Virus record (IMG/VR): IMGVR_UViG_2778261570_000004
Span: 1 to 28,792 of that record
Strand: one strand, 5' to 3'
Length of the DNA: 28,792 nt
Source: a virus
Taxonomy: Duplodnaviria > Heunggongvirae > Uroviricota > Caudoviricetes
In this document: positions 1 to 28,792 of the stretch, one piece after another
Layout: the number at the start of each line of letters is the position of its first letter
Position numbering within the stretch: position 1 is the first letter of the stretch
The notes under the pieces: model-generated
Seen by the model: only the letters and a program-made list of their open reading frames with translations
Database searches by the model: none
What the model was told of the DNA's origin: nothing
Translations under genes and position numbers: made by a program

Positions 1-55
<55 letters not shown>

Positions 56-157
56 CCTCACCGAAGCAGGTTACTACTGCTTTGAGGCGCGCAGTGCCGC
101 TGAAGCCATAAAAGCTATCACGGAATATGTTTGTCTTGATTAAACGGAGAAATCGTT

Positions 158-358
158 TTGCGTTTACTTAACGTGGCTGAACTTATCCCTGCTGGTGCTA
201 ACGTTGTTGCTCGCCGTCGTTCCTGGCAGCAACCATTGTGTGTTGAGTTGTTGAAACACAGCAATGGAACAATAGAGGCTCGGAATATTGTCACTGGTGA
301 TAAGGTTCACATTACCCCGGAAAGTACAGGCGCTGATGATTGGGAGTTTGTACATTGA
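158..358 (+). CDS. hypothetical small protein (66 aa, TTG start)
   Basis: ORF from track; GGAGA about 8 nt upstream of TTG; no recognisable motif; overlaps next ORF. Confidence 0.3.
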   Translation: MRLLNVAELIPAGANVVARRRSWQQPLCVELLKHSNGTIEARNIVTGDKVHITPESTGADDWEFVH

Positions 359-654
359 GCAAAAAATATCATGTGAACCTGGCGTTTGCCGATGACGCCG
401 GGAGGACGCGGAGCATTACGCTCAACACCGCCCGCAAGGTGGTAACAGCGCCTTTAATCCGGGAAGCCCTCAGGGAGCTGGAAATGGGGGAGAACTCGAC
501 CCTTTTGTCGGTTAGTTGGTTAGGGAAAATGTCAGAGAAGGAATACGTAGACGGAGTTACTCCAATGACAGCCATGAGGCTGCTTTCATTGCTGCAATGG
601 GCTATCGTACCGGTATGCATCGTGTATTTTATCTACCAGGCAATGACACAATAA
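355..654 (+). CDS. small protein with C-terminal hydrophobic anchor (about 99 aa; track ORF 340..654 in same frame)
   Basis: Preferred TTG at 355 preceded by GGGAG; C-terminal LLSLLQWAIVPVCIVYFIY segment; followed by intrinsic terminator. Confidence 0.4.
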   Translation: MSKKYHVNLAFADDAGRTRSITLNTARKVVTAPLIREALRELEMGENSTLLSVSWLGKMSEKEYVDGVTPMTAMRLLSLLQWAIVPVCIVYFIYQAMTQ

Positions 655-660
655 CCGCTC

Positions 661-690
661 AAAAACCCGCCGATTAGCGGGTTTTTTGTT
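661..690 (+). terminator. rho-independent terminator
   Basis: CCCGC-cgatta-GCGGG stem-loop followed by TTTTTT. Confidence 0.6.
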
Positions 691-726
691 TATCACATCT
701 TTCGATCTTGTTCTCATACTAATAAA

Positions 727-747
727 ATATGTTAGAAAACTAATTTT
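727..747. promoter_or_regulatory. operator-like motif copy 1 (ATATGTTAGAAAACTAATTTT) overlapping promoter-like AT-rich region
   Basis: Member of a motif family recurring at least 9 times in the window; sits about 20 bp upstream of the 757 ORF. Confidence 0.5.
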
Positions 748-756
748 GCAAAAACA

Positions 757-1977
757 ATGGGAACTGCAATGAGTCAACAAACTGATACTTCTAATCTGGA
801 AATCATCTCAGCCGCGATTGAAACGCTGCGGACACAGATCGCCCTTATTCAAAAGCGGAATCCGGGGGATGACCTGTCCAGACGGTTACATGAGAGCGTC
901 ATTGCCACGACTGATAACCTGGTCGCGGAGATCAACCAGCTACTTGAGGAAGGGACGGTTGATTACAACAAGCTGGTGGATCAGTTTGAGGAATATCAAC
1001 AAGCTGTTAATGATGGCTTGCTCCGTTTTTCACGAGTCACAGGCGTATCAGCGACAGTTGAAAGTCTTGGCGATGCTGTTAATCAATTTGCCGCGAGTAT
1101 GCGTAGTGAGATCGGCAATCTGGAAGCGCGTCTTGAACAGGCAAACACACTGCGCAAATCCGCAGAAGCCGATTTGAGTCGTTACAAAAAAGACTATCCA
1201 GCCAGCCTGTCAAAACGACTGGATGTTGCGGAGAAGGATAACCGTGCGCTGAAAAGAGAGCGTCGGGAACTAAAAGAGCGTTTAACAGAGCTGAATCAGC
1301 AGTGCATTAAGTATCAAGGCGAAGGTGTCACACTGCGTAAAAAGTTAGCAGCAGCGCAGAACATTATTGAAACGCTGAAACGAGAGTGTTCACAGCTTGG
1401 TCATGATCTGAACCGCGCTTGTGGTATGGGACAAAGGCCAGAGACATTCCCGCTCATGTATGACGGGGTGGATGCTATTGCCTATATCCATGAGTACCCG
1501 CATGGTCTGGTTGCGGAGACTGGTCAGCGTGGTGAAGCTCTGTTGACGGCTAATTACCATCAACAAATTAGAACCAACCGCCTGCTGACGATGGATGTGA
1601 TCCCATCAGTATGGGGAACGCCGCTTTACTATCGCCTGCCCGGCTTCGAAACGGACTGGAATACCGATATAGACGAATGCCTGGCAGATAAAATTATGGC
1701 GTACCTGGAGACTGATTTCCCGCGCCTGCATCGCCGGATTATGGACTCTAAGGATGCGCCGATCGATGAATTGAAAATGCGCCCAGAGACGTTGGAAGCT
1801 ATCAAACAGACTGCGTTTGATACCGTATTCAGCGTGGCCTGTATCCCAAGTAGTTTTCATGAAAGCATCCCCTTTATGCAGGGCGACCGTCGTCAAGAAA
1901 TTATTGATGCCTGCCGGGTGTGGGCTAACGAATGGGACAAGAAGAATGGGGGCGTAGAAGATCTTTATGGGAAATAA
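757..1977 (+). CDS. coiled-coil protein of unknown function (406 aa; start may be ATG at 769)
   Basis: Long ORF; N-terminal half heptad-rich with charged residues, C-terminal globular region; bracketed by operator-like motifs. Confidence 0.6.
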   Translation: MGTAMSQQTDTSNLEIISAAIETLRTQIALIQKRNPGDDLSRRLHESVIATTDNLVAEINQLLEEGTVDYNKLVDQFEEYQQAVNDGLLRFSRVTGVSATVESLGDAVNQFAASMRSEIGNLEARLEQANTLRKSAEADLSRYKKDYPASLSKRLDVAEKDNRALKRERRELKERLTELNQQCIKYQGEGVTLRKKLAAAQNIIETLKRECSQLGHDLNRACGMGQRPETFPLMYDGVDAIAYIHEYPHGLVAETGQRGEALLTANYHQQIRTNRLLTMDVIPSVWGTPLYYRLPGFETDWNTDIDECLADKIMAYLETDFPRLHRRIMDSKDAPIDELKMRPETLEAIKQTAFDTVFSVACIPSSFHESIPFMQGDRRQEIIDACRVWANEWDKKNGGVEDLYGK

Positions 1978-1996
1978 TATGTTAGAAATCTAATTT
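1977..1996. promoter_or_regulatory. operator-like motif copy 2 (ATATGTTAGAAATCTAATTT)
   Basis: Same motif family, immediately after the stop of the 757..1977 ORF. Confidence 0.45.
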
Positions 1997-2132
1997 CATT
2001 AAAAGAACATATTGATTGTGAGAGTAACTTAACTTAGAATTTTCCTTGCTGGTGGAGCGTTGCCACATTTCGCTTGCTGGGCTTGATAGTCACTTATTGG
2101 TTGTTGTTCGCCCACCAGCAAATAACAAATTA

Positions 2133-2150
2133 AAGTGTTAGAAAATTACA
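2133..2150. promoter_or_regulatory. operator-like motif copy 3 (AAGTGTTAGAAAATTACA)
   Basis: Same motif core GTTAGAAAA. Confidence 0.4.
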
Positions 2151-2634
2151 TGCATACAGGGACTCGCTTTGGCACCGAGCAAGCCAAAGTTCAGCAGGTT
2201 TAGTGCGTAAAGTGGTTTCAGAGAGAGCACTTTACGGAGTAAACAACAAGACATGTTGAGCCACGGAAGGTCTTTTTAAGATGTTCATTGATGATGGTCC
2301 GGCAGAGAGTAACGGGACTCGCCGCATCGAATCATCATCAATGCACATCCTCAACATTAAGGAGGCATAGGGATTTTTTTGTGGCGATTACCTTTTGCCC
2401 TAAGTCTCCTTAATGTTGCGGTAATGCACCTATGCGGATGCGGCCTTGCATTGTGTCTTGAAAGAATGGGGTAAGGCCGGGGATATCCCCAGGGGGAGGC
2501 ACCCCCGCTGCAACGAACAGCCACAGACGGCAGTCGAGTGATGGAAACGTGCAAAGACTTTAAACCTCGTTACGGCTGGCGTGGCAAACGCGACAACCGA
2601 GACAGAGCGGTGACGGGCGGAGAGAGTGCCGCAT

Positions 2635-2756
2635 CAAGAAAGAAGCCGACTTGTGATCCCTTTCTGCGGGCATTTGAAAGTGAATCCAGCTCAGGCAGTC
2701 GGCTTCTTTCTTGTGTGAGATGTAGCGTATTTGCCCATCTTCGGGTGGGCTTTTTT
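2635..2756 (+). ncRNA. candidate structured small RNA: 17-bp perfect inverted repeat hairpin followed by intrinsic terminator
   Basis: CAAGAAAGAAGCCGACT (2635-2651) pairs perfectly with AGTCGGCTTCTTTCTTG (2697-2713); GCCCA-loop-TGGGC plus T6 at 2733-2756; no credible CDS. Confidence 0.35.
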
Positions 2757-2930
2757 AGGGTTTTCGTCATGGTTAGCGACTTTGCGGCGGTTTAGAACCC
2801 GACCATTAAAGTAAATGCAAACGATGATCTGATGATGGTAGCGGCCTAAGAAGCCTGACGCCACGGGGTATGAGTCGTCCCCCGTCAAAAAATCGACCGC
2901 AGAGTGTCCCCGTCTGTGTATTAGGGAACG

Positions 2931-3026
2931 GGGAGGCATAACAGGCAAGGGCGCTGGTGTGATTAACCAGATGAATGAGAAGGGTCAGGTCTTTCTGGTC
3001 AGCGCCCTTACCTGTTACGTCCCTCC
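2931..3026. repeat. long imperfect hairpin, module copy 1 (ACAGGCAAGGGCGCTG / CAGCGCCCTTACCTGTT)
   Basis: About 26-bp stem with one G-U position; shares ACAGG-AAGGG / CCCTTACC-GTTG arms with copies at 3373, 3583 and 4993. Confidence 0.45.
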
Positions 3027-3216
3027 CGCGTAACAGCCATTGATTAATGGCTTTCTGGGATAACATCCTACTACGGGTATATCCCGTCATGCTGAAGGCG
3101 CTAATCACGCTGGAAGCCAGGGTTGTGCATCCCCTGTTACCGAATTGCAGCCAGGGCGCGGTGCGCCGAAAAGCATACGGAGGTGGAAGCCCTCGCCGGA
3201 GACGTACCCGGCAAGT

Positions 3217-3292
3217 GATGGTGTAGCTCAGCGGTTAGAGCGGTTGACTGTTAATCAACGGGTCGATGGTTCAAATCCATCCACCATCGCCA
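3217..3292 (+). tRNA. tRNA-Asn (anticodon GTT)
   Basis: Manual cloverleaf: acceptor GATGGTG/CACCATC, D-arm GCTC..GAGC, anticodon loop CTGTTAA, T-arm GATGG-TTCAAAT-CCATC, encoded CCA. Confidence 0.85.
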
Positions 3293-3294
3293 AT

Positions 3295-3370
3295 GCCGGT
3301 TTAGCTCAGTTGGTAGAGCGCCTGCCTTGTAAGCAGGATGTCAGCGGTTCGAGTCCGTTAATCGGCACCA
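3295..3370 (+). tRNA. tRNA-Thr (anticodon TGT)
   Basis: Manual cloverleaf: acceptor GCCGGTT/AATCGGC (one G-U), anticodon stem CCTGC/GCAGG with loop CTTGTAA, T-loop TTCGAGT, encoded CCA. Confidence 0.85.
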
Positions 3371-3372
3371 GC

Positions 3373-3460
3373 ACAACAGGTAAGGGTATTTTGCGACGTC
3401 GGAGATCGCCGAGCTTGGCAGAGGGTTCGAATCCCTACGAAGTACCCTTACCGTTGTGAT
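3373..3460. repeat. hairpin module copy 2, containing a T-arm-like GGTTCGAATCC (tRNA-like remnant)
   Basis: Arms ACAACAGGTAAGGG / CCCTTACCGTTGTG; internal AGGGTTCGAATCCCT; does not fold as a canonical 76-nt tRNA. Confidence 0.4.
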
Positions 3461-3582
3461 GAATGCGCAGGCTGATGCGCGAAAGACATTGCAGCTATTG
3501 CGGAAAAGAGCTGTTCGGCGGGGCAATTAAACGCCCGTGAGAGTCTGAAATAACCGCAAGCCGGAGATCAGCACCGGTCATC

Positions 3583-3657
3583 ACAACACAACAGGTAAGG
3601 GCATTCTCCCTTATGGGGCTTGGCTTAAATGCATCGAGTGCTCTTACCGTTGTGATG
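3583..3657. repeat. hairpin module copy 3
   Basis: CATCACAACACAACAGGTAAGGG ... CTCTTACCGTTGTGATG. Confidence 0.4.
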
Positions 3658-4018
3658 AAGTGCAGCTCTTTGAAGCAACCAGAAGATAAGCATCTGGCTT
3701 CACAACATAAACCGCAGGAACGACCAATAAACGGTAGTCCGTATGGAGAACACCCCGTTGAGGAAGAGGCCTGGCCGGAACCGTAACCGGCACTATAACG
3801 TTGAGAACACTGGCGTAACGGGTTCATATCCCAATCTACAGGTCCACCAGGAATGCTCTTTCCGTTGCGGTGAATGCGGCTAAGCGCACGCGGAACAGTT
3901 AAAACAATCCTCCTTAATGGTTAAACATTCCGACGTTAATTGTTAACTGGTTAACGTCACCGGGAGGCACTCGGCACCGCAATCTAATAAATATGTCACT
4001 TTTATTGAGGGATAACCA

Positions 4019-4453
4019 ATGTTCGGTAAATTGTTCGGCAAGAAAGTCGCTTCTGCAAAAGTAGAGCTGAAAAAAGTTGAGAATCGCGATCTGATGGAGG
4101 CCATCATCGGTGGCTGTTTGTTGGTGTCTGCCGCTGATGGTGAAATCGAAAAAGAAGAAACAGCGAAACTTGATCAGCTTGTCCGCTCTAATCCGCGTCT
4201 TAGTCATTTTGGTAACGAAATTACTGCAACAATTACCCGCTTTACCGAGCAACTGGAAGCTGGCTTCCGTGTTGGTCGCATGAATATCCTTCGCGAAATT
4301 GAAGATATCAAAAACGATCCAAAAGAAGCGGAAGAAGTATTCGTTAACATGCTGACAATTGCAGAAGCGGACGGTGAAATCGAGCCAGCAGAACACAAAG
4401 TACTGGAAGAAGTAGGCCGTCGTTTAGGTCTTCGTGTGGAAGATTATCTGTAA
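4019..4453 (+). CDS. TerB-like protein (tellurite-resistance TerB family; resembles P1 TciA)
   Basis: Repeated ADGEIE...E motif (SAADGEIEKEE, AEADGEIEPAEH) typical of TerB; SD GAGGGA before ATG. Confidence 0.65.
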   Translation: MFGKLFGKKVASAKVELKKVENRDLMEAIIGGCLLVSAADGEIEKEETAKLDQLVRSNPRLSHFGNEITATITRFTEQLEAGFRVGRMNILREIEDIKNDPKEAEEVFVNMLTIAEADGEIEPAEHKVLEEVGRRLGLRVEDYL

Positions 4454-4617
4454 TGGCAAGCAAGGCACGTATCGCAATCGCCATTGGTTTTCTCTTGCTG
4501 TCCGTGCTGGTGGATTTCACCAGCACAATCCTGTCAGTTTTATCGGACGGGGCGTTGGTGGCAGTAGCTGTAACATTGGTATGGCCGATATTAAAAACAG
4601 CTTCTAAGGATCAGTGA
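4453..4617 (+). CDS. small hydrophobic peptide (54 aa), translationally coupled (TAATG)
   Basis: MASKARIAIAIGFLLLSVLVDF...; stop/start overlap with TerB-like gene; below track size cutoff. Confidence 0.45.
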   Translation: MASKARIAIAIGFLLLSVLVDFTSTILSVLSDGALVAVAVTLVWPILKTASKDQ

Positions 4618-4724
4618 TGGGCTTCTGGGATTTTGCTGACAAGCATCCAATTGTTCTCGTTGTCATTGCTGGCATAGTTGTAGGCGGTATTGCTGGCGTC
4701 ATAGAAGCACTCAGGAAACAGTAA
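4617..4724 (+). CDS. small hydrophobic peptide (35 aa), translationally coupled (TGATG)
   Basis: MGFWDFADKHPIVLVVIAGIVVGGIAGVIEALRKQ; stop 4 nt before the tRNA. Confidence 0.4.
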   Translation: MGFWDFADKHPIVLVVIAGIVVGGIAGVIEALRKQ

Positions 4725-4727
4725 TCC

Positions 4728-4803
4728 GGCCCTTTAGCTCAGTGGTTAGAGCTGGCGACTCATAATCGCACGGTCACCGGTTCAAGTCCGGTAGGGGCCA
4801 CCA
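4728..4803 (+). tRNA. tRNA with anticodon CAT, ileX-like (Ile2 if lysidine-modified, otherwise Met)
   Basis: Acceptor GGCCCTT/AGGGGCC, anticodon loop CTCATAA, T-arm CCGG-TTCAAGT-CCGG, encoded CCA; strongly resembles E. coli ileX as recalled. Confidence 0.85.
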
Positions 4804-4992
4804 TATTTGGTTGTAACACGGCGTCTGGCACATGCGTCGTTAGCGGTCTGGTGACGTTAAAAGGGGGGAACCTTGCCCCTAGCTCAGGCAACGAACCAGG
4901 TAGCCGGAATGTGCAAGCCACCGTTTGTTGTTTCTCGGGTAAAGGGATTCACCATCCTGGCGATTCGGTGTGACAGCCGGGAAGAGTACGGC

Positions 4993-5045
4993 GCACAACA
5001 GGAAAAGGCGTTTAATTAACGTGAGCGCCGTTTCCGTTGTGGTAA
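4993..5045. repeat. hairpin module copy 5 (ACAACAGGAAAAGGCG / CGCCGTTTCCGTTGTGG)
   Basis: Same arm family as 2931, 3373, 3583. Confidence 0.35.
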
Positions 5046-5262
5046 TTGCGGCTATGCGCTCGTGACGAAGCCATTTTCATTCACTACGTTCTGATAAGTG
5101 ACGTCGCCAGGAGTGGCTAACCTGGCAGGTGGAGGCACCACCGCCACAACTCCTTTCAATTCATCATATAGCCGCTCAGGCTGTAACCCTTAATTAATAC
5201 GAAGTTTCGACATCTCTATCGGTTTAACCGAGGGATGGTCGCGCGTGTAAAAAGGAGACGTT

Positions 5263-5838
5263 ATGTTAACGGCGAACGATAACGCGTATGCAGAAGCAGA
5301 TCTCATATTCAGTGACTTCATCGGTCAGCGGGAACGCTGGACACAAAAGCGAGAGGAACTTTATGCCTCGTTAGTTCGCAAAGGTGTCAACATTGAAACC
5401 GCTCAAAGCGGCGATATGACGGTAGTCAGTGTTGGATTACATGGTGTGAGCGTGTCCGCAGCCAATCATGAGCCATACGTAGCGTTATCCGAGTCGATGG
5501 CAAGGCTAATTAAGTTTCTGAAGCAAACAGAAGCCAATAATGTTTTCATCGCCAAAAAGAACATCAATTTTTCTGCCGCCATGTTCTGGATGATGAAGGG
5601 GCTGGATGCCCGCCGGGCATCATGGCCTAAAGGGAGCTATTTATCGATGTTCCGTGGCAGCATTGGCAGCAAAGAAAAGCTCTTCGAATTCTTGCCGGAA
5701 GAGGCATTCGATATTGTGGAAGGGTGCGATGTGATGGTTATGCCTCGCCTGGTAATGATGAATGGGGATTTACAGGCGCAGACAGACTGGTTCGCAACTG
5801 GCGTGGATATTATCGCAACTGACTGGGAGGCATTCTGA
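5263..5838 (+). CDS. hypothetical protein with C-terminal DUF2829-like domain (191 aa)
   Basis: SD AAGGAG; C-terminal AAMFWMMKGLDARRASWPKGSYL...QTDWFATGVDIIATDWEAF resembles the DUF2829 pattern. Confidence 0.6.
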   Translation: MLTANDNAYAEADLIFSDFIGQRERWTQKREELYASLVRKGVNIETAQSGDMTVVSVGLHGVSVSAANHEPYVALSESMARLIKFLKQTEANNVFIAKKNINFSAAMFWMMKGLDARRASWPKGSYLSMFRGSIGSKEKLFEFLPEEAFDIVEGCDVMVMPRLVMMNGDLQAQTDWFATGVDIIATDWEAF

Positions 5839-6230
5839 TGTACGAGACAACAAAATTAAGCATTCACGAAGTCTCCAACGTGGAGTGGAATATCGTCACC
5901 TGTAAGATTGTATCGTGTAATGCTGCGCGTACTGATGCAGGCCATAAGAGCACGATAACAGGCTACATGGTAATGGCTTATAGGGGATTGAGAGTTCGCT
6001 TTATCTGGAAAGCTCGGCAATTGACACCATTCAGAGAGCCGTCAATGCCATTAGAGGTAGAACAGGATTATTTAAGCCTGCCGGAAATAGACGGTGCAAC
6101 GCTGGTGGATTCTGATGGTCGTAAGGCTGATTTTGAAGTCAGCTTAAAGGTGGCGCAGGCCGTAATTAATAACTCACGTGGTAAGTGGATCGCTAAGGTA
6201 AAACACGTCGTTCGCTTATCTCGCTGGTAG
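5838..6230 (+). CDS. hypothetical protein (130 aa), coupled to upstream gene (ATGA overlap)
   Basis: ORF with start overlapping preceding stop. Confidence 0.5.
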   Translation: MYETTKLSIHEVSNVEWNIVTCKIVSCNAARTDAGHKSTITGYMVMAYRGLRVRFIWKARQLTPFREPSMPLEVEQDYLSLPEIDGATLVDSDGRKADFEVSLKVAQAVINNSRGKWIAKVKHVVRLSRW

Positions 6231-6338
6231 TGTTAGATGAATGGAATTAATTTTCTAATATAACCAACTTTTTGCCAGTCTATACAGAAATAACATTCTC
6301 ATTATCATCCCCTCGGTCATTTCCTGCCCGGGGGATTA

Positions 6339-6731
6339 ATGGAGCATATCAGCAGCGCAGAAATTGCGGATATCATGATTAGGGCTGACTGCTATCTGAC
6401 AGTCACCGAAATTACCACTCTAGCTAAAGAAAAATATCCTCACCTTCATGTTTCACGCGTAAGTGTAACCAACATCATTCGGCATTTTGTGCGGTCAAGC
6501 CGAGCTATTTGTGAGCTTGATGATCGTGTTTACCCACGGAAATACTGGTTGCATGGCCTGAACGGATATCAGTTCAAGGTGCGCGGGCGCACCCCTGAAT
6601 ACGGCAGTTTGCTGGTTAAAAACTGTAGCCGGAAGTCTGCAGAACTGGCGCGACAAGAGCAGCGCAAGCTGGTGGACATGGCTAATAAGCTGTGGAATGC
6701 CGCAGTTAAAAAGCGTGGTGTTGCTTTATGA
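6339..6731 (+). CDS. hypothetical protein immediately upstream of terminase genes (130 aa)
   Basis: ORF; 4-nt overlap with terminase small subunit gene; position analogous to a late-gene activator in P1-type phages, not verified. Confidence 0.55.
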   Translation: MEHISSAEIADIMIRADCYLTVTEITTLAKEKYPHLHVSRVSVTNIIRHFVRSSRAICELDDRVYPRKYWLHGLNGYQFKVRGRTPEYGSLLVKNCSRKSAELARQEQRKLVDMANKLWNAAVKKRGVAL

Positions 6732-8092
6732 GCCTTGTTAATTGGGAAGAGCACCGCGCCAAATTTATAGCGTTGCGTGAAGAAAAAGGGATCACCGTAA
6801 AGGAATACTGCGAGCAACACGACCTTAGCTTCAATACCGCCAGAAAGCATCTCAATATGAAAAAAAATGAGGTGCGGTCGCAGGTGAAGACTACAAAAAA
6901 AAGCACCAAATCACCTGAAAAAAAACGGGCAGGAAGAGCAAAAAAAAGGCCAGAAGAGGGTACAGAAACAACAAAATTTACAGAAACTGACAATTCACAG
7001 AGCGGAAGTTCTTTCCGGAGCATGCCGAGAAAGAAAACTTCGGATCATAAAAATAACGACAATAATAACAATGAGATAAAAGAATCTGTCAGGAGATCAT
7101 TGCGCGAAAAAATGGCGAAAATGATCCCCACCGAAGATAAATGCGCCTCAAAAATCGAGGGATCTTCAGCAATGATCCCTGGCGGTGCTGTGCAGCGTGC
7201 CACGTTGCCCACTACGAGTGTGGCTCGCGACATGATGAAGAACGGCGCAGAAGAGCACCTGCGGTTAGCAATTCAAATGGCGCAAGAACGCGCACTTCAG
7301 TACCAAAGCATTGTTGATCAGGAGGCCGAACGCCTACAGGCGGAGATAGACGCCCTGGGTGATGAACAGCCAGAAGGAATGCACCCTGGGCAGCGACTTC
7401 TCGGTCTAATCAGTGACGCGGCCTACTACATGAACGATTTTATCAGTAGGTTGGCAGCGATATATCAGTCCGAACAAAAGCTGCGACAGGGTGATGAAAA
7501 ACTTCGTCAGGGTGCTCGCCAGCAAGCATTCAGAGAGGCCGAGGCCAGAGAAAAACTCGAATTAGCACGCCTACAGGCCGAACAGCGTGGCAAAGAGATT
7601 GAATATCGCATTGGCGCTGACGCACGCGCAGCCAGAGTTATCGCCGCCGCTATACGTATGCGTGAGCGCGAGGAGCTGGACGATATCGGTGTTGCTGAAT
7701 ACATCGAGCGTCAGGGTGTCAGTGTCCCGGCTATCCTCGCGGCGCGCGCGGCGAAAGCTATCACTCTTCTCGAACCTCCAGTTTCTGACATCAATGATGT
7801 TGATGATGAACAGCTGGACAAAGAAGCGAAGGAGTTTGCATCGCTTCAGGCTAACCATCCGCAATGGCTGGCAGAGCGCCGGGCGGATGTGGCAACCATT
7901 GTTGAAGATCTGGGGTGCGGAGATTACGACCACAATGGCGAGCGTAAGGCTGGGGAATTCGAGGCCAACGATGAAGAGTTGGACATTGACCCTTCGGCAA
8001 CGGCTGAAATTTACGGTGATTATGATGCATCAGATGCAGGGTATGACGCCGGAGATGATGATATTGCGATAGAACCGCCGGAGGATGACTAA
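6728..8092 (+). CDS. terminase small subunit-like protein (PacA-like)
   Basis: N-terminal HTH-like segment, Lys-rich linker, coiled coil, acidic C-terminal tail; TAATG-coupled to large subunit. Confidence 0.6.
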   Translation: MSLVNWEEHRAKFIALREEKGITVKEYCEQHDLSFNTARKHLNMKKNEVRSQVKTTKKSTKSPEKKRAGRAKKRPEEGTETTKFTETDNSQSGSSFRSMPRKKTSDHKNNDNNNNEIKESVRRSLREKMAKMIPTEDKCASKIEGSSAMIPGGAVQRATLPTTSVARDMMKNGAEEHLRLAIQMAQERALQYQSIVDQEAERLQAEIDALGDEQPEGMHPGQRLLGLISDAAYYMNDFISRLAAIYQSEQKLRQGDEKLRQGARQQAFREAEAREKLELARLQAEQRGKEIEYRIGADARAARVIAAAIRMREREELDDIGVAEYIERQGVSVPAILAARAAKAITLLEPPVSDINDVDDEQLDKEAKEFASLQANHPQWLAERRADVATIVEDLGCGDYDHNGERKAGEFEANDEELDIDPSATAEIYGDYDASDAGYDAGDDDIAIEPPEDD

Positions 8093-9600
8093 TGGCTGGT
8101 GGGCGCAAGATTAAATGCGTCACCAGCGATCCACGCTGGCGCGATATGGTAATCAAATACCGCTACAACTTTACCCAGGCTGTTGTTGATATATTCGGGA
8201 TGTTTCCCTCCCACCAGCAGCAGGAGATTATCCAGTCCGTACAGCAAAAAGGGAGCAGAACCACTGTTACCTCTGGTCACGGTACAGGGAAATCGTCGCT
8301 AACGGCTATGTTGTTGCTGATTTATTTGATTCTGTTCCCCGATGCCCGTGTCATCATTGTTGCTAACAAAATAGGTCAGGTTAAGACAGGTGTATTCAAA
8401 TACGTTAAACAGTATTGGGCGAATGCCGTTAAGCGTCATGGGTGGTTACAGACCTATTTTGTCCTGTCTGACACCATGTTTTATGAACGCTCTCGAAAGG
8501 GGATCTGGGAAGTTCTCTGCAAAGGCTATCGACTCGGTAACGAAGAAGCTCTGGCGGGGGAGCACGCGGCACATTTGCTTCTAATTCTGGATGAAGCATC
8601 AGGTATATCTGATAAAGCGATCGGCGTAATGACTGGCGCTCTGACTGAAGAAGATAACCGAATGTTGATGCTATCCCAGCCAACAAGGCCAAGTGGTTAT
8701 TTCTACGATTCGCACCATTCTCAAGCTAAAACCCCAGACAACCCGAAAGGGATCTGGACAGCAATTGTTCTTAACTCAGAAGAATCACCGTTCGTCACAC
8801 CACAATTCATCAGGCAGAAACTCCTGGAATATGGCGGGCGCGATTCTATTGAGTACATGGTCAAGGTTCTTGGTCAGTTTCCTCGGGAGATTAACGGCTA
8901 TTTGCTTGGTCGTGATGAATGCGATCGCGCTGCGCGGCGCAAGGTGTTGTTGGAGAAAAACTGGGGATGGGTGGCTACTGCTGACGTTGGTAACGGGCGA
9001 GACAAGTCAGTTCTTAATATCTGTAAAGTGTCTGGTCACCGGGAAAAGCGGCGTGTTGTTAACTTTAAGGTAATGGAAATGCCAGGGACTATGGACCCGC
9101 TGGCTTTTGCTGACTTTATATACAACGAATGCACGCCGGATAAATACCCGAATATTACAATCGCGGTTGACGCAGACGGTTTTGGTTCAGATACCTGTGC
9201 GCAGCTGGTGCGCCGTGGGGCTAATCCGGTACGGATTCGGTGGGGGAAACCCATGTTTTCGAACAAAGACAAGGAGCGTTTTGTTAACCAGCGTGCCTAC
9301 GCAAATATTATGGCTCGTGATGCCATAAAGTCAGGTCGTATGCGAATAGACAGCGACCCTAAAACGGCAGAGCAAGCGTCAAAAATCCCCTTTTTACTTA
9401 ATGAAGAAGGGAAGATGGCGATGATGCGCAAGGAGCACATGCGGCAAAAGCTGAACATCAAATCACCTGACCGATGGGATACCTACTGCTTTACAATGCT
9501 GGTGGACTATGTTCCTGCTAATGAAGATATCGGCGCTGAAATGGCTACCTTCCGCGATCAGGTTCTTGCAGATGTAGAAATGCCAGATCTGGATATTTGA
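8092..9600 (+). CDS. terminase large subunit (PacB-like)
   Basis: Walker A SGHGTGKSS, Walker B LLLILDEAS, C-terminal acidic nuclease-like segment ITIAVDADGFGSD. Confidence 0.8.
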   Translation: MAGGRKIKCVTSDPRWRDMVIKYRYNFTQAVVDIFGMFPSHQQQEIIQSVQQKGSRTTVTSGHGTGKSSLTAMLLLIYLILFPDARVIIVANKIGQVKTGVFKYVKQYWANAVKRHGWLQTYFVLSDTMFYERSRKGIWEVLCKGYRLGNEEALAGEHAAHLLLILDEASGISDKAIGVMTGALTEEDNRMLMLSQPTRPSGYFYDSHHSQAKTPDNPKGIWTAIVLNSEESPFVTPQFIRQKLLEYGGRDSIEYMVKVLGQFPREINGYLLGRDECDRAARRKVLLEKNWGWVATADVGNGRDKSVLNICKVSGHREKRRVVNFKVMEMPGTMDPLAFADFIYNECTPDKYPNITIAVDADGFGSDTCAQLVRRGANPVRIRWGKPMFSNKDKERFVNQRAYANIMARDAIKSGRMRIDSDPKTAEQASKIPFLLNEEGKMAMMRKEHMRQKLNIKSPDRWDTYCFTMLVDYVPANEDIGAEMATFRDQVLADVEMPDLDI

Positions 9601-9645
9601 CATCCTCCACGCCCTGAAGGACGGGGTTTTACGGCGCACCGGATA

Positions 9646-9667
9646 AAGCCCCGGCAATGCGGGGCTT
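9646..9667. terminator. hairpin between convergent genes (AAGCCCCG-gcaatg-CGGGGCTT)
   Basis: Perfect 8-bp GC-rich stem; no strong T-run on either strand. Confidence 0.4.
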
Positions 9668-9671
9668 GTGA

Positions 9672-10709
9672 TTACCAGAGTTTAGCGGCGTGCTGTGTTT
9701 GGGAGAAAGTGAACCCGTAACGTTCTTCTATGGTTTTACCGTATCTTTTCCGCGCGTCTGTCAGTTTTATGCCTGTCAGGTCATCTCCGGATGTCATCAT
9801 TACGTCTAACAAATCCAGATCCATTTTATTCAGTCTCGCCATCGCTTCGCGTGCTGTCTGTATTTTACGCTCAATGATATGGCGAATAGCCGGATCGGCT
9901 TCCTCAAGCATTTTGGCTGATTTGTTCTTTAAGCTCTCATTGCGGATGTCGATGTTTCGCAAGATGTATGACTTCGCAACATAGCTTGGTTGGTGTTTCT
10001 CCAGATCGCGAACGCGATAGAGACTAAAGTCACCAAGCAGGCCGCAAGGTATCGACTCAACCCCAGAATAAATAGTAATGCTGCGACGTTCGCCGACATT
10101 ATTAACAACGGGCACTGTGGTGTTCGGAAGTTTTGCGAACACTAAGGCTCCGTGTGCGCCTACCCTGAATCGTGACAGAGCATTGCTGCCTTCAATGTTT
10201 GTTGTAAGCACTACATCTGTGTATCCATCTTTGCGCGCCCGGTAAACTTCCCCTTCAGGTTCTGATGCGAAAAAACGGCGCTCTTCTTCAAGTGCACCAA
10301 CAATCTGCGAAAATATCTTGTTTTTCAGGCTTTTCTTTATAATTGCATCATATTTTTTGAGCAGATTTTCGCGCGTAAATGAGCGGGTGGTGGTCGCGCT
10401 TTGCACAACAATATGCGTGCTTTGATTTGTGTCCTCGATAATGAATGGGATCGGAGAATATACAGACTCAACAATGTTAGACGCTTTGCCGTCAGCGTTA
10501 CGGCACAAGTCAACAAAGGCTTTCCATTCTGTGAGGCACTTTTCAGCTTCTTCTAGCACATTCTGATCATGTGTTAGTGCAACATGGCGGAATTCCTCGC
10601 CGGAATAACTGGTATCATGGAAAACAGAGTTTGCGACCACCAGCTCTTTCCACCGTTCAGCGGTTTGCAGGAACCGTTTGTACTCTTTCTCGATCGACTT
10701 CTTACTCAT
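9672..10709 (-). CDS. hypothetical protein (345 aa) at the position occupied by the c1 repressor in P1; candidate master repressor
   Basis: Long ORF convergent with terminase, divergent from recombinase; operator-like motif 15-35 bp upstream of its start; no motif recognised by eye. Confidence 0.55.
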   Translation of the reverse strand: MSKKSIEKEYKRFLQTAERWKELVVANSVFHDTSYSGEEFRHVALTHDQNVLEEAEKCLTEWKAFVDLCRNADGKASNIVESVYSPIPFIIEDTNQSTHIVVQSATTTRSFTRENLLKKYDAIIKKSLKNKIFSQIVGALEEERRFFASEPEGEVYRARKDGYTDVVLTTNIEGSNALSRFRVGAHGALVFAKLPNTTVPVVNNVGERRSITIYSGVESIPCGLLGDFSLYRVRDLEKHQPSYVAKSYILRNIDIRNESLKNKSAKMLEEADPAIRHIIERKIQTAREAMARLNKMDLDLLDVMMTSGDDLTGIKLTDARKRYGKTIEERYGFTFSQTQHAAKLW

Positions 10710-10723
10710 TATTCCTACTCGAT

Positions 10724-10744
10724 TTAGTTTTCTAACATAAAATT
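10724..10744. promoter_or_regulatory. operator-like motif copy 4 (reverse orientation, TTTAGTTTTCTAACATAAAAT)
   Basis: Same motif family; directly upstream of the 345-aa gene. Confidence 0.45.
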
Positions 10745-10910
10745 ACTATGACAAATCTATGCCGAATAACAGGGTGAGTAAAGGATCAAGATGCATTTTT
10801 TTATCATCAAATTTAGAAAATTCTGCTTAAAAACTGCCAGGCATAACTTAAAGCCCACACCAGCAATGCATTGCCCATCTGCGCGGAAAGGAAAAAAATT
10901 CCTAAATTTC

Positions 10911-10942
10911 TAACTTTAGATAATTGGCATTATTTAAAGTTA
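10911..10942. other. rox-like recombination site (TAACTTTAGATAAT-TGGC-ATTATTTAAAGTTA)
   Basis: 14-4-14 palindrome with one arm mismatch; matches the rox target of Dre as recalled at 31 of 32 positions; about 150 bp upstream of the recombinase gene. Confidence 0.8.
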
Positions 10943-11094
10943 GGCTATAATTATGGGTAGATGATCAGTATTGACATCACTGAAAATACGTGCCTCGAAT
11001 CAAAGGCTTGAATCTTGAAAATTAACTTATAGCTACCCTGTCATTTTTATATTTTTCGCGTAGCGTCATCTGTATATAGAGGTTAAATAGTTTC

Positions 11095-12123
11095 ATGAGT
11101 GAATTAATTATCTCTGGCAGCTCCGGTGGTTTTCTGCGCAACATTGGCAAAGAGTACCAGGAGGCCGCAGAAAACTTTATGCGGTTCATGAATGACCAGG
11201 GGGCTTACGCGCCGAATACTTTGCGCGATCTCCGGTTAGTGTTTCACTCCTGGGCGAGATGGTGTCACGCTCGCCAGCTCGCCTGGTTCCCGATCTCACC
11301 AGAGATGGCCCGCGAGTATTTTCTTCAGCTGCATGATGCTGATCTGGCTTCGACCACCATTGATAAGCACTACGCCATGCTTAACATGCTGCTTTCGCAT
11401 TGTGGCCTTCCGCCACTTTCGGATGATAAAAGTGTTTCTCTGGCTATGCGGCGCATCCGGCGTGAAGCGGCAACTGAAAAAGGCGAACGAACAGGCCAGG
11501 CTATACCGCTGCGGTGGGACGATCTGAAACTGCTCGACGTCCTGTTGTCCAGGTCAGAACGGCTGGTGGACCTGCGCAACCGGGCTTTTCTCTTTGTTGC
11601 ATACAATACGCTGATGCGTATGTCGGAAATCTCGCGTATTCGTGTAGGAGATCTGGATCAAACAGGTGACACTGTCACGCTACATATTTCACACACGAAG
11701 ACAATAACGACCGCCGCCGGGATTGATAAGGTGCTTTCCCGTCGCACTACCGCTGTGCTGAATGACTGGCTGGATGTTTCCGGGCTTCGCGAACATCCTG
11801 ACGCAGTGTTGTTCCCGCCGATACACCGTAGCAATAAGGCCAGGATCACGACAACGCCCCTTACTGCACCTGCAATGGAGAAAATATTCAGCGACGCCTG
11901 GGTGTTGCTGAATAAAAGAGATGCTACGCCAAACAAAGGAAGATACCGGACGTGGACCGGGCATAGTGCACGCGTCGGGGCCGCTATTGATATGGCTGAA
12001 AAGCAGGTGTCTATGGTGGAGATCATGCAGGAAGGAACCTGGAAGAAACCGGAAACACTTATGCGGTATCTTCGCCGTGGCGGCGTGTCTGTGGGGGCTA
12101 ATAGCCGCCTGATGGATTCGTAA
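11095..12123 (+). CDS. dre: Cre-family tyrosine recombinase, Dre-like
   Basis: Alignable by eye to P1 Cre (HSWARWC, SVSLAMRRIRRE, RNRAFLFVAYNTLMRMSEISRIRVGDL, WTGHSARVGAAIDMA, LMRYL catalytic Tyr); adjacent rox-like site. Confidence 0.85.
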   Translation: MSELIISGSSGGFLRNIGKEYQEAAENFMRFMNDQGAYAPNTLRDLRLVFHSWARWCHARQLAWFPISPEMAREYFLQLHDADLASTTIDKHYAMLNMLLSHCGLPPLSDDKSVSLAMRRIRREAATEKGERTGQAIPLRWDDLKLLDVLLSRSERLVDLRNRAFLFVAYNTLMRMSEISRIRVGDLDQTGDTVTLHISHTKTITTAAGIDKVLSRRTTAVLNDWLDVSGLREHPDAVLFPPIHRSNKARITTTPLTAPAMEKIFSDAWVLLNKRDATPNKGRYRTWTGHSARVGAAIDMAEKQVSMVEIMQEGTWKKPETLMRYLRRGGVSVGANSRLMDS

Positions 12124-12143
12124 ATTAAAATTCTAACACATCT
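12123..12143. promoter_or_regulatory. operator-like motif copy 5 (reverse orientation)
   Basis: AAATTAAAATTCTAACACATC just after recombinase stop and about 55 bp before the next operon. Confidence 0.4.
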
Positions 12144-12196
12144 TTTTAGATTAACGCCTTTGCTGTAAAGTACCCTCGCCTATTTAGGAGGGTGCT

Positions 12197-12541
12197 TTGC
12201 AGAGTCAAATCACGGAATCAAGACGCTTCAAGGTGGATGGTTACACCGTAACCTTCGCCGCTGGTGTTAAGAACAGTCATGCTGTCGTTGTGTTCGGCAT
12301 CATGACCGGGCTTGAGGCCGTCCCTGTGTTTACCCTCGAAAAAAACTGGCGAAATCTGGAGGAAGCAGAAAGCTACGTCCGGAAAGTAACCATCATTGCC
12401 GCCGAAAAACTCCTGGCCCACTATCAGGAAAATTATCGCACTATGGTCGAGAAGATTAATCTCGCTTTCACTCGCCCCACTACCGGCTTTATTGCACCGG
12501 ATACTAATGCCGGTCGATATCCTGCAAGGGGGCGTCGGTGA
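12197..12541 (+). CDS. hypothetical protein (114 aa, TTG start)
   Basis: AGGAGG 5 nt upstream of TTG; first gene of a tightly coupled six-gene operon. Confidence 0.5.
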   Translation: MQSQITESRRFKVDGYTVTFAAGVKNSHAVVVFGIMTGLEAVPVFTLEKNWRNLEEAESYVRKVTIIAAEKLLAHYQENYRTMVEKINLAFTRPTTGFIAPDTNAGRYPARGRR

Positions 12542-13014
12542 AAACTTATTACCCATCTCTGAATTGTTACCCGTCTTCCTATCCAGAATTATCCGGGAAG
12601 CTGTTAGCTCTATTAGCTAAAGCACCTACGGAATGGTTTAAGCCAGTCGTTATCAATCCACACTTCCTGGGTTACGGATCTGTTCGCACTCGTAACGAAC
12701 TCAAAAACCTACTGGCGCATGGATTCATTCGACACCGTGCCGGGAAAGGCTATCAGTTAGCGATTGCGCCAGAAGAGGCCGTGCGGCTATTCGCATATCG
12801 TGACAGCCAGACAAAAGCTCGGGTAATAGCTCAAATACTTCATAACGGCAGCACCTATGCCCGCCAGTTTGGCGGCGACACGTCGCAGTTCTTGCGGGCG
12901 GTGCGATCGCTGGAGGAGCAAGGAGTTATTGAAAGTTCCTGTCTTCCTGTTCCTACCGTTCCACATATCAAACGTCGGGTTTACACCTTCACGCAGAGAG
13001 CTAAAAAACAATGA
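12538..13014 (+). CDS. hypothetical protein, possible winged-helix DNA-binding (158 aa, GTG start)
   Basis: GTGA overlap with upstream gene, ATGA overlap with downstream gene; basic helix-rich segments. Confidence 0.5.
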   Translation: MKTYYPSLNCYPSSYPELSGKLLALLAKAPTEWFKPVVINPHFLGYGSVRTRNELKNLLAHGFIRHRAGKGYQLAIAPEEAVRLFAYRDSQTKARVIAQILHNGSTYARQFGGDTSQFLRAVRSLEEQGVIESSCLPVPTVPHIKRRVYTFTQRAKKQ

Positions 13015-13505
13015 TTTACGTAAAAGTGAAACGCCTACATCCGGCAGCAAAACTTCCAGCTTATGCCACCTCCGGATCGGCGGCGATGGATTTTGAGGCT
13101 GTTGAAATAAAACCATGCGTCGATAGCAATGGTGCAATTTCCTCAAGCTGGTGGGTGTATACCGGACTGGCTATGGAGATCCCGCCCGGCTGGTGTCTGA
13201 AACTCTATCCGCGATCAGGATTGGGCTGCAAAAAACATACTCGCCTGGCTAACTGCGTAGGAATTATCGACTCCGATTATCGCGGCGAAATCATGGCAAA
13301 ACTGATTACTGATCCAGGCGGGGAAGGCGTTTGTCTCAAGCCTGGAATGGCTGTCATGCAAGGAATTTTTGAGCGTGTTGAACAAGTCTCACTAGTCGAG
13401 GTTGAGGAACTCAACGAAACGGAGCGTGGTGCTGGTGGCTTTGGTAGCACATCGGAAGGCCACTTTGAAATTAAGCGTTCACCGCTTCAGTACGAAAAGT
13501 TATAA
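13011..13505 (+). CDS. dut: dUTPase homolog (trimeric Dut family) with divergent motif IV
   Basis: Motifs SGSAAMDF, YPRSGLG, GIIDSDYRGE, RGAGGFGSTSEG present; motif IV reads GMAVMQ where E. coli Dut has GERIAQ. Confidence 0.7.
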   Translation: MIYVKVKRLHPAAKLPAYATSGSAAMDFEAVEIKPCVDSNGAISSSWWVYTGLAMEIPPGWCLKLYPRSGLGCKKHTRLANCVGIIDSDYRGEIMAKLITDPGGEGVCLKPGMAVMQGIFERVEQVSLVEVEELNETERGAGGFGSTSEGHFEIKRSPLQYEKL

Positions 13506-13519
13506 GCAGAGAAAAGACT

Positions 13520-13960
13520 ATGAATAACATGGCAACGAAAGAGCTTTTTAAGTTCCGTCCCAAATACAAAGCTCACAAAAAAAATGGAACCACGGTCATC
13601 ATTACGGATGACAACGGCGTGATGATTAATCTTACCGGGAGCGTAACTATTTCTGCTGGTGGCATCACCACCCAGCAAGAAGAAATCGACCTTGAAGCAG
13701 CCGACTTTTCAGACGCGCTGATGTGGCTGAAGGAAGGCAAGAAAGTTGCTCGACGCGGGTGGAACGGCGAAAACCAATTCTGCTGGCTGGTTCCTGAAGG
13801 ACAGTACCCGGCACGAATGGAAGCCATTAAGGGATATTTCCCCGGCGACCTCGTTCCGTATGGTGCTTATTTCGCCTTAAAAAATGCACAAGGTGTAGTT
13901 GTTCCGTGGGTGCCTTCAGTTGGCGACCTGCTGGCCTGTGACTGGTTTGTTGTGGAGTGA
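13520..13960 (+). CDS. DUF2829-like protein (146 aa)
   Basis: C-terminal ALMWLKEGKKVARRGWNG...PWVPSVGDLLACDWFVVE matches the DUF2829 pattern as recalled. Confidence 0.6.
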   Translation: MNNMATKELFKFRPKYKAHKKNGTTVIITDDNGVMINLTGSVTISAGGITTQQEEIDLEAADFSDALMWLKEGKKVARRGWNGENQFCWLVPEGQYPARMEAIKGYFPGDLVPYGAYFALKNAQGVVVPWVPSVGDLLACDWFVVE

Positions 13961-13966
13961 TTTGAC

Positions 13967-14734
13967 ATGGAAAGCACTAAAACAATTCAATACCGCTTGC
14001 GTAATGGCCTGCTGGTGGCTGTTAACGCCGACATGTCACTGCCGTTTGACACGATTGAACGCACTATCATGACGTATCTCGGCTTTAATGAAGAGCTGAA
14101 TGAAGAGCATGGCGTAGCTATATGGAGTGATGCAGACAGCGGCGTTCGTCGTTACATCACCGCCAGGGGCAAAGACTACTCTCTGGAAGAACTGTTTGCC
14201 CTTGCGCAGTCTTTCGAATGTGTAGCATTAGACCTGTTTAATGATCCTGCTATAGCGCAACGACTTATACGCGAGCTTGGGCTATCCGTTACACCAATTA
14301 TATTTAAAAATGGCAGCCTGACTGGCACATGGCGCGTAGAACGCATCTCAAACTACCTTCCATATAACCGACAGTTAAATGGAGTAATCTCCGGCGTTAA
14401 CCAGCCCGTAGCGTGTGAAAATGTAAACCTGGTTGTCGCTGTTTTGGCAACCGCATGTCGTGTTATCGGTTTGGCTAAACAGGCATTTATTCATTTCCCA
14501 AATGGTGCAGAAGGTAGCGCAGAGATTATCGCGTGTGATTTCGAATTTACCTGGATGCTACGCGAATATCTGGACCAAACAGTATTCCGTGCCGAAGAAC
14601 TGGATATGTATATCACGTCAACGATTCCAGACGATGTGCGAGCTGAAGCAATCGCTACAGCCAGGGCGAAATGCCGTGCGGCGATTGCAGAACAGGCCAA
14701 AGAAGAAGTTAAGGAAGTGGCAGATGGCGACTAA
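13967..14734 (+). CDS. hypothetical protein (255 aa)
   Basis: ORF; SD-like AAGGAAG for the next gene lies in its 3' end. Confidence 0.55.
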   Translation: MESTKTIQYRLRNGLLVAVNADMSLPFDTIERTIMTYLGFNEELNEEHGVAIWSDADSGVRRYITARGKDYSLEELFALAQSFECVALDLFNDPAIAQRLIRELGLSVTPIIFKNGSLTGTWRVERISNYLPYNRQLNGVISGVNQPVACENVNLVVAVLATACRVIGLAKQAFIHFPNGAEGSAEIIACDFEFTWMLREYLDQTVFRAEELDMYITSTIPDDVRAEAIATARAKCRAAIAEQAKEEVKEVADGD

Positions 14735-15818
14735 GAGCAATATTTATAAAGATCCGCGCTGGCTGTCGCTGGTGGAGAAATATAAAGACAATTGGGTACT
14801 GGCAGCAAAAGAATTGTTTGATATTGATTTAAGCCACCAGCAACAACAAATTGTTGAAGCTATACAGCCCAATAATGCAAAAGCTACTGTCACCACTCCG
14901 TATGGGATCGGACGACCGCAAGTGCTTGCTGTTATTAGTACCCTTTATACGATTATGTATCCTGATTCCCGGACAGTAATTGTTTATCCAAAATCAAATG
15001 TTTGCAAAAGAGGAATTGTTGCATATGTGTGGCAATGTTGGGAGGCATTGCTGAAAAAACAACCTTTTATCATTGAGTATTTTAAGGTCGGTGATAGCGG
15101 TCTGATGTTCAATGAATTTTGGGGAATGTGCTTTTGTAACTTCCGCCTTAACTATGAAGATAGCATTGCAGGTCACTACGCCGACCATCTTTTATTCATT
15201 ATTGTGGATTCCGCACATATCAGCGATCGGGCATACAGCATTGTGTGGGCAAGCATGACTAGTGGTGATTCACGCATATTGCTCACTTCAATTCCGTCAC
15301 CAGAGGAAATAGGCTTTTTTTATGATTCACATCATGGACGTGCTTTAGCTGAAGATAATCCGAGTGGTGTATATAAAGCCATTAAGCTGAGTGCGGAGGA
15401 TTCACCATTTATTACCCAAGAATATCTTGATCATTTTGCCGAAAGGTATGGCGGGCGAAATAGTGATGACTATCGTCGTATGATTCTTGGTGAGTTCCCT
15501 GGTATTAGGGAGGCTGTTCTTGAATCAGATATGCCGAAGACAATGCGCTTTTCGATGCCTGATGGTAGTGAATGGACAATACCATTACGAGTGATAGCCC
15601 GGCATCATGCGCAGCACCACGCCAAAAAACATGGCGTCACGACATTAGAATGGTTGAAATCGCACACCATTCCACTCTTCACTGCAGATCACAATGCTAT
15701 CGTTGAGTGGGCAAAAACAATTCCGTGGGAGAATGTCGCTGAATACGCCCACATGCTAAAACCGCCGAAAGACAGGCAAGAAATTAGCTGGCTGACAGCA
15801 GAAAAAATCATTGAGTGA
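14724..15818 (+). CDS. terminase large subunit paralog with degenerate Walker A/B and no nuclease domain (364 aa; track ORF 14433 is an upstream frame extension)
   Basis: By-eye alignment to the 8092 protein: DPRW, SHQQQ, FFYDSHH, YGGR conserved; GHGTGKS becomes PYGIGRP, ILDEAS becomes IVDSAH; unrelated C-terminus. Confidence 0.65.
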   Translation: MATKSNIYKDPRWLSLVEKYKDNWVLAAKELFDIDLSHQQQQIVEAIQPNNAKATVTTPYGIGRPQVLAVISTLYTIMYPDSRTVIVYPKSNVCKRGIVAYVWQCWEALLKKQPFIIEYFKVGDSGLMFNEFWGMCFCNFRLNYEDSIAGHYADHLLFIIVDSAHISDRAYSIVWASMTSGDSRILLTSIPSPEEIGFFYDSHHGRALAEDNPSGVYKAIKLSAEDSPFITQEYLDHFAERYGGRNSDDYRRMILGEFPGIREAVLESDMPKTMRFSMPDGSEWTIPLRVIARHHAQHHAKKHGVTTLEWLKSHTIPLFTADHNAIVEWAKTIPWENVAEYAHMLKPPKDRQEISWLTAEKIIE

Positions 15819-15853
15819 TAGTAAGAAGCCCGCCTGGTTGAGCGGGCTTCTTT

Positions 15854-16234
15854 TCAAATATTGGAACCATATAGTTCACGTAGTTTTTTCGCTACTGAAG
15901 ATACGGGGATTTCACCAGTTGCAGCCCCCACTGCAAGCTCCACCAGCACGGGATCATCATATACCTGTATACCGTTACGGCGTAGAAATAGCAGCGCACT
16001 GTTTAGCGCGGTACGCTTATTGGCATCATTGAATATATGCCCTCTCGCCGTAGCCACCAGGTAGGTGGCGGAGACTTCGAAAAGGTCGGTGATCTCTTCG
16101 TAGGCAACTCTGGCCTGAACTCTCCCGATAATGGCCTCTGCCCTACCCGGATCTGACATTCCCGGCAGGCCGCCGTAGCGGCTTATATTCGCATCATGAA
16201 GCGCAATAAGTTCTTCCGGTGATATATGCCTCAT
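15854..16234 (-). CDS. doc: Doc toxin (Fic/Doc family)
   Basis: Near-identical over most of its length to P1 Doc as recalled ([39 protein letters not shown]...). Confidence 0.9.
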
Positions 16235-16455
16235 TATCGGTTAACCAGTTCCTTGTTGGTGGAGTCCAGGGTGTCAAACAGGGATGCAAATTCGGCATCC
16301 AGCGCCGCTTTTTTGTAGGCTTCAAAAGTAGCCTTGCTGACAATTACTGCTGGCTCACGGCCTCTGCGGGTGATTTCAACCTCTTCCCCGGCTTCAACAT
16401 TGTTGAGCACTTCAGAAAGGTTGCCACGCGCGGTACGGAAGTTAATGGATTGCAT
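16234..16455 (-). CDS. phd: Phd antitoxin (prevent host death)
   Basis: [49 protein letters not shown]... matches P1 Phd; start/stop overlap with doc. Confidence 0.9.
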
Positions 16456-16464
16456 AAACACCTC

Positions 16465-16486
16465 GTGTACTCGTTATGTGTACACA
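16465..16486. promoter_or_regulatory. phd-doc operator-like palindromes (GTGTACTC and TGTGTACACA)
   Basis: Two GTGTAC-containing palindromic sites immediately upstream of phd. Confidence 0.5.
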
Positions 16487-16527
16487 ATTATAAACTTCAC
16501 AGGCATAAAGCACCAGCACTTTGCAGC

Positions 16528-16917
16528 TTAAATAACCGGACAATCATCAAATTCCCCACTTCGGGCATCATTGATGACATGAGTGATCACACCAAAAACA
16601 GCATTACTGCCCGTGTATCCATCGTCATCTACTGGTAACGCCTCTTTCTTCCCGGTGCTTAAGTCCTCCAGGTGCTGGCGCGGATACTTCCTGTATCTCT
16701 TTATGCGATATTCACCCTCCATAGCGCACACAAGCAGAGAACCATCAACCGGAGTAAGCGAGGAATCAACCACCAGCAAAGCACCCTGCAATATTCCCTC
16801 ACGGTGATGGCTATCAGCTGCCCGCATGAAGTAGGTCGCTGAAGGATGTCTAATTATCTGCTGATCAAGAGAAATTCGGCTTTCAACATAATCCGCCGCA
16901 GGAGAAGGGAAGCCCAT
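16528..16917 (-). CDS. humD: UmuD-like protein (HumD)
   Basis: UmuD-family motifs (FPSPAADY, ATYFMRA); lies between hot and phd-doc as in P1. Confidence 0.75.
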   Translation of the reverse strand: MGFPSPAADYVESRISLDQQIIRHPSATYFMRAADSHHREGILQGALLVVDSSLTPVDGSLLVCAMEGEYRIKRYRKYPRQHLEDLSTGKKEALPVDDDGYTGSNAVFGVITHVINDARSGEFDDCPVI

Positions 16918-16937
16918 AGCGTTTTACCTCAATGATA

Positions 16938-16953
16938 CTGTTTATTCATACAG
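16938..16953. promoter_or_regulatory. LexA box (CTGT-N8-ACAG)
   Basis: taCTGTTTATTCATACAGta, 20-35 bp upstream of the humD start. Confidence 0.7.
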
Positions 16954-17040
16954 TATACATTGAAAAGGCATAGTTTGTGAAAGCGGGGTTTGTAGGCGCG
17001 CCACGCTGGGGGCTAATCACATTTCTCCCCCATCTTGCCG

Positions 17041-17292
17041 TTATTTTTTTGGTGCATCCTCGTTCTGATACACCGGATCGCTCCCTTTTGGCAACTGGAG
17101 GCTTAACTGCCGGTAGTGCCGTAGCCGTTCCATGAAATAGGCGCGCAGGTTTTCCGGTTGCTCACGGGCCACCTGCTCTGCAATCACAGGTATATTCAGC
17201 CGTTCTTTGTAAGCAACGCCGCTGGCGGCAAGGTCTACGTTCACCTTGTCTCGCTCTTCCTGGCTTTTAGCTGCTATATTTCGATCTGACAC
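17041..17292 (-). CDS. hot: Hot, homolog of DNA polymerase III theta subunit
   Basis: [43 protein letters not shown] matches the HolE/theta family. Confidence 0.75.
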
Positions 17293-17324
17293 AAGAAACC
17301 TCCAGGAGTTAGTGGATCAGGCAC

Positions 17325-17675
17325 ATGCACAATAACGTTCTCAATGTTAGCCGTTCAATTCAGACAATCAGAGACTGCACCAGTGTGGTGGCATCAATCC
17401 CATTGCGAAACAGCATAGACGAACTGCAAATTCGTGTATTGAATCCGAATCAGGCTAATAAGCAATTGCGCTTTATTTTGACGCTGAAAAGTGAAACAGA
17501 GGGGATAAAGCACAGCGTAAAAGTGTTTTCTGAGGCCATTCTGCTTAATGGGAAGCTCCGGCATCTGGTAAGGCCAGAACGTCAATATCCTGACGTCCTG
17601 GCGCGTGAAAAAGACCTTCTTTCTGAAGTTCAGGATAGGGTGATCGATTTCGTCAAATGCTATCCCCTGCATTGA
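17325..17675 (+). CDS. hypothetical protein (116 aa), weakly supported
   Basis: ORF in the 367-bp gap between the leftward operon and hot; no convincing SD. Confidence 0.3.
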   Translation: MHNNVLNVSRSIQTIRDCTSVVASIPLRNSIDELQIRVLNPNQANKQLRFILTLKSETEGIKHSVKVFSEAILLNGKLRHLVRPERQYPDVLAREKDLLSEVQDRVIDFVKCYPLH

Positions 17676-17944
17676 GGGCAGGTGTTCCCTTCCGCAAAGT
17701 AGGGAAAATTGCTATCAAGTTCATCACACCATCTGCGATGGTCGTAGCACCAAAACGCCTCCCACGGTGCACGGAAATACTTCATCCACCAGGACACTCG
17801 ATCAGGTATATCTGCTGGTGGCAGTTCTTCTGGCAATAATTTGCCTGATAATTCCCTTTCCGCCCGCGACAGCATTTTTTTGAGGCTCGCGTTCTCTTTT
17901 TCAAGCTCATCTACGCGCACCTGTAATTCAGCTTTCGTTGGCAT
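17660..17944 (-). CDS. hypothetical small protein with C-terminal CPQC motif (about 94 aa)
   Basis: Start moved to the internal ATG preceded by GAGGTGG; N-terminal coiled-coil-like segment. Confidence 0.45.
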   Translation of the reverse strand: MPTKAELQVRVDELEKENASLKKMLSRAERELSGKLLPEELPPADIPDRVSWWMKYFRAPWEAFWCYDHRRWCDELDSNFPYFAEGNTCPQCRG

Positions 17945-18944
17945 GGTCCACCTCATGCTTTTCAGCCACCAGCGGCAATAAAGCCCTGGCCATCTTATGA
18001 ACCAATAGTGCATCAATAATGCCAAGCGTATGCCCCGGCTTAATGTTTAATGCCGCCTCAAGGCGACACCTTTCCAGACCACTTTTCTCGGCTTGTTTAT
18101 GATGATCTGGTGTAATAACGTCGCCCAAAACACGGCTAATTCTTTCTCGTAATTGCTGGGTGCCAGCACACTTGATCGCTGTATCGTGGAGACGGTTAAC
18201 CAGTTCGCGATAAACATGCGGCTTAATGCGGATACGTTCACCGGTGACGCCCTTTCCTGGCGCTGGCACCGAACTATCCGGAATATCCGGATAGTTGCCT
18301 GCCAGTCTACGCAACACAGCCTTAACGGCCTCAATACGGTCATCATCGCAACTTTCCGCCGTATCTATGCGGTCGAGCATGATGATGGCGTTATCAATAT
18401 CAGGATTGCCGGTCCACTCATTACCGCGATTGGATTCGGCAGCCTGGTTACCAGATGCGGGTTGATTGTCGGCCTTACCCAGCCTGTCGTCGCTGCATGA
18501 ATGCCCTTCCAGCCAGGCCAATGCTTGTCGCATGAAATACGCAATATGTTTGCCGTGGTAATCGTCTTCATCGATGTGAAAAGCGATACTGCGGATGTAT
18601 TCAATTGCGTTTTCGATGGCCTCTAACGCTATCGGCGCTGGCGGAGTGGTATATAATTTTCGACATTTGTATATCCAACCGGCATGGTCAGGCGTGTCTG
18701 TAAAGCGCAAATCGTCTTCGTAGCACTCACGACTTCGTTCTTTCCATTCCGTCCACGGAACACCGCTATTCCAAGTGGGGCGAGTGCAGGACTGATACAG
18801 AACAGGCTCTGCTTCCAGCGATGCCAGAGCAATTCGTGCCAGTTCTTCCGCTTCTTCTGCTGGCAGTACAACGTTGCTACCAGGTCCGTATGTTTCGCGC
18901 CACTGTTTGATTGTCAGCAGTCGCTCTTTGGTTATAGTGGTCAT
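17928..18944 (-). CDS. hypothetical protein (338 aa)
   Basis: ORF; C-terminal segment AGTQQLRERISRVL resembles a segment of the 25916 protein. Confidence 0.6.
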   Translation of the reverse strand: MTTITKERLLTIKQWRETYGPGSNVVLPAEEAEELARIALASLEAEPVLYQSCTRPTWNSGVPWTEWKERSRECYEDDLRFTDTPDHAGWIYKCRKLYTTPPAPIALEAIENAIEYIRSIAFHIDEDDYHGKHIAYFMRQALAWLEGHSCSDDRLGKADNQPASGNQAAESNRGNEWTGNPDIDNAIIMLDRIDTAESCDDDRIEAVKAVLRRLAGNYPDIPDSSVPAPGKGVTGERIRIKPHVYRELVNRLHDTAIKCAGTQQLRERISRVLGDVITPDHHKQAEKSGLERCRLEAALNIKPGHTLGIIDALLVHKMARALLPLVAEKHEVDHANES

Positions 18945-19150
18945 TTATTAATCCTCAAAACTTTATGCCCGGGTGCAAAAGCACGCGTTTTGTCTTTGCT
19001 TATTCGCCAGCCATCCTTACGCGCCTCTTTTGCACAGCCAGTCCATGACGTACCGATATATTCACCGAAGTCTGGCGTTTGATATTTACCATTTGTACAC
19101 TGGCGACAATCACAATAGAGATGCATTGTGTAACTTGCGGCAATAGCCAT
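18941..19150 (-). CDS. small Cys-containing protein (about 69 aa)
   Basis: ORF with CDCRQC motif; start chosen just after upstream stop. Confidence 0.45.
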   Translation of the reverse strand: MAIAASYTMHLYCDCRQCTNGKYQTPDFGEYIGTSWTGCAKEARKDGWRISKDKTRAFAPGHKVLRINK

Positions 19151-19151
19151 A

Positions 19152-19850
19152 TCAGTCTCCTTTGATGCCAATGTTTACAGCCTGGCAAGCCTCTTTGAGC
19201 ACCCAGTCAACCGCGTCTTTCCATGCTCCGGTTTCGACTGGCGGATTCTCACGCTTAACCTGTTCATAAAAGCGCACGGCTTTAACCAGTCCTTCCGGTA
19301 CTACTGGTGATGGCTGTTTAGCTTCTAAATCAGCAATTCTGTCAACCACGGCATCTACGGCATCTGAAAAGCCGAACCAGTTACTCCACTCCGGCCTATC
19401 CCCGGTTGCTGCAAAGTACATATCAGCTAAAGCAGACTCAGCATGGTCACGCTCGTTAATGAGTTGCTCTTCGCTTTTCTCCAGTTCAGCAATACGCTTA
19501 CTTCCATCCGAGAGAACACCTTCGTAATACTCGCGCTGCTCGTTGAGTTTTGATTTTGTCTCCTCAAGCTCAACTCTCAGCTTCCCAACCGTAAGAGCAA
19601 TATCCTCGTTCTCCTGGTCGCGGCGTTTTATGTATTGCTGGTTTCTTTCCCGTTCATCCAGTAGTGCCAGCACGGTTTCTGGTCCGGCCAGAAATTTGAA
19701 GGCGTTGAGCGCATCAATATCCACACCGTAATCTTTAAGTTCCTGTTCGCTTATCAGATCATCATCAACTGGCAACATTAACAGGCGTTCCATTGCCGGA
19801 ATTGCACGTTCTGCCGCCTCACGCAGTGCCTGATAGTTAATTTTGGTCAT
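19152..19850 (-). CDS. Ead/Ea22-like coiled-coil protein, paralog 1
   Basis: N-terminal NYQALREAAERA motif as recalled for the Ead/Ea22 family. Confidence 0.6.
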   Translation of the reverse strand: MTKINYQALREAAERAIPAMERLLMLPVDDDLISEQELKDYGVDIDALNAFKFLAGPETVLALLDERERNQQYIKRRDQENEDIALTVGKLRVELEETKSKLNEQREYYEGVLSDGSKRIAELEKSEEQLINERDHAESALADMYFAATGDRPEWSNWFGFSDAVDAVVDRIADLEAKQPSPVVPEGLVKAVRFYEQVKRENPPVETGAWKDAVDWVLKEACQAVNIGIKGD

Positions 19851-19851
19851 A

Positions 19852-20151
19852 TCACATCACCCTGAAGCCGTTGCATTTACGTAAAAAATCGCAGATATAG
19901 CCCTTCATTTTTTCGTGCCAATCTCGATCATTCCCATTGCACCAACCATCAGGTGGAGTCCAGTTTTCTATCAGAGCAGCCATTTTCTTTGCTTTCGCCG
20001 GAGTAGCTGTTGCGGTATCGCAGTAATGACGAGTGTCAACCAACGTATCCATACCATCGATATCAAGTACGCAAAACCATGTGTGATTCGGCATTTCAAC
20101 AGATGGTATTTGTTGCCCGCGTCGACGTTTATCAATAAGACATACAGTCAC
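19852..20151 (-). CDS. hypothetical protein (99 aa)
   Basis: ORF, tightly packed in operon. Confidence 0.5.
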   Translation of the reverse strand: MTVCLIDKRRRGQQIPSVEMPNHTWFCVLDIDGMDTLVDTRHYCDTATATPAKAKKMAALIENWTPPDGWCNGNDRDWHEKMKGYICDFLRKCNGFRVM

Positions 20152-20828
20152 TGGTTGCCTCCTTTGCGAAGCTGGGCAGCAAAGTCAACTAACCACTCAG
20201 TCATTTCAACCTTCCCTACCAGGTCTGAACCAGGGTGCATACAGCAATCACTCTGCGCCGCTTTGAAATCCTTATACTCATATTCTTGGGCCACCAGATT
20301 TTTTGCAGCTTCTATAGCAGCATCCACCCCCTGCGCCCGAACTTCAGCCAGGAAAGCATCAGTGGTTGGCGTTTCAGGTATCTGTCTCCTCATCCGTTCT
20401 ATTGCATGATTGAACCCGAAGTCTTCCGCGAGAGATACGTCATCCATATTGTCATTGTCATCCTCAATATCCCGTGATTCTGGAATTGCAGACTTTATTC
20501 CCGCATTCTCCGCTGCCAGCGCCGCGCACTTGGCTTCAAGAGCGGCAACCACTTCCTGATGGTCTTTGTACTTAACGTATGAGCCGGAGATGTCATCACC
20601 TTCGGTGTTTAGCCATGCGTCATTGCAATTCACTGCGTAGGTTCTGATGCTGATGCTCTCCCGCCCCTGACAGACGCCAGGCCAGTCAATAAAGTATCCG
20701 CAATGCCTACCCTCAGACGTGCGCGCAGGATAAATGCCGTTATGACCCGGCAAAATATATGCTACCCATTCATCTTGCGTTGCCTGCTCCGCTGCCTCGC
20801 GCAACTCCTGATAGTTAGTTTCACTCAC
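20148..20828 (-). CDS. Ead/Ea22-like protein, paralog 2
   Basis: NYQELREAAEQATQDEW N-terminus; shares CAALAAENAG, TDAFLAEVRAQGV and AAQLRKGG segments with paralogs. Confidence 0.6.
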   Translation of the reverse strand: MSETNYQELREAAEQATQDEWVAYILPGHNGIYPARTSEGRHCGYFIDWPGVCQGRESISIRTYAVNCNDAWLNTEGDDISGSYVKYKDHQEVVAALEAKCAALAAENAGIKSAIPESRDIEDDNDNMDDVSLAEDFGFNHAIERMRRQIPETPTTDAFLAEVRAQGVDAAIEAAKNLVAQEYEYKDFKAAQSDCCMHPGSDLVGKVEMTEWLVDFAAQLRKGGNQ

Positions 20829-21015
20829 TATCTGCTCCTTCCGCTTTCTCTGCTTTATTCGCCATGATTTCCAGCTTTTGTGCTGCTGATGCCGCTAACA
20901 TTTGAAATTCTTCATCTGTTTCAACTGGAATTGGTACAAACCTGACTCCAATTTGAGCAAGGCTATGCGCCATCTCTAGACTTGCTCTTAACTCTGCTGG
21001 TGAGGCTTTATTCAT
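20821..21015 (-). CDS. hypothetical small protein (64 aa)
   Basis: ORF overlapping neighbour by 8 nt. Confidence 0.4.
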   Translation of the reverse strand: MNKASPAELRASLEMAHSLAQIGVRFVPIPVETDEEFQMLAASAAQKLEIMANKAEKAEGADSE

Positions 21016-21111
21016 TTGGCTTCCTCCTTCCGATACATCATGATTACCAGGCCTCCCTTTGTAGTAATGCGGATGGTGCTGCCTGGCTCCATGCTCATGC
21101 CTTTATCCCAA

Positions 21112-22107
21112 TCAGTTATTAAACGTGATTACTCCGCGCTCGATGGCGAAGTCAAAAAGCTGGTTAGCGGCTACGTAAAGGCGTATGCCATGTGCTTTTT
21201 CCCATGCCCGGACATCGTTTTCTGCGCTTCTGGCGCAGTCATCGCAAAGAGGAACAGCCCAGCGGTCGTGTTCGTTTAACGAGCGGGCGCGGTACATGAA
21301 CGGGTGGTTAACTTTGCCACCGCATCCGATGCACGGACGAGAAACCACAAACCGGAGATAAGCCGGGCTTTTACCGAGGACCGCTTTTGGTCGGCGCATA
21401 TAAAGCAGGCCGGAATCCTCATCTACAGACAGGTTGACGATCTGCTCTGCGGTTATGTCCACCAGCTCGCGGGTACTGTGCTCCCAGGTGATATCTGATT
21501 CTTTCAGCGTACCGGTAGGGATTTCAGTTTTTGGCTGACAAAATGCAATGCGACCGGCTTCATCTGGTAGCTCATCTTTCAGATTCCGGCGAATGGCCCA
21601 AAAAGTGAGTTCAACCATGCTCAGATCGCGATCTGGCGGAAGTTTTAACTCGCTGGCAGCCCAGTTCATAATCCAGTTGGCGCGATTCAGTGACAGTTGG
21701 TCTTCCAGCTTGCCGTATCCCTTCATCATGTATTCCGCATCATGCTTCCAGCACAGGCGAACGGCAGAACCGTTATAGAAATGGGTGGTTAGCTGGTGGC
21801 TGCAATCGCGCTTATCATGCGCCTGGCAATCGTGAATGTTGGTGCTAACCCAGTGAACGAGAGAATCCTCACCACCTAACGCGTTAAATACGCGCTCACT
21901 TTGAAAAAAGGGTGCCAGTGACTGGTTGGTAACCAGTGAATAATTCAGGTCAACGACACCATCAGGGGTGTTTTCAGCCTGTTCACGCGGCAATGGGGAT
22001 ATAAGAAAACGACGTCCTGCGCCGATGTAATTGCTGGTGGGCTTATCTACAGGAAAGACAGCCACACCAGTTTCATTTACGACATATGGGGTGATTATTG
22101 CACTCAT
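21112..22107 (-). CDS. hypothetical protein with C-terminal Cys cluster (331 aa)
   Basis: CIGCGG...PLCDDC putative zinc-binding C-terminus. Confidence 0.6.
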   Translation of the reverse strand: MSAIITPYVVNETGVAVFPVDKPTSNYIGAGRRFLISPLPREQAENTPDGVVDLNYSLVTNQSLAPFFQSERVFNALGGEDSLVHWVSTNIHDCQAHDKRDCSHQLTTHFYNGSAVRLCWKHDAEYMMKGYGKLEDQLSLNRANWIMNWAASELKLPPDRDLSMVELTFWAIRRNLKDELPDEAGRIAFCQPKTEIPTGTLKESDITWEHSTRELVDITAEQIVNLSVDEDSGLLYMRRPKAVLGKSPAYLRFVVSRPCIGCGGKVNHPFMYRARSLNEHDRWAVPLCDDCARSAENDVRAWEKAHGIRLYVAANQLFDFAIERGVITFNN

Positions 22108-22146
22108 AATGCATACCGACTCTGTTTTGTTCCGAGCGGTAAAATA

Positions 22147-22187
22147 ATATGTTAGAAAACTAAAATCAATGTTCTAACGTAATTTTG
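22147..22187. promoter_or_regulatory. operator-like motif pair (ATATGTTAGAAAACTAAAAT plus ATGTTCTAACGTAATTTTG)
   Basis: Two motif copies, GTTAGAA and inverted TTCTAAC, in the intergenic gap inside the leftward operon. Confidence 0.45.
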
Positions 22188-22205
22188 AGTGCGTAAATGA
22201 TTTGA

Positions 22206-22898
22206 TCAGACTTTAAGCTGCCCTCCCTTCACCTGCATTAGCGTCAGATTTCCGCAAAAAACCGCACCCGTGTCTATGTAGTGCTGATTCCAGTATGCTT
22301 TTGGTCTTCGTACCGGTGTGTGCCCAAAGATAAAGCGATCTGCGCCTGTGATTTCTCCACCAATGCCATCTATCGAATCACCGACGCGACTGCGCGACCA
22401 GACAACATCAAAAAGCGACACATCCTTACCGAACTGGTACTCTCCACCTGGATAGTCGGCATGGGCTATAACGATAGTTTCATGCCCGGTGTTCAACTCA
22501 ATGATATAGGGCAGACGTCTTACCAACTCCACCAGCGCCCTGGCTAATATTTCCTGATCAGCGTCCAGCATGAAGAACCATTGTCCGCCATTCATTAGCC
22601 AGTTATTCACGTTGCCATCAGGACTTAACGCATCGATCATTAATCGCTCGTGGTTTCCCATAACTGACCGAAACCAGGGCATCTGCAATAGCTCCAGGCA
22701 TTCAACATTTTCGGTGCCGCGATCGATAAGGTCGCCAACCGATATCAGTAAATCCTGCGCCGGGTCAAAATCCACACGATGGAGTTCGGACATCAGTCTG
22801 GTGTAGCAACCATGCAGATCACCAACAACCCATATGTTTCTGTAGCCAGAACCATCAATACGGCTATATAAATTCACTTCATGCATAGCCTGGATCAT
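22206..22898 (-). CDS. Ser/Thr protein phosphatase (lambda-PPase / calcineurin-like metallophosphoesterase)
   Basis: GDLHG, GDLIDRG and GNHE motifs; start set at the ATGA overlap with the upstream gene. Confidence 0.85.
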
Positions 22899-23206
22899 GC
22901 GGCAACCTTCTCCCGCAGCCAGATACAAACTGGACCATCTTCAGTGTCATGGATAGAGCCAACAAACCAGCCTTCACCCTCTGGTCGCTCCGGTTCCCAG
23001 GCGGCAATATCGGGTCCAGCTGCGTCCAGATCAAAATCATCTTCATCCATACTGCGAATAGTCCACTGAAGATTATTTTCCTTCATCCAGGCGTCAAATT
23101 CCTCAGTGGAAATATATTCACGACCTGCGCAAAACTTCTCATACTCCGGATGTGTCCAGCAGCCATATTCATCACGTTCTACCGGCATTTCTTTAATGAT
23201 GCTCAC
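22895..23206 (-). CDS. hypothetical acidic protein (103 aa)
   Basis: ORF, coupled. Confidence 0.5.
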
Positions 23207-23427
23207 TCTTCATCCTCCAAGTCGGCAACGGCCTCCATCACATCAGAACCGCGAATAACCTCAAAAGCACGGCAGGCCATTTCAAACACCTGTTGTTCTT
23301 GCGGATGCGGTGACTCCCAATACTTAAAACCAGGTCGATGCTCGTAACCCATCATGGAATAAAAATCGCCAGCAAGTTCAATCGCGGCATCAACAAGTTC
23401 GCGATTTGTCATCGTCTGTTCTGTCAT
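23203..23427 (-). CDS. hypothetical protein (74 aa)
   Basis: ORF, coupled. Confidence 0.45.
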   Translation of the reverse strand: MTEQTMTNRELVDAAIELAGDFYSMMGYEHRPGFKYWESPHPQEQQVFEMACRAFEVIRGSDVMEAVADLEDEE

Positions 23428-23699
23428 TTGGTTTTCTCCTGTCTGAACATCACTATCATCAGGTCGCCTTTTGTCGCTATTCTGGCTGTTGTGCCTGGTT
23501 CAATGCGGCTAAGCTCAAATGCGTCATAGAACGCTTCTAATGCCTTCTGGCGTAGTTCCTGTTTGCGCCGTTTTTTCCACTCTTTTAGGAAAATGGAACC
23601 CAGCCATCGCCAGGTACGGGACATGATGTAAAGCCAACCGAAAAGTGCCAGACCGGTATTTAGGGCCGTATCGATTGTTATCGTGGTGTCGATATTCAC
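23424..23699 (-). CDS. small membrane protein (91 aa)
   Basis: Hydrophobic segment LALFGWLYIMS followed by basic stretch. Confidence 0.45.
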   Translation of the reverse strand: MNIDTTITIDTALNTGLALFGWLYIMSRTWRWLGSIFLKEWKKRRKQELRQKALEAFYDAFELSRIEPGTTARIATKGDLMIVMFRQEKTK

Positions 23700-23944
23700 T
23701 GTGGTGGCTCCTGCTTTTCTGCCTTCAATACCATGCGAGAACCATCATCCAGCTCCCAATTAATTTCACCGCCTTCTGCCATGACAAGATGCCAAACGAG
23801 TTGTGCGGCCTCGTTGGTTACATCGCGACCGCGATCATTGCCGACACGACGTTTTGTTCCATCCCCTAAGTCACGCATTTTTGCCAACACGATGGTTTTT
23901 GATAGCGGTGAAAAACCAAGCTGTAGTCGTGCTGAATTGCTCAC
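23696..23944 (-). CDS. hypothetical protein (82 aa)
   Basis: ORF, coupled. Confidence 0.45.
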   Translation of the reverse strand: MSNSARLQLGFSPLSKTIVLAKMRDLGDGTKRRVGNDRGRDVTNEAAQLVWHLVMAEGGEINWELDDGSRMVLKAEKQEPPQ

Positions 23945-24606
23945 TGTTTCCCTCCCTTGCGAAGCTGGGCGGCTAACTCGTCACATATGTGCGTCAAGGA
24001 GCAAAGTTTGATTGATGGATGTTCGCGCATCATCTCAACCCCCTGCGCCCGTACTTCAGCTAGGAAAGCGTCGGTGGCTGGCATATTTCCTGTTGCCTTC
24101 ATGGCCTCCAAAATAACCAGAACGCCATCTCTCCCAACCTCCTCACAGATAACCTCAGTGTTGTCGCCAACAACATCGCAGAATGCCTGAACTGCTTTAC
24201 GAGCCAGCTCATTCTCCGCCACCAGCGCCGCGCGATTACCCTCCAGCTCTGCAATGCGCTGTTTTGCGGTATCAAGTTCAATCGATAATTTTTCCAACTG
24301 CTCTTTATGCTTCTTATATTCCTGATATGCGTGCCAGGACTGACCTTTGCGCACACTATCAGTAATATCAGTAATCTGTTCTGGTGTTAGCGTAGTCAGT
24401 GGCTGTGCTGGGAAAATCAGCACTTTCCCGGAATCCCAATCAAAACCAGCGTGAATTGACTGAACCTCAACTGAGGGTGTTGAACCAATGCTGCCAGGCG
24501 AATGAACAACGATCGTTACATCCATATCGCGACGATGGCTGTGGTTGTTGGACAAAATACGATTCACCAACTCAGAAAATTTGGAGAATTTCATGCGGAG
24601 CCTCAA
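23941..24606 (-). CDS. protein with Ea22-like C-terminal module, paralog 3
   Basis: C-terminal TDAFLAEVRAQGV...AAQLRKGGKQ shared with the 20148 protein. Confidence 0.55.
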   Translation of the reverse strand: MRLRMKFSKFSELVNRILSNNHSHRRDMDVTIVVHSPGSIGSTPSVEVQSIHAGFDWDSGKVLIFPAQPLTTLTPEQITDITDSVRKGQSWHAYQEYKKHKEQLEKLSIELDTAKQRIAELEGNRAALVAENELARKAVQAFCDVVGDNTEVICEEVGRDGVLVILEAMKATGNMPATDAFLAEVRAQGVEMMREHPSIKLCSLTHICDELAAQLRKGGKQ

Positions 24607-25013
24607 TATGCAAAATAGACCGTTGCCACGCCGTTATAGTGATCAAACGATACGGCGTTTACTTCATAGCTGGCAGGGAGCTTCGAGCCGAGAACATATC
24701 CGGGCCACGTTTTCCATGGAATTTCTCTGCTCTCACTATCCCCATATACCGTACATCCAAGTGAACCTACAGCCTCGTCAGAACGTTTGCCGCATGTTAT
24801 GAAACCTATATTTTTCTTGCCGGTCTTAATGGCGATTGGGTGAACACTGGCTGATGCATTGGCAGCACGCTGTGACTGTTGGTTTGCGATATTCGCAGAG
24901 TTCGCAGCAGCTACAGCAGCCGTGGTCGCGGCGGTAGATGCCACAATAACTGCTGAAGCCTGCGCCTGTTGGGTAATGGTCAGCAATGCCGCCACAAAAA
25001 TCATCTTCTTCAC
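24603..25013 (-). CDS. secreted protein with signal peptide (136 aa)
   Basis: MKKMIFVAALLTITQQAQA signal-like N-terminus, Ala/Thr-rich linker. Confidence 0.55.
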   Translation of the reverse strand: MKKMIFVAALLTITQQAQASAVIVASTAATTAAVAAANSANIANQQSQRAANASASVHPIAIKTGKKNIGFITCGKRSDEAVGSLGCTVYGDSESREIPWKTWPGYVLGSKLPASYEVNAVSFDHYNGVATVYFAY

Positions 25014-25612
25014 TTGTCAGCTCCTTTGCGAATCTGTTCCGCCCATTCTTCAAGGGATTTCTCCGCATATTCACCGGACAGGCCATCAATCGGGTGCGGT
25101 TCATTAGCCAACTCTTCTTTCGCTGACAGAATCATGCGCGTAACGTCGAAAACTTCACGTAAAGACTTATTGATAAATCCGTGGTTGAAAGCAGCAGCAA
25201 GACGGCTGGCGGTATAGTTAATCCCCTCGTTGCGTGCTTCCGAACGAATTTCAGCAAGGCATTTGCGAAACTCGGAAACGTACTGTTCGACGCTCATTCC
25301 CCAGCTAAGTGGACATTCATTGAATGTTTCGCCTTCGTGCTCTTCATCAGGTAGCTCTTTGGTAAAGAACTCACGTTCAATGGCGTGGAGTGTGTCAGCA
25401 AAACGACGTAAGTTACTCAAACCTGTCGTAATGGAGAATTCAGGAGCATCACATCCGACGCCCATCTGCTGATAAACGGCGGTTTTGAAGGCCTTAAGCC
25501 CCGCATTCTCCGCCGCCAGCGCAGCACACGCTTTCTCAAGTCGGGAAATTTCCGTTACATACTCAGCGTTACGCTCTGCCAGTTGTGCGGGCGTTAAACC
25601 TTCAGACTTCAT
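25010..25612 (-). CDS. coiled-coil protein sharing Ea22-like segment, paralog 4
   Basis: CAALAAENAGLK segment shared with the 20148 protein. Confidence 0.55.
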   Translation of the reverse strand: MKSEGLTPAQLAERNAEYVTEISRLEKACAALAAENAGLKAFKTAVYQQMGVGCDAPEFSITTGLSNLRRFADTLHAIEREFFTKELPDEEHEGETFNECPLSWGMSVEQYVSEFRKCLAEIRSEARNEGINYTASRLAAAFNHGFINKSLREVFDVTRMILSAKEELANEPHPIDGLSGEYAEKSLEEWAEQIRKGADK

Positions 25613-25919
25613 ACACTCTCCTTTCGAAATAAACGTACTGATTAATCATGCCCAGGGGCATTTCGAGTTTTTCCGCGATCTCACGGCGGGGAACACCACA
25701 CTGATGAAGCTGCCGTGCCAGTTCTATATCGCTCTGCCGGTATTTGGCTGACGGATGAAAGTCTCCTTTCAGAATCATGCTGATCCCCAACTCCCGCGCT
25801 TTAGTCCTGACGGCATCACCGGTACGACCGATCAGCTTCCCAATACTCTCGACCGTCATAGTTCCGGCGCACTGGCGGAGTATCATGATTTCTGCCCTTC
25901 CCCATCCCCGCCAGCTCAC
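25602..25919 (-). CDS. small HTH DNA-binding protein (105 aa)
   Basis: Two HTH-like segments (SIGKLIGRTGDAVRTKARELGI, IELARQLHQCGVPRREIAEKL). Confidence 0.5.
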   Translation of the reverse strand: MSWRGWGRAEIMILRQCAGTMTVESIGKLIGRTGDAVRTKARELGISMILKGDFHPSAKYRQSDIELARQLHQCGVPRREIAEKLEMPLGMINQYVYFERRVYEV

Positions 25920-26527
25920 GCAGAACTCCTTCTAACCAAAAGAACGCCATCTTCAGAAACAACGTTGCAGGACTTCAGGTAATTCATTGCCTCTTTCGGT
26001 AATGGATTCTTTGGATCGGCGTTTGCCAGGGATTTCGATAACCTCATGATAAATTTGATCATTACCTTCTGGCGGAGCTTGTGCTCATGAGATAAAGAAA
26101 GGTAATAGGAAATGGTATGGGCTAAACGCTCACGAAGCTGTTCTGTGCCGTGATATACAGCAGCGATATCACGCAGTGCATTGACCAGTTCCCGGTAAAT
26201 ATGCAGAGCAACCTGGCATTCAATGTTGGTTGGTGACTCATAAATTACAGTCAGCCCCAGCTTTTCAGCCAGCGCGTGCTCTGCACGAGCACCAATCGAT
26301 TCCTCCCATCGATTGAGCAAGTAGATCGCATCAGCAGAACGCACCATTGCCAGGCAAATATCCATGTATTCACTCTGACAAAGGCCACCAGGTAACACAG
26401 CTGGATTCAGAACGATATGCCCTTCAGCCATCAGCTCACTCGCTTTCGTATTAAACGCCGCACGGTTGTAATCTGGATAACCAGTCATCGGCCCCGCGAT
26501 GTAAATTTTCAAAACACGTTTCACCAT
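25916..26527 (-). CDS. DUF4406 / nucleoside 2-deoxyribosyltransferase-like domain protein
   Basis: KIYIAGPMTG...W.ES.GA..E pattern; start set at the ATG coupled to the upstream micro-ORF (track ORF extends to 26554). Confidence 0.6.
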   Translation of the reverse strand: MVKRVLKIYIAGPMTGYPDYNRAAFNTKASELMAEGHIVLNPAVLPGGLCQSEYMDICLAMVRSADAIYLLNRWEESIGARAEHALAEKLGLTVIYESPTNIECQVALHIYRELVNALRDIAAVYHGTEQLRERLAHTISYYLSLSHEHKLRQKVMIKFIMRLSKSLANADPKNPLPKEAMNYLKSCNVVSEDGVLLVRRSSA

Positions 26528-26682
26528 CAAAATTTCCCCAAAATCGTGACGCAAAACATCAGCACGGCAAAAAGCTCAATACCAAGTTCAAGTAGCGCCA
26601 ACGCCCCGAAAAACAGCACATAGAACAGGCCAATCTCATTCACAGATGGCTGGTGGATCGCACTTAAAGCTATAAGCATCAT
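26527..26682 (-). CDS. 51-aa hydrophobic peptide, first gene of the leftward operon
   Basis: GGAGG 5 nt upstream of ATG; TGATG coupling to next gene; below track cutoff. Confidence 0.35.
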   Translation of the reverse strand: MMLIALSAIHQPSVNEIGLFYVLFFGALALLELGIELFAVLMFCVTILGKF

Positions 26683-26720
26683 GTCCTCCAAACATTTATC
26701 AGTGATGATATTAATGTTTT

Positions 26721-26757
26721 GTGTTAGAAAATCAATTTTGAATATCTAACTATTTTG
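26721..26757. promoter_or_regulatory. operator-like motif pair in divergent promoter region
   Basis: GTGTTAGAAAATCAATTTT plus inverted ATCTAAC; between the leftward operon and the Ref-like gene. Confidence 0.45.
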
Positions 26758-26799
26758 ATCAATCATAGAAAAATCGTTGAAAAGTAAGAGACTGCCATC

Positions 26800-27378
26800 A
26801 TGCAGAAACAGAGTTATTGGGAGAAACAGAGACAAAAAGCCATGCAAAAATTGGCTGACCCGGCCTGGCGAGAGGAACAAAGGGCAAAGCGCCTTCAACA
26901 AGCTCAACGCCAGCAGCAGCGAGCGAGAGAAAAGGCCGCATCGCCTGAATATCGGCAAAAGAAAAATGAAAAAGCAAAGCAATATGAACAGCGGAGAAAA
27001 GATAAAGCTGTATCCGCTCCGCCCAAAAAAACACGCACGTCACGCGGCCTGAAAGGCAGATCACTCACAGCCGATGAACGCCGGATACAGACCGCTATCG
27101 GTACTCTCCCCTGCATTGCCTGCCATATTCACGGGCAACATAGCCCAGTGGTATCCCTGCACCATATCTTCGGGAGAACGGCAGAGAACGCGCATAAATA
27201 TGTCCTCCCTTTGTGTAAATGGCACCACCAGTACGCAGCGCCAGCCGAGGTCCGAGAACAATATCCCTGGCTGGTCCCTGTTCATGCTGACGGAAAAATA
27301 GGCGGAAAAGCAGATTTCATGCGGCACAATGCCGATGAAATGACGTTGTATCAGATGGCGATTGAATTGATAAATTAG
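26800..27378 (+). CDS. ref: Ref-like protein (basic disordered N-terminus plus Cys/His-rich HNH-like C-terminal domain)
   Basis: N-terminal 85 aa rich in K/R/Q; C-terminal CIACHIHGQH...HHIFGR...CKWHHQ; operator-like motifs on both sides. Confidence 0.5.
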   Translation: MQKQSYWEKQRQKAMQKLADPAWREEQRAKRLQQAQRQQQRAREKAASPEYRQKKNEKAKQYEQRRKDKAVSAPPKKTRTSRGLKGRSLTADERRIQTAIGTLPCIACHIHGQHSPVVSLHHIFGRTAENAHKYVLPLCKWHHQYAAPAEVREQYPWLVPVHADGKIGGKADFMRHNADEMTLYQMAIELIN

Positions 27379-27393
27379 TTTTCTAACATTTTA
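27373..27393. promoter_or_regulatory. operator-like motif copy (reverse orientation)
   Basis: AAATTAGTTTTCTAACATTTT overlapping the stop of the Ref-like gene. Confidence 0.4.
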
Positions 27394-27709
27394 AGTTGAA
27401 TTGTAAATTTCTCCGATGTACATTCACTACCGATTGGCACACCGGTCAACTTTTTGAGACAAACTGTTTAGTTTTTCGTATTATTGCCGCCGCTATACCT
27501 ATGGCGGTGCAATATAGGTGGCTGAAAAGCCCCCGTTGACTCACGGTGTTCCAGCCTTTATTGCGCCGCCACCAGACCGTGGAACAGTCGATGGCGGCTC
27601 CGAAAGCAAGGAGTCACTACACTATGAACAGCTACTGTCTTTTCCCATCACTCGTTGTCCGCCACTCACGCGATAATCTGCATTCTTTACTCGCGCTGGG
27701 GGTGTCAAA

Positions 27710-27877
27710 ATGACCGTTCGCTACCTCAACTTTCAAATCCAGAACATCACTGGCGGTTGCTATGACTGGTTTGTCACTCTCGGAAAAGAAGTGATCACCG
27801 GGAAGCTGGATGAAGTGAAAGCTAAAGCAATGGCCTACGCCTGCAAGCAAGCCCGGAAGAAATCCGCCAAAGCATAA
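27710..27877 (+). CDS. hypothetical 55-aa basic protein
   Basis: ATG preceded by GGGGGTG; followed by a strong intrinsic terminator; below track cutoff. Confidence 0.3.
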   Translation: MTVRYLNFQIQNITGGCYDWFVTLGKEVITGKLDEVKAKAMAYACKQARKKSAKA

Positions 27878-27982
27878 AATACTGACTGTTGCGCCATGGC
27901 ATTATCGTGGGGTATATTTCTACGGCACCTTAGAAAAACGGGTGCCGGGATTGGAACCCCGGATAATGTCAAAGGCGACACA

Positions 27983-28004
27983 GACGCCGAAAGCGTCTTT
28001 TTTT
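27983..28004 (+). terminator. rho-independent terminator (GACGC-cgaaa-GCGTC plus T7)
   Basis: Perfect 5-bp stem and run of seven T. Confidence 0.6.
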
Positions 28005-28189
28005 GTGTCATGCCATCGCACAGCCATACGTAGCGTTTAGCTCAGAGATCAATGGTAGTGCTGGCTGGGCTGCCGAAAGGCAGGCCGGTTCCCTTTGACG
28101 CCGGTAGTTCCAACCCAGTCAGTGCTACCGCCATTGAGATTGGAACCTCACGCGGTAGCTCCTTAACTTAGTCAAAGGAGGCTGCCAAT

Positions 28190-28405
28190 ATGGCTACTAT
28201 CCCTACCCCAACTCATTCTGAATTTATCTGGCGTTTCTATTCCTGCCAAAAACACCTGTATATCTGCGTCATGGCTGCTACCGAAGCAGAAGCTCGTTCA
28301 TACCTTCCTGAAGAACCCTGCATTTTTGCCGCACGCTTCACTCTTGATGCGATGGAGATCCTAAATTACTGGAATCTGCCAATGAACTGCGTGGAGGTGC
28401 ACTGA
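28190..28405 (+). CDS. hypothetical 71-aa protein at an icd-like position
   Basis: SD AAGGAGG 7 nt upstream of ATG; TGATG coupling to the downstream Rha-family gene. Confidence 0.45.
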   Translation: MATIPTPTHSEFIWRFYSCQKHLYICVMAATEAEARSYLPEEPCIFAARFTLDAMEILNYWNLPMNCVEVH

Positions 28406-28792
28406 TGAATCTGTCCATCTCTCAAAAAGCGACAATGACCAGTATTGAGATCGCGGAACTGGTAGGTAAGCGTCATGATAATGTGAAGCGTACCATTGAA
28501 GTATTAACTAAAGGTGGTGTCATTCAATTTCCTCAAATTGAGGAAATTGAAAATAAACAATCAGTTGGCCCTCGTCGATTTTCCAAGGCTTACATATTTG
28601 AAGGCGAACAAGGAAAACGAGACAGCATCATTGTCGTCGCGCAGCTCTCTCCGGAATTCACCGCCCGGCTGGTGGACCGCTGGCGCGAACTGGAGAATGC
28701 CCGGGTACAGTTAAAATCAAAAGCCGAAATCCTGGCTGAAATGGCGCAAATGCATCTTGAGCATGAACGCCGGATCAACGCCGTAAATGCCC
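28405..28792 (+). CDS. Rha-family phage regulatory / antirepressor-like protein, 3' end beyond window
   Basis: TMTSIEIAELVGKRHDNVKRTIEVL matches the Phage_pRha N-terminal motif; no stop codon before the window end. Confidence 0.7.
   Translation, partial: MNLSISQKATMTSIEIAELVGKRHDNVKRTIEVLTKGGVIQFPQIEEIENKQSVGPRRFSKAYIFEGEQGKRDSIIVVAQLSPEFTARLVDRWRELENARVQLKSKAEILAEMAQMHLEHERRINAVNA

What the first reader, a model, noticed from the sequence alone, without database searches (positions are those of the whole stretch)
6860..6947. Four A8 tracts within 90 bp inside the small-terminase coding region
Runs of eight A at about 6860, 6895, 6918 and 6940 encode a Lys-rich linker. Homopolymer runs of this length in a coding region are unusual: they invite slipped-strand frameshifting and produce bent DNA. 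In P1 the pac site lies inside the 5' part of pacA. I did not find the P1-type clustered TGATCA hexamers, so this A-tract cluster is a candidate for a different pac signal or a frameshift-prone hotspot.
Basis: seen in the sequence. Interest (0 to 1): 0.4.

Follow-up and report, generated by a model that had tools for sequence, protein, structure and literature searches.

The report
Lysine-codon A-runs in D6-type pacA
The four runs of eight A are real, but three are recent, unconserved by-products of a lysine-rich flexible linker in the small terminase of a D6-like phage-plasmid; the likelier packaging signal is a conserved cluster of GATC motifs about 100 bp downstream, and only the first run sits in a conserved element of unknown function.

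Summary
Observation confirmed: exact A8 runs lie at 6860-67, 6895-6902, 6918-25 and 6940-47. They fall in pacA (6728-8092), which is 93.6% identical to phage D6 pacA, and they encode KK dipeptides in a basic, probably disordered linker after the N-terminal helix-turn-helix domain.

- **Tracts 2-4** lie in the least conserved part of the gene. They are absent from sister D6-type clades, and tract 4 is missing even from D6.
- **Length variation:** I found none in about 49 independent records plus 17 complete E. coli genomes. The only variants are in assemblies that look error-prone.
- **Frameshifts:** any slip gives a truncated 47-116 aa PacA.
- **Bending:** the tracts are poorly phased for a bend (R 0.31 at 10.5 bp).
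- **P1-type motifs are present.** Five GATC sites (consensus aTGATCCc) at 7042-7178 survive in every clade despite amino-acid changes, just as the proven P1 pac hexamers do. Outgroups and P1 carry a second GATC cluster where D6-type genes have the A-rich stretch, so D6-type appears to have lost the left pac arm.

Tract 1 is different. It lies in a 32-nt invariant block (6842-6873) with suppressed synonymous change (P~1e-5), and its function is unknown.

The tracts themselves are ordinary. The single-sided pac candidate and the invariant block are modestly interesting.

The parts
6728..8092 (+). pacA, the small terminase (pacase A subunit), 454 aa
   Evidence: PHROG 1711 'terminase', E 4e-177. 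93.6% nt identity to annotated D6 pacA and 100% to 'DNA pacase A subunit' of E. coli plasmids. Synteny lpa-pacA-pacB-c1-recombinase as in P1.
6860..6867 (+). A8 tract 1 (ATG AAA AAA AAT = M44 K45 K46 N47). Conserved in all D6-type lineages.
   Evidence: A8 in 48 of 49 independent records. The exception is CP042632 (A7), where pacA is left unannotated in a record with only 57 features.
6895..6902 (+). A8 tract 2 (ACA AAA AAA AGC). Lineage-specific.
   Evidence: Present in the window and D6 clades only. L014 has ACAAGGAAAAGC, and the marmotae and dysenteriae clades have unrelated sequence.
6918..6925 (+). A8 tract 3 (GAA AAA AAA CGG). Lineage-specific.
   Evidence: Present in the window and D6 clades. 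A5 or no run in the 70-76%-identity clades.
6940..6947 (+). A8 tract 4 (GCA AAA AAA AGG). Restricted to the window subclade.
   Evidence: D6 and its clade read GCAACAAAAAAG (A6). Other clades have A5-A7.
6842..6873 (+). 32-nt invariant block AGAAAGCATCTCAATATGAAAAAAAATGAGGT containing tract 1. Function unknown.
   Evidence: It is the longest invariant run in a 2.16-kb alignment of 8 clade representatives; the next longest is 16 nt. All 9 degenerate codons are codon-invariant against 28% elsewhere, P~1e-5. One contig in the wider sample (IMGVR_UViG_2579778606_000002, loci L033/L089) carries a synonymous AAT to AAC change at 6868.
6847..6875 (+). Imperfect inverted repeat or RNA hairpin GCATCTCA-N13-TGAGGTGC with the A8 in the loop
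   Evidence: strand folding gives -14.7 kcal/mol, z -3.0 in the window. The stem is 6 bp in the marmotae clade. No covariation test is possible because the block is invariant.
6857..7177 (+). Coding region for the basic, low-complexity linker (aa 44-150)
   Evidence: aa 44-80 are 8% hydrophobic with net charge +9. The A-tract core has 24-26% invariant columns and the rest 30-48%, against 57% overall. Single-sequence AlphaFold pLDDT is <50 for aa 59-110 and 133-170 (weak). The coding strand is 47.5% A.
7042..7178 (.). Cluster of five conserved GATC sites (7043, 7095, 7123, 7161, 7174), oriented consensus aTGATCCc. Candidate D6-type pac (right arm).
   Evidence: Densest GATC cluster in the window. 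4 of the window's 12 ATGATCY lie here. GATC is kept at all five sites in 8 of 8 clade representatives despite S/A/E, R/G, K/E, E/K/Q and A/Q replacements. Four sites are orthologous in the 54%-identity outgroup. P1 hexamers behave the same way.
7092..7129 (.). Inverted repeat (A/G)GGGATCATTT-N16-AAATGATCCC(T) formed by the 7095 and 7123 sites
   Evidence: 9/11 complementary in the window and D6, 10-11/11 in the marmotae, dysenteriae and fergusonii clades.
6788..6795 (.). Isolated conserved GATC (GGGATCAC) inside the HTH-coding region
   Evidence: Invariant 8-mer in all clades. Any role is unknown.
6339..6731 (+). lpa (late promoter activator). Its stop overlaps the pacA start (ATGA).
   Evidence: Pfam PF25716, E 6e-55; sequence.
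8092..9600 (+). pacB, the large terminase
   Evidence: PHROG 2 and 5902; annotated as terminase.

Best explanation
The window is a D6-like, P1-family phage-plasmid. The four A8 runs are pairs of AAA lysine codons with A-ending or A-starting neighbour codons, in the strongly basic, A-rich, fast-evolving linker that follows the N-terminal helix-turn-helix domain of the small terminase PacA. Tracts 2-4 have no function of their own. They arose recently by point substitution in one sublineage, are replaced by other K/R/Q/A-coding sequence in sister lineages, and are held at 8 or fewer because any length change destroys an essential gene. The packaging signal most likely lies elsewhere, in the conserved cluster of five Dam (GATC) sites of consensus aTGATCCc at 7042-7178, which includes an inverted repeat at 7092-7129. 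By analogy with P1, PacA would bind these sites and cleavage would be controlled by methylation. This step is inferred and was not tested here. The A-rich stretch sits where P1 and two outgroup lineages carry the left GATC arm and the spacer of a bipartite pac site, so the D6 lineage appears to have lost that arm. Tract 1 is a separate case. It lies in a 32-nt block under nucleotide-level constraint whose role is unknown; my first guess is a cis-acting DNA element linked to packaging initiation.
For: Identity of the gene. Linker character. Non-conservation of tracts 2-4 and substitution-only differences. Recurrent independent origin of such runs: an Enterobacter plasmid has an A8 (GTA AAA AAA ACA) where its 98%-identical relative has A7. 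No length polymorphism: all 27 IMG/VR and 13 metagenome matches to a pattern allowing A6 plus up to five further bases are A8; 17 of 17 complete E. coli genomes span exactly 131 nt; 48 of the 51 plasmid pacA genes listed at >=93% identity are exactly 1365 nt. Slips give 47-116 aa truncations. GATC cluster: it is the densest in the window; it shares an oriented motif and an inverted repeat; it is retained through amino-acid replacements and enriched about 2-fold over synonymous expectation in every lineage (P 0.005-0.07, against P 0.03 for P1's proven pac). Bipartite GATC clusters occur in outgroups L093/L156, L097 and P1. Positive control: P1-like contigs keep GATC at 7 of 8 sites inside their most variable segment. 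P1 pac anatomy: and PMC10028697.
Against: No packaging ends were mapped, so the pac assignment rests on conservation and analogy. The D6-type cluster is sparser (5 sites in 132 bp) than either P1 arm and is one-sided, whereas from my recollection of the P1 literature both arms are needed in P1. Per-lineage enrichment P values are modest. Four A8 runs exceed the codon-usage expectation (P 0.00045), so a selective or mutational push toward A-runs in this sublineage is not excluded. Consensus assemblies hide within-population length heterogeneity. I could not read the D6 genome paper (Gilcrease and Casjens 2018), which may already describe the D6 pac site.
Confidence: 0.65

Rival explanations
1. 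The A-tract array is an intrinsically bent DNA element that forms part of the D6-type pac site. It would replace the IHF-bent spacer and left arm of P1 pac, as the phased poly(A) tracts do in pacL of Bacillus phage SPP1 (SPP1 comparison from my own knowledge).
For: The array occupies the position of the left GATC arm and spacer of P1, L093/L156 and L097. P1's spacer holds an A-rich IHF site. The outgroup spacer also carries an A7 or A8. Tracts 2-4 are coherent at about 11.3 bp (R 0.99), and a crude wedge model puts 6850-6950 near the 95th percentile of the window.
Against: Tracts 2-4 are missing in sister D6-type clades that keep the same PacA, PacB and GATC cluster. Phasing at 10.5 bp is poor (R 0.31), and A/T-tract phasing is no better than random placement in any lineage (P 0.07-0.96). 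Stronger predicted curvature lies at 7100-7160 and at several places elsewhere in the window. The wedge parameters were recalled from memory.
Confidence: 0.12
2. Tract 1 and its invariant block form a programmed slippage site, transcriptional or -1 ribosomal. It would yield a roughly 47-aa HTH-only PacA fragment that regulates pac recognition, by analogy with dnaX gamma or IS OrfA.
For: A8 is invariant across clades only 70-76% identical. The block shows suppressed synonymous change. One added A or a -1 shift reads KKK then TGA immediately.
Against: From my own knowledge, A8 is below the roughly A9 threshold for efficient E. coli RNA polymerase slippage. The in-phase heptamer is A_AAA_AAU, not A_AAA_AAG. 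The only predicted hairpin encloses the run rather than following it. One contig has AAC, which removes the immediate TGA. The run is absent from L093, L097 and P1. No alternative-frame ORF exists.
Confidence: 0.07
3. The A8 runs are a mutational hotspot, a contingency locus, that switches packaging on and off in phage-plasmid populations.
For: Homopolymers are slippage-prone in general. Three records carry 1-nt length changes in or near A-runs: CP042632 has A7 in tract 1, MK356557 has several, and CP058777 has A7 in the A6 at 7107.
Against: Those records also have other broken genes or many indels and low feature counts (57-84, against 97-105 in the four fully annotated relatives fetched), which fits long-read homopolymer errors. 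All other records, including Illumina metagenome contigs, have exact lengths.
Confidence: 0.06
4. The invariant block is an internal translation-initiation region for an N-terminally truncated PacA starting at M44, comparable to what I recall of SPP1 G1P*.
For: The block is centred on ATG 6857 (-15 to +17). The ATG and an A-rich downstream sequence lie in the loop of the predicted hairpin.
Against: There is essentially no Shine-Dalgarno pairing (-0.1 kcal/mol; 77% of all ATGs in the window do as well or better). Met is not conserved in L093 (Leu), L097 or P1.
Confidence: 0.06

Closest known systems
Bacteriophage P1 pac site inside pacA (161-162 bp; 4 + 3 TGATCA/G hexamers with Dam sites, an IHF site, and central cleavage)
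   Same: Same gene, same synteny and the same place in the gene, namely the variable linker after the HTH domain. GATC-containing short repeats are kept by selection inside otherwise fast-evolving coding sequence (PMC10028697).
   Different: The D6-type motif is asymmetric, aTGATCCc, in mixed orientation. There is one cluster of 5 sites in 132 bp rather than two dense arms. The left arm's position is filled by the Lys-rich A-tract stretch. No IHF consensus match was found. Cleavage position and Dam dependence are untested.
Phage D6 pacA (AY753669, MF356679)
   Same: 93.6% nt identity. Same linker, tracts 1-3, invariant block and GATC cluster.
   Different: D6 lacks tract 4 (AACAAAAAA). Neither D6 record annotates a pac feature in the stretches fetched around pacA.
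SPP1/SF6 pacL phased poly(A) tracts giving an intrinsic bend for small-terminase binding (my own knowledge)
   Same: A-tracts inside or next to the small-terminase gene, near the packaging start.
   Different: Here the tracts are not phased at 10.5 bp, are not conserved among close lineages, and lie in coding sequence as Lys codons.
Programmed slippage at A-runs: dnaX A_AAA_AAG -1 frameshift with immediate stop, Thermus dnaX A9 transcriptional slippage, IS elements (my own knowledge)
   Same: Tracts 2 and 4 contain an in-phase A_AAA_AAA. Tract 1 is followed at once by a -1-frame TGA.
   Different: There is no conserved stimulator and no conserved alternative product. The run length of 8 is below the efficient slippage range, and tracts 2-4 are not conserved.
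Poly(A)-track ribosome sliding or attenuation (my own knowledge: needs about 11-12 consecutive A)
   Same: Iterated AAA Lys codons.
   Different: The runs are only 8 long and are separated by 14-27 nt.

Membership tests
PacA-type small terminase (P1/D6 family) | Sequence homology to PacA, and an lpa-pacA-pacB gene order | tested here: met
   PHROG 1711, E 4e-177. 93.6% nt identity to D6 pacA. 25% aa identity to P1 PacA along the full length. Synteny.
P1-type pac site | Located in the 5' third of pacA, in the linker after the HTH domain | tested here: met
   The GATC cluster lies at pacA nt 316-450. P1's lie at nt 195-229 and 325-376.
P1-type pac site | Two arms of clustered TGATCA/G hexamers (4 + 3) flanking the cleavage site | tested here: not met
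   There is only one cluster, with five TGATCC/T-type sites. No GATC lies between nt 64 and 315, where the A tracts are. Outgroups L093/L156 and L097, and P1 itself, do have a cluster there.
P1-type pac site | GATC sites maintained by selection inside variable coding sequence | tested here: met
   8 of 8 clade representatives keep all five sites through amino-acid changes. Enrichment over synonymous resampling is similar to P1's. P1 control.
P1-type pac site | IHF-binding site next to the cleavage point | tested here: not met
   No WATCAANNNNTTR match with up to 1 mismatch in 6728-7300. The same scan recovers the annotated P1 site. A consensus scan is a weak test.
P1-type pac site | Pacase cleavage at the site, regulated by Dam methylation | not testable with these tools
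   This needs virion-end mapping or a pac-cleavage assay in dam+ and dam- hosts.
Programmed -1 frameshift or transcriptional slippage site | A conserved slippery run with a stimulatory element and a conserved alternative product | tested here: not met
   Tracts 2-4 are not conserved. All shifted products are short truncations. There is no downstream stimulator, and the hairpin encloses tract 1.
Phase-variable homopolymer (contingency locus) | Tract-length polymorphism among isolates | tested here: not met
   The only variants are in records with other frameshifts. Within-culture heterogeneity was not testable.
Intrinsically bent phased A-tract array | A-tracts repeated in phase with the helix (about 10.5 bp) and conserved | tested here: not met
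   R 0.31 at 10.5 bp. No lineage is better than random placement. Modelled curvature is about the 95th percentile only.

The most novel reading that the evidence does not exclude
The 32-nt invariant block around tract 1 (6842-6873, an inverted repeat with the A8 in its centre) is a new cis-acting element. It could be the D6-lineage replacement for the lost left arm of the ancestral bipartite P1-type pac site, so that D6-type pacase recognises a composite signal: the block, about 170 bp of A-rich spacer, then the TGATCC cluster. Alternatively it could be a slippage site that yields an HTH-only PacA fragment.
Probability: 0.2. Interest if true: 0.5.

Novelty: new variant of a known kind. Interest (0 to 1): 0.3.

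Why it matters
D6-like phage-plasmids are common in E. coli, Salmonella and Shigella. One search found 121 plasmid records, and the literature links them to resistance-plasmid-bearing clones (PMC6799933). Knowing their pac site matters for predicting generalized transduction and for building packaging vectors, as has been done with P1 pac (PMC10028697). The result clears the eye-catching A-runs of a special role. It points instead to a testable pac candidate, a one-sided TGATCC/Dam cluster. It also suggests that pac architecture has been remodelled within the P1 family while staying embedded in the same disordered linker of the small terminase.

Tried and rejected
- **D6 genome paper:** Gilcrease and Casjens 2018 is not held, nor is the P1 genome paper. 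I therefore could not check whether the D6 pac site is already described.
- **Other searches for relatives:** tblastn of PacA against the phage collection found only D6. The genome-contig scan found no relative.
- **Rfam:** no family matched in 6300-7400 at E<=1.
- **Promoter and terminator scan:** nothing at the block or the tracts. One weak minus-strand promoter-like hit lies at 7071-7044, within chance expectation.
- **P1 late-promoter motif:** the LPpac sequence was not found in the window.
- **Block repeats:** the block is unique in the window at up to 3 mismatches.
- **IHF consensus:** no match.
- **Internal start at M44:** rejected, because there is no SD pairing.
- **PDB sequence search:** no hit.
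- **AlphaFold:** the single-sequence model is low confidence (pTM 0.25). I used it only as weak support for the domain layout.
- **P1-like contigs:** the IMG/VR P1-like contigs are all >=94% identical to P1, so they serve only as a shallow positive control.
- **Contig break:** two contigs of one isolate assembly break at 7047-7057 with an 11-nt overlap. This is a single case and is not taken as evidence for a pac end.
- **8-mer inverted repeat:** ACCGCCAG at 6836 and CTGGCGGT at 7179 are not conserved in other clades. I treat the pair as chance.

Full report
**Observation.** The sequence has exactly eight A at 6860-6867, 6895-6902, 6918-6925 and 6940-6947. The whole 28,792-bp window has one other A8 (13577) and no run of eight T, C or G. 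Five A8 in total is within the range of dinucleotide-preserving shuffles (mean 3.2), but four within 88 bp is not. When PacA is back-translated 20,000 times with the codon usage of neighbouring genes, the mean number of A>=8 runs is 0.71 and P(>=4) is 0.00045.

**What the locus is.** The runs lie in a 454-aa ORF (6728-8092, +). It matches PHROG 1711 'terminase' at E 4e-177. It is 93.6% identical in DNA to the annotated pacA of phage D6 and 100% identical to 'DNA pacase A subunit' genes of about 90-kb non-mobilizable E. coli plasmids. It is flanked by lpa (6339-6731, Pfam PF25716) and pacB (8092-9600), followed by a repressor gene on the other strand and a tyrosine recombinase gene, which is the P1 gene order. 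The window is therefore a D6-like, P1-family phage-plasmid.

The runs encode M-KK-N, T-KK-S, E-KK-R and A-KK-R, starting in different codon phases. Residues 44-80 are 8% hydrophobic with net charge +9. A single-sequence AlphaFold model gives a confident three-helix N-terminal domain (aa 6-58), very low confidence for aa 59-110 and 133-170, and a long helical C-terminal part (pTM 0.25, weak support only). 'Lys-rich linker' is a fair description.

**Conservation.** I aligned the 5' 570 nt of pacA from the following sources:
- D6;
- seven plasmids spanning 70-100% identity (E. coli, Shigella, Salmonella, E. marmotae, E. fergusonii);
- 27 IMG/VR contigs;
- 13 metagenome contigs.

Tract 1 is A8 in every lineage. 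Tract 2 and tract 3 exist only in the close D6 and window clades, and one member (L014) has ACAAGGAAAAGC at tract 2. Tract 4 is A8 only in the window's own subclade, while D6 reads AACAAAAAA. The E. marmotae, S. dysenteriae and E. fergusonii clades have unrelated K/R/Q/A-coding sequence at tracts 2-3 and A5-A7 near tract 4.

All differences among intact genes are substitutions. In an eight-representative alignment of lpa-pacA-pacB, the segment carrying tracts 2-4 is among the least conserved (24-26% invariant columns against 57% overall). Such runs also arise independently. An Enterobacter hormaechei plasmid of an outgroup lineage has an A8 (GTA AAA AAA ACA) in the same linker where its 98%-identical relative has A7 (GTT).

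**Length variation.**
- A pattern allowing A6 plus up to five further bases at tract 1 matched 27 IMG/VR and 13 metagenome contigs, and all are A8.
- All 17 complete RefSeq E. coli genomes that carry the 131-nt region span exactly 131 nt and annotate an intact pacA.
- 48 of the 51 plasmid pacA genes listed at >=93% identity are exactly 1365 nt.

The exceptions are CP042632 (A7 in tract 1), MK356557 (many indels), CP058777 (an extra A in the A6 at 7107, with pacB also split) and unannotated CP026821. The three annotated exceptions have other broken genes or low feature counts (57-84, against 97-105 in the four fully annotated relatives fetched), which fits sequencing error. Within-culture heterogeneity cannot be seen in consensus assemblies.

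**Frameshift consequences.** Adding or removing one A at any tract gives products of 47-116 aa, and there is no extended alternative frame. Tracts 2 and 4 do contain an in-phase A_AAA_AAA, but they are not conserved. Nothing supports a programmed event there.

**Bending.** The four tract centres give a phase coherence of 0.31 at 10.5 bp per turn and 0.95 at 11.3 bp. In no lineage are A/T tracts in this region phased better than random placement (P 0.07-0.96). A crude wedge model, with parameters recalled from memory, puts 6850-6950 near the window's 95th percentile. It gives higher values at 7100-7160 and at several sites elsewhere in the window. Some curvature is likely, but it is not exceptional and not conserved.

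**Where the P1-type motifs are.** In P1, pacA carries GATC hexamers at nt 195-229 (four) and 325-376 (four, three of them in the defined site). An IHF site and the cleavage points at nt 275-285 lie between them (PMC10028697). The window has no TGATCA cluster, but its densest GATC cluster anywhere is at 7043, 7095, 7123, 7161 and 7174.
- **Shared motif.** Oriented, these five sites and an isolated conserved one at 6790 share the consensus aTGATCCc, in orientations - - - + - +. Four of the window's twelve ATGATCY lie here.
- **Inverted repeat.** Sites 7095 and 7123 form an inverted repeat that is 9/11 complementary in the window and 10-11/11 in the diverged clades.
- **Retention through protein change.** All five GATC persist in all eight clade representatives although the encoded residues change: S/A/E-D-H, R/K-R/G-S, K/E-M-I-P, E/K/Q-G/R-S and A/Q-M-I-P.
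- **Enrichment.** Synonymous resampling gives about 2 expected against 5 observed in each lineage (P 0.005-0.07). P1's proven pac scores P 0.03 in the same test.
- **Orthology.** Four sites are orthologous in a 54%-identity outgroup.
- **Positive control.** 43 P1-like contigs keep GATC at 7 of 8 sites, although pac lies in the most variable stretch of their pacA.

I therefore consider 7042-7178 the best pac candidate. This rests on analogy and conservation, not on mapped ends.

**Relation of the A tracts to pac.**
- The outgroups L093 and L156 have three GATC at nt 157-184, an A-rich spacer with an A7 or A8, and five GATC at nt 380-474.
- L097 has five GATC at nt 151-238.
- P1 has its left arm at nt 195-232.
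- D6-type genes have no GATC between nt 64 and 315.
- In the protein alignment, P1's left-arm peptide (KSMIIDHSNDQHAGDH) lines up with KKRAGRAKKRPEEG.

By parsimony the D6 lineage lost the left arm, and the Lys-rich A-tract stretch now occupies that arm and the spacer. The location is right for a pac component, but the specific A8 tracts 2-4 cannot be the signal, because sister clades with the same terminase and the same GATC cluster lack them.

**Tract 1 is different.** It lies in a 32-nt block, 6842-6873 (AGAAAGCATCTCAATATGAAAAAAAATGAGGT), that is invariant in all eight representatives and is twice as long as the next invariant run in 2.16 kb. Within the block, 9 of 9 degenerate codons with an invariant amino acid are also codon-invariant, against 28% elsewhere in pacA and 4 of 24 in the preceding HTH domain (P about 1e-5). 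One contig has a synonymous AAT to AAC change.

The block contains an imperfect inverted repeat or hairpin, GCATCTCA-N13-TGAGGTGC, with the A8 in the loop. Covariation cannot be tested. I tested four ideas:
- **Internal start at M44:** no SD pairing.
- **Promoter, terminator or known RNA:** none.
- **IHF site:** none.
- **Slippage:** adding one A gives KKK-stop immediately. However, A8 is short and has no stimulator, and the run is absent from the outgroups.

Its function remains unexplained. A cis-acting DNA role in packaging initiation is my first guess, at low confidence.

**Verdict.** The A8 cluster is real and statistically unusual, but three of its four runs are ordinary, recent by-products of an A-rich lysine linker. 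They are not a pac signal, a programmed frameshift site or a demonstrable hotspot. Two things in the neighbourhood are worth noting: a conserved, one-sided TGATCC/Dam cluster that is a variant of the P1 pac design, and an ultra-conserved 32-nt block around tract 1. I could not read the D6 genome paper, so part of this may already be known.

Noticed in passing
window 6842-6873: A 32-nt block that is invariant across D6-type clades only 70-76% identical, with complete suppression of synonymous change (9 of 9 codons against 28% elsewhere). It contains A8 tract 1 and an inverted repeat or hairpin, GCATCTCA-N13-TGAGGTGC. Function unknown.
   Followed up: partly
window 7042-7178: Five conserved GATC sites with oriented consensus aTGATCCc, including the inverted repeat 7092-7102/7119-7129. 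This is the densest GATC cluster in the window and the likely D6-type pac. A crude curvature model peaks above the 99th percentile at 7100-7160.
   Followed up: yes
L028 1-11 and L052 7833-7843 (window about 7047-7057): Two contigs of one IMG isolate assembly (2537562191) end and begin here with an 11-nt overlap (ATGAAAATAA[T]), immediately after the GGATC of the first GATC site. It is a single case and could be an assembly artefact.
   Followed up: partly
window 6728-6731; P1 L002 1444-1529: In the D6 type the lpa stop overlaps the pacA start (ATGA). P1 has an 85-bp spacer there carrying the late promoter LPpac. No LPpac-like sequence was found in the window, so the late promoter serving D6-type pacAB is unlocated.
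   Followed up: partly
L156 (Enterobacter hormaechei p60214CZ_1) pacA nt 201-208; L093 nt 202-208: An independent A8 (GTA AAA AAA ACA) in the linker of an outgroup PacA lineage, lying between its left (3) and right (5) GATC clusters. The 98%-identical relative has A7.
   Followed up: yes
window 7052-7075: An Asn-rich low-complexity stretch (K-NNDNNNN-E, AAT/AAC codons) in the same linker. It varies between clades.
   Followed up: no
window 6881-6917: A perfect 7-bp inverted repeat, CAGGTGA...TCACCTG, encloses tract 2 in a 23-nt loop in the window clade. It is weakened in D6 (CAGGTAA) and absent in other clades.
   Followed up: partly
window 13577-13584: The only other A8 in the window. It lies inside the gene annotated as a DUF2829 domain protein (13474-14136).
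   Followed up: no
L003 (CP058777), L004 (CP042632), L005 (MK356557), L007 (CP026821): Public plasmid records with pacA broken by 1-nt indels, mostly in homopolymers. These are probably assembly errors that cause pacA to be unannotated or split.
   Followed up: partly
window 6788-6795: An isolated GATC (GGGATCAC; G21-I22-T23) inside the HTH-coding region that is invariant in all D6-type clades. It has the same oriented TGATCC motif as the downstream cluster.
   Followed up: partly

What the first reader, a model, noticed from the sequence alone, without database searches (positions are those of the whole stretch)
10911..12123. rox-like site plus Dre-like recombinase identifies the element lineage
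TAACTTTAGATAAT-TGGC-ATTATTTAAAGTTA is a 14-4-14 palindrome differing at one arm position from the published rox site as I recall it, and the adjacent 342-aa protein aligns with P1 Cre across the catalytic motifs. The single arm mismatch is worth noting because it could change Dre binding symmetry.
Basis: partly seen in the sequence, partly recalled or inferred. Interest (0 to 1): 0.45.

Follow-up and report, generated by a model that had tools for sequence, protein, structure and literature searches.

The report
Dre recombinase with variant rox site
This is the well-known Dre/rox recombination module of a phage-D6-like plasmid prophage from E. coli, carrying a common natural one-base variant of the rox site that is very probably harmless; it is ordinary.

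Summary
Window 10911-10942 is TAACTTTAGATAAT-TGGC-ATTATTTAAAGTTA. It matches the rox site deposited for phage D6 at 31 of 32 bases; the change is A to G at 10919. ORF 11095-12123 is Dre itself: 341/342 identical to D6 Dre (L210I), 41% identical to P1 Cre, with all six catalytic residues present. The window is a D6-like, P1-type plasmid prophage with the gene order pacA-pacB-c1-rox-dre.

The G allele is not rare. It is an exact 32-mer in 28 PLSDB plasmids, against 110 for canonical rox, and occurs in 8 of about 31 D6-like IMG/VR contigs. It sits next to Dre proteins that are 100% identical to D6 Dre and next to ~89%-identical ones, so the protein does not co-vary with it. It follows the c1-side flank haplotype, and rox is a sharp mosaic boundary between lineages.

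The changed base is half-site position 8. Published Rec-seq data give Dre only an average preference there (1.9-fold, against 3.1-fold at position 6). I therefore read it as a near-neutral polymorphism; no assay has tested this.

One side observation: a near-consensus promoter-like site overlaps the rox core and right arm, and its −10 hexamer is conserved in every D6-like locus examined.

The system is known and interest is low.

The parts
10911..10942 (.). rox site, natural allele with G at left half-site position 8: left arm 10911-10924, spacer TGGC 10925-10928, right arm 10929-10942
   Evidence: 31/32 identical to the annotated D6 rox, and unique in the window with 0 matches in 100 shuffles.
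10919..10919 (+). The single A to G difference from canonical rox. It is the 9th base of the 14-bp left, c1-proximal arm, which is half-site position 8 in loxP-style numbering from the centre.
   Evidence: Alignment. The numbering frame comes from PMC6486577, where Dre positions run 5-16.
11095..12123 (+). dre, encoding a Cre-family tyrosine recombinase of 342 aa (L210I relative to D6 Dre)
   Evidence: 341/342; Cre PDB chains, E 2.6e-69; catalytic residues; Pfam PF00589, 63.2 bits against a cut-off of 27.1; exact sequence is WP_089566058.1.
10924..10951 (+). Sigma-70 promoter-like site TTGGCA-16-TATAAT, matching 11 of 12. The −35 hexamer covers the rox spacer plus the innermost base of each arm, and the −10 hexamer starts 4 nt after the right arm. 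It lies 144 nt upstream of the dre ATG. Function is not shown.
   Evidence: it is the only site matching at least 11/12 in the whole window, against a mean of 0.53 per simulated window. TATAAT at +4 to +9 is kept in all D6-like loci.
9672..10709 (-). c1 prophage repressor homologue (context); it reads away from rox
   Evidence: 345-aa ORF; D6 c1 occupies the equivalent position.
8092..9600 (+). pacB, terminase large subunit (context)
   Evidence: 502-aa ORF; for the annotation of the collinear records.
6728..8092 (+). pacA, terminase small subunit (context). In P1 the pac site lies inside this gene.
   Evidence: 454-aa ORF; for the collinear annotation. The location of pac is my own knowledge of P1 and was not tested here.

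Best explanation
The locus is the Dre/rox site-specific recombination module of a phage-D6-like, P1-type plasmid prophage of E. coli. Dre is a Cre-family tyrosine recombinase. Inferred by homology to Cre/loxP: one monomer binds each rox arm, two rox sites synapse in a tetramer, and strands are cleaved by Tyr325 and exchanged across the central region. The assigned roles also come from P1 Cre/lox: circularising the terminally redundant phage DNA after injection, and resolving plasmid-prophage dimers so that each daughter cell inherits a copy. The A to G change at left half-site position 8 is a common natural rox allele. It is inherited with the c1-side flank and needs no change in Dre. It most likely lowers recombination little or not at all. 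What is shown here: the identity of the site and protein, the allele's frequency, its linkage to the flank haplotype, and the absence of protein co-variation. What is inferred: that this copy is active, and that the G is near-neutral.
For: - **Identity.** The protein is 341/342 identical to Dre. The site is 31/32 identical to rox and sits at the same distance from dre, with the ATG 152 nt after the site in both. The catalytic residues are intact and match the list in PMC4777119. The protein passes Pfam PF00589.
- **Element.** The region is collinear with the D6 immC record and with 90-kb non-mobilizable E. coli plasmids. It occurs in 101 of 5426 complete E. coli genomes, always on plasmids.
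- **Allele frequency.** The exact G-allele 32-mer is in 28 PLSDB plasmids, against 110 for the canonical site. It is in 8 of about 31 D6-like IMG/VR contigs.
- **No co-variation.** The G allele lies next to Dre proteins with 0 differences from D6 Dre (pTB423/L002, L011, L033) and next to Dre proteins with 35-36 differences (L010, L029).
- **Linkage and mosaicism.** Seven of the eight IMG/VR G-allele contigs, plus plasmid pTB423, share a left flank at least 97% identical to the window; the eighth, L029, is cut 41 nt left of the site. Loci with the canonical A are 77-82% identical there, apart from L034 (97.5% left flank with A) and the truncated L031. Identity changes abruptly at the site. Window against L010 is 97% on the left and 78% on the right. 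Window against D6 is 78% on the left and 94% on the right.
- **Published tolerance.** In Rec-seq, Dre enriches the canonical base 1.93-fold at position 8 and 1.86-fold at 8'. The figures are 3.06 at position 6, 2.66 at 7 and 2.24 at 12, with 1.5-1.9 at most other positions (PMC6486577 source data). Dre also recombines pox, whose arms differ from rox at an outer position (PMC4957104).
Against: - No recombination assay exists for this allele, here or in the papers I could read.
- Rec-seq reports enrichment of the canonical base, not the specific penalty for G.
- Position 8 belongs to the three-base block (loxP CGT, rox TAA) that distinguishes loxP from rox arms (PMC4957104 Fig. 7 legend). It faces the residues implicated in specificity, so a larger effect cannot be excluded.
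- Persistence in many plasmids is weak proof of function. The element also has partition and addiction systems, and to my knowledge loss of Cre only modestly destabilises P1.
- The mosaic boundary at rox could come from homologous recombination near a module border rather than from Dre.
Confidence: 0.85

Rival explanations
1. The G at position 8 substantially weakens Dre binding to the left arm. This rox would then be a functionally asymmetric site, like a natural 'left-element' mutant. The result would be reduced or biased recombination, for example an altered order of strand exchange or less efficient dimer resolution.
For: The change lies in the trinucleotide that discriminates rox from loxP arms. 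[quoted passage not shown] The change is always in the same, c1-proximal arm.
Against: Preference at position 8 is only about 1.9-fold, no higher than at most other arm positions. The allele persists in about 20% of rox-bearing plasmid records and in two Dre lineages with no compensating protein change. The same-arm pattern is explained by linkage to the left-flank haplotype.
Confidence: 0.12
2. The site and protein belong to a different Cre-family system, such as Cre/loxP or Panto/pox, and resemble Dre/rox only superficially.
For: None beyond family-level similarity: 41% identity to Cre.
Against: The protein is 99.7% identical to Dre and the site matches rox at 31 of 32 bases, with an identical spacer. 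pox has GAAAC outer arm bases and a different spacer. loxP differs at three positions in each arm and in the spacer.
Confidence: 0.01
3. The single-base difference is a sequencing or assembly error in this contig.
For: It is a single base in an AT-rich palindrome.
Against: The identical 32-mer occurs in 28 independent complete plasmid records and 8 IMG/VR contigs.
Confidence: 0.01

Closest known systems
Dre/rox of Escherichia/Salmonella phage D6 (GenBank AY753669, MF356679; first described, to my knowledge, by Sauer and McDermott 2004, a paper not held in the library)
   Same: The protein is 341/342 identical. The site is 31/32 identical with the same TGGC spacer and orientation. The spacing to dre and the pacA-pacB-c1-rox-dre-orf2-orf3-dut order are the same.
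   Different: A to G at left half-site position 8. L210I in Dre; by the alignment this is the counterpart of Cre V209, eight residues after the catalytic Lys. The c1-rox intergenic region is only about 78% identical to D6, with a 9-bp indel.
Cre/loxP of phage P1
   Same: Same family and fold (41% identity; PDB Cre chains at E 2.6e-69) and the same catalytic residues. The genomic position between c1 and the recombinase gene is the same, and presumably the roles are too: circularisation and dimer resolution.
   Different: The arms differ at three positions (CGT against TAA, here TAG in one arm). The asymmetric core is 4 bp rather than 8 bp. P1 has cra and three cre promoters 100-420 bp from lox and none over lox. 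Here a promoter-like site overlaps rox and there is no cra.
Panto/pox (Pantoea sp. aB)
   Same: The arms are nearly identical to rox, and Dre cross-recombines pox (PMC4957104). As I read the supplementary listing, native pox also has one asymmetric arm base that the authors symmetrised.
   Different: The paper gives Panto as 52% identical to Dre. The spacer differs, and the outer arm bases are GAAAC rather than (A)TAAC.

Membership tests
Cre-family tyrosine site-specific recombinase | C-terminal catalytic domain carrying the R-K-H-R-W/H-Y residues | tested here: met
   R175, K202, H290, R293, W316 and Y325 are present. They align with Cre R173, K201, H289, R292, W315 and Y324 and match the residue list in PMC4777119. 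Pfam PF00589 scores 63.2 bits against a cut-off of 27.1.
Cre-family tyrosine site-specific recombinase | Full-length similarity to Cre, including the N-terminal DNA-binding domain | tested here: met
   Residues 22-341 align with Cre residues 21-340 at E 2.6e-69 and 41% identity.
Dre/rox system of phage D6 | Recombinase orthologous to D6 Dre | tested here: met
   341/342 identity, no gaps.
Dre/rox system of phage D6 | A 14-4-14 rox site (TAACTTTAAATAAT-TGGC-ATTATTTAAAGTTA) immediately upstream of dre | tested here: met
   31/32 identical, with the same spacer and orientation. The dre ATG lies 152 nt after the site, as in D6. One arm base differs.
Dre/rox system of phage D6 | Dre actually recombines this particular site allele | not testable with these tools
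   Only indirect evidence is available: the allele is common, it sits beside unchanged Dre, published specificity at position 8 is average, and there is a mosaic boundary at the site.
D6-like (P1-type) plasmid prophage | Synteny of the pac-c1-recombinase region, P1-type immunity elements, and carriage as a ~90-kb plasmid | tested here: met
   The region is collinear with D6 and with 88-97-kb non-mobilizable plasmids. A C4 antisense RNA is at 28048-28135. All 103 E. coli matches are on plasmids. The window itself is a 28.8-kb contig, so its circular plasmid state is inferred.

The most novel reading that the evidence does not exclude
The rox core doubles as the −35 element of a dre promoter (TTGGCA-16-TATAAT, 10924-10951). 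Dre bound at rox would then repress its own transcription, and transcription could in turn modulate recombination. P1 Cre/lox does not share this arrangement. Under this reading the left-arm G8 allele weakens only the arm farther from the −10 hexamer. The sharp mosaic boundaries at rox would separately indicate that Dre-mediated exchange between co-resident D6-like elements shuffles the c1 immunity module against the rest of the genome in nature.
Probability: 0.3. Interest if true: 0.35.

Novelty: new member of a known kind. Interest (0 to 1): 0.15.

Why it matters
Biologically it matters little. It identifies the contig as a D6-like plasmid prophage, which is a described and fairly common E. 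coli and Salmonella element.

For users of Dre/rox as a genome-engineering tool there is one small point. Nature supplies a frequent rox allele with a single change inside the trinucleotide that separates rox from loxP specificity, and it is paired with unaltered Dre. This suggests that position 8 is tolerant, which bears on predicting pseudo-rox off-targets and on designing half-site mutants.

If the promoter-like site over rox is functional, it would be a simple autoregulatory circuit not annotated in the D6 records I examined.

Tried and rejected
- **Protein-site co-variation.** I looked for a Dre change accompanying the G allele and found none. G-allele loci carry Dre proteins identical to D6 Dre, and L210I is private to this contig in the sample.
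- **pox as a direct test of G8.** I checked whether Dre's known activity on pox would settle tolerance of G at position 8. It does not: pox differs from rox at an outer arm position and in the spacer.
- **Identity bands from a 51-nt query.** These could not separate the alleles. I replaced them with exact 32-mer megablast queries, in which every 28-nt seed spans the variant base.
- **Original Dre/rox paper.** It could not be retrieved by DOI or by the PMC id I recalled. Statements about it rest on the GenBank record and on later papers.
- **L022.** It carries a symmetric rox-like palindrome in a 233-kb IMG/VR contig, but no Cre-like ORF lies within 2.5 kb. I treat it as a chance palindrome.
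- **Promoter over lox in P1.** I checked the annotated P1 record for a promoter overlapping lox and found none.
- **Search errors.** Two paper searches failed because a term was too short.

Full report
**Observation.** Window 10911-10942 reads TAACTTTAGATAAT-TGGC-ATTATTTAAAGTTA. A search with the canonical rox arms, any spacer and up to three mismatches finds only this site in the 28.8-kb window. It finds none in 100 dinucleotide-preserving shuffles. The ORF at 11095-12123 encodes 342 aa.

**Identity.** Megablast of 10700-12400 hits the phage D6 immC record AY753669 over its full length. That record annotates a 'region of crossover (rox) site for Dre recombinase' at 4909-4940 and dre at 5093-6121.
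- The deposited rox is TAACTTTAAATAATTGGCATTATTTAAAGTTA. The window site differs only by A to G at 10919.
- The protein is 341/342 identical to D6 Dre, the one change being L210I. It is 41% identical to P1 Cre and matches Cre chains in the PDB at E = 2.6e-69.
- It passes Pfam PF00589. It retains R175, K202, H290, R293, W316 and Y325, which are the residues listed for Dre in PMC4777119.
- The exact sequence is already in NCBI as WP_089566058.1, named only 'tyrosine-type recombinase/integrase'.

**Context.**
- The order pacA (6728-8092), pacB (8092-9600), c1 (9672-10709, minus strand), rox, dre, then orf2, orf3 and dut copies the D6 record and 88-97-kb non-mobilizable E. coli, Salmonella and Shigella plasmids.
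- D6 is the best phage match for the window.
- The dre region occurs in 101 of 5426 complete E. coli genomes, always on plasmids.
- P1-type features elsewhere in the window include three tRNAs and a C4 antisense RNA.
- D6-like plasmid prophages have been described as a population (PMC6799933).
- Natural Dre copies in E. coli strains, one of them with a single amino-acid change, were noted in 2016 (PMC4957104).

**The one-base variant.**
- *Position.* In the loxP-aligned frame used for Dre by Bessen et al. (8-bp core, half-site positions 5-16), the changed base is position 8 of the left, c1-proximal half-site. This is one of the three arm positions that differ between loxP (CGT) and rox (TAA) (PMC4957104 Fig. 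7 legend).
- *Frequency.* The allele is common. With 32-nt megablast queries, in which every 28-nt seed must span the variant base, the G allele is found in 28 PLSDB plasmids and the canonical site in 110. Eight of about 31 D6-like IMG/VR contigs recovered by a degenerate pattern carry it.
- *No protein co-variation.* It lies beside Dre proteins with no difference from D6 Dre (pTB423, L011, L033) and beside Dre proteins with 35-36 substitutions (L010, L029). No protein change accompanies it.
- *Linkage.* It tracks the left flank. Seven of the eight G-allele contigs have a c1-rox intergenic region at least 97% identical to the window; the eighth, L029, is cut 41 nt left of the site. Canonical loci are 77-82% identical there, apart from L034, which has the same flank with A, and the truncated L031.
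- *Mosaic boundary.* Similarity changes abruptly at the site. Window against L010 is 97% on the left and 78% on the right. Window against D6 is 78% on the left and 94% on the right. This is what exchange at rox between related elements would produce. Homologous recombination at a module border is not excluded.

**Likely consequence.** The Rec-seq source data give Dre's enrichment for the canonical base as 1.93 at position 8 and 1.86 at 8'. The values are 3.06 at position 6, 2.66 at 7 and 2.24 at 12, and 1.5-1.9 at most other positions (PMC6486577). Position 8 is therefore not a strong determinant. Taken with the allele's persistence beside unchanged Dre, the best reading is a near-neutral polymorphism. 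This is an inference. I found no assay of this allele, and the rival reading, a materially weakened left arm, keeps about 12% of my confidence.

**Mechanism.**
- *By homology to Cre/loxP (named basis, not tested here).* Four Dre monomers synapse two rox sites, Tyr325 cleaves, and strands exchange across the central region.
- *By analogy to P1, from my own knowledge.* The module circularises terminally redundant virion DNA and resolves plasmid dimers.
- *From the literature.* That Dre recombines rox in E. coli, in vitro and in mammalian cells is established (PMC4777119, PMC4957104, PMC6486577).

**Side observation.** TTGGCA (10924-10929: the rox spacer plus the innermost base of each arm), 16 nt, then TATAAT (10946-10951) is an 11/12 sigma-70 match.
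- It is the only match of at least 11/12 in the window, against a mean of 0.53 per simulated window. On its own that is not significant.
- It lies 144 nt upstream of dre. The TATAAT is kept at +4 to +9 after the site in every D6-like locus, including the lineages whose Dre is 89% and 70% identical and whose flanks have otherwise diverged.
- It is not annotated in either D6 record. P1 has no promoter over lox.
- Autoregulation by Dre is possible but untested.

**Verdict.** The system is known. The specific element is a new member, carrying a frequent natural rox allele that I did not find described in the papers I could read. Interest is low.

Noticed in passing
window 10924-10951 (+): A near-consensus sigma-70 promoter-like site, TTGGCA-16-TATAAT. 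Its −35 hexamer is the rox spacer plus the innermost base of each arm. The −10 hexamer is conserved at the same offset in all D6-like loci, including divergent Dre lineages. It is not annotated in the D6 records, and P1 has no counterpart over lox.
   Followed up: partly
window 10790-11060 compared with L010, L034 and L001: rox is a sharp mosaic boundary. The c1-side and dre-side flanks have different relatives, with 97% against 78% identity flipping exactly at the site. This suggests exchange at rox between D6-like elements.
   Followed up: partly
L009 3706-3737; L021 12405-12436: Natural rox spacer variants. L009 has TAGC next to a Dre homologue 70% identical, with canonical arms. L021 has GGGG next to a Dre with only 2 amino-acid differences. 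Both could be natural heterospecific sites.
   Followed up: no
window 3217-3292, 3295-3370, 4728-4803 (+): Three tRNA genes carried by the plasmid prophage: Asn-GTT, Thr-TGT and Met-CAT.
   Followed up: no
window 27925-28003 and 28048-28135 (+): Rfam matches to isrK (62.7 bits) and C4 antisense RNA (77.1 bits). This would be the P1-type immI antirepressor control region.
   Followed up: no
window 10950-10977 (−): A weaker promoter-like site (ATGTCA-16-CATAAT, 9/12) reads leftward across rox toward c1. Its position recalls P1's P2coi, which lies just right of lox and reads leftward.
   Followed up: no
L022 241-272: A perfectly symmetric rox-like palindrome, TAACTTTAAGTAAT-TCTG-ATTACTTAAAGTTA, in a 233-kb IMG/VR contig. 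No Cre-like ORF lies within 2.5 kb, so it is probably chance.
   Followed up: partly
window 10910 and 10943: In this allele's haplotype the bases flanking the site are C and G. They extend the palindrome to 15 bp per arm. D6 has A and G, which are not complementary.
   Followed up: no

What the first reader, a model, noticed from the sequence alone, without database searches (positions are those of the whole stretch)
12123..15818. Operator-fronted six-gene operon between the recombinase and doc, a candidate accessory system
Six tightly coupled genes (overlaps GTGA, ATGA, short gaps) begin about 55 bp after an operator-like motif and end convergent with doc. Content is atypical for a core phage function block: two unknowns, a winged-helix-like protein, a dUTPase with a divergent motif IV, a DUF2829-like protein and the degenerate terminase paralog. 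In P1 the post-cre region carries ref, mat, res and mod, so this block sits where accessory cargo usually lies.
Basis: inference. Interest (0 to 1): 0.75.

Follow-up and report, generated by a model that had tools for sequence, protein, structure and literature searches.

The report
Repressor-gated accessory operon with immune-signal sponge
This is a conserved six-gene operon of a D6-type phage-plasmid that sits behind a probable repressor binding site and carries non-essential helper genes, including a likely sponge for bacterial immune signals and a catalytically dead copy of the DNA-packaging enzyme. It looks like a mix of separate modules, not one new system.

Summary
Six same-strand genes (12197-15818) are coupled by 4-nt, 4-nt and 11-nt overlaps and 14-nt and 6-nt gaps. 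They begin 55 bp after a repeated 17-22 bp motif and end at a hairpin terminator facing doc.

The window is a D6-like phage-plasmid. The motif has 10 intergenic copies against 2.25 expected, including sites upstream of c1 and lpa, so it is probably the D6-type C1 operator.

- **g1:** homolog of P1 c8.
- **g2:** lineage-specific; the HTH assignment is unproven.
- **g3:** dUTPase with Arg-to-Ala in motif IV.
- **g4:** Tad2-family domain, 46% identical to ModTad2, a His-ADPR and cUMP sponge.
- **g5:** P1 isaA homolog.
- **g6:** PacB paralog with a terminase ATPase fold but no Walker A Lys, Walker B Asp or nuclease domain. It is fused to a widespread unnamed ~90-aa domain.

All six genes are under purifying selection. 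g1-g5 are syntenic across the D6 lineage. g6 is present in some relatives and absent in others. In P1-like phages, tad2, isaA and the g6 homolog lie in different combinations in the C1-controlled ssb operon.

Best reading: an early, repressor-gated accessory and counter-defence operon assembled from independent modules. "Accessory" is supported; "a system" is not. The pseudo-terminase is the novel piece.

The parts
9672..10709 (-). C1-type prophage repressor (context: the probable binder of the motif)
   Evidence: 89% identical to D6 orf1, 'prophage repressor, similar to P1 C1'. 81% identical to orthologs carrying PF27008 Phage_P7_repressor_C1. A motif copy lies at 10720-10741, just upstream of its start.
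11095..12123 (+). dre tyrosine recombinase (cre analog), immediately upstream of the block
   Evidence: PF00589, 3.4e-17. The D6 annotation reads 'similar to P1 cre'. A promoter-like site lies upstream at 10924-10951.
12121..12142 (+). Operator-like motif TAAATTAAAATTCTAACACATC (probable D6-type C1 operator)
   Evidence: Family of 10 intergenic copies against 2.25 expected. Leave-one-out score 20.8 bits. Conserved in D6 and in divergent D6-like loci. Aligned on the TCTAA core, the family consensus matches the P1 operator consensus (as I recall it) at 11 of 16 positions by my own manual alignment; the annotated P1 Oref sequence is ATTGCTCTAATTGATTG. C1 binding has not been tested.
12163..12202 (+). 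15-bp RNA stem-loop that buries the Shine-Dalgarno sequence AGGAGGG (12186-12192) and the TTG start of g1
   Evidence: dG -25.7 kcal/mol, z = -4.58, 0 of 200 shuffles fold as well. Conserved in divergent loci, with one U-G to U-A change. A role in translational control is inferred.
12197..12541 (+). g1, 114 aa, homolog of P1 c8 (D6 orf117)
   Evidence: phrog_1968 at 4.1e-48, full length. P1 C8 hits the same PHROG at 6.4e-53. The pairwise alignment is collinear at 24% identity. Both genes lie directly after the recombinase. dN/dS 0.20.
12538..13014 (+). g2, 158 aa, lineage-specific protein (D6 orf116); a possible HTH protein, unproven
   Evidence: phrog_6669 only. Among phage records it is found only in D6. 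Nine clusters in the 5.8-billion-protein search, all Enterobacterales. No significant Pfam or PDB match; the best are EutK HTH at E 0.51 and a TrpR-like protein at E 0.4. dN/dS 0.06.
13011..13505 (+). g3, trimeric-type dUTPase
   Evidence: PF00692 at 1.7e-14. NCBIfam dut equivalog at 121.5 bits against a cut-off of 103. PDB dUTPases down to 2.3e-25. Motif IV reads GMAVMQ where homologs have G(E/M)RIAQ. dN/dS 0.13.
13520..13960 (+). g4, 146 aa: truncated N-terminal region plus a Tad2-family (DUF2829) domain at residues 58-146
   Evidence: PF11195 Tad2-like at 81.6 bits against a cut-off of 25. PDB 9eib ModTad2 at 8e-21, 8v3e Tad2, SPO1 Gp34.65 at 1.4e-09. 46% identical to ModTad2 over 89 residues. 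79-residue in-frame deletion relative to the 225-233 aa forms. dN/dS 0.27.
13967..14734 (+). g5, 255 aa, homolog of P1 isaA
14724..15818 (+). g6, 364 aa pseudo-terminase: PacB-like ATPase-fold domain (residues 1-259) with a dead active site, plus an unnamed ~90-aa phage domain (residues 260-364)
15823..15852 (+). Intrinsic-terminator-like hairpin between g6 and the convergent doc
   Evidence: dG -20.1 kcal/mol, z = -4.37, followed by CUUUUC. Also listed by the terminator scan.
15854..16461 (-). doc-phd toxin-antitoxin pair (context; convergent end of the block)
   Evidence: PF02661 Fic/DOC at 3.1e-09 and PF02604 at 3.1e-13.

Best explanation
The block is the operon that follows the recombinase gene in D6-type phage-plasmids. 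It is gated by the prophage repressor and carries dispensable helper genes. They have different origins and work separately, not as one machine.

Proposed mechanism:
1. In the lysogen, the C1-type repressor binds the 17-22 bp site that starts at the stop codon of dre. This either blocks read-through from the lysogen-expressed recombinase gene or represses a weak overlapping promoter. This step is inferred.
2. A 15-bp hairpin that buries the ribosome binding site and the TTG start of g1 further limits translation of g1 and of the translationally coupled g2. This step is inferred.
3. On infection or induction the operon is transcribed as one unit up to the terminator facing doc. This is inferred from the gene coupling, the absence of internal promoter-like sites, and the hairpin terminator.

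Gene products:
- g1 is the homolog of P1 c8, a putative lysogeny-establishment function.
- g2 is a small lineage-specific protein, possibly DNA-binding.
- g3 hydrolyses dUTP during phage DNA synthesis.
- g4 is a Tad2-family sponge. As a tetramer it would soak up nucleotide immune signals, blunting abortive-infection signalling early in infection. The closest characterised relative binds His-ADPR (type II Thoeris) and cUMP/cCMP (Pycsar). Family membership is shown; the ligand is inferred.
- g5 (isaA) and g6 form a separate two-gene cassette.
- g6 is a long-lived pseudo-enzyme derived from the packaging ATPase. It most likely acts by binding, not by catalysis. The partner could be a terminase partner or a host sensor of terminase. 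This is speculative.
For: **Identity of the element.** The block is 100% identical to E. coli plasmid pPSS-10_3 and 97.9% identical to phage D6 over 12000-14707.

**Operator.**
- The motif family is enriched: 10 copies against 2.25 expected.
- All copies are intergenic.
- Copies lie upstream of lpa (PF25716) and of c1. I recall P1 having C1 operators at both of those places; that was not checked here.
- The site after dre is conserved in divergent relatives.
- P1 has the annotated C1 operator Oref after cre-c8 and Ossb in front of ssb-isaA.

**Single transcription unit.**
- The genes overlap or lie within 14 nt of each other.
- No promoter-like site lies inside the block.
- A terminator hairpin closes it.

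**Real genes.** dN/dS is 0.06-0.36 for all six.

**g4.** Pfam Tad2-like at 81.6 bits. ModTad2 at 8e-21 and 46% identity. Tad2 functions are documented in bioRxiv 10.1101/2024.01.03.573942 and PMC12393519.

**g1.** Same PHROG as P1 C8.

**g5.** P1 isaA homolog.

**g6.** Terminase ATPase fold with a dead active site.

**Modularity.**
- In P1-like phages, Tad2-like plus isaA (SJ46) or isaA plus the g6 homolog (MH422554, 813R1) lie in the ssb operon.
- g6 is absent from D6 and from L008-L012.
- The g6 C-domain is found in 44 D6-like and about 121 P1-like plasmids.

**Dispensability.** An IS21 element sits in g5. P1 c8 and isaA are non-essential by CRISPRi.
Against: - No experiment links the motif to C1. 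The P1 C1 operator consensus (ATTGCTCTAATAAATTT, recalled, not taken from a tool) has no match within 4 mismatches anywhere in the window.
- No sigma-70 consensus promoter was found between dre and g1, so the transcription start is unknown.
- g1-g5 are strictly syntenic in the D6 lineage. That would also fit a co-functioning unit.
- The ligand of g4 cannot be read from sequence, because Tad2 specificity varies widely within the family.
- g4 here lacks most of the N-terminal domain present in relatives. The effect of this loss is unknown.
- g2, g5 and the C-domain of g6 have no assignable function.
- The g6 model has only moderate confidence (pLDDT 64.5).
Confidence: 0.6

Rival explanations
1. 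The six proteins form one integrated multi-component system, either defence or counter-defence, and depend on each other.
For: Tight translational coupling. Strict synteny of g1-g5 across divergent D6-like elements. A single regulatory front end and a single terminator.
Against: The modules occur apart. Tad2-like plus isaA, or isaA plus g6, lie in the P1-like ssb operon without g1-g3. g6 is variably present. g5 is interrupted by an IS in a maintained plasmid. Tad2 proteins work alone in published assays. No PADLOC model matches.
Confidence: 0.1
2. The block serves core lytic functions. Dut supports replication, and the PacB paralog with IsaA is an accessory factor of the pac-site packaging machinery, for example timing or fidelity of pac cleavage through PacA binding.
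For: g6 keeps 37% identity to PacB across the whole ATPase domain, including the N-terminal helices. It is under purifying selection. It is encoded in phage-plasmids that use PacA/PacB. dUTPase is a common phage replication helper.
Against: D6 itself and P1 itself lack g6 yet are viable phages. The g6 N-domain is only about 50% identical between two D6-like variants whose PacB proteins are 92% identical, so it does not track its own terminase. P1 isaA is non-essential.
Confidence: 0.15
3. The first two genes are a lysis-lysogeny regulatory pair (a c8-like factor plus an HTH-like DNA binder). The rest are passengers, so the block is mainly a regulatory operon.
For: g1 shares a PHROG and a position with P1 c8, annotated 'establishment of lysogeny, putative'. 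Weak start codons (TTG, GTG) and a hairpin burying the ribosome binding site suggest low, controlled expression. g2 has HTH-like sequence patterns. g2 has the lowest dN/dS, 0.06.
Against: The function of c8 is itself only putative. No significant HTH match was found for g2. In P1, c8 is not behind the C1 operator.
Confidence: 0.1
4. g6 is a decaying remnant of a duplicated pacB and has no function.
For: The catalytic motifs and the nuclease domain are lost. The gene is absent from many relatives.
Against: The full-length ORF is kept in three alleles at 44-64% identity in the loci compared, and its C-terminal domain is present in 166 plasmids. dN/dS is 0.16-0.36. The C-domain is 97% conserved. 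g6 is translationally coupled to g5 in both the D6-like and the P1-like contexts.
Confidence: 0.05

Closest known systems
Tad2 (Thoeris anti-defence 2; Pfam PF11195/DUF2829), especially ModTad2/MoTad2 (PDB 9EIB, 8V3E)
   Same: g4 residues 58-146 match the family far above the Pfam cut-off. They are 46% identical to ModTad2 over the whole 89-residue protein, including the RxGWNG and DxLAxDW motifs. Like published Tad2 genes, g4 is phage-encoded and sits among early genes.
   Different: g4 carries an extra N-terminal region, which is the remnant of a ~140-residue N-terminal part present in relatives. Published Tad2 proteins are about 90 residues and stand alone. The ligand is unknown. The loop after strand beta-2, which forms the second pocket in ModTad2 and HgmTad2, is allelic among D6-like plasmids.
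P1 C1-controlled early operons: Oref-ref after cre-c8, and Ossb-ssb-isaA
   Same: An asymmetric operator-like site follows the recombinase region and fronts non-essential genes. The homologs c8 (g1) and isaA (g5) are shared.
   Different: The operator sequence differs from the P1 consensus (no match within 4 mismatches), as expected for a heteroimmune C1. The gene set is different: there is no ref, mat, res or mod. In P1, c8 lies upstream of the operator.
Terminase large subunit (P1/D6 PacB; T4 gp17-type ATPase)
   Same: The N-terminal 259 residues of g6 have the TerL ATPase fold and 37% identity to PacB.
   Different: The Walker A lysine and the Walker B acidic pair are replaced in every family member. 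The nuclease domain is missing. An unrelated ~90-aa domain is fused at the C-terminus.
Trimeric dUTPase (Dut; PF00692, TIGR00576)
   Same: g3 passes the NCBIfam equivalog cut-off, and motifs I, II, III and V are recognisable.
   Different: The motif IV arginine is replaced by alanine (GMAVMQ). There is a 16-residue C-terminal extension after motif V.

Membership tests
Tad2 / DUF2829 immune-signal sponge (g4) | Sequence match to the Tad2-like domain model above the curated cut-off | tested here: met
   PF11195 at 81.6 bits against a cut-off of 25, E 5.9e-23, residues 62-145.
Tad2 / DUF2829 immune-signal sponge (g4) | Close similarity to a biochemically and structurally characterised member | tested here: met
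   ModTad2 9eib at E 8e-21. 46% identity over 89 residues with one gap. SPO1 Tad2 at 1.4e-09 and HgmTad2/AcrIIA7 at 3.7e-11.
Tad2 / DUF2829 immune-signal sponge (g4) | Homotetramer with ligand pockets at the protomer interfaces | not tested
No multimer tool is available.
Tad2 / DUF2829 immune-signal sponge (g4) | Binds gcADPR, His-ADPR or cyclic nucleotides and inhibits Thoeris, Pycsar or CBASS | not testable with these tools
   Needs co-expression plaque assays and ligand-depletion HPLC, as in bioRxiv 10.1101/2024.01.03.573942 and PMC12393519.
Terminase large subunit (g6) | TerL-type ATPase fold | tested here: met
Terminase large subunit (g6) | Walker A G-x-G-K-S/T with the catalytic lysine | tested here: not met
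   PacB has GHGTGKS. g6 has PYGIGRP. Other family members have GIGQ, GIGH or GIGE at this position.
Terminase large subunit (g6) | Walker B hhhhDE | tested here: not met
   PacB has LLLILDEAS. The g6 family has IIVDSA, IVTEAA, IVAEAA, IVMDAA or IVINSA.
Terminase large subunit (g6) | C-terminal RNase H-like nuclease domain | tested here: not met
   Similarity to PacB ends at residue 259. Residues 260-364 belong to a different family of mostly stand-alone ~100-aa proteins.
Trimeric dUTPase (g3) | Family model above the curated cut-off | tested here: met
   NF001862 at 121.5 bits against 103. TIGR00576 at 119.2 against 102.55.
Trimeric dUTPase (g3) | Five conserved motifs intact | tested here: inconclusive
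   Motifs I (AAMDF), II (PRSGLG), III (GIIDSDYRGE) and V (RGAGGFGST) are present. The motif IV Arg is replaced by Ala (GMAVMQ against GERIAQ). The effect on activity is unknown.
P1 C8 family (g1) | Same protein family and same position after the recombinase gene | tested here: met
   Both proteins match phrog_1968 over their full length, at 4.1e-48 and 6.4e-53. The pairwise alignment is collinear, E 0.061. P1 c8 follows cre.
P1 IsaA family (g5) | Sequence homology to P1 IsaA | tested here: met
   48% identity over 88% of g5, E 6e-66. phrog_2326 at 9.7e-134.
C1-repressor regulon of P1-type phage-plasmids (operator) | Member of a repeated asymmetric operator family scattered in intergenic regions, with a C1 homolog encoded by the element | tested here: met
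   10 copies against 2.25 expected, all intergenic. Leave-one-out score 20.8 bits. C1 homolog at 9672-10709.
C1-repressor regulon of P1-type phage-plasmids (operator) | Match to the P1 operator consensus ATTGCTCTAATAAATTT (consensus recalled from my own knowledge, not from a tool) | tested here: not met
   No match within 4 mismatches in the window. The only similarity is 11 of 16 positions when aligned on the TCTAA core (my own manual alignment); the annotated P1 Oref sequence was read.
C1-repressor regulon of P1-type phage-plasmids (operator) | Bound by the repressor, with the downstream genes derepressed on induction | not testable with these tools
   Needs EMSA or footprinting, and RNA-seq with and without induction.
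Winged-helix / HTH regulator (g2) | Significant match to an HTH or wHTH family or fold | tested here: inconclusive
   No Pfam or NCBIfam hit. PDB profile searches give only EutK HTH at E 0.51 and a TrpR-like protein at E 0.4.
Known anti-phage defence systems (PADLOC-DB) | Any of the six proteins matching a defence-system model | tested here: not met
   The best E-values are 0.017-0.051, all far below significance.

The most novel reading that the evidence does not exclude
The isaA plus pseudo-terminase cassette (g5-g6) may be a new kind of phage-plasmid weapon built from a catalytically dead copy of the packaging ATPase. It is present in about 165 P1-like and D6-like plasmids but missing from the reference phages P1 and D6. 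It could act as a decoy or blocker for host sensors that recognise the terminase large subunit (Avs-type immunity). Alternatively it could act as a dominant-negative inhibitor of a rival element's packaging. The fast-evolving N-domain (three alleles at 44-50% identity) and the near-invariant C-domain would then reflect an arms race. The location next to a Tad2 sponge in a repressor-gated early operon would make the distal half of the block a small counter-defence island.
Probability: 0.15. Interest if true: 0.8.

Novelty: new member of a known kind. Interest (0 to 1): 0.45.

Why it matters
D6-like and P1-like phage-plasmids are common in E. coli and Salmonella from humans, livestock and food, and they often carry resistance genes.

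If g4 works as predicted, a repressor-gated early operon in these elements would carry a Tad2-family sponge. The closest characterised relative of that sponge neutralises type II Thoeris and Pycsar signals. This would give a concrete, testable reason why these elements spread across hosts that carry signalling defences.

The pseudo-terminase is a clean example of an enzyme-derived binding protein kept by selection. Finding its partner could reveal either a new layer of control over pac-type packaging or a way for phages to evade terminase-sensing immunity.

The work also assigns g1 to the c8 family and shows that isaA normally travels with the pseudo-terminase. That pairing is hidden in P1 itself, where IS1 and the unrelated isaB follow isaA and no g6 homolog is present.

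Tried and rejected
- **P1 C1 operator consensus** (recalled sequence ATTGCTCTAATAAATTT): no site within 4 mismatches in the window. The motif is therefore a different, D6-type sequence.
- **Sigma-70 promoter scan:** nothing between dre and g1 or inside the block. A weak conserved TTTAGA-N15-TAAAGT arrangement seen by eye remains speculation.
- **PADLOC:** no defence-system match.
- **g1:** no Pfam, NCBIfam or PDB hit. tblastn finds only D6.
- **g2:** whole-protein and C-terminal-half profiles against PDB gave nothing significant. No similarity to P1 Ref.
- **P1 isaB as a remnant of g6:** rejected, no similarity.
- **MAFFT alignment of the g6 C-domain to the PacB nuclease region:** treated as an artefact, because BLASTP shows no similarity there.
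- **g6 C-domain:** no Pfam family is shared by its 58 sampled relatives. The weak DUF5076/3IC3 resemblance is not significant.
- **Plasmid hit annotated 'transcriptional regulator' next to a g1 fragment:** it lies in an IS26-rearranged remnant and says nothing about g1.
- **afdb50 fold library:** not available.
- **Rfam:** no known RNA family in the block.
- **D6 genome paper (Virology 2018):** not held in the library.

Full report
**What the window is.** The region 12000-15900 is 100% identical to E. coli plasmid pPSS-10_3. It is 97.9% identical to phage D6 over 12000-14707, where similarity to D6 ends. Annotated relatives give the following local order:
- lpa, pacA and pacB;
- c1 on the opposite strand;
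- the rox recombination site;
- the dre recombinase and the six-gene block;
- doc and phd, convergent with the block.

Direct checks on the window confirm the flanking genes. dre matches PF00589. doc matches Fic/DOC. phd matches PhdYeFM. lpa matches PF25716. The 345-aa ORF at 9672-10709 is 89% identical to the D6 'prophage repressor similar to P1 C1'. It is also 81% identical to orthologs carrying PF27008.

**Check of the observation.**
- Six plus-strand ORFs fill 12197-15818.
- The junctions are a 4-nt overlap (GTGA), a 4-nt overlap (ATGA), a 14-nt gap, a 6-nt gap and an 11-nt overlap.
- The starts agree with the PGAP and D6 annotations.
- No promoter-like site lies inside the block.
- A hairpin of -20.1 kcal/mol (z = -4.4) followed by a U run lies at 15823-15852, between g6 and the convergent doc.
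- Every gene is under purifying selection when compared with a divergent D6-like lineage. dN/dS is 0.20, 0.06, 0.13, 0.27, 0.10 and 0.36 for g1 to g6.

**The operator-like motif.**
- The sequence 12121-12142 (TAAATTAAAATTCTAACACATC) ends 55 bp before the TTG of g1. It begins at the stop codon of dre.
- The core AWTTTCTAAYA occurs 10 times in the window against 2.25 expected. No shuffle reaches that count.
- All copies are intergenic. The extended consensus is AAATTA-GTTTTCTAACA-TATT.
- A weight matrix built without this site scores it at 20.8 bits. Apart from two weaker candidate partner sites (18.4 and 13.4 bits), nothing outside the motif set exceeds about 11 bits.
- Copies lie just upstream of c1 (10720-10741) and upstream of lpa (6243-6264). 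I recall P1 having C1 operators at both of those places; this rests on my own knowledge and was not checked with a tool.
- The P1 record annotates C1 operators in front of ref, after cre-c8, and in front of ssb.
- The recalled P1 consensus has no match within 4 mismatches.
- Aligned by hand on the shared TCTAA core, the two consensus sequences agree at 11 of 16 positions; the annotated P1 Oref sequence was read. This fits a related repressor with a different specificity.
- The site is conserved in D6 and in loci whose g2 protein is only 74% identical.
- I conclude that the motif is real and is probably the D6-type C1 operator. Binding has not been tested.

**How the front end may work (inferred).**
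- No consensus promoter lies between dre and g1.
- Bound repressor at the dre stop codon could block read-through from the recombinase gene. Alternatively it could repress a weak overlapping promoter.
- A conserved 15-bp stem (12163-12177 pairing with 12188-12202) buries the Shine-Dalgarno sequence AGGAGGG and the TTG start. Its dG is -25.7 kcal/mol, with z = -4.58.
- Together with the weak TTG and GTG start codons, this predicts low, controlled translation of g1 and g2.

**g1 and g2.**
- g1 matches phrog_1968 over its full length at 4.1e-48. P1 C8 matches the same family at 6.4e-53.
- The two proteins align collinearly at 24% identity. Both genes follow the recombinase gene directly.
- g1 is therefore the c8 homolog. 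P1 annotates c8 as a putative lysogeny-establishment function, and c8 is non-essential for lytic growth.
- g2 is restricted to this lineage and is the most constrained gene of the block.
- The pattern of g2 resembles a helix-turn-helix. No Pfam, NCBIfam or PDB search reached significance. The 'winged-helix-like' label remains a guess.

**g3.**
- g3 is a trimeric-type dUTPase. PF00692 matches at 1.7e-14, and the NCBIfam equivalog scores 121.5 bits against a cut-off of 103.
Homologs read G(E/M)RIAQ and g3 reads GMAVMQ, so the arginine is replaced by alanine.
- The effect on activity is unknown.

**g4.**
- Residues 58-146 match Pfam PF11195, now named the Tad2-like domain, at 81.6 bits.
- They match solved Tad2 proteins:
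  - ModTad2 (9EIB) at 8e-21;
  - 8V3E at 1.1e-20;
  - HgmTad2/AcrIIA7 at 3.7e-11;
  - SPO1 Tad2 at 1.4e-09.
- Identity to ModTad2 is 46% over 89 residues.
- ModTad2 sequesters His-ADPR, the signal of type II Thoeris. It also binds cUMP and cCMP from Pycsar, in a second pocket.
- Across the family, members inhibit CBASS, Pycsar and Thoeris types I, II and IV. The ligand of g4 therefore cannot be assigned from sequence.
- g4 in this window and in D6 lacks 79 residues of an N-terminal domain that other D6-like plasmids and phage SJ46 retain.
- The loop after strand beta-2 differs between alleles.

**g5.**
- g5 is the homolog of P1 isaA (48% identity).
- Its family has only 14 clusters, all on contigs the size of P1/D6-type elements.
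- The model (pLDDT 73) has no convincing structural neighbour.
- P1 isaA is non-essential for lytic growth.
- A natural plasmid carries an IS21 element inside g5.

**g6.**
- Residues 7-259 are 37% identical to the window's own PacB.
- The model's best structural matches are terminase ATPase domains.
- In all six family members examined, the Walker A lysine and the Walker B acidic pair are replaced.
- The nuclease domain is absent.
- g6 is nevertheless not a decaying gene. dN/dS is 0.30 for the N-domain and 0.13 for the C-domain, and 0.16 against the P1-like version.
- The N-domain is only about 50% identical between two D6-like variants whose PacB proteins are 92% identical. g6 therefore does not co-evolve with its own terminase. 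This argues against a tight housekeeping partnership and fits an outward-facing role.
- The C-terminal 105 residues belong to a family with 225 representatives at E <= 0.001, mostly stand-alone proteins of about 100 residues.
  - One member lies downstream of the DnaB-like helicase gene of Cronobacter phage JK004.
  - Another forms the C-terminus of a 471-aa protein in the recombination module of Xanthomonas phage Tenjo.
  - No Pfam model or solved structure matches the family.

**Is it one system?** The distribution says no.
- g1-g5 are syntenic in every D6-like locus inspected. The g1-g3 segment is found at 80% coverage or more in 126 PLSDB plasmids.
- g6 is absent from D6, which has a pdcA-like gene on the other strand. 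It is also absent from five of six divergent loci.
- The g6 C-domain is present in 44 D6-like plasmids and about 121 P1-like plasmids.
- In P1-like phages the distal genes sit elsewhere, downstream of ssb and upstream of hxr:
  - Tad2-like plus isaA in SJ46;
  - isaA plus the g6 homolog in MH422554 and 813R1;
  - isaA, IS1 and isaB in P1 itself. P1 isaB is unrelated to g6.
- That P1 operon is also fronted by a C1 operator, Ossb.
- The Tad2 domain is identical between SJ46 and the D6-like plasmid pTB423, while their N-terminal domains differ. This indicates recent exchange.
- The block is therefore a mosaic of modules that repeatedly land in repressor-gated early operons.

**Verdict.**
- The block is accessory and contains at least one counter-defence gene.
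- It is conserved within the lineage, so it is not variable cargo.
- Nothing indicates that the six genes act together.
- The Tad2 homolog is a new member of a known kind.
- The pseudo-terminase with its isaA partner is the part most likely to hold something new.
- A search of the held literature for terminase paralogs or decoys found nothing relevant.

Noticed in passing
window 12163-12202: A conserved 15-bp RNA stem-loop buries the Shine-Dalgarno sequence and the TTG start codon of g1 (dG -25.7 kcal/mol, z = -4.58). Divergent D6-like loci keep it, with one U-G to U-A change. It is a possible translational gate or RNase III site.
   Followed up: partly
window 13520-13960; L006 3021-3698; L007 3021-3722; L015 3536-4381: g4 in this window and in D6 has a 79-residue in-frame deletion in its N-terminal part compared with the 216-233 aa forms in other D6-like plasmids and in SJ46. 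That N-terminal part has a weak match to the OB-fold region of the phage L Dec decoration protein (PDB 6e3c, E 0.006).
   Followed up: partly
L015 (phage SJ46) 3536-4381 against L006 3021-3698: The Tad2 domain is 100% identical between a P1-like phage and a D6-like plasmid, while the N-terminal domains are only about 55% identical. This points to recent exchange of the sponge domain between the two lineages.
   Followed up: no
window 22146-22183 and 26718-26755: Here the operator-like motif occurs as overlapping divergent pairs: a strong site on one strand and a weaker one (18.4 and 13.4 bits) on the other. As I recall, P1 also has bipartite C1 operators.
   Followed up: no
window 27925-28135, 3217-3367, 4728-4800: Rfam finds a C4 antisense RNA (28048-28135, 77 bits) preceded by an isrK-like RNA (27925-28003). 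These are the hallmarks of a P1-type immI region. It also finds three tRNA genes.
   Followed up: no
Bacillus phages JL (KC595512.2, 92496-92765) and Shanette (KC595513.2, 93206-93475): The Tad2 homolog of these SPO1-like Bacillus phages lies directly next to a dUTPase gene. This is the same neighbourhood as g3-g4 here, in unrelated phages. It may be chance or a recurrent association.
   Followed up: no
L005 (pF374-2) 3461-6354: An IS21-family element (ISEc62) is inserted in g5 of a plasmid that is otherwise 100% identical. g5, and probably expression of g6, are therefore dispensable for plasmid maintenance.
   Followed up: partly
window 15501-15815 (g6 residues 260-364): This ~90-aa domain defines a large uncharacterised phage protein family with 225 representatives. 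The consensus is MPDGSxWxVPVxxIAxxRAxxYAxEFGGD...DWAxNNMxWxDV. It has no Pfam model. Single members are fused to DUF1351, Phage_gp49_66 or Lar.
   Followed up: partly
window 10924-10951: A near-consensus promoter-like site (TTGGCA-16-TATAAT, 11 of 12) lies between c1 and dre. This is the region where D6 annotates the rox recombination site. An operator-like motif copy sits just upstream at 10898-10919.
   Followed up: no
L006 (pTB423) 5556-5602: In this D6-like plasmid the doc-phd pair is absent, and the block ends convergent with the humD-like S24 peptidase gene. The region after g6 is therefore a second variable spot.
   Followed up: no

What the first reader, a model, noticed from the sequence alone, without database searches (positions are those of the whole stretch)
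12538..13505. dUTPase with divergent motif IV coupled to a winged-helix-like protein
The Dut homolog keeps motifs I, II, III and V, but motif IV reads GMAVMQ where E. coli has GERIAQ, losing the conserved arginine. Its start overlaps the stop of a small basic, possibly DNA-binding protein. Phage trimeric Duts are known to moonlight as signalling proteins that derepress satellite repressors, so a Dut with altered catalytic motif paired with a DNA-binding protein may have a regulatory role.
Basis: partly seen in the sequence, partly recalled or inferred. Interest (0 to 1): 0.45.

Follow-up and report, generated by a model that had tools for sequence, protein, structure and literature searches.

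The report
Phage-plasmid dUTPase lacking motif-IV arginine
This is the already-annotated dUTPase gene of a D6-type phage-plasmid. Its whole lineage has swapped one near-universal arginine for a hydrophobic residue and always sits just after a gene for a small DNA-binding-type protein, but nothing yet shows it is more than a working dUTPase.

Summary
The window is a phage D6-type plasmid prophage (97.8% identical to D6; Dre recombinase 341/342). ORF 13011-13505 is a trimeric-type dUTPase that passes the Pfam and NCBIfam cut-offs. Motifs I, II, III and V and the motif-IV glutamine are intact. The motif-IV arginine (E. coli R116) is alanine (GMAVMQ).

The loss is not noise. Every D6-like dUTPase examined (E. 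coli, Salmonella, Klebsiella, Raoultella) has Ala there, and a distant Pantoea/soil group (about 50% identity) has Val. About 93-99% of other sampled dUTPases keep Arg.

The upstream 158-aa basic protein is predicted to be two tandem winged helices. Its stop overlaps the dut start in every group. That family occurs only in this lineage, so the co-occurrence is a single evolutionary event.

Structural work on a retroviral dUTPase (M-PMV) found this arginine makes only water-mediated gamma-phosphate contacts and may be dispensable. All three genes are under purifying selection.

Most likely this is an active dUTPase with a remodelled phosphate-side rim, made together with a lineage-specific DNA-binding protein. 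A regulatory Dut/winged-helix partnership is possible but untested. Interest is modest: a new variant of a known kind.

The parts
11095..12123 (+). Dre tyrosine recombinase (Cre homologue of phage D6). It marks the conserved position of the operon.
   Evidence: 341/342 identical to D6 Dre. Pfam Phage_integrase E 3.4e-17. D6 annotation.
12163..12202 (+). Conserved hairpin between dre and orf2. Its 3' arm covers the AGGAGG Shine-Dalgarno and the TTG start of orf2. It could be a terminator/attenuator or a translational occlusion element.
   Evidence: Inverted repeat I4. RNA fold -25.7 kcal/mol, z -4.58. Both arms differ between D6-like loci (CCCTC/GAGGG here, CCCCC/GGGGG in Raoultella L005). In Klebsiella L016 a shorter, partly mismatched stem is followed by a T8 run. 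Pairing was read by eye from the alignment, not counted.
12197..12541 (+). orf2 (D6 orf117), 114 aa, basic (pI 9.75), first gene of the operon. Function unknown.
   Evidence: PHROG 1968 E 4.1e-48. Homologues only in this lineage. Model shows a 4-stranded sheet plus 2 helices, pLDDT 71.9. No significant PDB fold match. dN/dS 0.2-0.3.
12538..13014 (+). orf3 (D6 orf116), 158 aa, pI 10.05. Predicted tandem winged-helix protein: WH1 is about residues 16-74 (nt 12583-12759) and WH2 about residues 91-151 (nt 12808-12990). It has an invariant basic wing HIKRR.
13011..13505 (+). dut (D6 orf115), 164 aa, homotrimeric-type dUTPase. Motif I nt 13080-13094, motif II 13209-13226, motif III 13266-13286, motif V 13425-13448.
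   Evidence: family assignment. (motifs).
13344..13361 (+). Motif IV, GMAVMQ. Met113 replaces the usual Asp/Glu, Ala114 replaces the near-universal Arg, and Gln117 is kept.
   Evidence: Alignments.
13011..13014 (+). ATGA: the stop of orf3 overlaps the start of dut, which suggests translational coupling.
   Evidence: Overlaps of 4-20 nt are kept in every group.
13520..13960 (+). Tad2-like (DUF2829) gene immediately downstream. Neighbour only; not shown to belong to the same function.
   Evidence: Pfam PF11195 E 5.9e-23. Fused in frame to the dUTPase in Klebsiella michiganensis L016. Absent from the Pantoea group.

Best explanation
orf2-orf3-dut is a lineage-specific accessory operon of D6-type (P1-family) phage-plasmids. 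It always sits directly downstream of the Dre/Cre-type recombinase.

dut most likely encodes a catalytically competent homotrimeric dUTPase. It would hydrolyse dUTP to dUMP and PPi and so keep uracil out of the replicating phage-plasmid DNA.

In the ancestor of this lineage, the acid/base pair of motif IV (Asp/Glu-Arg) was replaced by hydrophobic residues: Met-Ala in the enteric group and Met-Val in the Pantoea group. That arginine sits on the gamma-phosphate side and is not part of the catalytic core. The change is therefore tolerated and probably alters Km, product release or the local surface rather than abolishing activity.

orf3 is a basic tandem winged-helix protein, most likely DNA-binding. 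It is made in fixed proportion with the dUTPase through overlapping stop/start codons.

Shown here: the family assignment, the motif states, conservation, synteny, purifying selection and the predicted fold. Inferred: enzymatic activity, DNA binding, and co-translation.
For: Family membership by curated thresholds.

Across 18 lineage sequences spanning about 50% divergence, these residues are invariant: D27, R68, S69, G70, D87, S88, D89, Y90, Q117, R139, G140, G143, F144, G145, S146. dN/dS for dut is 0.07-0.15.

[quoted passage not shown] It is disordered in 10 of 12 structures and 'might not be essential' (PMC3905902). Gln123 of the same motif is part of the catalytic set in that paper.

Non-basic residues at this position occur sporadically in unrelated viral dUTPases: L130 GQAVAQ, L141 GDSLVQ, P0106 GKAIAQ. 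Lys occurs in three others. So the position is not absolutely required in the family.

The operon is conserved in 126 plasmids carrying the whole module (143 with any match). It is found in 103 of 5426 complete E. coli genomes, always on plasmids. It is also present in 23 metagenome loci and a Pantoea plasmid.
Against: The arginine is kept in 103 of 104 non-lineage homologues and in 68 of 73 informative viral dUTPases. Such strong conservation implies a real functional contribution, so its permanent loss may mean altered function.

The loss comes with other lineage-specific invariant changes: A25, W47, W48, C62, I99 and M113. That pattern looks like a remodelled surface rather than a single neutral substitution.

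The strict, overlap-preserving pairing with a winged-helix protein found nowhere else is not typical of housekeeping phage dUTPases. The nearest arginine-containing relatives lie in RecT/SSB replication modules.

No activity data exist.
Confidence: 0.6

Rival explanations
1. Cis-encoded Dut/winged-helix switch. The dUTPase trimer binds the tandem winged-helix protein (orf3) and modulates its DNA binding, or the reverse, possibly depending on dUTP occupancy. This would be analogous in logic to staphylococcal phage Dut releasing the Stl repressor. The hydrophobic motif-IV rim, together with W47/W48/C62/I99, would be the docking surface.
For: The stop/start overlap of orf3 and dut is kept in every group down to 26-31% and about 50% identity. 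The orf3 family is found only next to arginine-less dUTPases: 0 of 78 other dUTPase loci have it. Only phage D6 among 50,697 phage records has it. Lineage-specific invariant hydrophobic substitutions are listed. orf3 has a conserved but disordered N-terminal peptide (YPSLNCYPSSYPELS; pLDDT below 50 for residues 1-12).
Against: All co-occurrences trace to one lineage, so they count as one evolutionary event. Overlapping genes are common in phage operons whether or not the products form a complex. There is no motif-VI-type insertion: the spacing from the motif III Asp to the motif IV Gln is 30 residues here and 29 in E. coli. There is no similarity to Stl. No interaction test was possible with these tools.
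Confidence: 0.15
2. Counter-defence module. The dUTPase variant acts together with the adjacent Tad2-like sponge as part of an anti-defence island next to the recombinase. For example, it could remove dUTP made by dCTP-deaminase defences, or bind or cleave another nucleotide.
For: A Tad2-like domain gene lies immediately downstream. It is fused in frame to the dUTPase in Klebsiella michiganensis L016, with motif V kept. A second fusion cluster is P0004. The region next to cre/dre is variable and carries accessory genes: Doc/Phd, HicAB, type I R-M.
Against: No PADLOC hit. The Pantoea group keeps orf3-dut but has no Tad2-like gene, so the link is not obligatory. In P0004 motif V is destroyed (RGAGGITT), which suggests a frameshift artefact. 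The uracil/deoxyribose-recognition motif III is canonical, which argues against a new substrate.
Confidence: 0.1
3. Catalytically crippled pseudo-enzyme kept for dUTP binding or a structural role only.
For: Loss of a residue conserved in more than 93% of relatives, together with loss of the adjacent acidic residue.
Against: Invariance of the catalytic Asp87, the Gln117 that positions the water and alpha-phosphate, the motif V arginine finger and the Phe lid across the lineage. That is hard to explain without catalysis. Literature suggests the arginine is peripheral.
Confidence: 0.1

Closest known systems
Canonical homotrimeric dUTPase (E. coli Dut; Pfam PF00692; NCBIfam NF001862/TIGR00576)
   Same: Passes the curated HMM cut-offs. 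Same length class. Motifs I, II, III and V and the motif IV Gln are identical in kind. No extra domain.
   Different: The motif IV Asp/Glu-Arg pair is replaced by Met-Ala (or Met-Val in the Pantoea group). Lineage-specific W47, W48, C62, I99 and A25. Variable C-terminal extensions after motif V: a 17-aa tail here, a Tad2 fusion in L016, and 50-65-aa Thr/Pro/Ala/Glu-rich tails in the Pantoea group.
Staphylococcal phage trimeric Dut acting as anti-repressor of SaPI Stl (80alpha, phi11)
   Same: A phage-encoded trimeric dUTPase associated with a helix-turn-helix-class protein. The idea of a nucleotide-gated protein-protein switch would fit the gene pairing.
   Different: The partner here is encoded in cis in the same operon, not by a satellite island. 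It is not similar to Stl. There is no motif VI insertion. The host is Gram-negative. No interaction has been shown.
MarR/PadR/Rrf2-type winged-helix regulators and tandem-WH proteins (ScpB, RPC34)
   Different: No Pfam family reaches its threshold. Two winged helices in one 158-aa chain, without the MarR dimerisation helices. The family is restricted to one phage-plasmid lineage.
Phage D6 genes orf2/orf3/dut (GenBank AY753669, MF356679, NC_050154)
   Same: The same genes at 97.8% nucleotide identity. dut is already annotated as 'probable dUTPase' / 'dUTP diphosphatase'.
   Different: The records call orf2 and orf3 hypothetical. They say nothing about motif IV.

Membership tests
Homotrimeric dUTPase (PF00692 / NF001862) | Profile score above the curated cut-off | tested here: met
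   Pfam 54.2 bits against 22. NF001862 121.5 against 103. TIGR00576 119.2 against 102.55.
Homotrimeric dUTPase (PF00692 / NF001862) | Motif I Asp, motif II Arg-Ser, motif III Asp-x-Asp-Tyr, motif V Arg-Gly-x-x-Gly-Phe-Gly-Ser | tested here: met
   AAMDF, PRSGLG, IDSDYRG, RGAGGFGS. Invariant across the lineage.
Homotrimeric dUTPase (PF00692 / NF001862) | Motif IV Gly-(Asp/Glu)-Arg-(Ile/Val)-Ala-Gln: the arginine | tested here: not met
   GMAVMQ, with Ala114 at the arginine position. Val in the Pantoea group.
Homotrimeric dUTPase (PF00692 / NF001862) | Motif IV glutamine | tested here: met
   Gln117, present in 100% of lineage and canonical sequences.
Homotrimeric dUTPase (PF00692 / NF001862) | Trimer assembly and dUTP hydrolysis | not testable with these tools
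   Only single-chain prediction is available. No biochemistry.
Moonlighting phage Dut / Stl-type derepression | Variable motif VI insertion between motifs III and IV | tested here: not met
   Asp87 to Gln117 spans 30 residues, against 29 in E. coli.
Moonlighting phage Dut / Stl-type derepression | Physical binding of the dUTPase to a repressor, releasing it from DNA | not testable with these tools
   No multimer modelling or experiment was possible. Only conserved gene adjacency and overlap are shown.
Winged-helix DNA-binding proteins (MarR/PadR-like clan) | Winged-helix fold (three helices followed by a two-stranded beta wing) | tested here: met
Winged-helix DNA-binding proteins (MarR/PadR-like clan) | Pfam family score above the gathering threshold | tested here: not met
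   No hit for the window protein. Distant members reach MarR_2 25.4 bits against 27 and TrmB 24.5 against 25.6.
Winged-helix DNA-binding proteins (MarR/PadR-like clan) | Sequence-specific DNA binding | not testable with these tools
   Only basic invariant residues are seen: R52, R65, R109, R120, R123, K145, R146, R147.
Tad2 (Thoeris anti-defence 2) - neighbouring gene 13520-13960 | DUF2829/Tad2-like domain above the Pfam threshold | tested here: met
   PF11195, 81.6 bits against 25. Ligand binding not testable.

The most novel reading that the evidence does not exclude
The arginine-less dUTPase and the tandem winged-helix protein form a cis-encoded, nucleotide-sensing regulatory pair in Gram-negative phage-plasmids. 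In one version, the dUTPase trimer docks the winged-helix protein through its hydrophobic motif-IV rim, so that dUTP occupancy controls DNA binding. In the converse version, the basic partner supplies the missing positive charge in trans and so gates dUTPase activity. Either way, nucleotide-pool state would be linked to phage-plasmid gene expression next to the Dre/rox and c1 immunity region.
Probability: 0.1. Interest if true: 0.7.

Novelty: new variant of a known kind. Interest (0 to 1): 0.3.

Why it matters
If the enzyme is active, this lineage is a natural experiment showing that the almost universally conserved motif-IV arginine of trimeric dUTPases can be dispensed with. The mechanistic literature explicitly left that question open (PMC3905902). 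If instead the dUTPase works with its winged-helix neighbour, it would extend dUTPase moonlighting from staphylococcal phage/satellite conflicts to self-regulation in enterobacterial phage-plasmids. These elements are found in about 2% of complete E. coli genomes. They carry the Dre/rox recombination system, which I know from the literature (not checked here) to be widely used in genetics. Either way the practical consequence is modest.

Tried and rejected
- The genome-contig scan for orf3 relatives gave one locus (L052). It is an OmpR-type response regulator that shares only the peptide GDASQFLRAV, so it is a false positive.
- P0152, from the representative search, is a repetitive 313-aa protein and also a false positive.
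- PADLOC found nothing meaningful for any of the five genes.
- The orf2 model has no significant PDB fold match. The best E is 0.11, with weak PUR/Whirly-like resemblances, so no function is assigned.
- I looked for a compensating basic residue. R78 is shared with canonical relatives. K110 is not conserved in the lineage (Gln, Glu or Thr in some members). No convincing compensator was found.
- ORFs of 160 and 114 aa upstream of the arginine-containing relative P0018, and of 160 and 121 aa upstream of P0106, have similar lengths to orf3 and orf2 but no similarity.
- Literature searches for mutagenesis of E. coli Arg116, for dUTPase with Tad2, and for dUTPase with phage-plasmids gave nothing relevant. 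The Vertessy review and the 2004 D6 paper are not held.
- Structure prediction of the dUTPase trimer, or of a dUTPase/orf3 complex, is not possible with the single-chain tool.
- The first metagenome scan failed because the alignment was too divergent. It succeeded with three closer sequences.

Full report
**What the window is.** The region 12100-14000 is 97.8% identical to Escherichia phage D6, a P1-family plasmid prophage. The recombinase at 11095-12123 is Dre (341/342 identical). The rox site upstream differs from D6 by one base. In the D6 records the three genes after dre are orf2/orf117, orf3/orf116 and dut/orf115. dut has been annotated as a probable dUTPase since the 2004 immC-region entry. 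The finding's coordinates, 12538-13505, are exactly orf3 plus dut.

**Checking the observation: the dUTPase.** The 164-aa product of 13011-13505 is a dUTPase by every profile library:
- Pfam PF00692, E 1.7e-14.
- PHROG 135, E 5.4e-62.
- NCBIfam equivalog NF001862, 121.5 bits against a cut-off of 103.
- 58 solved dUTPases matched, the best being 8y1q at E 2.3e-25.

The residue-by-residue alignments to solved structures put GMAVMQ opposite GERIAQ, GMRIAQ and GDRIAQ. An alignment with 120 database homologues and E. coli Dut agrees. Ala114 therefore stands where E. coli has Arg116, Met113 where most have Asp/Glu, and Gln117 is retained. Motifs I (AAMDF), II (PRSGLG), III (IDSDYRG) and V (RGAGGFGS) are canonical.

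**Checking the observation: the upstream protein.** The dut ATG overlaps the orf3 TGA (ATGA, 13011-13014). The orf3 GTG overlaps the orf2 stop (GTGA, 12538-12541). orf3 is basic, with pI 10.05.

**Is the arginine loss more than chance?** Yes.
- Among the 120 best homologues, only the D6 clade (65-99% identity, including Klebsiella and Raoultella plasmids) reads GMAV[MIV]Q. One 52% relative reads GMVIAQ, one unrelated protein reads GKAIAQ, and all the others keep Arg.
- Loci fetched from E. coli, Salmonella, Klebsiella and Raoultella all read PGMAVMQG.
- I searched with distant members of the orf3 family. That found 23 metagenome loci and a 94-kb Pantoea agglomerans plasmid. They form a second, far more divergent group of the same kind of element: c1, a dre-like gene (55% identity), an orf2-like gene, an extra ORF, an orf3-like gene (26-31%), dut (about 50%) and an isaA-like gene.
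- Every dUTPase in that second group reads AGMV[IVL]AQ, that is Arg to Val.
- In an independent sample of 73 informative viral dUTPases outside the lineage, 68 have Arg, 3 have Lys, 1 has Ser and 1 has Ala.

So the loss is a fixed, ancestral trait of one phage-plasmid lineage, and rare but not unique elsewhere.

Pairwise dN/dS against the window is 0.07-0.15 for dut, 0.06-0.09 for orf3 and 0.2-0.3 for orf2. All three genes are maintained by selection.

[quoted passage not shown] It is at least partly disordered in 10 of 12 structures. The authors state it 'might not be essential' and that mutagenesis is needed. In that paper, Gln123 of the same motif belongs to the catalytic set used for reaction modelling (PMC3905902). 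A 2025 review assigns motifs I, II and IV to triphosphate selectivity and Mg coordination (PMC12524310).

In the lineage, all residues normally considered catalytic or substrate-defining are invariant: D27, R68, S69, D87, D89, Y90, Q117, R139, F144 and S146. This pattern is what one expects of an enzyme that still turns over dUTP.

The change is not isolated, however. Compared with 102 canonical relatives, the lineage also has invariant A25, W47, W48, C62, I99 and M113. That suggests a remodelled, more hydrophobic region. I could not place these residues in three dimensions because only two single-chain predictions were allowed, and I used them on the unknown proteins. I found no convincing compensating basic residue.

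**The partner protein, orf3.** orf3 has no Pfam, NCBIfam or PDB sequence match. An AlphaFold2 model from nine homologues has mean pLDDT 76.6. It shows two consecutive helix-helix-helix-strand-strand units, at residues 16-74 and 91-151.
- Foldseek's best PDB matches are tandem or single winged-helix proteins (RPC34, ScpB, PadR, MarR, YodB), at modest E-values of 1e-3 to 1e-2.
- Distant family members give just-sub-threshold Pfam hits to MarR_2, MarR, TrmB and HTH_27 at the second unit.
- PGAP calls the Pantoea homologue a helix-turn-helix protein.
- Invariant residues are largely basic, including the wing HIKRR.

'Winged-helix-like, possibly DNA-binding' is therefore a fair description. DNA binding itself is inferred.

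The orf3 family is extremely narrow. It has 8 clusters among 1.84 billion representatives, one of which is a false positive. It occurs only in phage D6 among 50,697 phage records. It occurs in none of 78 unrelated dUTPase loci.

**The first gene, orf2.** orf2 is 114 aa and basic. Its model shows a four-stranded sheet plus two helices, and no fold match is significant.

**How tight is the pairing?** The orf3 stop and dut start overlap by 4 to 20 nt in every group. The nearest arginine-containing relatives of the dUTPase lie in ordinary RecT/SSB replication modules with no orf3-like neighbour. The association of 'no arginine' with 'winged-helix neighbour' is thus perfect. But it is confined to one lineage, so it counts as a single evolutionary event and cannot by itself demonstrate functional coupling.

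**Most likely mechanism (confidence about 0.6).** This is an accessory operon of D6-type phage-plasmids. It supplies an active dUTPase with an altered phosphate-side rim, co-translated with a lineage-specific DNA-binding protein of unknown target.

**Rival explanations.**
- A cis-encoded Dut/winged-helix regulatory pair, analogous in logic to Dut-Stl (about 0.15).
- A counter-defence role connected with the adjacent Tad2-like gene (about 0.1). That gene is fused in frame to the dUTPase in Klebsiella michiganensis but absent from the Pantoea group.
- A crippled pseudo-enzyme (about 0.1).

There is no motif-VI-type insertion: 30 residues separate the motif III Asp from the motif IV Gln, against 29 in E. 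coli. No defence-system profile matches.

**Prevalence.** The whole module is present in 126 plasmid records, mostly of about 90 kb and non-mobilizable, from E. coli, Salmonella and Shigella. It is present in 103 of 5426 complete E. coli genomes, always on plasmids.

**Verdict.** The gene is already known and annotated. The regulatory interpretation is unsupported but not excluded. I class it as a new variant of a known kind, with modest interest (0.3).

Noticed in passing
window 13520-13960 (+); L016 5434-6348; P0004: The gene right after dut encodes a Tad2-like/DUF2829 domain (Thoeris anti-defence 2 family; Pfam E 5.9e-23). It is 146 aa here but 213-225 aa in other D6-like loci. In Klebsiella michiganensis it is fused in frame to the dUTPase (304 aa, motif V intact). 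An E. coli cluster (P0004, 241 aa) is also fused, but its motif V is destroyed, which probably reflects a frameshift.
   Followed up: partly
window 12163-12202: A strong hairpin lies between dre and orf2 (RNA -25.7 kcal/mol, z -4.58). Its 3' arm contains the AGGAGG Shine-Dalgarno and the TTG start of orf2. Both arms differ between D6-like loci (CCCTC/GAGGG here, CCCCC/GGGGG in Raoultella L005). In Klebsiella L016 a shorter, partly mismatched stem is followed by a T8 run, which looks like a terminator. Pairing was read by eye from the alignment, not counted. It could attenuate read-through from dre or occlude orf2 translation.
   Followed up: partly
window 10910-10951: A rox-like site (TAACTTTAGATAAT TGGC ATTATTTAAAGTTA) differs from the D6 rox by one base in the left arm. 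It overlaps a near-consensus promoter-like site (TTGGCA-16-TATAAT) reading towards dre.
   Followed up: partly
L056-L079 (Pantoea agglomerans plasmid NZ_CP134741 and 23 metagenome contigs): A distant group of P1/D6-like phage-plasmids has Dre-like recombinases at only about 55% identity to Dre. Their dUTPases carry 50-65-aa Thr/Pro/Ala/Glu-rich low-complexity C-terminal tails ending in KKTTSK. An extra ORF of about 150 aa lies between the orf2-like and orf3-like genes.
   Followed up: partly
L055 (E. coli IncY plasmid NZ_CP010154), 3001-3401: Some P1-like plasmids keep only the first 156 nt of orf2. A different small 'transcriptional regulator' gene follows, and an IS26 copy lies about 2 kb further on. 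This shows that the slot downstream of the recombinase is a site of gene replacement.
   Followed up: no
window 14433-15818 (+): The mechanical 461-aa ORF overlaps the end of the isaA-like gene (13967-14734) by about 300 nt. Related loci call a gene of about 364 aa starting at the isaA-like stop, so the true start here is probably near 14724.
   Followed up: no

What the first reader, a model, noticed from the sequence alone, without database searches (positions are those of the whole stretch)
13520..13960. DUF2829-like protein, possible nucleotide-signal sponge
The C-terminal half (ALMWLKEGKKVARRGWNG...DLLACDWFVVE) fits the DUF2829 pattern as I recall it. That family includes the Thoeris anti-defense protein Tad2, which sequesters immune signalling nucleotides. 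The gene sits in the accessory operon next to the dUTPase.
Basis: partly seen in the sequence, partly recalled or inferred. Interest (0 to 1): 0.6.

Follow-up and report, generated by a model that had tools for sequence, protein, structure and literature searches.

The report
Phage sponge against bacterial immune signals
This gene of a D6-like phage-plasmid of E. coli encodes a member of the known Tad2 family, small viral proteins that mop up the alarm molecules of the bacterial Thoeris defence.

Summary
The ORF at 13520-13960 (+, 146 aa) is real. Its C-terminal 89 residues are a clear Tad2/DUF2829 domain: Pfam PF11195 at 81.6 bits (cut-off 25), and the best sequence and fold matches are all solved Tad2 sponges, led by ModTad2 bound to His-ADPR. 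The five core ligand-pocket residues are conserved. [quoted passage not shown] The gene lies in a same-strand block running dre, two unknown ORFs, dUTPase, tad2, isaA-like. RefSeq already names it "DUF2829 domain-containing protein", and a 2025 preprint reports Tad2 in 93% of D6-group phage-plasmids, so the finding is correct but not new. Two further points came out. First, this allele is an in-frame 237-bp deletion of the commoner 225-aa form. Second, the lost ~85-aa domain is related to the phage L Dec OB-fold. Its only recurrent fusion partners are the sponge families Tad2, Acb4 and Sequestin, which makes it a candidate for a further sponge or accessory module. That domain is not in this window. 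No function was tested here.

The parts
13520..13960 (+). tad2-like gene (146 codons + TGA), short allele; RefSeq WP_001061875.1 'DUF2829 domain-containing protein'
   Evidence: ORF list; Pfam PF11195 81.6 bits; annotation of the 100%-identical plasmid NZ_AP027688.1; exact sequence on 527 contigs
13691..13957 (+). Tad2 sponge domain, aa 58-146. Predicted pocket residues W81, N82, W130, S133, D136 (core) and L120, N122, Q124, V128, G135.
   Evidence: phmmer to 9EIB/8V3E over aa 58-146; AF2 pLDDT 85-96 over aa 61-146; Foldseek gives 24 significant hits, all Tad2 structures; residue mapping; invariant columns in 53 homologues
13520..13579 (+). aa 1-20 (MNNMATKELFKFRPKYKAHK): remaining start of the deleted Dec-like OB domain
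   Evidence: Alignment with the 225-aa allele and with D6; the P.YK.HK motif opens the OB domain in distant homologues; pLDDT about 47
13577..13585 (+). Junction of the in-frame 237-bp (79-codon) deletion (AHK|KNGTT), at a CAAAAA microhomology
   Evidence: DNA alignment of window, D6 and pTB423 long allele; translation of the long allele
13580..13690 (+). aa 21-57: retained inter-domain linker (KNGTTVIITDDNGVMINLTGSVTISAGGITTQQEEIDLEAA), short beta strands modelled with low confidence
   Evidence: AF2 strands 25-29, 35-39, 42-45, 48-51 at pLDDT 55-67; the same segment lies between OB and Tad2 domains in long alleles
13011..13505 (+). dUTPase gene directly upstream (14-bp gap)
   Evidence: PF00692 E=1.7e-14, PHROG 135 E=5.4e-62
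11095..15818 (+). Same-strand gene block: dre recombinase, orf117-like, orf116-like, dut, tad2, isaA-like, and a 364-aa ORF. Junctions are overlapping start/stop codons or gaps of 6, 14 and 73 bp. Read as an operon by inference.
   Evidence: ORF coordinates; annotations of D6 and NZ_AP027688.1
10924..10951 (+). Promoter-like site TTGGCA-16-TATAAT (11 of 12) upstream of dre, overlapping the rox site (10911-10942)
   Evidence: Consensus scan; sequence; D6 rox annotation. A consensus match only.
15832..15857 (+). Terminator-like hairpin plus T-rich tail just after the last gene of the block
   Evidence: Consensus scan. A consensus match only.

Best explanation
The gene encodes a Tad2-family immune-signal sponge carried by a D6-like (P1-family) phage-plasmid. 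Shown here: the ORF, the domain hit, the predicted fold, the conserved pocket residues and the gene context. Inferred from solved homologues: aa 58-146 fold as helix alpha1 plus an antiparallel sheet and assemble into a homotetramer (two V-shaped dimers). Pockets between protomers of different dimers are lined by W81/N82 (the GWNG motif), W130, S133 and D136, and they enclose an ADP-ribose-derived signal made by Thoeris TIR proteins. Inferred from the closest tested relative (Tad2_68): the likely ligands are His-ADPR (type II Thoeris) and 3'cADPR (1''-3' gcADPR, type I Thoeris). Sequestering them would keep the ThsA effector off, so the phage-plasmid could replicate in Thoeris-carrying Enterobacteria. 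The first 57 residues are a leftover: 20 aa of a deleted OB-fold domain plus the inter-domain linker. They probably form a flexible tail that is not needed for sponge activity.
For: Domain and fold:
- Pfam PF11195 over the full profile, 81.6 bits against a cut-off of 25.
- PDB sequence hits are only Tad2 proteins.
- The AF2 model has pLDDT 85-96 for aa 61-146.
- Foldseek against PDB gives 24 significant hits, all Tad2, the best being 9EIB ModTad2 with His-ADPR (E=1e-9, 47% identity).

Pocket residues:
- SPO1 Tad2 contacts W25, N26, W73, S76 and D79, equivalent to HgmTad2 W21/N22 and S90/D93, align to W81, N82, W130, S133 and D136.
- W81, W130, S133 and D136 are invariant, and N82 at least 90% conserved, in 53 homologues down to 40% identity.

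Likely ligands:
- Tad2_68 is 68% identical and has the same residue at all 10 mapped pocket positions.
- Table S2 of Hadary et al. (10.1101/2025.08.24.671296) lists Tad2_68 as inhibiting type II Thoeris (liquid and plaque assays) and type I Thoeris (plaque assay). It lists it as not inhibiting type IV Thoeris, two CBASS systems or two Pycsar systems.

Tolerance of the N-terminal tail:
- HgmTad2 (151 aa), which also has an N-terminal extension, is active.

Maintenance and prior reports:
- The exact sequence is on 527 contigs and the same short allele is in phage D6.
- DefenseFinder calls Tad2 in 93% of D6-group phage-plasmids (10.1101/2025.09.12.675607).
Against: - No binding or infection experiment exists for this protein or for any P1/D6-group allele that I could find.
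- Tetramer formation could not be modelled with the tools available.
- About 88% of PLSDB plasmids with this Tad2 domain also carry the OB domain (236 against 208 records), so the full form may be the selected one.
- The locus shows several other in-frame deletions: P0136 lacks the Tad2 domain, P0078 lacks half of each domain, and P0028 is fused to dUTPase. This could mean relaxed constraint.
- Secondary pocket positions differ from SPO1 Tad2 (T65N, D67Q, H71V, T78G).
- The published His-ADPR contact residues of ModTad2 could not be retrieved, so specificity rests on similarity to Tad2_68 alone.
- When the operon is expressed is unknown.
Confidence: 0.72

Rival explanations
1. Decaying remnant: the 237-bp deletion, or the 57-aa stump it leaves, inactivates the protein. 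The short allele would then be a neutral passenger that spread clonally with D6-like plasmids.
For: - The long two-domain form is the majority in complete plasmids.
- The locus carries several different in-frame deletions and fusions.
- The stump is modelled with low confidence (pLDDT 47-67).
Against: - The reading frame is kept and the whole Tad2 domain is intact, with all conserved pocket residues.
- Stand-alone Tad2 proteins of 85-90 aa are the normal active form.
- The identical sequence is on 527 contigs and the same allele is in the D6 reference phage.
Confidence: 0.13
2. It is a sponge, but its main target is a different signal: Pycsar cUMP/cCMP (as in MoTad2's second pocket), CBASS cyclic dinucleotides (as in HgmTad2) or N7-cADPR (type IV Thoeris, as in Tad2_71).
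For: - Tad2 proteins as a family cover all these signals, and specificity shifts between close relatives.
- MoTad2, 46% identical with an insertion of the same length, blocks Pycsar through the pocket inside the dimer.
- Alleles of this locus vary most in exactly that insertion (P0010, P0063).
Against: - Tad2_68, the nearest tested relative, did not inhibit either CBASS system, either Pycsar system or type IV Thoeris.
- The HgmTad2 dinucleotide site needs a 35-41-residue insertion and R31/S47/N85. This protein has 25 residues, with V91, a gap and V128 at those positions.
Confidence: 0.1
3. It is an AcrIIA7-like anti-CRISPR that inhibits Cas9.
For: AcrIIA7 carries the same domain, and DefenseFinder labels the hit 'Tad2 AcrIIA7'.
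Against: - Yirmiya et al. note that Cas9 binding by AcrIIA7 was never shown, and argue that the family acts against Thoeris.
- AcrIIA7/HgmTad2 itself binds gcADPR and cGG.
- Identity to it is only 36%.
- From general knowledge, E. coli and Salmonella lack type II CRISPR-Cas.
Confidence: 0.02

Closest known systems
Phage D6 orf114 (YP_009914791.1, 'DUF2829 domain-containing protein')
   Same: 98.6% identical over all 146 aa; the same short allele with the same deletion junction; the same position after dre, orf117, orf116 and dut and before the isaA-like gene.
   Different: Two amino-acid changes. The window element also carries a 364-aa ORF after isaA that D6 lacks.
Tad2_68 (IMG/VR metagenomic phage, 87 aa; Hadary et al. 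2025, Table S2)
   Same: 68% identity over aa 61-142; the same insertion length; identical residues at all 10 mapped pocket positions. [quoted passage not shown]
   Different: Tad2_68 is a stand-alone 87-aa protein. The window protein has a 57-aa N-terminal stump and has not been tested.
MoTad2/ModTad2 (Myroides odoratus prophage; PDB 9EIB with His-ADPR, 8V3E apo)
   Same: Best sequence and fold match among solved structures (46-47% identity). W/N, W, S and D of the canonical pocket are shared.
   Different: MoTad2 does not inhibit type I Thoeris and also blocks Pycsar through a second pocket. Pocket positions T64, D66, A70 and S77 are N122, Q124, V128 and G135 here.
SPO1 Tad2 (founding member; PDB 8SME/8SMF/8SMG)
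   Same: The same fold and the same core contacts W25, N26, W73, S76, D79.
   Different: 36% identity; it inhibits only type I Thoeris; T65, D67, H71 and T78 are replaced here.
HgmTad2 / AcrIIA7 (PDB 8KBI-8KBM)
   Same: Tad2 domain with a natural N-terminal extension; the gcADPR site W21/N22/S90/D93 is conserved here.
   Different: Its 41-residue insertion and its cyclic-dinucleotide site (R31, S47, N85) are absent here.
225-aa long allele of P1/D6-group phage-plasmids (e.g. WP_121841009.1 on pTB423)
   Same: The same locus, the same first 20 aa, the same linker and a nearly identical Tad2 domain.
   Different: It carries 79 extra residues forming a Dec-like OB-fold domain that the window allele has lost.

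Membership tests
Tad2 sponge family (Pfam PF11195, formerly DUF2829) | Sequence match to the family profile above its curated threshold | tested here: met
   81.6 bits against 25, E=5.9e-23, profile positions 2-73 of 73
Tad2 sponge family (Pfam PF11195, formerly DUF2829) | Tad2 fold: N-terminal helix, antiparallel sheet, short helices in the loops | tested here: met
   AF2 model pLDDT 85-96 for aa 61-146. All 24 significant Foldseek PDB hits are Tad2 structures, with TM-score on the target up to 0.89.
Tad2 sponge family (Pfam PF11195, formerly DUF2829) | Conserved canonical pocket residues (Trp-Asn of GWNG, second Trp, Ser, Asp) | tested here: met
   W81, N82, W130, S133 and D136 align to SPO1 W25, N26, W73, S76, D79 and to HgmTad2 W21, N22, W87, S90, D93. 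They are invariant or at least 90% conserved in 53 homologues.
Tad2 sponge family (Pfam PF11195, formerly DUF2829) | Homotetramer with ligand pockets at protomer interfaces | not testable with these tools
   Only monomer prediction was available. Tetramers are known for SPO1, Hgm and Mo Tad2.
Tad2 sponge family (Pfam PF11195, formerly DUF2829) | Sequesters a TIR-derived signal and relieves Thoeris defence | not testable with these tools
   Needs binding and infection assays. Known only for relatives.
Tad2 sponge family (Pfam PF11195, formerly DUF2829) | Small protein encoded by a phage or other mobile element | tested here: met
   D6-like phage-plasmid. The protein is 146 aa, of which 89 form the domain.
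Type II Thoeris-inhibiting Tad2 subgroup (MoTad2, Tad2_68) | Close sequence relation to verified type II inhibitors, with the same pocket residues | tested here: met
   68% identity to Tad2_68 with 10 of 10 pocket positions identical; 46% to MoTad2; best fold hit 9EIB
Type II Thoeris-inhibiting Tad2 subgroup (MoTad2, Tad2_68) | Binds His-ADPR | not testable with these tools
   The published contact residues were not retrievable, and no docking tool was available.
Cyclic-dinucleotide-binding Tad2 (HgmTad2, SptTad2) | Long insertion (35-41 residues) between beta2 and beta5, with R31, S47, F70 and N85 | tested here: not met
   The insertion is 25 residues (P92-A116). The equivalent positions are V91, a gap, Y114 and V128.
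AcrIIA7 anti-CRISPR | Inhibits type II-A Cas9 | not tested
   Only the domain is shared (36% identity). The anti-CRISPR role of the family is itself questioned.
Two-domain OB-Tad2 proteins of P1/D6-group phage-plasmids | N-terminal Dec-like OB-fold domain present | tested here: not met
   79 codons are deleted in frame and only the first 20 aa remain.

The most novel reading that the evidence does not exclude
The 146-aa protein is the stump of a two-module counter-defence protein. The module it lost is a ~85-aa OB-fold domain related to the phage L decoration protein Dec, with no Pfam or NCBIfam model, found in more than 2000 protein clusters. Its only recurrent fusion partners are the three sponge families Tad2, Acb4 and Sequestin. 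On this reading the OB domain is itself an unrecognised family of immune-signal sponges, or an obligatory partner of sponges. The P1/D6 locus would then be a site where sponge modules are gained, lost and shuffled by in-frame deletion.
Probability: 0.3. Interest if true: 0.6.

Novelty: already known. Interest (0 to 1): 0.25.

Why it matters
As it stands the finding confirms an existing annotation. D6- and P1-group phage-plasmids of E. coli, Shigella and Salmonella carry a Tad2-type anti-Thoeris sponge, and this has already been reported computationally. The added value is a more precise prediction. The allele sits next to Tad2_68, so it should block type II and type I Thoeris rather than CBASS or Pycsar. 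That is cheap to test, and D6 is a tractable model phage. The domain lost from this allele is the more interesting lead. Fusion to known sponges is the reasoning that uncovered Sequestin, and the same reasoning points to the Dec-like OB domain as a possible further player in viral evasion of nucleotide immune signalling.

Tried and rejected
- **Cyclic-dinucleotide (CBASS) sponge of the HgmTad2 type.** Rejected: the insertion is too short and the contact residues are not conserved, and Tad2_68 is negative on both CBASS systems.
- **Weak Pfam hit to the EF-P OB domain** (E=0.043, below threshold). Rejected as noise.
- **PADLOC defence models and NCBIfam.** No hit for this protein or its neighbours.
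- **P1 C1-operator consensus** (recalled from general knowledge). No match anywhere in the window with up to 3 mismatches, so nothing can be said about repressor control.
- **His-ADPR contact residues of ModTad2.** The journal paper is not held, and the preprint has only the apo structure.
- **Word-indexed search for the lost N-domain.** It found only close relatives. The exhaustive search was needed.
- **Is the lost domain Lockin or TadIV-1?** Rejected. The LockinA sequence shows none of the searched OB-domain motifs and looks unrelated by inspection. TadIV-1 is built around a two-helix structure.
- **Fold searches of the lost domain.** They returned only generic OB folds plus phage L Dec and uncharacterised viral proteins.

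Full report
**Observation.** The window has an ATG-started ORF at 13520-13960 on the + strand, 146 codons plus TGA. Pfam PF11195, now called 'Tad2-like' and formerly DUF2829, matches aa 62-145 across the whole 73-position profile, with E=5.9e-23 and 81.6 bits against a gathering score of 25. PHROGs places the protein in families 872 and 1048, both of unknown function. A sequence search of all PDB chains returns only Tad2 proteins:
- ModTad2 with His-ADPR (9EIB, 8e-21) and apo ModTad2 (8V3E)
- HgmTad2/AcrIIA7 (3.7e-11)
- SPO1 Tad2 (1.4e-9)
- SptTad2

The gene immediately upstream (13011-13505) is a dUTPase.

**Source and context.** The region is 97.9% identical to Escherichia phage D6. Over 13011-14734 it is 100% identical to E. 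coli plasmid NZ_AP027688.1, a 90.5-kb non-mobilizable D6-like phage-plasmid. The gene order is Dre recombinase (11095-12123), two unknown ORFs, dUTPase, the Tad2-like gene, an isaA-like gene and a 364-aa ORF. All are on one strand, joined by overlapping start/stop codons or gaps of 6, 14 and 73 bp. A promoter-like site lies upstream of dre inside the rox site, and a terminator-like hairpin follows the last gene. Both are consensus matches only. RefSeq already names the protein 'DUF2829 domain-containing protein' (WP_001061875.1; D6 orf114). The exact sequence occurs on 527 contigs. A 2025 preprint that screened 1,592 P1/D6-group sequences with DefenseFinder reports 'Tad2 AcrIIA7 (anti-Thoeris)' in 93% of D6-group and 56% of P1-group elements (10.1101/2025.09.12.675607).

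**Structure and pocket.** I predicted the structure with AlphaFold2 from a 53-sequence alignment. The model has pLDDT 85-96 for aa 61-146 (helix 63-71, then strands and short helices) and below 70 for aa 1-60. Foldseek against the PDB gives 24 hits at E<=0.001. All are Tad2 structures, and the best is 9EIB (E=1e-9, 47% identity). The next hit of any other kind has E=0.7.

The 1''-3' gcADPR contacts published for SPO1 Tad2 are W25, N26, W73 and D79, with S76, T78, I63, T65, D67 and H71 in secondary or water-mediated roles (10.1101/2023.05.01.538930). The gcADPR-site mutants published for HgmTad2 are W21/N22 and S90/T92/D93 (10.1101/2023.11.15.567273). In a MAFFT alignment these map to W81, N82, W130, S133 and D136, all conserved, and to L120, N122, Q124, V128 and G135. 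W81, W130, S133 and D136 are invariant, and N82 is at least 90% conserved, across 53 homologues down to 40% identity. The HgmTad2 cyclic-dinucleotide site is not present. The beta2-beta5 insertion is 25 residues rather than 41, and R31, S47 and N85 correspond to V91, a gap and V128.

**Nearest tested relatives.** Hadary et al. (10.1101/2025.08.24.671296) tested 18 Tad2 homologues against seven signalling defence systems. Their Table S2 gives sequences and outcomes. The window domain is 68% identical to Tad2_68, 46% to MoTad2 and at most 38% to all others. It has the same residue as Tad2_68 at all ten mapped pocket positions. Tad2_68 is listed as follows:
- Type II Thoeris (His-ADPR): inhibits, in liquid culture and plaque assay.
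- Type I Thoeris (3'cADPR): inhibits, in plaque assay.
- Type IV Thoeris, two CBASS systems, two Pycsar systems: does not inhibit.

I checked my reading of the table columns against the controls, which behave as the text describes: SPO1 Tad2 inhibits type I only, MoTad2 inhibits type II and both Pycsar systems, and T4 Acb2 inhibits CBASS. There is also a small-sample pattern in the Ser-x-x-Asp pocket motif. It reads SQTD or SQAD in five type-I-only Tad2 proteins. It reads SVSD, SIGD and SSSD in three of the four type II inhibitors. Here it reads SVGD.

**The N-terminal half.** Most relatives at this locus are 216-233 aa long. The 225-aa allele of plasmid pTB423 differs from the window protein by 79 extra residues between AHK and KNGTT. 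At the DNA level this is a clean 237-bp in-frame deletion at a CAAAAA microhomology, and phage D6 shares it. So aa 1-20 are the start of a lost domain and aa 21-57 are the retained linker. In PLSDB, 236 plasmids carry this Tad2 domain and 208 carry the lost domain. The short form is therefore a minority allele, though a widespread one. Other in-frame rearrangements occur at the same locus:
- P0136 keeps the N-domain and linker but lacks the Tad2 domain.
- P0078 joins half of each domain.
- P0028 fuses dUTPase to the Tad2 domain.
- Some alleles differ mainly in the Tad2 insertion loop, or carry a C-terminal PF21825 domain.

**Mechanism and confidence.**
- Shown: a real, conserved gene; a full Tad2 domain; a confident Tad2 fold; conserved pocket residues; phage-plasmid context.
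- Inferred from solved homologues: tetramer assembly and ligand capture between protomers.
- Inferred from Tad2_68: the ligands are His-ADPR and 3'cADPR.
- Not shown: any binding or anti-defence activity of this protein, the effect of the 57-aa stump, and the timing of expression.

I put 0.72 on 'functional Tad2-type sponge for TIR-derived ADPR signals'. The specific ligand pair is less certain than that. I put 0.13 on 'inactive remnant', 0.10 on 'sponge with another main ligand' and 0.02 on 'anti-CRISPR'.

**Verdict.** The finding is an already annotated and already reported member of a well-characterised family, so novelty is 'already known' and interest is low (0.25). What is new here is the deletion-allele structure, the assignment next to a tested type I/II Thoeris inhibitor, and the side lead on the Dec-like OB domain.

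Noticed in passing
Not in the window. Long alleles such as L002:3510-4187 (aa 14-99 of P0001). Only the first 20 codons survive, at window 13520-13579.: A ~85-aa OB-fold domain related to the phage L Dec decoration protein, with no Pfam or NCBIfam model, found in 2,129 representative clusters. Its only recurrent Pfam fusion partners are the sponge families Tad2, Acb4 (PF13876) and Sequestin (PF21825). It is a candidate new sponge or sponge-accessory module.
   Followed up: partly
Window 13577-13585, and homologues P0136, P0078, P0028: The locus is prone to in-frame deletions. The window allele lost the OB domain at a CAAAAA microhomology. P0136 lost the Tad2 domain instead. P0078 lost half of each. 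P0028 is a dUTPase-Tad2 fusion.
   Followed up: partly
Window 10911-10942 and 10924-10951: The rox recombination site (TAACTTTAGATAATTGGCATTATTTAAAGTTA) lies about 150 bp upstream of dre. It is overlapped by the best promoter-like match of the region, TTGGCA-16-TATAAT, 11 of 12.
   Followed up: no
Window 13011-13960; Bacillus phages JL and Shanette (hits H61-H64): A Tad2 homologue also lies next to a dUTPase gene in unrelated Bacillus phages. Whether this adjacency means anything is unknown.
   Followed up: no
Window 14724-15818 (+): A 364-aa ORF follows the isaA-like gene. It is present in this plasmid lineage but absent from phage D6 at this position. It has no significant Pfam, NCBIfam or PADLOC hit.
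   Followed up: partly
Window 12197-13014 and 13967-14734 (+): Three further genes of the same block (orf117-like, orf116-like, isaA-like) match only PHROGs of unknown function (1968, 6669, 2326). Because they sit beside a sponge gene, they are candidates for other counter-defence functions.
   Followed up: no
Homologues P0010, P0063, P0058 (same locus in other plasmids): Alleles differ most in the beta2-beta5 insertion of the Tad2 domain. In other Tad2 proteins this region forms the second ligand pocket, which suggests diversification of a second specificity.
   Followed up: no

What the first reader, a model, noticed from the sequence alone, without database searches (positions are those of the whole stretch)
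14724..15818. Second terminase-large-subunit copy with degenerate ATPase motifs and no nuclease domain
The 364-aa protein aligns by eye with the N-terminal ATPase domain of the bona fide large terminase at 8092-9600 (DPRW, SHQQQ, FFYDSHH, EDSPF, YGGR blocks). The Walker A GHGTGKS is replaced by PYGIGRP (lysine and Ser/Thr lost) and Walker B ILDEAS by IVDSAH (glutamate lost). The C-terminal nuclease segment is replaced by an unrelated His-rich tail. A catalytically dead terminase paralog could act as a packaging decoy, an inhibitor of a competitor's packaging, or a scaffold; none of these is an annotated function I can recall for P1-type phages.
Basis: partly seen in the sequence, partly recalled or inferred. 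Interest (0 to 1): 0.8.

Follow-up and report, generated by a model that had tools for sequence, protein, structure and literature searches.

The report
Dead terminase-ATPase paralog in phage-plasmid
A P1/D6-type phage-plasmid carries, besides its real DNA-packaging enzyme, a conserved but catalytically dead copy of that enzyme's ATPase domain fused to a widespread small phage domain; the copy varies like a gene caught in a host–virus conflict, and its function is untested.

Summary
ORF 14724-15818 (+, 364 aa) is a true paralog of the ATPase domain of the resident large terminase PacB (8092-9600): 37% identity over 258 aa, E 2e-61. Every catalytic residue that is invariant in 25 live PacB-type terminases is lost, both here and across a clade of related proteins. 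There is no nuclease domain.

It is not a pseudogene. dN/dS is about 0.1, and about 1,500 sequences in four clusters sit on P1- and D6-like phage-plasmids.

The "His-rich tail" is a folded domain of about 100 aa (AF2 pLDDT 85). At least 1,625 clusters of stand-alone homologs exist, usually encoded just after phage DnaB-type helicase genes. It has no Pfam family and no PDB match.

The ATPase-like domain is a swapped cassette. It is 52% identical between plasmids whose IsaA, PacB and C-domain are 97-98% identical.

The gene ends a cre-proximal operon and is translationally coupled to isaA. A Tad2-like anti-defence gene lies two genes upstream.

Function is untested. My best guess is a non-catalytic terminase mimic used in conflict, most likely a decoy for immune sensors that recognise terminase ATPase domains. 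Packaging interference is the main rival. Reference P1 and D6 lack the gene.

The parts
14724..15818 (+). Pseudo-terminase gene (364 aa): PacB-like dead ATPase domain plus C-terminal domain
   Evidence: ORF; BLASTP to PacB E 2e-61; phrog_5902 E 8.6e-165; dN/dS about 0.1.
14724..15506 (+). N-terminal pseudo-ATPase domain (residues 1-261). Walker A is TPYGIGRP and Walker B is IIVDSAH; the C-motif SQPTR is replaced by SIPSPE.
   Evidence: Catalytic positions are lost in 0-3 of 11 dead-clade representatives, while the positions for fold glycines and aromatics are kept.
14675..15473 (+). Hypervariable or exchanged cassette (essentially the whole ATPase-like domain) between conserved flanks
   Evidence: Nucleotide identity to plasmid CP057047 falls from 97-100% to 40-75% exactly in this interval. 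The N-domain is 52% identical at the amino-acid level (dS 1.4), against 98% for the C-domain (dS 0.1).
15507..15818 (+). C-terminal domain of about 100 aa (residues 262-364): beta-hairpin plus helices; family of stand-alone small phage proteins
14711..14717 (+). Shine-Dalgarno-like AAGGAAG, 6 nt before the ATG, lying inside the end of isaA
   Evidence: Read directly from the sequence.
13967..14734 (+). isaA-like gene (255 aa, pI 4.7), overlapping the paralog start by 11 nt; the pairing is conserved in both P1-type and D6-type elements
   Evidence: phrog_2326, unknown function.
13520..13960 (+). Tad2-like (DUF2829) gene, two genes upstream in the same operon
   Evidence: PF11195, E 5.9e-23, 81.6 bits against a cut-off of 25.
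15832..15847 (+). Weak terminator-like hairpin 14 nt after the stop codon
   Evidence: consensus scan only.
10924..10951 (+). Sigma-70-like promoter (TTGGCA-16-TATAAT) upstream of cre; candidate start of the cre-to-paralog operon
   Evidence: 11 of 12 matches. The operon structure is inferred from the tightly packed same-strand ORFs between 11095 and 15818.
8092..9600 (+). Bona fide large terminase PacB (502 aa), the parent type of the paralog
   Evidence: It is 56.6% identical to P1 PacB, with Walker A, Walker B and C-motif intact.
6728..8092 (+). PacA (small terminase / pacase A subunit)
   Evidence: annotated 'DNA pacase A subunit' in near-identical plasmids.

Best explanation
Shown: the gene encodes a two-domain, non-catalytic protein.

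- Residues 1-261 are an ancient duplicate of the PacB-type large-terminase ATPase domain. It keeps the fold-defining positions but has lost the P-loop lysine, the Walker B aspartate and catalytic glutamate, the C-motif Q/T/R and other invariant active-site residues. It therefore cannot bind and hydrolyse ATP the way a terminase does.
- It has no nuclease domain.
- Residues 262-364 are a separate small domain. This domain also occurs as a free protein of about 100 aa in the early replication or accessory regions of many phages.
- The gene is maintained by purifying selection. It is the last gene of a cre-proximal accessory operon, is translationally coupled to isaA, and is optional among P1/D6-like phage-plasmids.

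Inferred: because catalysis is gone, the protein must act by binding. The ATPase-like domain is exchanged as a divergent cassette independently of the element's own PacA and PacB, and the gene sits in an operon with an anti-defence gene. From this I infer that it is a conflict gene. The mechanism I consider most likely is a terminase-ATPase mimic that occupies host immune sensors which recognise the terminase ATPase fold (Avs2- or Upx-type) without activating them. The nucleotide-loaded active site that such sensors read is missing. The C-domain would add a second contact or localisation function.
For: Homology to PacB: E 2e-61; phrog_5902; phrog_2 terminase E 9e-9.

Systematic loss of catalytic residues across 11 clade representatives against 25 live terminases: (Walker A K 0/11, Walker B D 2/11, E 1/11, C-motif Q and T 0/11). 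The clade is monophyletic in 94 of 100 NJ bootstraps.

Purifying selection: (for example Sd 21.5, Nd 9.5, omega 0.11).

Cassette exchange. N-domain 52% identical against IsaA 97.6%, PacB 97.8% and C-domain 98%.

Independence from PacA. Two plasmids share an identical N-domain allele, yet their PacAs are 93% and 75% identical to the window's.

Optional accessory status:
- Absent from D6 and reference P1.
- 163 of 790 matching plasmid records carry a full-length copy, against 457 with IsaA.
- Found only on plasmids in 5,426 E. coli genomes.

Anti-defence neighbourhood: Tad2-like gene at 13520-13960. In P1-type elements the gene lies next to the dar/ddr anti-restriction operon.

Literature (bioRxiv 10.64898/2026.04.30.721860, read): EcAvs2 and Upx are activated by the terminase ATPase domain alone. 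EcAvs2 contacts the terminase-bound ATP through a bridging ATP. Phage-encoded ATPase-like proteins (T4 vs.8, Ksap1/2) bind the same pocket, and the authors suspect they are anti-defence proteins.
Against: - No experiment or interaction prediction links this protein to any immune sensor.
- A mimic could just as well trigger such sensors as block them; vs.8 and Ksap1/2 are activators.
- PADLOC gave no hit, and no library of anti-defence proteins was available to scan.
- Other dead-clade members have different upstream neighbours (a Ref-like nuclease, a radical SAM protein, small ORFs), so the Tad2 neighbour is not universal.
- The C-domain's usual context is replication or recombination modules, which the decoy idea does not explain.
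- Timing and level of expression are unknown.
- Divergent alleles could reflect recombination among lineages without diversifying selection.
Confidence: 0.3

Rival explanations
1. Packaging interference against competing phages. The dead ATPase domain binds the small terminase, the portal or the large-terminase ring of a superinfecting P1-like phage. It thereby poisons that phage's packaging motor and acts as a superinfection-exclusion or inter-element competition factor.
For: - The domain derives from PacB and keeps PacB-specific surface blocks (FYDSHH, NPxG, E[DE]SP, YGGR).
- The allele varies independently of the resident PacA and PacB, as expected if the target is foreign.
- The gene is accessory and lies next to the phd-doc addiction module.
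- General knowledge: single inactive subunits can poison ring ATPase packaging motors, and satellites encode proteins that bind phage TerS (for example SaPI Ppi).
Against: - All alleles are only 33-38% identical to every PacB type compared, so none looks like a close mimic of a particular competitor.
- The risk of poisoning the element's own PacB is not obviously avoided.
- The N-domain is acidic (pI 5.7) while the PacB N-domain is basic (pI 9.3), which suggests changed surfaces.
- There are no experimental data.
Confidence: 0.2
2. Replication or recombination accessory factor. The C-domain docks on helicase, SSB or recombination machinery, and the dead translocase-like domain serves as a DNA- or protein-binding adaptor, for example coupling concatemer formation to packaging.
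For: - Stand-alone C-domain genes lie directly after DnaB-type helicase genes in Cronobacter phage JK004, a Salmonella 89-kb plasmid and lambdoid prophages.
- In Xanthomonas phages the C-domain is fused to a DUF1351 protein upstream of recombinase, exonuclease and SSB genes.
- The P1-type homolog lies downstream of ssb.
Against: - Many clade members lack the C-domain entirely (about 260-aa proteins, and variant P0007 at the same locus), so the core function lies in the N-domain.
- Cassette-like allelic diversity is unusual for a housekeeping replication factor.
- The gene is dispensable in P1 and D6.
Confidence: 0.15
3. Regulator or buffer of the element's own terminase. It would sequester PacA or PacB to prevent premature or leaky pac cleavage of the plasmid prophage.
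For: - It is paralogous to PacB.
- It is likely transcribed from the cre operon rather than the late operon, so it could be present before or without late gene expression.
Against: - The N-domain allele does not co-vary with the resident PacA or PacB.
- It is absent from fully functional P1 and D6.
Confidence: 0.1
4. Prophage-encoded defence sensor. The terminase-like domain recognises a component of an invading phage and, together with IsaA or another partner, aborts the infection.
For: - Hot-spot location next to a toxin-antitoxin module.
- Variable 'specificity' domain.
- Conserved pairing with isaA in two element types and two genomic locations.
Against: - No PADLOC hit for either protein.
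- No recognisable effector domain in IsaA.
- Other clade members have unrelated neighbours.
Confidence: 0.1
5. A decaying, functionless remnant of a duplicated terminase gene.
For: Catalytic motifs are destroyed and the nuclease domain is absent.
Against: - The reading frame is intact in all copies examined.
- dN/dS is about 0.1 within alleles and about 0.25 between alleles.
- Hundreds of members fall in several clusters.
- The clade is conserved and spread over diverse elements.
Confidence: 0.02

Closest known systems
PacB, the P1-type large terminase (window 8092-9600; P1 gp110)
   Same: The N-terminal 260 aa are homologous (37% identity, E 2e-61). Shared features are the Q-motif, the glycines of the P-loop, the AG motif, and the FYDSHH, NPxG, E[DE]SP and YGGR blocks.
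   Different: Walker A lysine, Walker B aspartate and glutamate, and C-motif Q/T/R are all lost. There is no RNase-H-like nuclease domain. It is not next to pacA and not in the late operon. It has an acidic rather than basic N-domain.
T4 vs.8 (stand-alone paralog of the T4 terminase ATPase domain; bioRxiv 10.64898/2026.04.30.721860)
   Same: A lineage-restricted extra copy of the phage's own terminase ATPase domain, without a nuclease domain and of unknown function. It is discussed there as a possible anti-defence protein.
   Different: vs.8 keeps its Walker A and B motifs and activates EcAvs2, whereas this family has lost them. No sequence similarity was detected (no T4 hit). vs.8 has no added C-terminal domain.
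Ksap1/Ksap2 (terminase-ATPase-like fold proteins that trigger KpAvs2; PMC11564622 and the preprint above)
   Same: Small, phage-lineage-specific proteins with a terminase-ATPase-like core that fit the sensor pocket.
   Different: They are not recognisable paralogs by sequence. They are known as triggers, not inhibitors. Their hosts and phages differ.
Satellite packaging-interference proteins (e.g. SaPI Ppi), recalled from general knowledge
   Same: An accessory protein that acts by binding the packaging machinery rather than by catalysis (a 'works like' comparison for the rival explanation).
   Different: There is no homology. Ppi is a small protein unrelated to terminases. No interaction has been tested here.
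phrog_5902 and database entries such as WP_000201931.1 ('hypothetical protein') and AXF39147.1 ('terminase large subunit')
   Same: The window protein is a full-length member (E 8.6e-165). Identical or near-identical proteins are already deposited.
   Different: These entries carry no functional characterisation. The 'terminase large subunit' label on some of them is misleading, given the missing catalytic residues and nuclease domain.
Stand-alone C-domain proteins (e.g. Cronobacter phage JK004 gene 35, QVJ82392.1; P0254)
   Same: Homologous to residues 262-364 (31-41% identity). The conserved motif is MPDGS.W.VP...IA..RA...T.PLF....I.DWA.NNMNW.DV.
   Different: They are free proteins of about 100 aa, typically encoded after DnaB-type helicase genes. 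Here the domain is fused to the dead ATPase domain.

Membership tests
Large terminase subunit (TerL/PacB) | N-terminal ASCE ATPase domain homologous to terminase ATPases | tested here: met
   BLASTP to PacB E 2e-61; phrog_2 'terminase large subunit' E 9.4e-9. No Pfam terminase family reaches threshold.
Large terminase subunit (TerL/PacB) | Walker A P-loop with catalytic lysine followed by Ser/Thr | tested here: not met
   TPYGIGRPQ in place of SGHGTGKSS. The lysine position is R/Q/H/E/M/C/T/I across the clade, 0 of 11 conserved.
Large terminase subunit (TerL/PacB) | Walker B aspartate plus catalytic glutamate | tested here: not met
   IIVDSAH in place of LILDEASG. Aspartate is kept in 2 of 11 and glutamate in 1 of 11 clade representatives.
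Large terminase subunit (TerL/PacB) | C-terminal RNase-H-like nuclease domain | tested here: not met
   The protein ends at residue 364. The C-domain profile against the PacB nuclease region gives hhalign probability 0.25%. The AF2 model is a small hairpin-plus-helices domain.
Large terminase subunit (TerL/PacB) | Encoded with the small terminase gene in the late packaging operon | tested here: not met
   The real pacA-pacB pair is at 6728-9600, downstream of lpa. The paralog is the last gene of the cre-dut-tad2-isaA cluster.
Dead PacB-ATPase-domain clade (phrog_5902-related; P0004-8, P0012, P0015-18, P0050, P0153) | Groups with other catalytically degenerate PacB-like N-domains to the exclusion of live terminases | tested here: met
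   NJ tree and 94 of 100 bootstraps. Shared TTPxGxG and SxPS motifs. Caveat: a distance method was used, so long-branch attraction is not excluded.
Dead PacB-ATPase-domain clade | Co-occurs with an intact PacB-type terminase in the same element | tested here: met
   In the window: 8092-9600 alongside 14724-15818. In contig L015: a live PacB homolog (61% identity) and a dead paralog. Plasmids show two matching places per record.
T4 vs.8-like terminase-ATPase paralogs | Stand-alone ATPase-domain paralog that retains Walker A and B motifs | tested here: not met
   The motifs are lost, and no sequence match to T4 was found in the phage collection.
Anti-defence protein / immune-sensor decoy | Binds and neutralises a defined defence system | not testable with these tools
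   Only context is available: a Tad2-like gene two genes upstream and literature on ATPase-domain sensing.
Known anti-phage defence systems (PADLOC-DB v2) | Match to a model of a known or candidate defence protein | tested here: not met
   No hits for the paralog or IsaA at E up to 1.

The most novel reading that the evidence does not exclude
P1/D6-type phage-plasmids carry a family of pseudo-terminases that mimic the terminase ATPase domain. Their nucleotide site is deliberately ablated so that they bind terminase-sensing immune receptors (Avs1-3 or Upx type) without activating them. The exchangeable N-domain alleles would track different host sensors. This would be the first anti-defence strategy based on a dead copy of a conserved viral 'pattern' protein.
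Probability: 0.2. Interest if true: 0.85.

Novelty: new variant of a known kind. Interest (0 to 1): 0.62.

Why it matters
The large terminase is the most conserved protein of tailed phages and a major target of bacterial pattern-recognition immunity. Extra copies of its ATPase domain have only just been noticed (T4 vs.8), and their role is an open question.

This finding adds three things:
- A whole clade of such copies that are demonstrably non-catalytic, under selection, and modular (bare, or fused to at least two different C-terminal domains).
- Allelic exchange of the copy inside otherwise near-identical phage-plasmids.
- An uncharacterised phage domain of about 100 aa with thousands of homologs.

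The family gives a concrete, clonable reagent for two tests: whether phages use dead mimics of their own conserved proteins against immune sensors, and whether they use them against each other's packaging motors. It also corrects a database annotation ('terminase large subunit') that could mislead phage-typing pipelines which rely on terminase genes.

Tried and rejected
- **Single-sequence AlphaFold2 of the full protein:** the model was useless (pLDDT 39).
- **Full-length MSA mixing N-domain-only and C-domain-only homologs (A4):** MAFFT spread the C-domain proteins over the whole query, so I did not use it. The last structure job went to the C-domain alone.
- **afdb50 fold library:** unavailable.
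- **PADLOC:** no hits.
- **Pfam and NCBIfam on the paralog:** only sub-threshold noise.
- **IsaA against the Ref-like nuclease that precedes a related dead paralog:** unrelated.
- **P1 C1-operator consensus and P1 late-promoter -22 box in the window:** no operator match, and late-box matches below chance. The regulation of the operon is therefore unresolved.
- **Literature searches for a dead or paralogous terminase in P1/D6-like elements:** nothing. One paper only notes 'orfs of unknown function' replacing isaB (PMC6906374).
- **The longer 461-aa ORF from TTG 14433:** rejected. It overlaps isaA out of frame, lacks a ribosome-binding site and disagrees with its homologs.
- **PdcB (recalled from memory as a possible PacB paralog):** it is a DUF968/HNH-annotated protein unrelated to this gene.
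Full report
**What is there.** The window is part of a D6-like member of the P1 group of phage-plasmids from Enterobacteriaceae. Large parts match phage D6 and many roughly 90-kb E. coli and Salmonella plasmids. The gene order is tRNAs, tciA-like, a Tad2-like gene, lpa, pacA, pacB, c1-like, cre, two small ORFs, dut, a second Tad2-like gene, isaA, the gene in question, then doc/phd, humD and hot on the opposite strand.

The ORF at 14724-15818 (+) encodes 364 aa. An AAGGAAG ribosome-binding site lies 6 nt upstream of the ATG, and the ATG lies inside the last codons of isaA, an 11-nt overlap that implies translational coupling. RefSeq plasmids annotate the same start.

**Check of the observation.** BLASTP of the 364-aa protein against the window's PacB (8092-9600) gives 37% identity and 62% similarity over 258 residues, E 2e-61. 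It covers paralog residues 7-259 and PacB residues 10-264, which is exactly the ATPase domain.

Nothing C-terminal of residue 259 resembles PacB. A 124-sequence profile of the C-terminal domain against the PacB nuclease region gives hhalign probability 0.25%.

**The degeneration is systematic, not a one-off.** An exhaustive HMMER search of 1.8 billion representative proteins found 793 relatives. Most are full-length terminases with SGHGTGK[ST], [IV]DEASG and SQPTR motifs. About twenty lack these motifs.

I compared 25 live PacB-type terminases with 11 representatives of the degenerate group, position by position. Every catalytic position that is invariant in the live set is lost in the degenerate set:

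| Position | Retained in degenerate set |
|---|---|
| Walker A serine | 0/11 |
| Walker A glycine | 2/11 |
| Walker A lysine | 0/11 (R, Q, H, E, M, C, T, I) |
| 'AGEH' histidine | 0/11 |
| Walker B aspartate | 2/11 |
| Catalytic glutamate | 1/11 |
| C-motif Gln | 0/11 |
| C-motif Thr | 0/11 |
| C-motif Arg | 3/11 |

Structural positions are retained in 9-11 of 11: the Q-motif glutamine, two P-loop glycines, the AG motif, F204, G202 and F263. No substitute lysine or acid is conserved elsewhere, so a 'non-canonical P-loop' rescue is not supported.

The degenerate proteins form one clade in an NJ tree, and that clade is recovered in 94 of 100 bootstraps. A second, independent small pair also exists (P0045/P0114). 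The caveat is that this is a distance method, so long-branch attraction is not excluded. The shared derived motifs (TTPxGxG, SxPS) point the same way.

**It is a functional gene.** The protein collection holds clusters of 392, 122, 100 and 851 member sequences for four sequence types. A full-length copy is present in 163 plasmid records. In 5,426 complete E. coli genomes this allele is found only on plasmids.

Nei-Gojobori estimates within the window's allele group give omega of about 0.1 (for example 21.5 synonymous against 9.5 non-synonymous differences). Between allele groups omega is about 0.25, with dS saturated. All copies examined have intact frames.

**Domain architecture.** Many clade members are only about 260 aa and end just after the ATPase-like domain (P0012, P0015, P0016, P0018). 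One (P0017, 444 aa) has a different C-terminal extension. One D6-like element has an N-domain-only variant at the same locus (P0007). The N-domain is therefore the core unit.

The window protein's residues 262-364 are a separate domain.
- **Abundance.** It matches stand-alone proteins of about 100 aa. A profile search returned at least 1,625 clusters among only 8,000 scored candidates.
- **No family assignment.** None of these has a Pfam family.
- **Predicted fold.** AlphaFold2 with a 124-sequence alignment gave a confident model (pLDDT 85, pTM 0.72) of a beta-hairpin followed by helices.
- **Stand-alone contexts.** Stand-alone members are encoded right after DnaB-type helicase genes in Cronobacter phage JK004 and a Salmonella 89-kb plasmid, and between dnaB and ninB in lambdoid prophages.
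- **Fused context.** In Xanthomonas phages the domain is fused to a DUF1351 protein upstream of recombinase, exonuclease and SSB genes.

**Genomic behaviour.** The gene is optional. Phage D6 has pdcA at this position. Reference P1 has IS1 plus isaB where P1-type relatives such as MH422554 carry isaA followed by a 51%-identical homolog, between ssb and the hxr-ddrB-ddrA-darA operon. The isaA-paralog pair thus occurs in two different genomic neighbourhoods. IsaA is nevertheless more widespread (457 plasmid records) and can occur alone.

The comparison with plasmid CP057047 is the most telling result. Nucleotide identity is 97-100% through isaA. It drops to 40-75% exactly across 14675-15473, which is the ATPase-like domain. 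It returns to 97-100% for the C-domain, doc and phd.

| Protein or domain | Identity, window vs CP057047 |
|---|---|
| Paralog N-domain | 52% (dS 1.4) |
| Paralog C-domain | 98% (dS 0.1) |
| IsaA | 97.6% |
| PacB | 97.8% |
| PacA | 93% |

A third plasmid, CP104667, has the same N-domain allele as CP057047, but its PacA is only 75% identical to the window's. At least four N-domain alleles circulate in D6-like backbones whose PacBs are 92-98% identical.

The pseudo-ATPase domain is therefore exchanged as a cassette, independently of the element's own packaging proteins. None of the alleles is more than 38% identical to any PacB type.

**Context.** The gene two positions upstream (13520-13960) carries a Tad2-like (Thoeris anti-defence 2, formerly DUF2829) domain, at 81.6 bits against a cut-off of 25. 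The ORFs from cre (11095) to the paralog are tightly packed on one strand. A good sigma-70-like promoter lies upstream of cre, and a weak terminator-like hairpin follows the paralog.

Other members of the dead clade also sit in accessory or early regions of phage-plasmid-like contigs:
- after a Ref-like RecA-dependent nuclease, with a 4-nt overlap;
- after a radical-SAM gene;
- among DUF551/Ead genes near hot and umuC;
- near parM, 2.5 kb from a pacA/pacB pair whose PacB is intact.

**Mechanism.** The points above are shown. The following are inferred. A protein that keeps a terminase ATPase fold but none of its catalytic residues must work by binding. Optional distribution, hot-spot location, cassette-like allelic diversity decoupled from the resident PacA/PacB, and an anti-defence neighbour are together the signature of a conflict gene.

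A recent preprint (10.64898/2026.04.30.721860) reports the following:
- The E. coli and Salmonella immune sensors Avs2 and Upx are activated by the terminase ATPase domain alone.
- EcAvs2 reads the terminase-bound ATP through a bridging ATP.
- Other phage proteins with a terminase-ATPase-like core (T4 vs.8, which keeps its Walker motifs, and Ksap1/2) occupy the same pocket, and the authors suspect them of being anti-defence proteins.

A nucleotide-site-ablated mimic is a plausible non-activating competitor for such sensors. I rank this first, at about 0.3.

It is weakened by the low identity of every allele to every PacB. A replication/recombination adaptor role, suggested by the C-domain's contexts (about 0.15), self-regulation of PacAB (about 0.1) and a prophage-encoded defence sensor (about 0.1) remain open. 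Decay as a pseudogene is contradicted.

**Comparison with what is known.** The protein is not a terminase. Four of five defining features were tested and not met, even though some database records label homologs 'terminase large subunit'. It is a full-length member of phrog_5902, whose function is unknown.

The closest described analog is T4 vs.8. It is also a stand-alone terminase-ATPase paralog, but it is catalytically intact, is unrelated at the sequence level detectable here and is unfused. I found no paper that describes this family. I therefore rate it a new variant of a known kind, and moderately to highly interesting because it is directly testable.

Noticed in passing
window 727-743, 1977-1993, 6247-6263, 10724-10740, 22147-22163, 27375-27391: A 17-bp motif ATATGTTAGAAAACTAA occurs six times (0.07 expected by chance). 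All sites lie between genes, including just upstream of the c1-like repressor gene. It is probably the operator of the D6-type C1 repressor, the counterpart of P1's dispersed 17-bp operators. The P1 operator consensus itself has no match.
   Followed up: partly
window 13520-13960 and 5263-5838: Two genes with Thoeris anti-defence 2-like (PF11195, formerly DUF2829) domains. One is in the operon that ends with the pseudo-terminase (E 6e-23). The other is upstream of lpa (E 1.4e-9).
   Followed up: partly
window 15776-15818 (the last ~40 bp of the gene) versus other E. coli plasmids: Many D6/P1-like plasmids that lack the gene still match only its last 37-43 bp at 100% identity. This looks like a deletion scar and suggests repeated loss of the gene rather than repeated gain.
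   Followed up: no
L009:5336-6792 (84-kb metagenomic phage-plasmid-like contig): A related dead ATPase-domain protein (P0015, 263 aa) overlaps by 4 nt the end of a Ref-like RecA-dependent nuclease gene (PF16786). The same contig has a distant IsaA homolog (25% identity) 3 kb upstream.
   Followed up: partly
window 20148-20828, 23941-24606, 25010-25612 (all on the - strand): Three ORFs share repeated sequence blocks at their 3' ends and internally (repeat families D2-D4). One of them (20148-20828) and the neighbouring ORF 19152-19850 are Ead/Ea22-like. This is a small paralogous gene family in the early region.
   Followed up: no
window 3217-3292, 3295-3370, 4728-4803: Three tRNA genes (Asn-GTT, Thr-TGT, Met/Ile-CAT) flank a TerB/TciA-like gene (4019-4453). 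They are surrounded by repeats spaced about 200-215 bp apart.
   Followed up: no
L003:4995-6089 (MH422554) and P0002: Database records annotate homologs of the dead paralog as 'terminase large subunit'. This is likely a propagated mis-annotation.
   Followed up: yes
window 14724-15506 versus 8092-8895: Charge reversal: the paralog's ATPase-like domain is acidic (pI 5.7, net charge -6), while the PacB ATPase domain is basic (pI 9.3, net charge +7). Across the clade the trend holds only on average (median -4.0 against +2.4).
   Followed up: partly

Follow-up and report, generated by a model that had tools for sequence, protein, structure and literature searches.

Ea22-like genes of a D6-like plasmid prophage as probable mosaics joined at short conserved blocks, with a 3′ block that likely doubles as a coupling junction

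The window, the whole 28,792-nt stretch of DNA that we analyzed (IMG/VR virus record IMGVR_UViG_2778261570_000004), is a plasmid prophage of E. coli that resembles phage D6 and is related to P1. The database records closest to the region of interest were those of phage D6 and of E. coli plasmids of ~90 kb, and no single record covered more than 82% of that region. Four Ea22-like genes, here called A to D, are all present on the minus strand in the variable accessory region of this element, in a cluster flanked by ref/DUF4406, with ref encoding a Ref-type RecA-dependent nuclease next to the cluster, and by hot/humD. The genes, together with a DUF7739 gene lying among them, are as follows.

19152 to 19850, minus strand: gene A (232 amino acids [aa]); N-block, central coiled coil of the lambda type, and a C-terminal domain not shared with the others; terminus IKGD-stop
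19852 to 20151, minus strand: DUF7739 gene (Pfam DUF7739, 1.5e-21), between the Ct block of B and the N-block of A
20148 to 20828, minus strand: gene B (226 aa); all four blocks present (N, CC, T, and Ct)
23941 to 24606, minus strand: gene C (221 aa); start TTG 24606 or ATG 24594
25010 to 25612, minus strand: gene D (200 aa); short head, CC block, T-variant, and long helical tail; ends AEQIRKGADK-stop

Sequence comparison places the four genes in the Ead/Ea22-like family, whose members are accessory proteins of temperate phages, although the original prediction, which applied this label to all of them, was only partly upheld by Pfam. A (126.2 bits, 1.8e-36) and B (92.4 bits, 4.8e-26) passed the 27-bit gathering threshold of PF13935 Ead_Ea22, but C and D failed it and gave no match at E ≤ 0.01. 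All four proteins nevertheless matched phrog_368 (1.4e-57 for C and 9.6e-29 for D), which bears out a related, mosaic, coiled-coil family; A also matched phrog_250, and D matched phrog_614 (8e-44). C and D are without the N-terminal NYQxLREAAE region, and their only ties to A and B are phrog_368, 614, and 492 and a BLASTP match between B and C (28% over 225 aa; E = 2.5e-12). Protein similarity is confined to 20 aa between B and D and to the first 16 aa between A and B. Gene B is 100% identical to NCBI entries labeled ead/Ea22-like, and the orthologue of C in pGF4-B carries the same annotation. C has its own beta-rich head (phrog_6026) followed by CC-variant, T, and Ct blocks, while the tail cassette of D is found behind B-type heads in other elements.

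The architecture of lambda Ea22 (short N-terminal segment, central coiled coil, and separate C-terminal domain) was found in B by modeling and in A by alignment to the lambda coiled coil. An AlphaFold2 (AF2) model of B built from 60 sequences predicted a helix at residues 6 to 15, a coiled-coil helix at 87 to 114 (pLDDT, ~90), and a helical C-terminal domain at 154 to 221 (pLDDT, >90), with an extra, poorly modeled head of ~70 aa; all AF2 models were of monomers, and the single-sequence model of B was unusable (pLDDT, 45.7). Foldseek comparison of the 60-sequence model with PDB and BFVD returned nothing at E < 1, PDB sequence searches with all four proteins gave no meaningful match, and PADLOC and NCBIfam searches gave coiled-coil noise only, such that PDB, Foldseek, and PADLOC yielded no function for any domain. 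A match of A to phrog_4790 (“RecBCD inhibitor,” 1.7e-7) is confined to a coiled-coil/linker stretch. By analogy with what has been proposed for lambda Ea22, these proteins are probably oligomeric coiled-coil adaptors that present variable domains to host targets.

The original prediction held that DNA blocks recur among the four genes and proposed self-comparison as a check, and the repeats are indeed present. The five strongest self-matches between positions 17000 and 27000 all connect genes A to D and scored 36 to 58 bits, each above the best match (30 bits) in 30 triplet shuffles. The matching blocks are short (37 to 48 nt) and 76 to 88% identical: B-C, 20323 to 20370 with 24035 to 24082 (48 nt, 87.5%); B-C, 20148 to 20186 with 23941 to 23979 (39 nt, 85%); B-D, 20493 to 20529 with 25493 to 25529 (37 nt, 84%); B-C, 20504 to 20548 with 24210 to 24254 (45 nt, 76%); and A-B, 19802 to 19843 with 20780 to 20821 (42 nt, 76%). 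The blocks and the breakpoints that fall on them among related loci are listed below.

19148 to 19175, minus strand: 3′ junction of A (IGIKGD-stop); Shine-Dalgarno sequence (SD) AAAGGAG at 19163 to 19157, stop at 19154 to 19152, and ATG of the next gene (MAIAASYT) at 19150 to 19148
19802 to 19850, minus strand: N-block of A (MTKINYQALREAAE); 76% identical to 20780 to 20821; breakpoint hotspot at 19849 (17 loci)
20148 to 20186, minus strand: Ct block of B (DFAAQLRKGGNQ-stop); SD AAAGGAGG at 20165 to 20158; DUF7739 GTG at 20151 to 20149 overlaps the TGA stop at 20150 to 20148
20323 to 20370, minus strand: T block of B (TTDAFLAEVRAQGV); predicted start of the C-terminal helical domain; 87.5% identical to 24035 to 24082
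20493 to 20548, minus strand: CC block of B (LEAKCAALAAENAG); predicted end of the coiled-coil helix; matches 24210 to 24254 and 25493 to 25548; breakpoints at 20501 to 20504
20780 to 20828, minus strand: N-block of B (MSETNYQELREAAE); breakpoint hotspot at 20829 (16 loci)
23941 to 23979, minus strand: Ct block of C (ELAAQLRKGGKQ-stop); SD AAGGGAGG at 23958 to 23951; GTG of the DUF7446 gene at 23944 to 23942 overlaps the stop
24035 to 24082, minus strand: T block of C (ATDAFLAEVRAQGV); breakpoints at 24031 to 24042
24210 to 24254, minus strand: CC block of C (LEGNRAALVAEN); strongest breakpoint hotspot, at 24210 (26 loci)
25010 to 25048, minus strand: Ct block of D (EWAEQIRKGADK-stop); SD AAAGGAG at 25027 to 25021; GTG of a 136-aa gene at 25013 to 25011 overlaps the stop; breakpoints at 25021 to 25022 (13 loci)
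25493 to 25548, minus strand: CC block of D (LEKACAALAAENAG); breakpoints at 25494 to 25503

Links between genes form a network (A-B, B-C, B-D, and C-D), and the protein segments described earlier as common to all four are real in pairs, but none is shared by the whole set. NYQxLREAAE is limited to A and B; CAALAAENAG occurs in B and D, C having the variant RAALVAENEL; TDAFLAEVRAQGV occurs in B and C, D having the weak variant CLAEIRSEARNEG; and AAQLRKGG occurs in B and C, the termini of D and A being AEQIRKGADK and IGIKGD. Likewise, a 15-mer cited as recurring (CTTGCGAAGCTGGGC) is exact in C and matches at 14 of 15 positions in B, and no two copies share an exact run of more than 14 nt (longest run, 9 to 14 nt across copy pairs). 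Each protein is laid out as variable head, CC block, variable linker, T block, variable tail, and Ct block, with an additional N-block at the start of A and B; the CC block would form the end of the coiled-coil helix and the T block the start of the helical C-terminal domain.

Among 83 related loci, 58 encoded Ea22-like proteins (124 distinct proteins, 1 to 6 copies per locus), and the suggested comparison of copy number and arrangement revealed reassortment of cassettes. Seven head, seven linker, and six tail types occurred in 15 combinations, with four-gamete violations, and only about 8 of 150 best representatives matched B end to end. Breakpoint clusters fell at shared blocks in 33 of 51 cases versus 27.5% expected (P = 3.5e-8; loci and distinct tails are not phylogenetically independent, which makes this and the codon P value below optimistic), and further hotspots lay outside the listed blocks at 19555 to 19564, 19669 to 19682, 20676, and 25258. 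Crossover products predicted from the window paralogues were seen in other loci at 92 to 96% identity, joined at CC, T, and Ct blocks; in one (L011), a B linker sits between a C head and a C tail, the patch being edged by the CC and T blocks of C. Phage CUS-3 shares 811 nt at 97.4% identity with the window, a segment that stops at the T block of B and in the coiled-coil core of A and within which the DUF7739 gene moves together with its flanking half-genes. Both the CUS-3 segment and the L011 patch are fragments of >90% identity edged by weaker homology, the pattern of phage mosaics driven by homology with divergence tolerated (De Paepe 2014, PMC3945230).

Ancient duplication and drift, with the blocks kept by purifying selection on protein motifs and no recombination, would fit the synonymous differences that the window copies show inside their T and CC blocks and the position of the blocks on predicted structural elements (the coiled-coil end and the first and last helices of the C-terminal domain). 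Such a history is highly improbable and already largely refuted, given cassettes of 97 to 100% identity next to unrelated sequence, the four-gamete violations, the clustering of breakpoints, and invariant rare GGA and AAA codons beside a freely varying Arg codon (see below), which point to selection at the nucleotide level and not at the protein level alone. The short conserved blocks have probably been the joints for cassette exchange among phages and prophages, and also between genes in different slots of one region. The mechanism that we infer, its enzymes included, is divergence-tolerant, homology-driven recombination, after which selection would retain chimeras that are in frame and functional; breakpoints at blocks could partly reflect that selection instead of preferential crossover.

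The blocks had further been regarded as substrates for recombination within one operon. Live exchange between the four co-resident copies, by which the element itself would acquire deletions, duplications, and chimeras, would be in keeping with the range of 1 to 6 copies among relatives, the truncated Ea22-like pseudogenes of pPSS-08-1_2, the appearance of slot-typical cassettes in other slots, and the Ref-type nuclease gene beside the cluster. RecA-dependent exchange in E. coli usually needs ~23 to 27 bp of identity, whereas perfect identity between copies is 9 to 14 nt at most, and the blocks diverge at synonymous sites. In addition, for each of the four blocks, pairs from one element were slightly less similar than pairs drawn from different elements (464 to 491 of 500 permutations reached or exceeded the observed value), which speaks against within-element gene conversion, and the chimeras are patch replacements that retain ppp and its neighbors, not deletions. 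Live exchange is therefore unlikely. Since they share at most 14 nt of identity and differ synonymously inside the blocks, the window copies are old and diverged and show no sign of current recombination with each other; since co-resident copies are not homogenized, the shuffling is population-level, relaxed recombination. The substrate claim thus holds for breakpoints and chimeras at blocks elsewhere but not for current exchange within this cluster.

A single operon is itself doubtful. The 14-mer TTAGTTTTCTAACA, which occurs eight times in the window, is found in the 99 nt that separate ppp from the DUF968 gene and again upstream of the DUF4406 gene, a placement that suggests two transcription units. 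Neither the curated P1 −22 box (for a P1-type late promoter) nor the C1 operator of the curated P1 record matched this 14-mer convincingly.

The 3′ block (..RKGGxQ-stop or ..IKGE-stop) encodes AAAGGAG(G) and an overlapping stop/start, and all four genes terminate with an SD and an overlapping or abutting start of the next gene. Among 40 distinct type-1 tails, Arg is spelled by five synonymous codons, while Lys is AAA in 35 of 35 and Gly is GGA in 38 of 40, compared with a GGA share of 21% elsewhere in the same genes (P = 1.7e-23); every stop is GTGA or ATGA. The lambda-type block has ATG or GTG at +2 in 114 of 117 instances, and the proteins encoded behind it start with about 30 distinct 8-mers (perhaps 20 types of gene); the MAIAASYT gene downstream of A also follows this block in other phages. 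In the model of B, the SD codons fall just past the last predicted helix. An SD/stop-start coupling junction accounts for the block better than a role solely as recombination substrate does: its K-G-G/E codons, AAAGGAG(G), would act as the SD of the next gene, whose GTG or ATG at the Ea22-like stop would make it a portable junction for translational coupling, as the sequence arrangement implies.

This reading explains the “+GE” terminus, which the literature on modular Ea22 leaves unexplained (PMC7093339, PMC10834534): translated in the Ea22 frame, the ribosome-binding site of the following gene yields this motif. The basic-Gly-acidic/Gly motif is present in A (KGD), B (KGGNQ), C (KGGKQ), and D (KGADK), and among relatives it lies within the last six residues at 29 of 56 Ea22-like junctions versus 31 of 681 other open reading frames. 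Lambda, when taken as a positive control for the SD, does not confirm it but stands as an exception: its 3′ block has no coupled start, so the block can persist without coupling, and K-G-E may also have a role in the protein.

In relatives, the N-block of B often comes immediately after a Ct block, and the Ct block and N-block that flank the DUF7739 gene here are often immediate neighbors. The Ct/N junction (..CGCAAAGGAGGnnnnCAGTGA and then a start, often of an N-block) might be more than a usual SD and form a selected “plug-and-play” adaptor, making the region an integron-like cassette acceptor that works without integrase through relaxed phage recombinases and possibly the adjacent Ref nuclease. 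If so, the conserved stop-start joint would admit almost any accessory gene behind an Ea22-like gene and have it translated at once; we consider this proposal unlikely. Far better supported overall, and in our judgment likely correct, is that Ea22-like genes are mosaics joined at short conserved blocks, that the copies here are old and diverged, and that the Ct block doubles as a coupling junction.

Cassette mosaicism of Ea22-like genes is ordinary biology of a known kind in phages, and the importance of this locus is limited to showing, within a single small region, how temperate phages build accessory genes out of cassettes and that P1/D6-type phage-plasmids share very recent DNA with lambdoid or P22-like prophages. 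The single fresh detail is that the conserved terminal codons of these genes double as the ribosome-binding site of the gene downstream. It offers a simple, testable account of the conserved K/R-G-E terminus, and structure-function work on Ea22 should therefore not presume a protein role for the motif.

Compared with known systems, A has the same N-terminal helix motif as lambda Ea22, and the central coiled coils of the two are almost the same; overall identity across the aligned part is 58%. Lambda Ea22, a tetramer at full length with a dimeric C-terminal domain (PMC10834534), likewise combines a short N terminus, a coiled coil, and a variable C-terminal domain and ends in K-G-E/D on the same DNA block, ATCAAAGGAGA. 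However, lambda has one ea22 copy, which lies in the exo-xis region, is driven early from pL, and has a pro-lysogenic effect, whereas the four copies here lie in the different context of a P1/D6-like plasmid prophage, have C-terminal domains without a sequence match to the solved lambda domain, and are all followed by an overlapping or abutting start. Ea22 proteins of Stx phages 933W, Phi24B, and P27 (PMC7093339, PMC10834534) similarly have a conserved coiled coil with highly diverse regions on its N- and C-terminal sides, as well as a +GE terminus; those papers describe a single ea22 per phage and leave the motif unexplained, whereas here several paralogues occur together and the motif coincides with the SD/stop-start junction. 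Phage D6 (orf92 and orf100, ead/Ea22-like) and D6-like E. coli plasmids are the same type of element, with the genes on the same strand and the DUF4406, ppp, DUF968/pdcB, hot, and humD anchors in common; D6 has two Ea22-like copies, pGF4-B three, and pPSS-08-1_2 four (two truncated), compared with four intact copies in the window. In P22-like CUS-3, an integrated lambdoid prophage with erf rather than a plasmid prophage, hkaH, ECRS218_0058, and ECRS218_0059 share with the window the B tail from the T block, the DUF7739 gene, and the A head up to the coiled coil, while the HkaH head and the DUF551-like tail of 0059 differ.

The four ORFs of the original prediction, Ead/Ea22-like coiled-coil genes here designated A to D, were all present on the minus strand, within a densely packed run of minus-strand genes at 17000-27400:

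19152-19850, minus strand, gene A, 232 aa
20148-20828, minus strand, gene B, 226 aa
23941-24606, minus strand, gene C, 221 aa
25010-25612, minus strand, gene D, 200 aa

Short conserved blocks lie at the 5' end (N), the coiled-coil end (CC), the start of the C-terminal domain (T), and the 3' end (Ct) of these genes. All five top DNA self-matches in a self-comparison of 17000-27000 join A to D, with scores of 36 to 58 bits versus a best score of 30 bits among 30 triplet shuffles. Since these scores exceed the shuffle maximum, the internal repeats are real and nonrandom, as the claim of shared DNA blocks had it.

Top DNA self-matches among genes A to D (length, identity)
T blocks, B versus C: 48 nt, 87.5%
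3' ends, B versus C: 39 nt, 85%
CC blocks, B versus D: 37 nt, 84%
CC blocks, B versus C: 45 nt, 76%
5' ends, A versus B: 42 nt, 76%

The protein segments also said to be shared were recovered in pairs of A to D, but no motif common to all four proteins was found. B and C were the sole pair alignable end to end (28% identity; E = 2.5e-12), and the similarity between A and B was confined to the first 16 residues of A. The longest perfect identity between any two copies was 14 nt.

The closest relatives of the region were phage D6, covering 51% of it at 94.9% identity, and ~90-kb E. coli plasmids; none of these covered more than 82%. Matching places numbered ~1,180 on plasmids and ~6,900 on chromosomes. 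Because the Ref nuclease, DUF4406, ppp phosphatase, DUF968/pdcB, hot, and humD genes occur in D6 and the plasmids in the same order as in the window, we assign the window to a D6-like (P1-related) plasmid prophage, and this comparison places A to D in its variable accessory region. A (126 bits) and B (92 bits) passed the Pfam Ead_Ea22 threshold, which C and D did not; all four matched phrog_368, and B, C, and D also matched phrog_614 and phrog_492. A and lambda Ea22 share 58% identity and a central coiled coil that is almost the same in both. B has 100% identical NCBI entries, named "ead/Ea22-like family protein," on ~90- to 108-kb plasmids and on chromosomes. As genes, A to D are already present in databases.

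Copy number and arrangement among related elements, a check proposed with the original prediction, varied widely. Searches of 83 loci (80 ppp-anchored viral contigs, D6, and two plasmids) with A to D by phmmer recovered 153 ORFs, representing 124 distinct proteins, in 58 loci. All were on the ppp strand, at one to six copies per locus, on both sides of ppp in D6-like loci and only downstream of it in P1-like loci. Motif combinations included N only, N+CC+T+Ct, CC+T, CC+Ct, T+Ct, and Ct only. When the 18 distinct proteins with CC, T, and Ct were cut at these blocks, 7 head (before CC), 7 linker (CC to T), and 6 tail (after T) types occurred in 15 combinations, with four-gamete violations for head by tail (four) and head by linker (one). 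B was matched by 592 of 1.84 billion library representatives; among the best 150, only ~8 matched end to end, and the others covered B residues 1-57, 60-115, ~93-180, or ~138-226. In some relatives (L014, 12509-13101; L017, 4887-5581), the B-type gene falls into two ORFs, the first ~60 aa long and the second beginning MSIRT.., which overlap at ATGA inside a GCATCAGCATCAG repeat. The split point corresponds to window ~20650-20680 (B residues ~50-60) and coincides with a breakpoint hotspot at 20676 (10 loci); ~30 of the best 150 representatives start at B residue 60, indicating that the split form is common.

Breakpoints, taken as HSP ends inside A to D from blastn of the window against the 83 loci, were concentrated at the blocks: 214 of 350 ends lay within 12 nt of a shared block, as did 33 of 51 distinct end clusters versus 27.5% expected (P = 3.5e-8, on clusters). 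The strongest hotspot was the CC block of C (24210; 26 loci). Crossover products predicted from the window paralogues occurred in other loci at 92 to 96% identity over at least 120 nt on each side, at T_B/T_C and CC_B/CC_C (both orientations of each), CC_C/CC_D, Ct_B/Ct_D, and Ct_C/Ct_D. In locus L011, the gene in the C slot combines a C head, a B linker, and a C tail between unchanged neighbors, with the edges of the B-type patch exactly at the CC and T blocks. The P22-like phage CUS-3 (L206, 1129-1939) matched window 19567-20377 over 811 nt at 97.4%. From TDAFLAEVRAQGV to the stop, HkaH of this phage agrees with B at 100% identity, and the part upstream differs; the second gene after hkaH matches A over 96 residues and then diverges. 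Many Stx-phage hits at 90 to 98% were also obtained.

Recombination within one element predicts that co-resident blocks are more alike than blocks of different elements. Similarity was instead lower within than between elements for CC (0.70 versus 0.75), T (0.72 versus 0.76), N (0.73 versus 0.76), and Ct (0.72 versus 0.76), and 464 to 491 of 500 label permutations gave a mean at least as high as that observed. The longest exact run within a locus had a median of 10 to 13 nt, and the window copies differ at synonymous sites. RecA-dependent recombination in E. coli usually requires a minimal processing segment longer than 14 nt of perfect identity. Lower co-resident similarity and identity of at most 14 nt therefore point to shuffling as a population-level, evolutionary process that includes exchange between slot lineages, and argue against ongoing intra-operon exchange. 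The proposal that the blocks are recombination substrates thus stands for the phage population, where breakpoints and chimeras support it, but is wrong or unproven for the present operon. A divergent Ref-type RecA-dependent nuclease gene (26800-27378, plus strand; PF16786, 7.4e-35) adjoins the Ea22-rich cluster. P1 Ref is a recombination enhancer; a tie between this nuclease and the mosaicism of A to D is speculation.

That A to D form one operon is doubtful, given a 14-mer, TTAGTTTTCTAACA, found in gaps upstream of the DUF968 gene (99 nt) and the DUF4406 gene. With up to two mismatches it occurs eight times in the window versus 0.12 expected (730-743, 1980-1993, 2136-2149, 6247-6260, 10724-10737, 22150-22163, 26722-26735, and 27375-27388); every copy sits in a gap separating gene blocks and points the same way as the genes downstream of it. 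If the copies at 22150 and 26722 mark promoters or operators, the cluster would comprise two transcription units. The copy at 22150 is flanked by TTGATT and TATTAT/TATTTT hexamers. Comparison with the P1 record gave no convincing match to the C1 operator or the late -22 box. Candidate roles for the 14-mer in D6-type phages are a repressor operator and a promoter element.

Among neighboring genes, a 338-aa protein with no Pfam match (17928-18944, minus strand) shares a ~50-residue module (HxYRELVNxLxDxAxxxxGTxQLRERxxxxx; 42% identity; E = 3e-9) with the DUF4406 protein (25916-26554, minus strand). This alignment points to a second case of a module shared by genes that are otherwise unrelated, one at each end of the cluster. 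The 338-aa ORF overlaps another ORF-finder call (17660-18025, minus strand) by 98 nt; the latter lies downstream, and its 121-aa coiled-coil-like product probably starts further in, at MPTKAELQ.., the listed start being likely too early. Between D and C, a 136-aa gene (24603-25013, minus strand; phrog_8805; no Pfam match) begins with MKKMIFVAALLTITQQAQASA, which looks like a signal peptide, and it may encode a secreted or periplasmic moron.

No PDB sequence matches or defense-system matches were found for A to D, and no fold match to the AF2 model of B was significant. The model has a coiled-coil helix at 87-114 and, after it, a confidently modeled helical C-terminal domain that runs from the T block to the Ct helix, so that the blocks coincide with structural boundaries. 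Lambda Ea22 is tetrameric and pro-lysogenic, with a variable C-terminal domain thought to contact host factors (PMC10834534); by analogy, the most likely role of the A to D proteins is as oligomeric adaptors that display variable domains.

All four genes carry a Shine-Dalgarno-like sequence within their last codons (B, AAAGGAGG; C, AAGGGAGG; D, AAAGGAG; A, AAAGGAGA), and the downstream start overlaps the stop (GTGA) or lies one base beyond (TGAtATG). Behind B, the gene so placed is the DUF7739 gene (19852-20151). Tails of the ..[LI]RKGGxQ* type make up 40 of 83 distinct 3' tails of Ea22-like genes. In these, Arg codons vary (CGC 24, CGA 7, CGT 4, AGA 1, AGG 2), AAA encodes Lys in 35 of 35 cases, GGA encodes Gly in 38 of 40 (versus 21% of Gly codons elsewhere in the same genes; P = 1.7e-23), and each of the 40 tails stops at GTGA or ATGA. 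The 22 ..IKG(G)E* tails use GGA (21/22) and GAG (22/22) and run into TGAnATG, TAATG, or TAGTG. A scan of all viral contigs yielded 117 usable instances of the lambda-type block ATTCGCATCAAAGGAGAGTGA; ATG or GTG lay exactly one base past the stop in 114 (29 of 30 contexts), ahead of ~30 different N-terminal 8-mers, perhaps 20 gene types. The last helix of the B model stops at R221, so the K-G-G-N-Q tail is predicted to be unstructured. According to Dydecka et al. (PMC7093339), every Ea22 protein ends in a "+GE" tripeptide, the significance of which they called unknown; a 2024 NMR paper on Ea22 offers no explanation (PMC10834534). The simplest explanation, predicted from sequence, is that "+GE" would be the ribosome-binding site of a translationally coupled next gene, read in the Ea22 frame, making the 3' block a portable gene junction. 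Lambda itself (L085) has the 3' block GGCATTCGCATCAAAGGAGAGTGA (1048-1074; record ~29847-29873) found in P1/D6-like and other lambdoid copies, but there GATCGG rather than nATG follows, no start is present, and 190 nt separate the block from ea8.5, the next gene. Such a lack of start occurs in only 3 of the 117 instances, and the lambda ea22 3' end appears to be a decayed coupling junction. Because lambda keeps the block without a start, the block can outlive its coupling partner, and K-G-E may have a role in the protein.

Overall, the original prediction correctly observed a known phenomenon: a phage-plasmid carries a mosaic multicopy Ea22-like family, and exact matches exist in databases. 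To this known mosaicism, the Shine-Dalgarno and coupling account adds a small, testable explanation of the conserved terminus. De Paepe et al. described that temperate-phage exchange is homology driven and divergence tolerant and leaves homology traces at the borders (PMC3945230), and the block-bordered exchange among relatives of A to D follows the same pattern. Recent mosaics in that study occurred only within the lambda-like or within the P1-P2-Mu group, with none between (PMC3945230); the 97.4% match at 19567-20377 argues for a clear between-group exchange, linking a plasmid prophage of the P1 group to an integrated, P22-like one.

What the first reader, a model, noticed from the sequence alone, without database searches (positions are those of the whole stretch)
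26721..27393. Ref-like nuclease gene framed by operator motifs
The 192-aa protein has a basic, low-complexity N-terminal half and a Cys/His-rich C-terminal half, like the P1 Ref RecA-dependent nuclease as I recall it. Operator-like motifs lie in its promoter and across its stop codon, so it is probably repressed in the prophage state.
Basis: partly seen in the sequence, partly recalled or inferred. Interest (0 to 1): 0.35.

Follow-up and report, generated by a model that had tools for sequence, protein, structure and literature searches.

The report
Ref nuclease gene in D6-like prophage
This is an ordinary, already annotated copy of the phage gene ref (a DNA-cutting enzyme that acts only on RecA-coated DNA) in a D6-like plasmid prophage of E. 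coli, with a binding site for the phage's master repressor on each side, as in phage P1.

Summary
ORF 26800..27378 (+) encodes a 192-aa protein that matches Pfam RecA_dep_nuc (E 7e-35) and the solved P1 Ref structure 3PLW (E 9e-51). Overall identity to P1 Ref is 53%, and 66% in the nuclease core. All tested metal-site and active-site Cys/His are conserved. The N-terminal 82 residues are basic and contain no Cys or His.

The region is 98.3% identical to phage D6, where the gene is annotated as orf87, 'RecA-dependent endonuclease, similar to P1 ref'.

The two flanking motifs are real. TGTTAGAAAAYYAATTT occurs 10 times in the window against 0.46 expected. It sits where P1 has C1 operators (c1, lpa, ref). 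In the full D6 genome it also sits at repL and hrdC-dmt. It is conserved as a footprint in two diverged relatives. It is the operator of a D6-type C1 repressor that is only 20% identical to P1 C1.

It lies 8 bp upstream of a conserved promoter that reads into a C4-like antisense RNA and the icd/ant antirepressor region, the same layout as P1 Oc4-P51-c4.

Novelty is low and interest is low.

The parts
26800..27378 (+). ref gene (192 aa plus TAG stop), Ref-family RecA-dependent nuclease
   Evidence: ORF list. Pfam PF16786 at E 7e-35. PDB 3PLW at E 9e-51. 98% identical to D6 orf87 'RecA-dependent endonuclease'.
26800..27045 (+). Codons 1-82: basic, Q/A-rich N-terminal segment, counterpart of the disordered DNA-binding N-terminus of P1 Ref
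   Evidence: 26 K+R, 15 Q and no Cys or His in 82 aa. Only 18/59 aligned residues are identical to P1, but the KLADPxWRE block is conserved. The role of the P1 N-terminus is taken from PMC4330346.
27046..27375 (+). Codons 83-192: His-Me finger (HNH) nuclease core
   Evidence: Pfam match covers residues 90-191. 74/112 identical to P1. P1 C96, C99, C130, H133, H134 and H153 correspond to window C105, C108, C139, H142, H143 and H162, all conserved.
26722..26738 (+). Upstream operator (D6-type C1 site) in the ref / orf88 divergent control region
   Evidence: Exact match to the motif, 24.7 bits. The block 26720-26751 is 29/32 conserved against E. fergusonii pEF-4, versus 9/30 in the adjacent spacer.
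26735..26751 (-). Degenerate second, inverted half-site. In relatives this makes the upstream operator bivalent (offset 13 nt)
   Evidence: In CP029365 and pEF-4 the minus-strand copy scores 20.7 and 18.8 bits at offset 13. The window pair 22150/22163 has the same geometry. In the window and D6 this half scores below 10 bits.
26738..26766 (+). Candidate ref promoter TTGAAT-17-AATCAT (8/12 match to consensus). Its -35 lies inside the operator block
   Evidence: Relaxed hexamer scan. The same position is kept in CP029365 (TTGATT-17-AACCAT) and pEF-4 (TTGAAT-17-AATCAT). It is below the threshold of the standard scan. Inferred only.
26735..26762 (-). Candidate leftward promoter TTGATC-16-CAAAAT for the orf88 / DUF4406 operon. 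Its -10 lies inside the operator
   Evidence: Present at the same position in all three lineages at 8/12. It explains the conserved TTGATCAATCATAG block. Inferred only.
26708..26735 (-). Second candidate leftward promoter TTGATT-16-TAATAT. Its -35 lies inside the operator
   Evidence: Counterparts are TTGATT-17-GATACT in CP029365 and TTGAAT-16-TAGTCT in pEF-4. Inferred only.
27372..27388 (-). Operator overlapping the ref stop codon
   Evidence: Exact consensus, 27.6 bits. Kept in CP029365 (26.1 bits) and pEF-4 (15.9 bits, 5' half TGTTAGAAA intact). P1 has an annotated C1 operator across its own ref stop codon.
27396..27424 (+). Promoter-like site TTGAAT-17-TACATT, 8 bp downstream of the stop-codon operator
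   Evidence: In pEF-4 the hexamers are kept (TTGATC-17-TAAATT) while the spacer is only 8/17 identical. Inferred only.
27456..27484 (+). Second promoter-like site GAGACA-17-TATTAT
   Evidence: The only site passing the standard scan, 9/12. Conserved as GAGACA-17-TATCAT in pEF-4.
27497..27576 (+). Divergent C4-type antisense RNA, the first element transcribed downstream of the stop-codon operator
   Evidence: Rfam RF01695 at 40.2 bits (below the gathering score of 45), E 2e-6 for the 381-nt search. Folding z-score -3.2. The same element scores 39.5 bits in pEF-4, where it lies directly before an Icd-like gene.
9672..10709 (-). c1 gene: D6-type prophage repressor, the presumed trans-acting binder of the operators
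   Evidence: Matches D6 orf1 'prophage repressor' / AY753669 c1. 20% identical to P1 C1, pairwise E 5e-8. NCBIfam phage_rep_C1 at 23 bits, far below the cutoff of 500. An operator lies 12-28 nt upstream of its ATG.

Best explanation
The window is part of a D6-like P1-family plasmid prophage.

The gene. ORF 26800..27378 is its ref gene. The product has a basic N-terminal segment of about 82 aa that is probably disordered. In P1 Ref this part binds DNA and tethers the enzyme to the RecA filament. The C-terminal 110 aa form a zinc-containing His-Me (HNH) nuclease core. The enzyme cuts DNA only where RecA is bound (single-stranded DNA filaments, D-loops). This stimulates recombination and prolongs SOS during lytic growth.

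Upstream control. In the prophage the D6-type C1 repressor (gene 9672..10709) binds asymmetric 17-bp operators, consensus TGTTAGAAAAYTAATTT. The operator block at 26722-26751 overlaps the -35 of the candidate ref promoter. It also overlaps the -10 or -35 of the candidate promoters of the divergent orf88 operon. Both units would therefore be silent until C1 is inactivated.

Downstream control. The second operator (27372-27388, across the ref stop codon) is the gate of the next unit: two tandem promoters, then a C4-like antisense RNA, small ORFs, an isrK-like RNA, C4, icd and ant. This is the counterpart of P1 Oc4-P51a/b-c4-icd-ant.

Shown here: homology, residue conservation, motif statistics, positional correspondence with annotated P1 operators, and conservation in diverged relatives.

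Inferred: C1 binding, which promoters are used, RecA dependence, and the timing of expression.
For: Ref identity:
- establish homology to P1 Ref.
- The two residues mutated in the nuclease-dead P1 variant (H134, H153; PMC4713147) and C96, C99, C130, H133 are all conserved.
- D6 annotates the gene as ref, and RefSeq plasmid records as 'Ref family' nuclease.

Operator identity:
- 10 copies in the window against 0.46 expected.
- 13 sites at 19 bits or more in the D6 genome. These include sites outside the region used to build the matrix: upstream of repL, ahead of the second icd/antirepressor module, in the capsid/orf52 intergenic region, and upstream of the hrdC-dmt operon.
- The positions match annotated P1 operators Oc1, Olpa, OrepL, Oref, Omat and Oc4.
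- pEF-4, whose C1 is 72% identical, keeps the motif in the same gene neighbourhoods.
- The P1 consensus ATTGCTCTAATAAATTT (PMC8546580) has no match in the window. This fits a C1 only 20% identical to that of P1.
- Footprint: 29/32 conserved in the operator block against 9/30 in the flanking spacer.

Target of the downstream operator:
- Conserved hexamers with a diverged spacer.
- A C4-like RNA follows in the window and in pEF-4.
- D6's other immI module has the same order: operator, a1b1 leader, C4, icd.
- P1 has the same layout.

P1 ref is induced on C1 inactivation (PMC4713147).
Against: - No binding, transcription or nuclease data exist for the D6-type proteins.
- The candidate ref promoter matches only 8/12 of the consensus and was not reported by the standard scan.
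- The stop-codon operator does not overlap the -35 of the downstream promoter. It ends 8 bp before it, so the repression mechanism there is unclear.
- The C4-like RNA is below Rfam's gathering score (40.2 against 45).
- In the window and D6, the short ORF that follows this RNA has no Icd motif.
- The N-terminal half is only about 31% identical to P1 Ref.
Confidence: 0.85

Rival explanations
1. The stop-codon operator does take part in ref repression. The repressor bound at the two convergent sites 650 bp apart bridges them into a loop enclosing ref, or the downstream site blocks read-through or antisense transcription. The pair would then act as one unit.
For: - An operator on each side of ref is kept in P1, D6, CP029365 and pEF-4, even though the operator sequence and the neighbouring genes have changed.
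- The downstream site does not overlap a -35 hexamer.
- C1-mediated looping between P1 operators has been reported. This rests on my own recollection of Heinzel et al. 1994 and was not checked here.
Against: - The P1 record assigns the equivalent site to the downstream gene.
- The same order (operator, promoter, C4) is found at D6's other immI module, where no ref gene is present.
- Operators also abut the stop codons of pmgS and dre, which suggests simple tight packing ahead of the next unit.
Confidence: 0.2
2. The 17-nt motif is bound by a regulator other than the C1 homologue (for example a late activator or a host protein), or it is a non-regulatory repeat.
For: - No binding data exist.
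- The motif is AT-rich.
- The D6-type C1 is only 20% identical to P1 C1.
Against: - The motif lies directly upstream of c1 itself and of lpa, repL, hrdC-dmt and the immI modules. This is the set of C1-controlled units in P1.
- Like the P1 operator, it is asymmetric, 17 nt long, and occurs singly or as overlapping inverted pairs.
- It is retained together with a D6-type c1 gene in pEF-4.
- It does not resemble the P1 late-promoter -22 box seen at LPmat.
Confidence: 0.07
3. The protein is a generic HNH or homing endonuclease, or a Ref relative that has lost RecA dependence.
For: RecA dependence cannot be read from sequence. The N-terminal half has diverged (18/59 identical).
Against: - The match is to the Ref-specific family, and no general HNH Pfam family scored at E below 1.
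- Similarity extends over residues 28-192, including the N-terminal KLADPxWRE block.
- Domain sizes, charge pattern and genomic role are the same as in P1.
Confidence: 0.05

Closest known systems
Phage P1 Ref (recombination enhancement function; PDB 3PLW; Pfam PF16786)
   Same: - Two-part build: a basic N-terminal segment free of Cys and His, and a 110-aa His-Me/HNH core.
- 66% identity in the core.
- P1 H134, H153, C96, C99, C130 and H133 are all conserved.
- A repressor operator lies upstream and another lies across the stop codon.
   Different: - 53% identity overall, and the N-terminus is only about 31% identical and 6 aa longer.
- It lacks P1 Cys11, the residue behind P1 Ref dimerisation (PMC4330346).
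- P1 H136 is Tyr here.
- The P1 leader has a hairpin followed by a T run just before the ATG. No such hairpin was seen in the leader here (read by eye, not folded).
- The neighbours differ. In P1 the order is c8-ref-mat. Here a divergent early operon lies on the left and an immI-like unit on the right.
Phage D6 orf87 (MF356679 / NC_050154) and 'Ref family recombination enhancement nuclease' genes of D6-like plasmids
   Same: - 98.3% DNA identity over 1.2 kb and 188/192 aa identical.
- Same neighbours and the same two operators.
- 118 plasmid records cover at least 80% of the 1.2-kb query.
   Different: - Four amino-acid differences.
- The window's c1 product is only 89% identical to D6 C1.
- Other parts of the window are mosaic with P1/RCS47-like segments.
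- Neither D6 record lists operator features.
P1 C1 repressor and its dispersed asymmetric 17-bp operators (Oref, Omat, Olpa, Oc1, OrepL, Oc4)
   Same: - Asymmetric 17-mers, single or as overlapping inverted pairs, dispersed over the genome.
- They stand at the same genes, including autoregulation of c1 (PMC8546580).
   Different: - The consensus is TGTTAGAAAAYTAATTT, not ATTGCTCTAATAAATTT, and no P1-type site is present.
- The repressor is 345 aa against 283 aa and 20% identical.
- The offset within bivalent pairs is 13 nt here and 11 nt in P1 Oc1ab.
P1 immI control region (Oc4/Op51, P51a/P51b, c4 RNA, icd, ant)
   Same: The order is the same: operator, two tandem promoters, a C4-type RNA, then icd/ant further downstream.
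   Different: - The operator lies inside the end of ref and stops 8 bp before the -35. In P1 it overlaps the -35 by 3 nt.
- The first C4-like RNA is divergent (40 bits). It is followed by short ORFs, an isrK-like RNA and a second, canonical C4 before icd.

Membership tests
Ref family RecA-dependent nucleases (Pfam PF16786, P1 Ref) | Sequence match to the Ref-specific nuclease core above the curated threshold | tested here: met
   PF16786 at 119.7 bits against a cutoff of 26.9, residues 90-191 on profile positions 2-102 of 103. 3PLW at E 9e-51.
Ref family RecA-dependent nucleases (Pfam PF16786, P1 Ref) | Metal-binding and catalytic His and Cys of the His-Me finger. P1 H153 coordinates the active-site Zn. 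The H134/H153 double mutant is used as nuclease-dead. | tested here: met
   P1 H134 and H153 correspond to window H143 and H162. P1 C96, C99, C130 and H133 correspond to C105, C108, C139 and H142. All are identical, also in D6, CP029365 and pEF-4. Residue roles come from PMC3973344 and PMC4713147.
Ref family RecA-dependent nucleases (Pfam PF16786, P1 Ref) | Positively charged, intrinsically disordered N-terminal segment of about 76 aa needed for DNA binding | tested here: inconclusive
   The composition fits: 26 K+R and 9 D+E in 82 aa, against 25 and 9 in 76 aa for P1 (PMC4330346). Disorder and DNA binding were not tested.
Ref family RecA-dependent nucleases (Pfam PF16786, P1 Ref) | Nuclease activity that requires a RecA filament on the DNA | not testable with these tools
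   This needs a biochemical assay.
P1-type C1 repressor/operator regulon | Asymmetric 17-bp site present in many dispersed copies, far above chance | tested here: met
   10 copies in 28.8 kb against 0.46 expected. 13 sites at 19 bits or more in D6. The site is not palindromic.
P1-type C1 repressor/operator regulon | Sites located at c1 itself and at the early/lytic units (lpa, repL, dmt operon, immI, ref) | tested here: met
   Window sites lie upstream of c1 and lpa and on both sides of ref. D6 sites lie upstream of repL and hrdC-dmt and ahead of the second immI module. The P1 annotations are used for comparison.
P1-type C1 repressor/operator regulon | A C1-family repressor encoded in the same element | tested here: met
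   The homology is distant: 20% identity, pairwise E 5e-8, and NCBIfam phage_rep_C1 at E 3.8e-5 but 23 bits against a cutoff of 500. It occupies the same genomic position (pacB-c1-recombinase) as in P1.
P1-type C1 repressor/operator regulon | Match to the P1 operator consensus ATTGCTCTAATAAATTT (same immunity specificity) | tested here: not met
   No match with up to 3 mismatches. The system works like P1's but has a different specificity.
P1-type C1 repressor/operator regulon | Physical binding of the repressor to the sites and repression of the adjacent promoters | not testable with these tools
   This needs footprinting and reporter assays.

The most novel reading that the evidence does not exclude
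The two convergent operators that bracket ref, kept in P1 and in three D6-type lineages even though both operator sequence and neighbouring genes have changed, may be a functional pair. A repressor-held loop of about 650 bp would enclose ref. One node would then silence three units together: the divergent early operon, ref, and the antirepressor (immI-like) operon. Ref expression would be tied to the commitment step of induction. A weaker form of the idea is that the D6-type operator consensus and regulon map given here have not been described before.
Probability: 0.15. Interest if true: 0.3.

Novelty: already known. Interest (0 to 1): 0.12.

Why it matters
It matters little beyond correct annotation. 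The gene is a clear Ref orthologue that public records already name, and its control layout copies that of P1.

Two points are modestly useful:
- A working operator consensus for the D6-type C1 repressor, TGTTAGAAAAYTAATTT. It occurs singly or as inverted pairs offset by 13 nt, and gives a map of the probable C1 regulon. Neither D6 record annotates these sites.
- The operator inside the end of ref most likely gates the downstream C4-like RNA / icd / ant unit.

Ref enzymes are of some applied interest because they make targeted breaks guided by RecA and an oligonucleotide. A variant 53% identical to P1 Ref, with a different N-terminus, could be compared with P1 and phiW39 Ref.

Tried and rejected
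- P1 operator consensus in the window: no match at up to 3 mismatches. The motifs are not P1-type operators.
- Standard promoter scan: no promoter upstream of ref and only one downstream. The other promoter candidates rest on a relaxed scan plus conservation and are marked as inferred.
- NCBIfam: no Ref model matched at E 0.01 or better.
- General Pfam HNH families: none hit at E below 1, only the Ref-specific family. Assignment to the HNH/His-Me superfamily rests on the 3PLW structure literature (PMC5714182).
- Rfam at gathering threshold: no C4 found next to ref in CP029365 or pEF-4. For pEF-4 only, a more permissive search of the short region gave a sub-threshold hit. The window gave a similar sub-threshold hit.
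- Papers not held in the library: the D6 genome paper, the P1 genome paper, Windle et al. 1988, Sauer and McDermott 2004, and Gruenig et al. 2011. I could not check whether the D6 operators have been published, nor read the exact Zn ligands.
- Full-text search for the motif returned only unrelated papers. A search for D6-like plus C1 operator found nothing relevant.
- Considered and rejected: a generic homing HNH endonuclease, a late-promoter element, and chance AT-rich similarity (see the rival explanations).
- Not run, because the answer did not depend on them: the large protein homology searches and structure prediction.

Full report
**What is there**

The window holds an ORF at 26800..27378 on the + strand, starting with ATG and encoding 192 aa. 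Residues 1-82 have 26 Lys+Arg, 15 Gln, 11 Ala and no Cys or His. Residues 83-192 have 3 Cys and 10 His.

A 17-nt inverted pair frames the gene. TGTTAGAAAATCAATTT lies at 26722-26738 (+), 62 nt before the ATG. TGTTAGAAAACTAATTT lies at 27372-27388 (-), covering the TAG stop at 27376-27378.

**Is the protein Ref?**

Yes.
- Pfam gives a single significant family, PF16786 RecA_dep_nuc: E 7.4e-35, 119.7 bits against a cutoff of 26.9, residues 90-191.
- The only solved structure matched is 3PLW, P1 'Recombination enhancement function protein', at E 9.1e-51 over residues 28-192.
- Alignment with the Ref protein of the annotated P1 record gives 53% identity overall: 74/112 in the C-terminal core and 18/59 in the N-terminal part.
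- P1 His153 coordinates the active-site zinc, and its loss abolishes cleavage of the displaced strand (PMC3973344). H134/H153A is the nuclease-dead variant used in vivo (PMC4713147). Both are conserved, as H143 and H162.
- P1 C96, C99, C130, H133, H112 and H113 are also conserved.
- The P1 N-terminal 76 residues are disordered, carry 25 positive charges and are needed for DNA binding (PMC4330346). The segment here has 26 positive charges in 82 residues.
- Ref is classed in the His-Me finger (HNH) superfamily (PMC5714182).

**Where the window comes from**

The 1.2 kb around the gene is 98.3% identical to Escherichia phage D6. There the gene is orf87, 'RecA-dependent endonuclease; similar to P1 gene ref' in GenBank and 'Ref-like RecA filament endonuclease' in RefSeq. 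In the plasmid collection, 118 records cover at least 80% of this query, and the listed rows are annotated 'Ref family recombination enhancement nuclease'.

The rest of the window carries the D6-type pacA, pacB, c1 and dre (Cre-like) genes, tRNAs and P1/RCS47-like segments. So this is a D6-like plasmid prophage, and the gene is already annotated.

**Are the motifs operators?**

The pattern TGTTAGAAAAYYAATTT with up to 3 mismatches occurs 10 times in the window, against 0.46 expected. A weight matrix built from these sites separates them cleanly. All score at least 19.6 bits, nothing else reaches 10 bits, and no shuffle reaches 19 bits. The site is asymmetric.

Its positions are informative:
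- 12-28 nt upstream of c1.
- 79-95 nt upstream of lpa.
- On both sides of pmgS.
- Across the stop codon of dre.
- As an overlapping inverted pair (offset 13) upstream of the pdcB homologue.
- On both sides of ref.

The richly annotated P1 record has C1 operators at the corresponding places. These are Oc1 upstream of c1 and Olpa 70-86 nt upstream of lpa. Oref lies between the -35 and -10 of P2ref. 'Omat' spans 2628-2645, across the ref stop codon at 2635-2637.

Scanning the complete D6 genome adds sites outside the region from which the matrix was built. They lie upstream of repL (P1: OrepL) and as a pair upstream of the hrdC-methylase operon. My recollection is that P1 Op68 controls dmt; this was not checked. 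Further sites lie in the capsid/orf52 intergenic region and ahead of D6's other icd/antirepressor module.

The E. fergusonii plasmid pEF-4 is a diverged relative: its Ref and its C1 are each 72% identical to the window's. It keeps the motif in the same neighbourhoods.

The upstream block around ref is a clear footprint. Positions 26720-26751 are 29/32 identical between the window and pEF-4, while the adjacent spacer is 9/30 and the ref leader 16/32.

The P1 operator consensus ATTGCTCTAATAAATTT (PMC8546580) has no match in the window. The window's C1 is 345 aa and only 20% identical to P1 C1. It scores 23 bits against NCBIfam's cutoff of 500. The system therefore works like P1's C1 regulon but has a different specificity.

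**What each operator probably controls**

*Upstream of ref.* In CP029365 and pEF-4 the site is bivalent, with a + copy and a - copy offset by 13 nt. In the window and D6 the - copy (26735-26751) has decayed.

The standard promoter scan finds nothing here. A relaxed scan finds three candidates that keep their position in all three lineages:
- Rightward TTGAAT-17-AATCAT (26738-26766), toward ref.
- Leftward TTGATC-16-CAAAAT (26762 down to 26735).
- Leftward TTGATT-16-TAATAT (26735 down to 26708), toward orf88 and the DUF4406 gene.

Every candidate overlaps the operator block. The conserved TTGATCAATCATAG block is explained by the overlapping -10 of the rightward candidate and -35 of the first leftward candidate. 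I infer that one repressor node shuts off both ref and the divergent early operon.

*Across the stop codon.* The site ends 8 bp before TTGAAT-17-TACATT (27396-27424). In pEF-4 the hexamers are kept (TTGATC-17-TAAATT) while the spacer is only 8/17 identical.

A second promoter-like site, GAGACA-17-TATTAT (27456-27484), is the only one passing the standard scan and is also conserved.

A divergent C4-type RNA follows at 27497-27576. It scores 40.2 bits in Rfam, below the gathering score of 45, with E 2e-6 in the short search and a fold z-score of -3.2. After it come two short ORFs, an isrK-like RNA (27925-28003), a canonical C4 RNA (28048-28135, 77 bits), icd (28190-28405) and, as in D6, the antirepressor gene.

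In pEF-4 the same C4-like element (39.5 bits) lies directly between ref and an Icd-like gene. D6's other immI module shows the same order: operator, a1b1 leader, C4, icd. P1 has Oc4, P51a, P51b, c4, icd, ant.

The stop-codon operator is therefore best read as the gate of the downstream immI-like unit. This parallels the P1 record, which assigns its stop-codon operator to the downstream gene mat.

**Mechanism, with status of each step**

Shown:
- The gene is a Ref orthologue with an intact metal and active site.
- The flanking motifs belong to a dispersed, conserved operator family that parallels the P1 C1 regulon.

Taken from P1 literature:
- ref is a C1-repressed lytic-cycle gene.
- Ref cuts RecA-bound DNA and thereby enhances recombination and SOS (PMC4713147, PMC3973344, PMC4330346).

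Inferred for this element:
- The D6-type C1 binds these sites.
- ref and the orf88 operon are silent in the prophage and derepressed on induction.
- The second operator controls the C4-like/icd/ant unit.

**Differences from P1**
- The N-terminus is diverged and lacks P1 Cys11.
- P1 H136 is Tyr here.
- The P1 leader has a hairpin plus T run. I saw none in the ref leader here, by eye only.
- The neighbours differ: a divergent early operon on the left, and an immI-like unit rather than mat on the right.
- By sequence, the P1 stop-codon operator matches the P1 consensus best on the + strand (13/17 at 2628-2644), although the record lists it on the complement. In the D6 type the two ref-flanking sites are convergent.

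**Verdict**

The gene is already annotated in D6 and in many plasmid records, and the control layout mirrors a textbook P1 arrangement. Novelty is low.

The only possibly unreported items are the D6-type operator consensus and regulon map, and the tandem C4-type modules. I could not check the D6 genome paper because it is not held in the library.

Noticed in passing
window 27497-27576, 27925-28003, 28048-28135, 28190-28405: Two C4-type antisense RNA modules lie in tandem downstream of ref. The first is a divergent C4-like RNA (40 bits) followed by a short ORF with a strong AAGGAG ribosome-binding site but no Icd motif. Then come an isrK-like RNA and a canonical C4 (77 bits) before icd. In pEF-4 the divergent C4-like RNA directly precedes a real Icd-like gene.
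   Followed up: partly
window 16938-16953: A LexA-box-like sequence, CTGTTTATTCATACAG, lies about 20 nt upstream of the minus-strand ORF 16528..16917. This ORF was not identified. It may be the humD/umuD-like gene, and P1 has a LexA site before humD.
   Followed up: no
window 1980-1996, 12122-12138, 27372-27388: Operators abut or overlap the stop codon of the preceding gene three times: pmgS, dre and ref. The same is seen in D6 and pEF-4. This suggests operators are packed at the very start of the next unit.
   Followed up: partly
window 22150-22179; D6 record 64116-64145; L007 1725-1754; L008 1723-1752: Bivalent operators are two inverted 17-mers overlapping with a fixed 13-nt offset. The P1 bivalent operator Oc1ab has an 11-nt offset. 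The ref-upstream pair is intact in CP029365 and pEF-4 but half-decayed in the window and D6.
   Followed up: partly
window 9672-10709 versus 26500-27700: The window's C1 repressor is only 89% identical to D6 C1, while the ref region is 98.3% identical in DNA. Positions 15.9-22.8 kb match P1/RCS47-type phages better than D6. The element is a mosaic.
   Followed up: no
L004 (P1 AF234172) 2628-2645: The P1 operator across the ref stop codon is annotated on the complement strand. Its best match to the published consensus is on the + strand (CATGCACTAATAAATAT, 13/17). This is possibly an annotation quirk.
   Followed up: no
window 730-746 and 757: An exact-consensus operator ends only 10 nt before the pmgS start codon. 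That is too close for a conventional promoter between them, so its target is unclear.
   Followed up: no
window 3217-3289, 3295-3367, 4728-4800: Three tRNA genes lie here. Two correspond to the adjacent tRNA-Asn/tRNA-Thr pair of D6. The third lies 1.3 kb away, like D6's tRNA-Ser, though that one is annotated as 87 nt.
   Followed up: no
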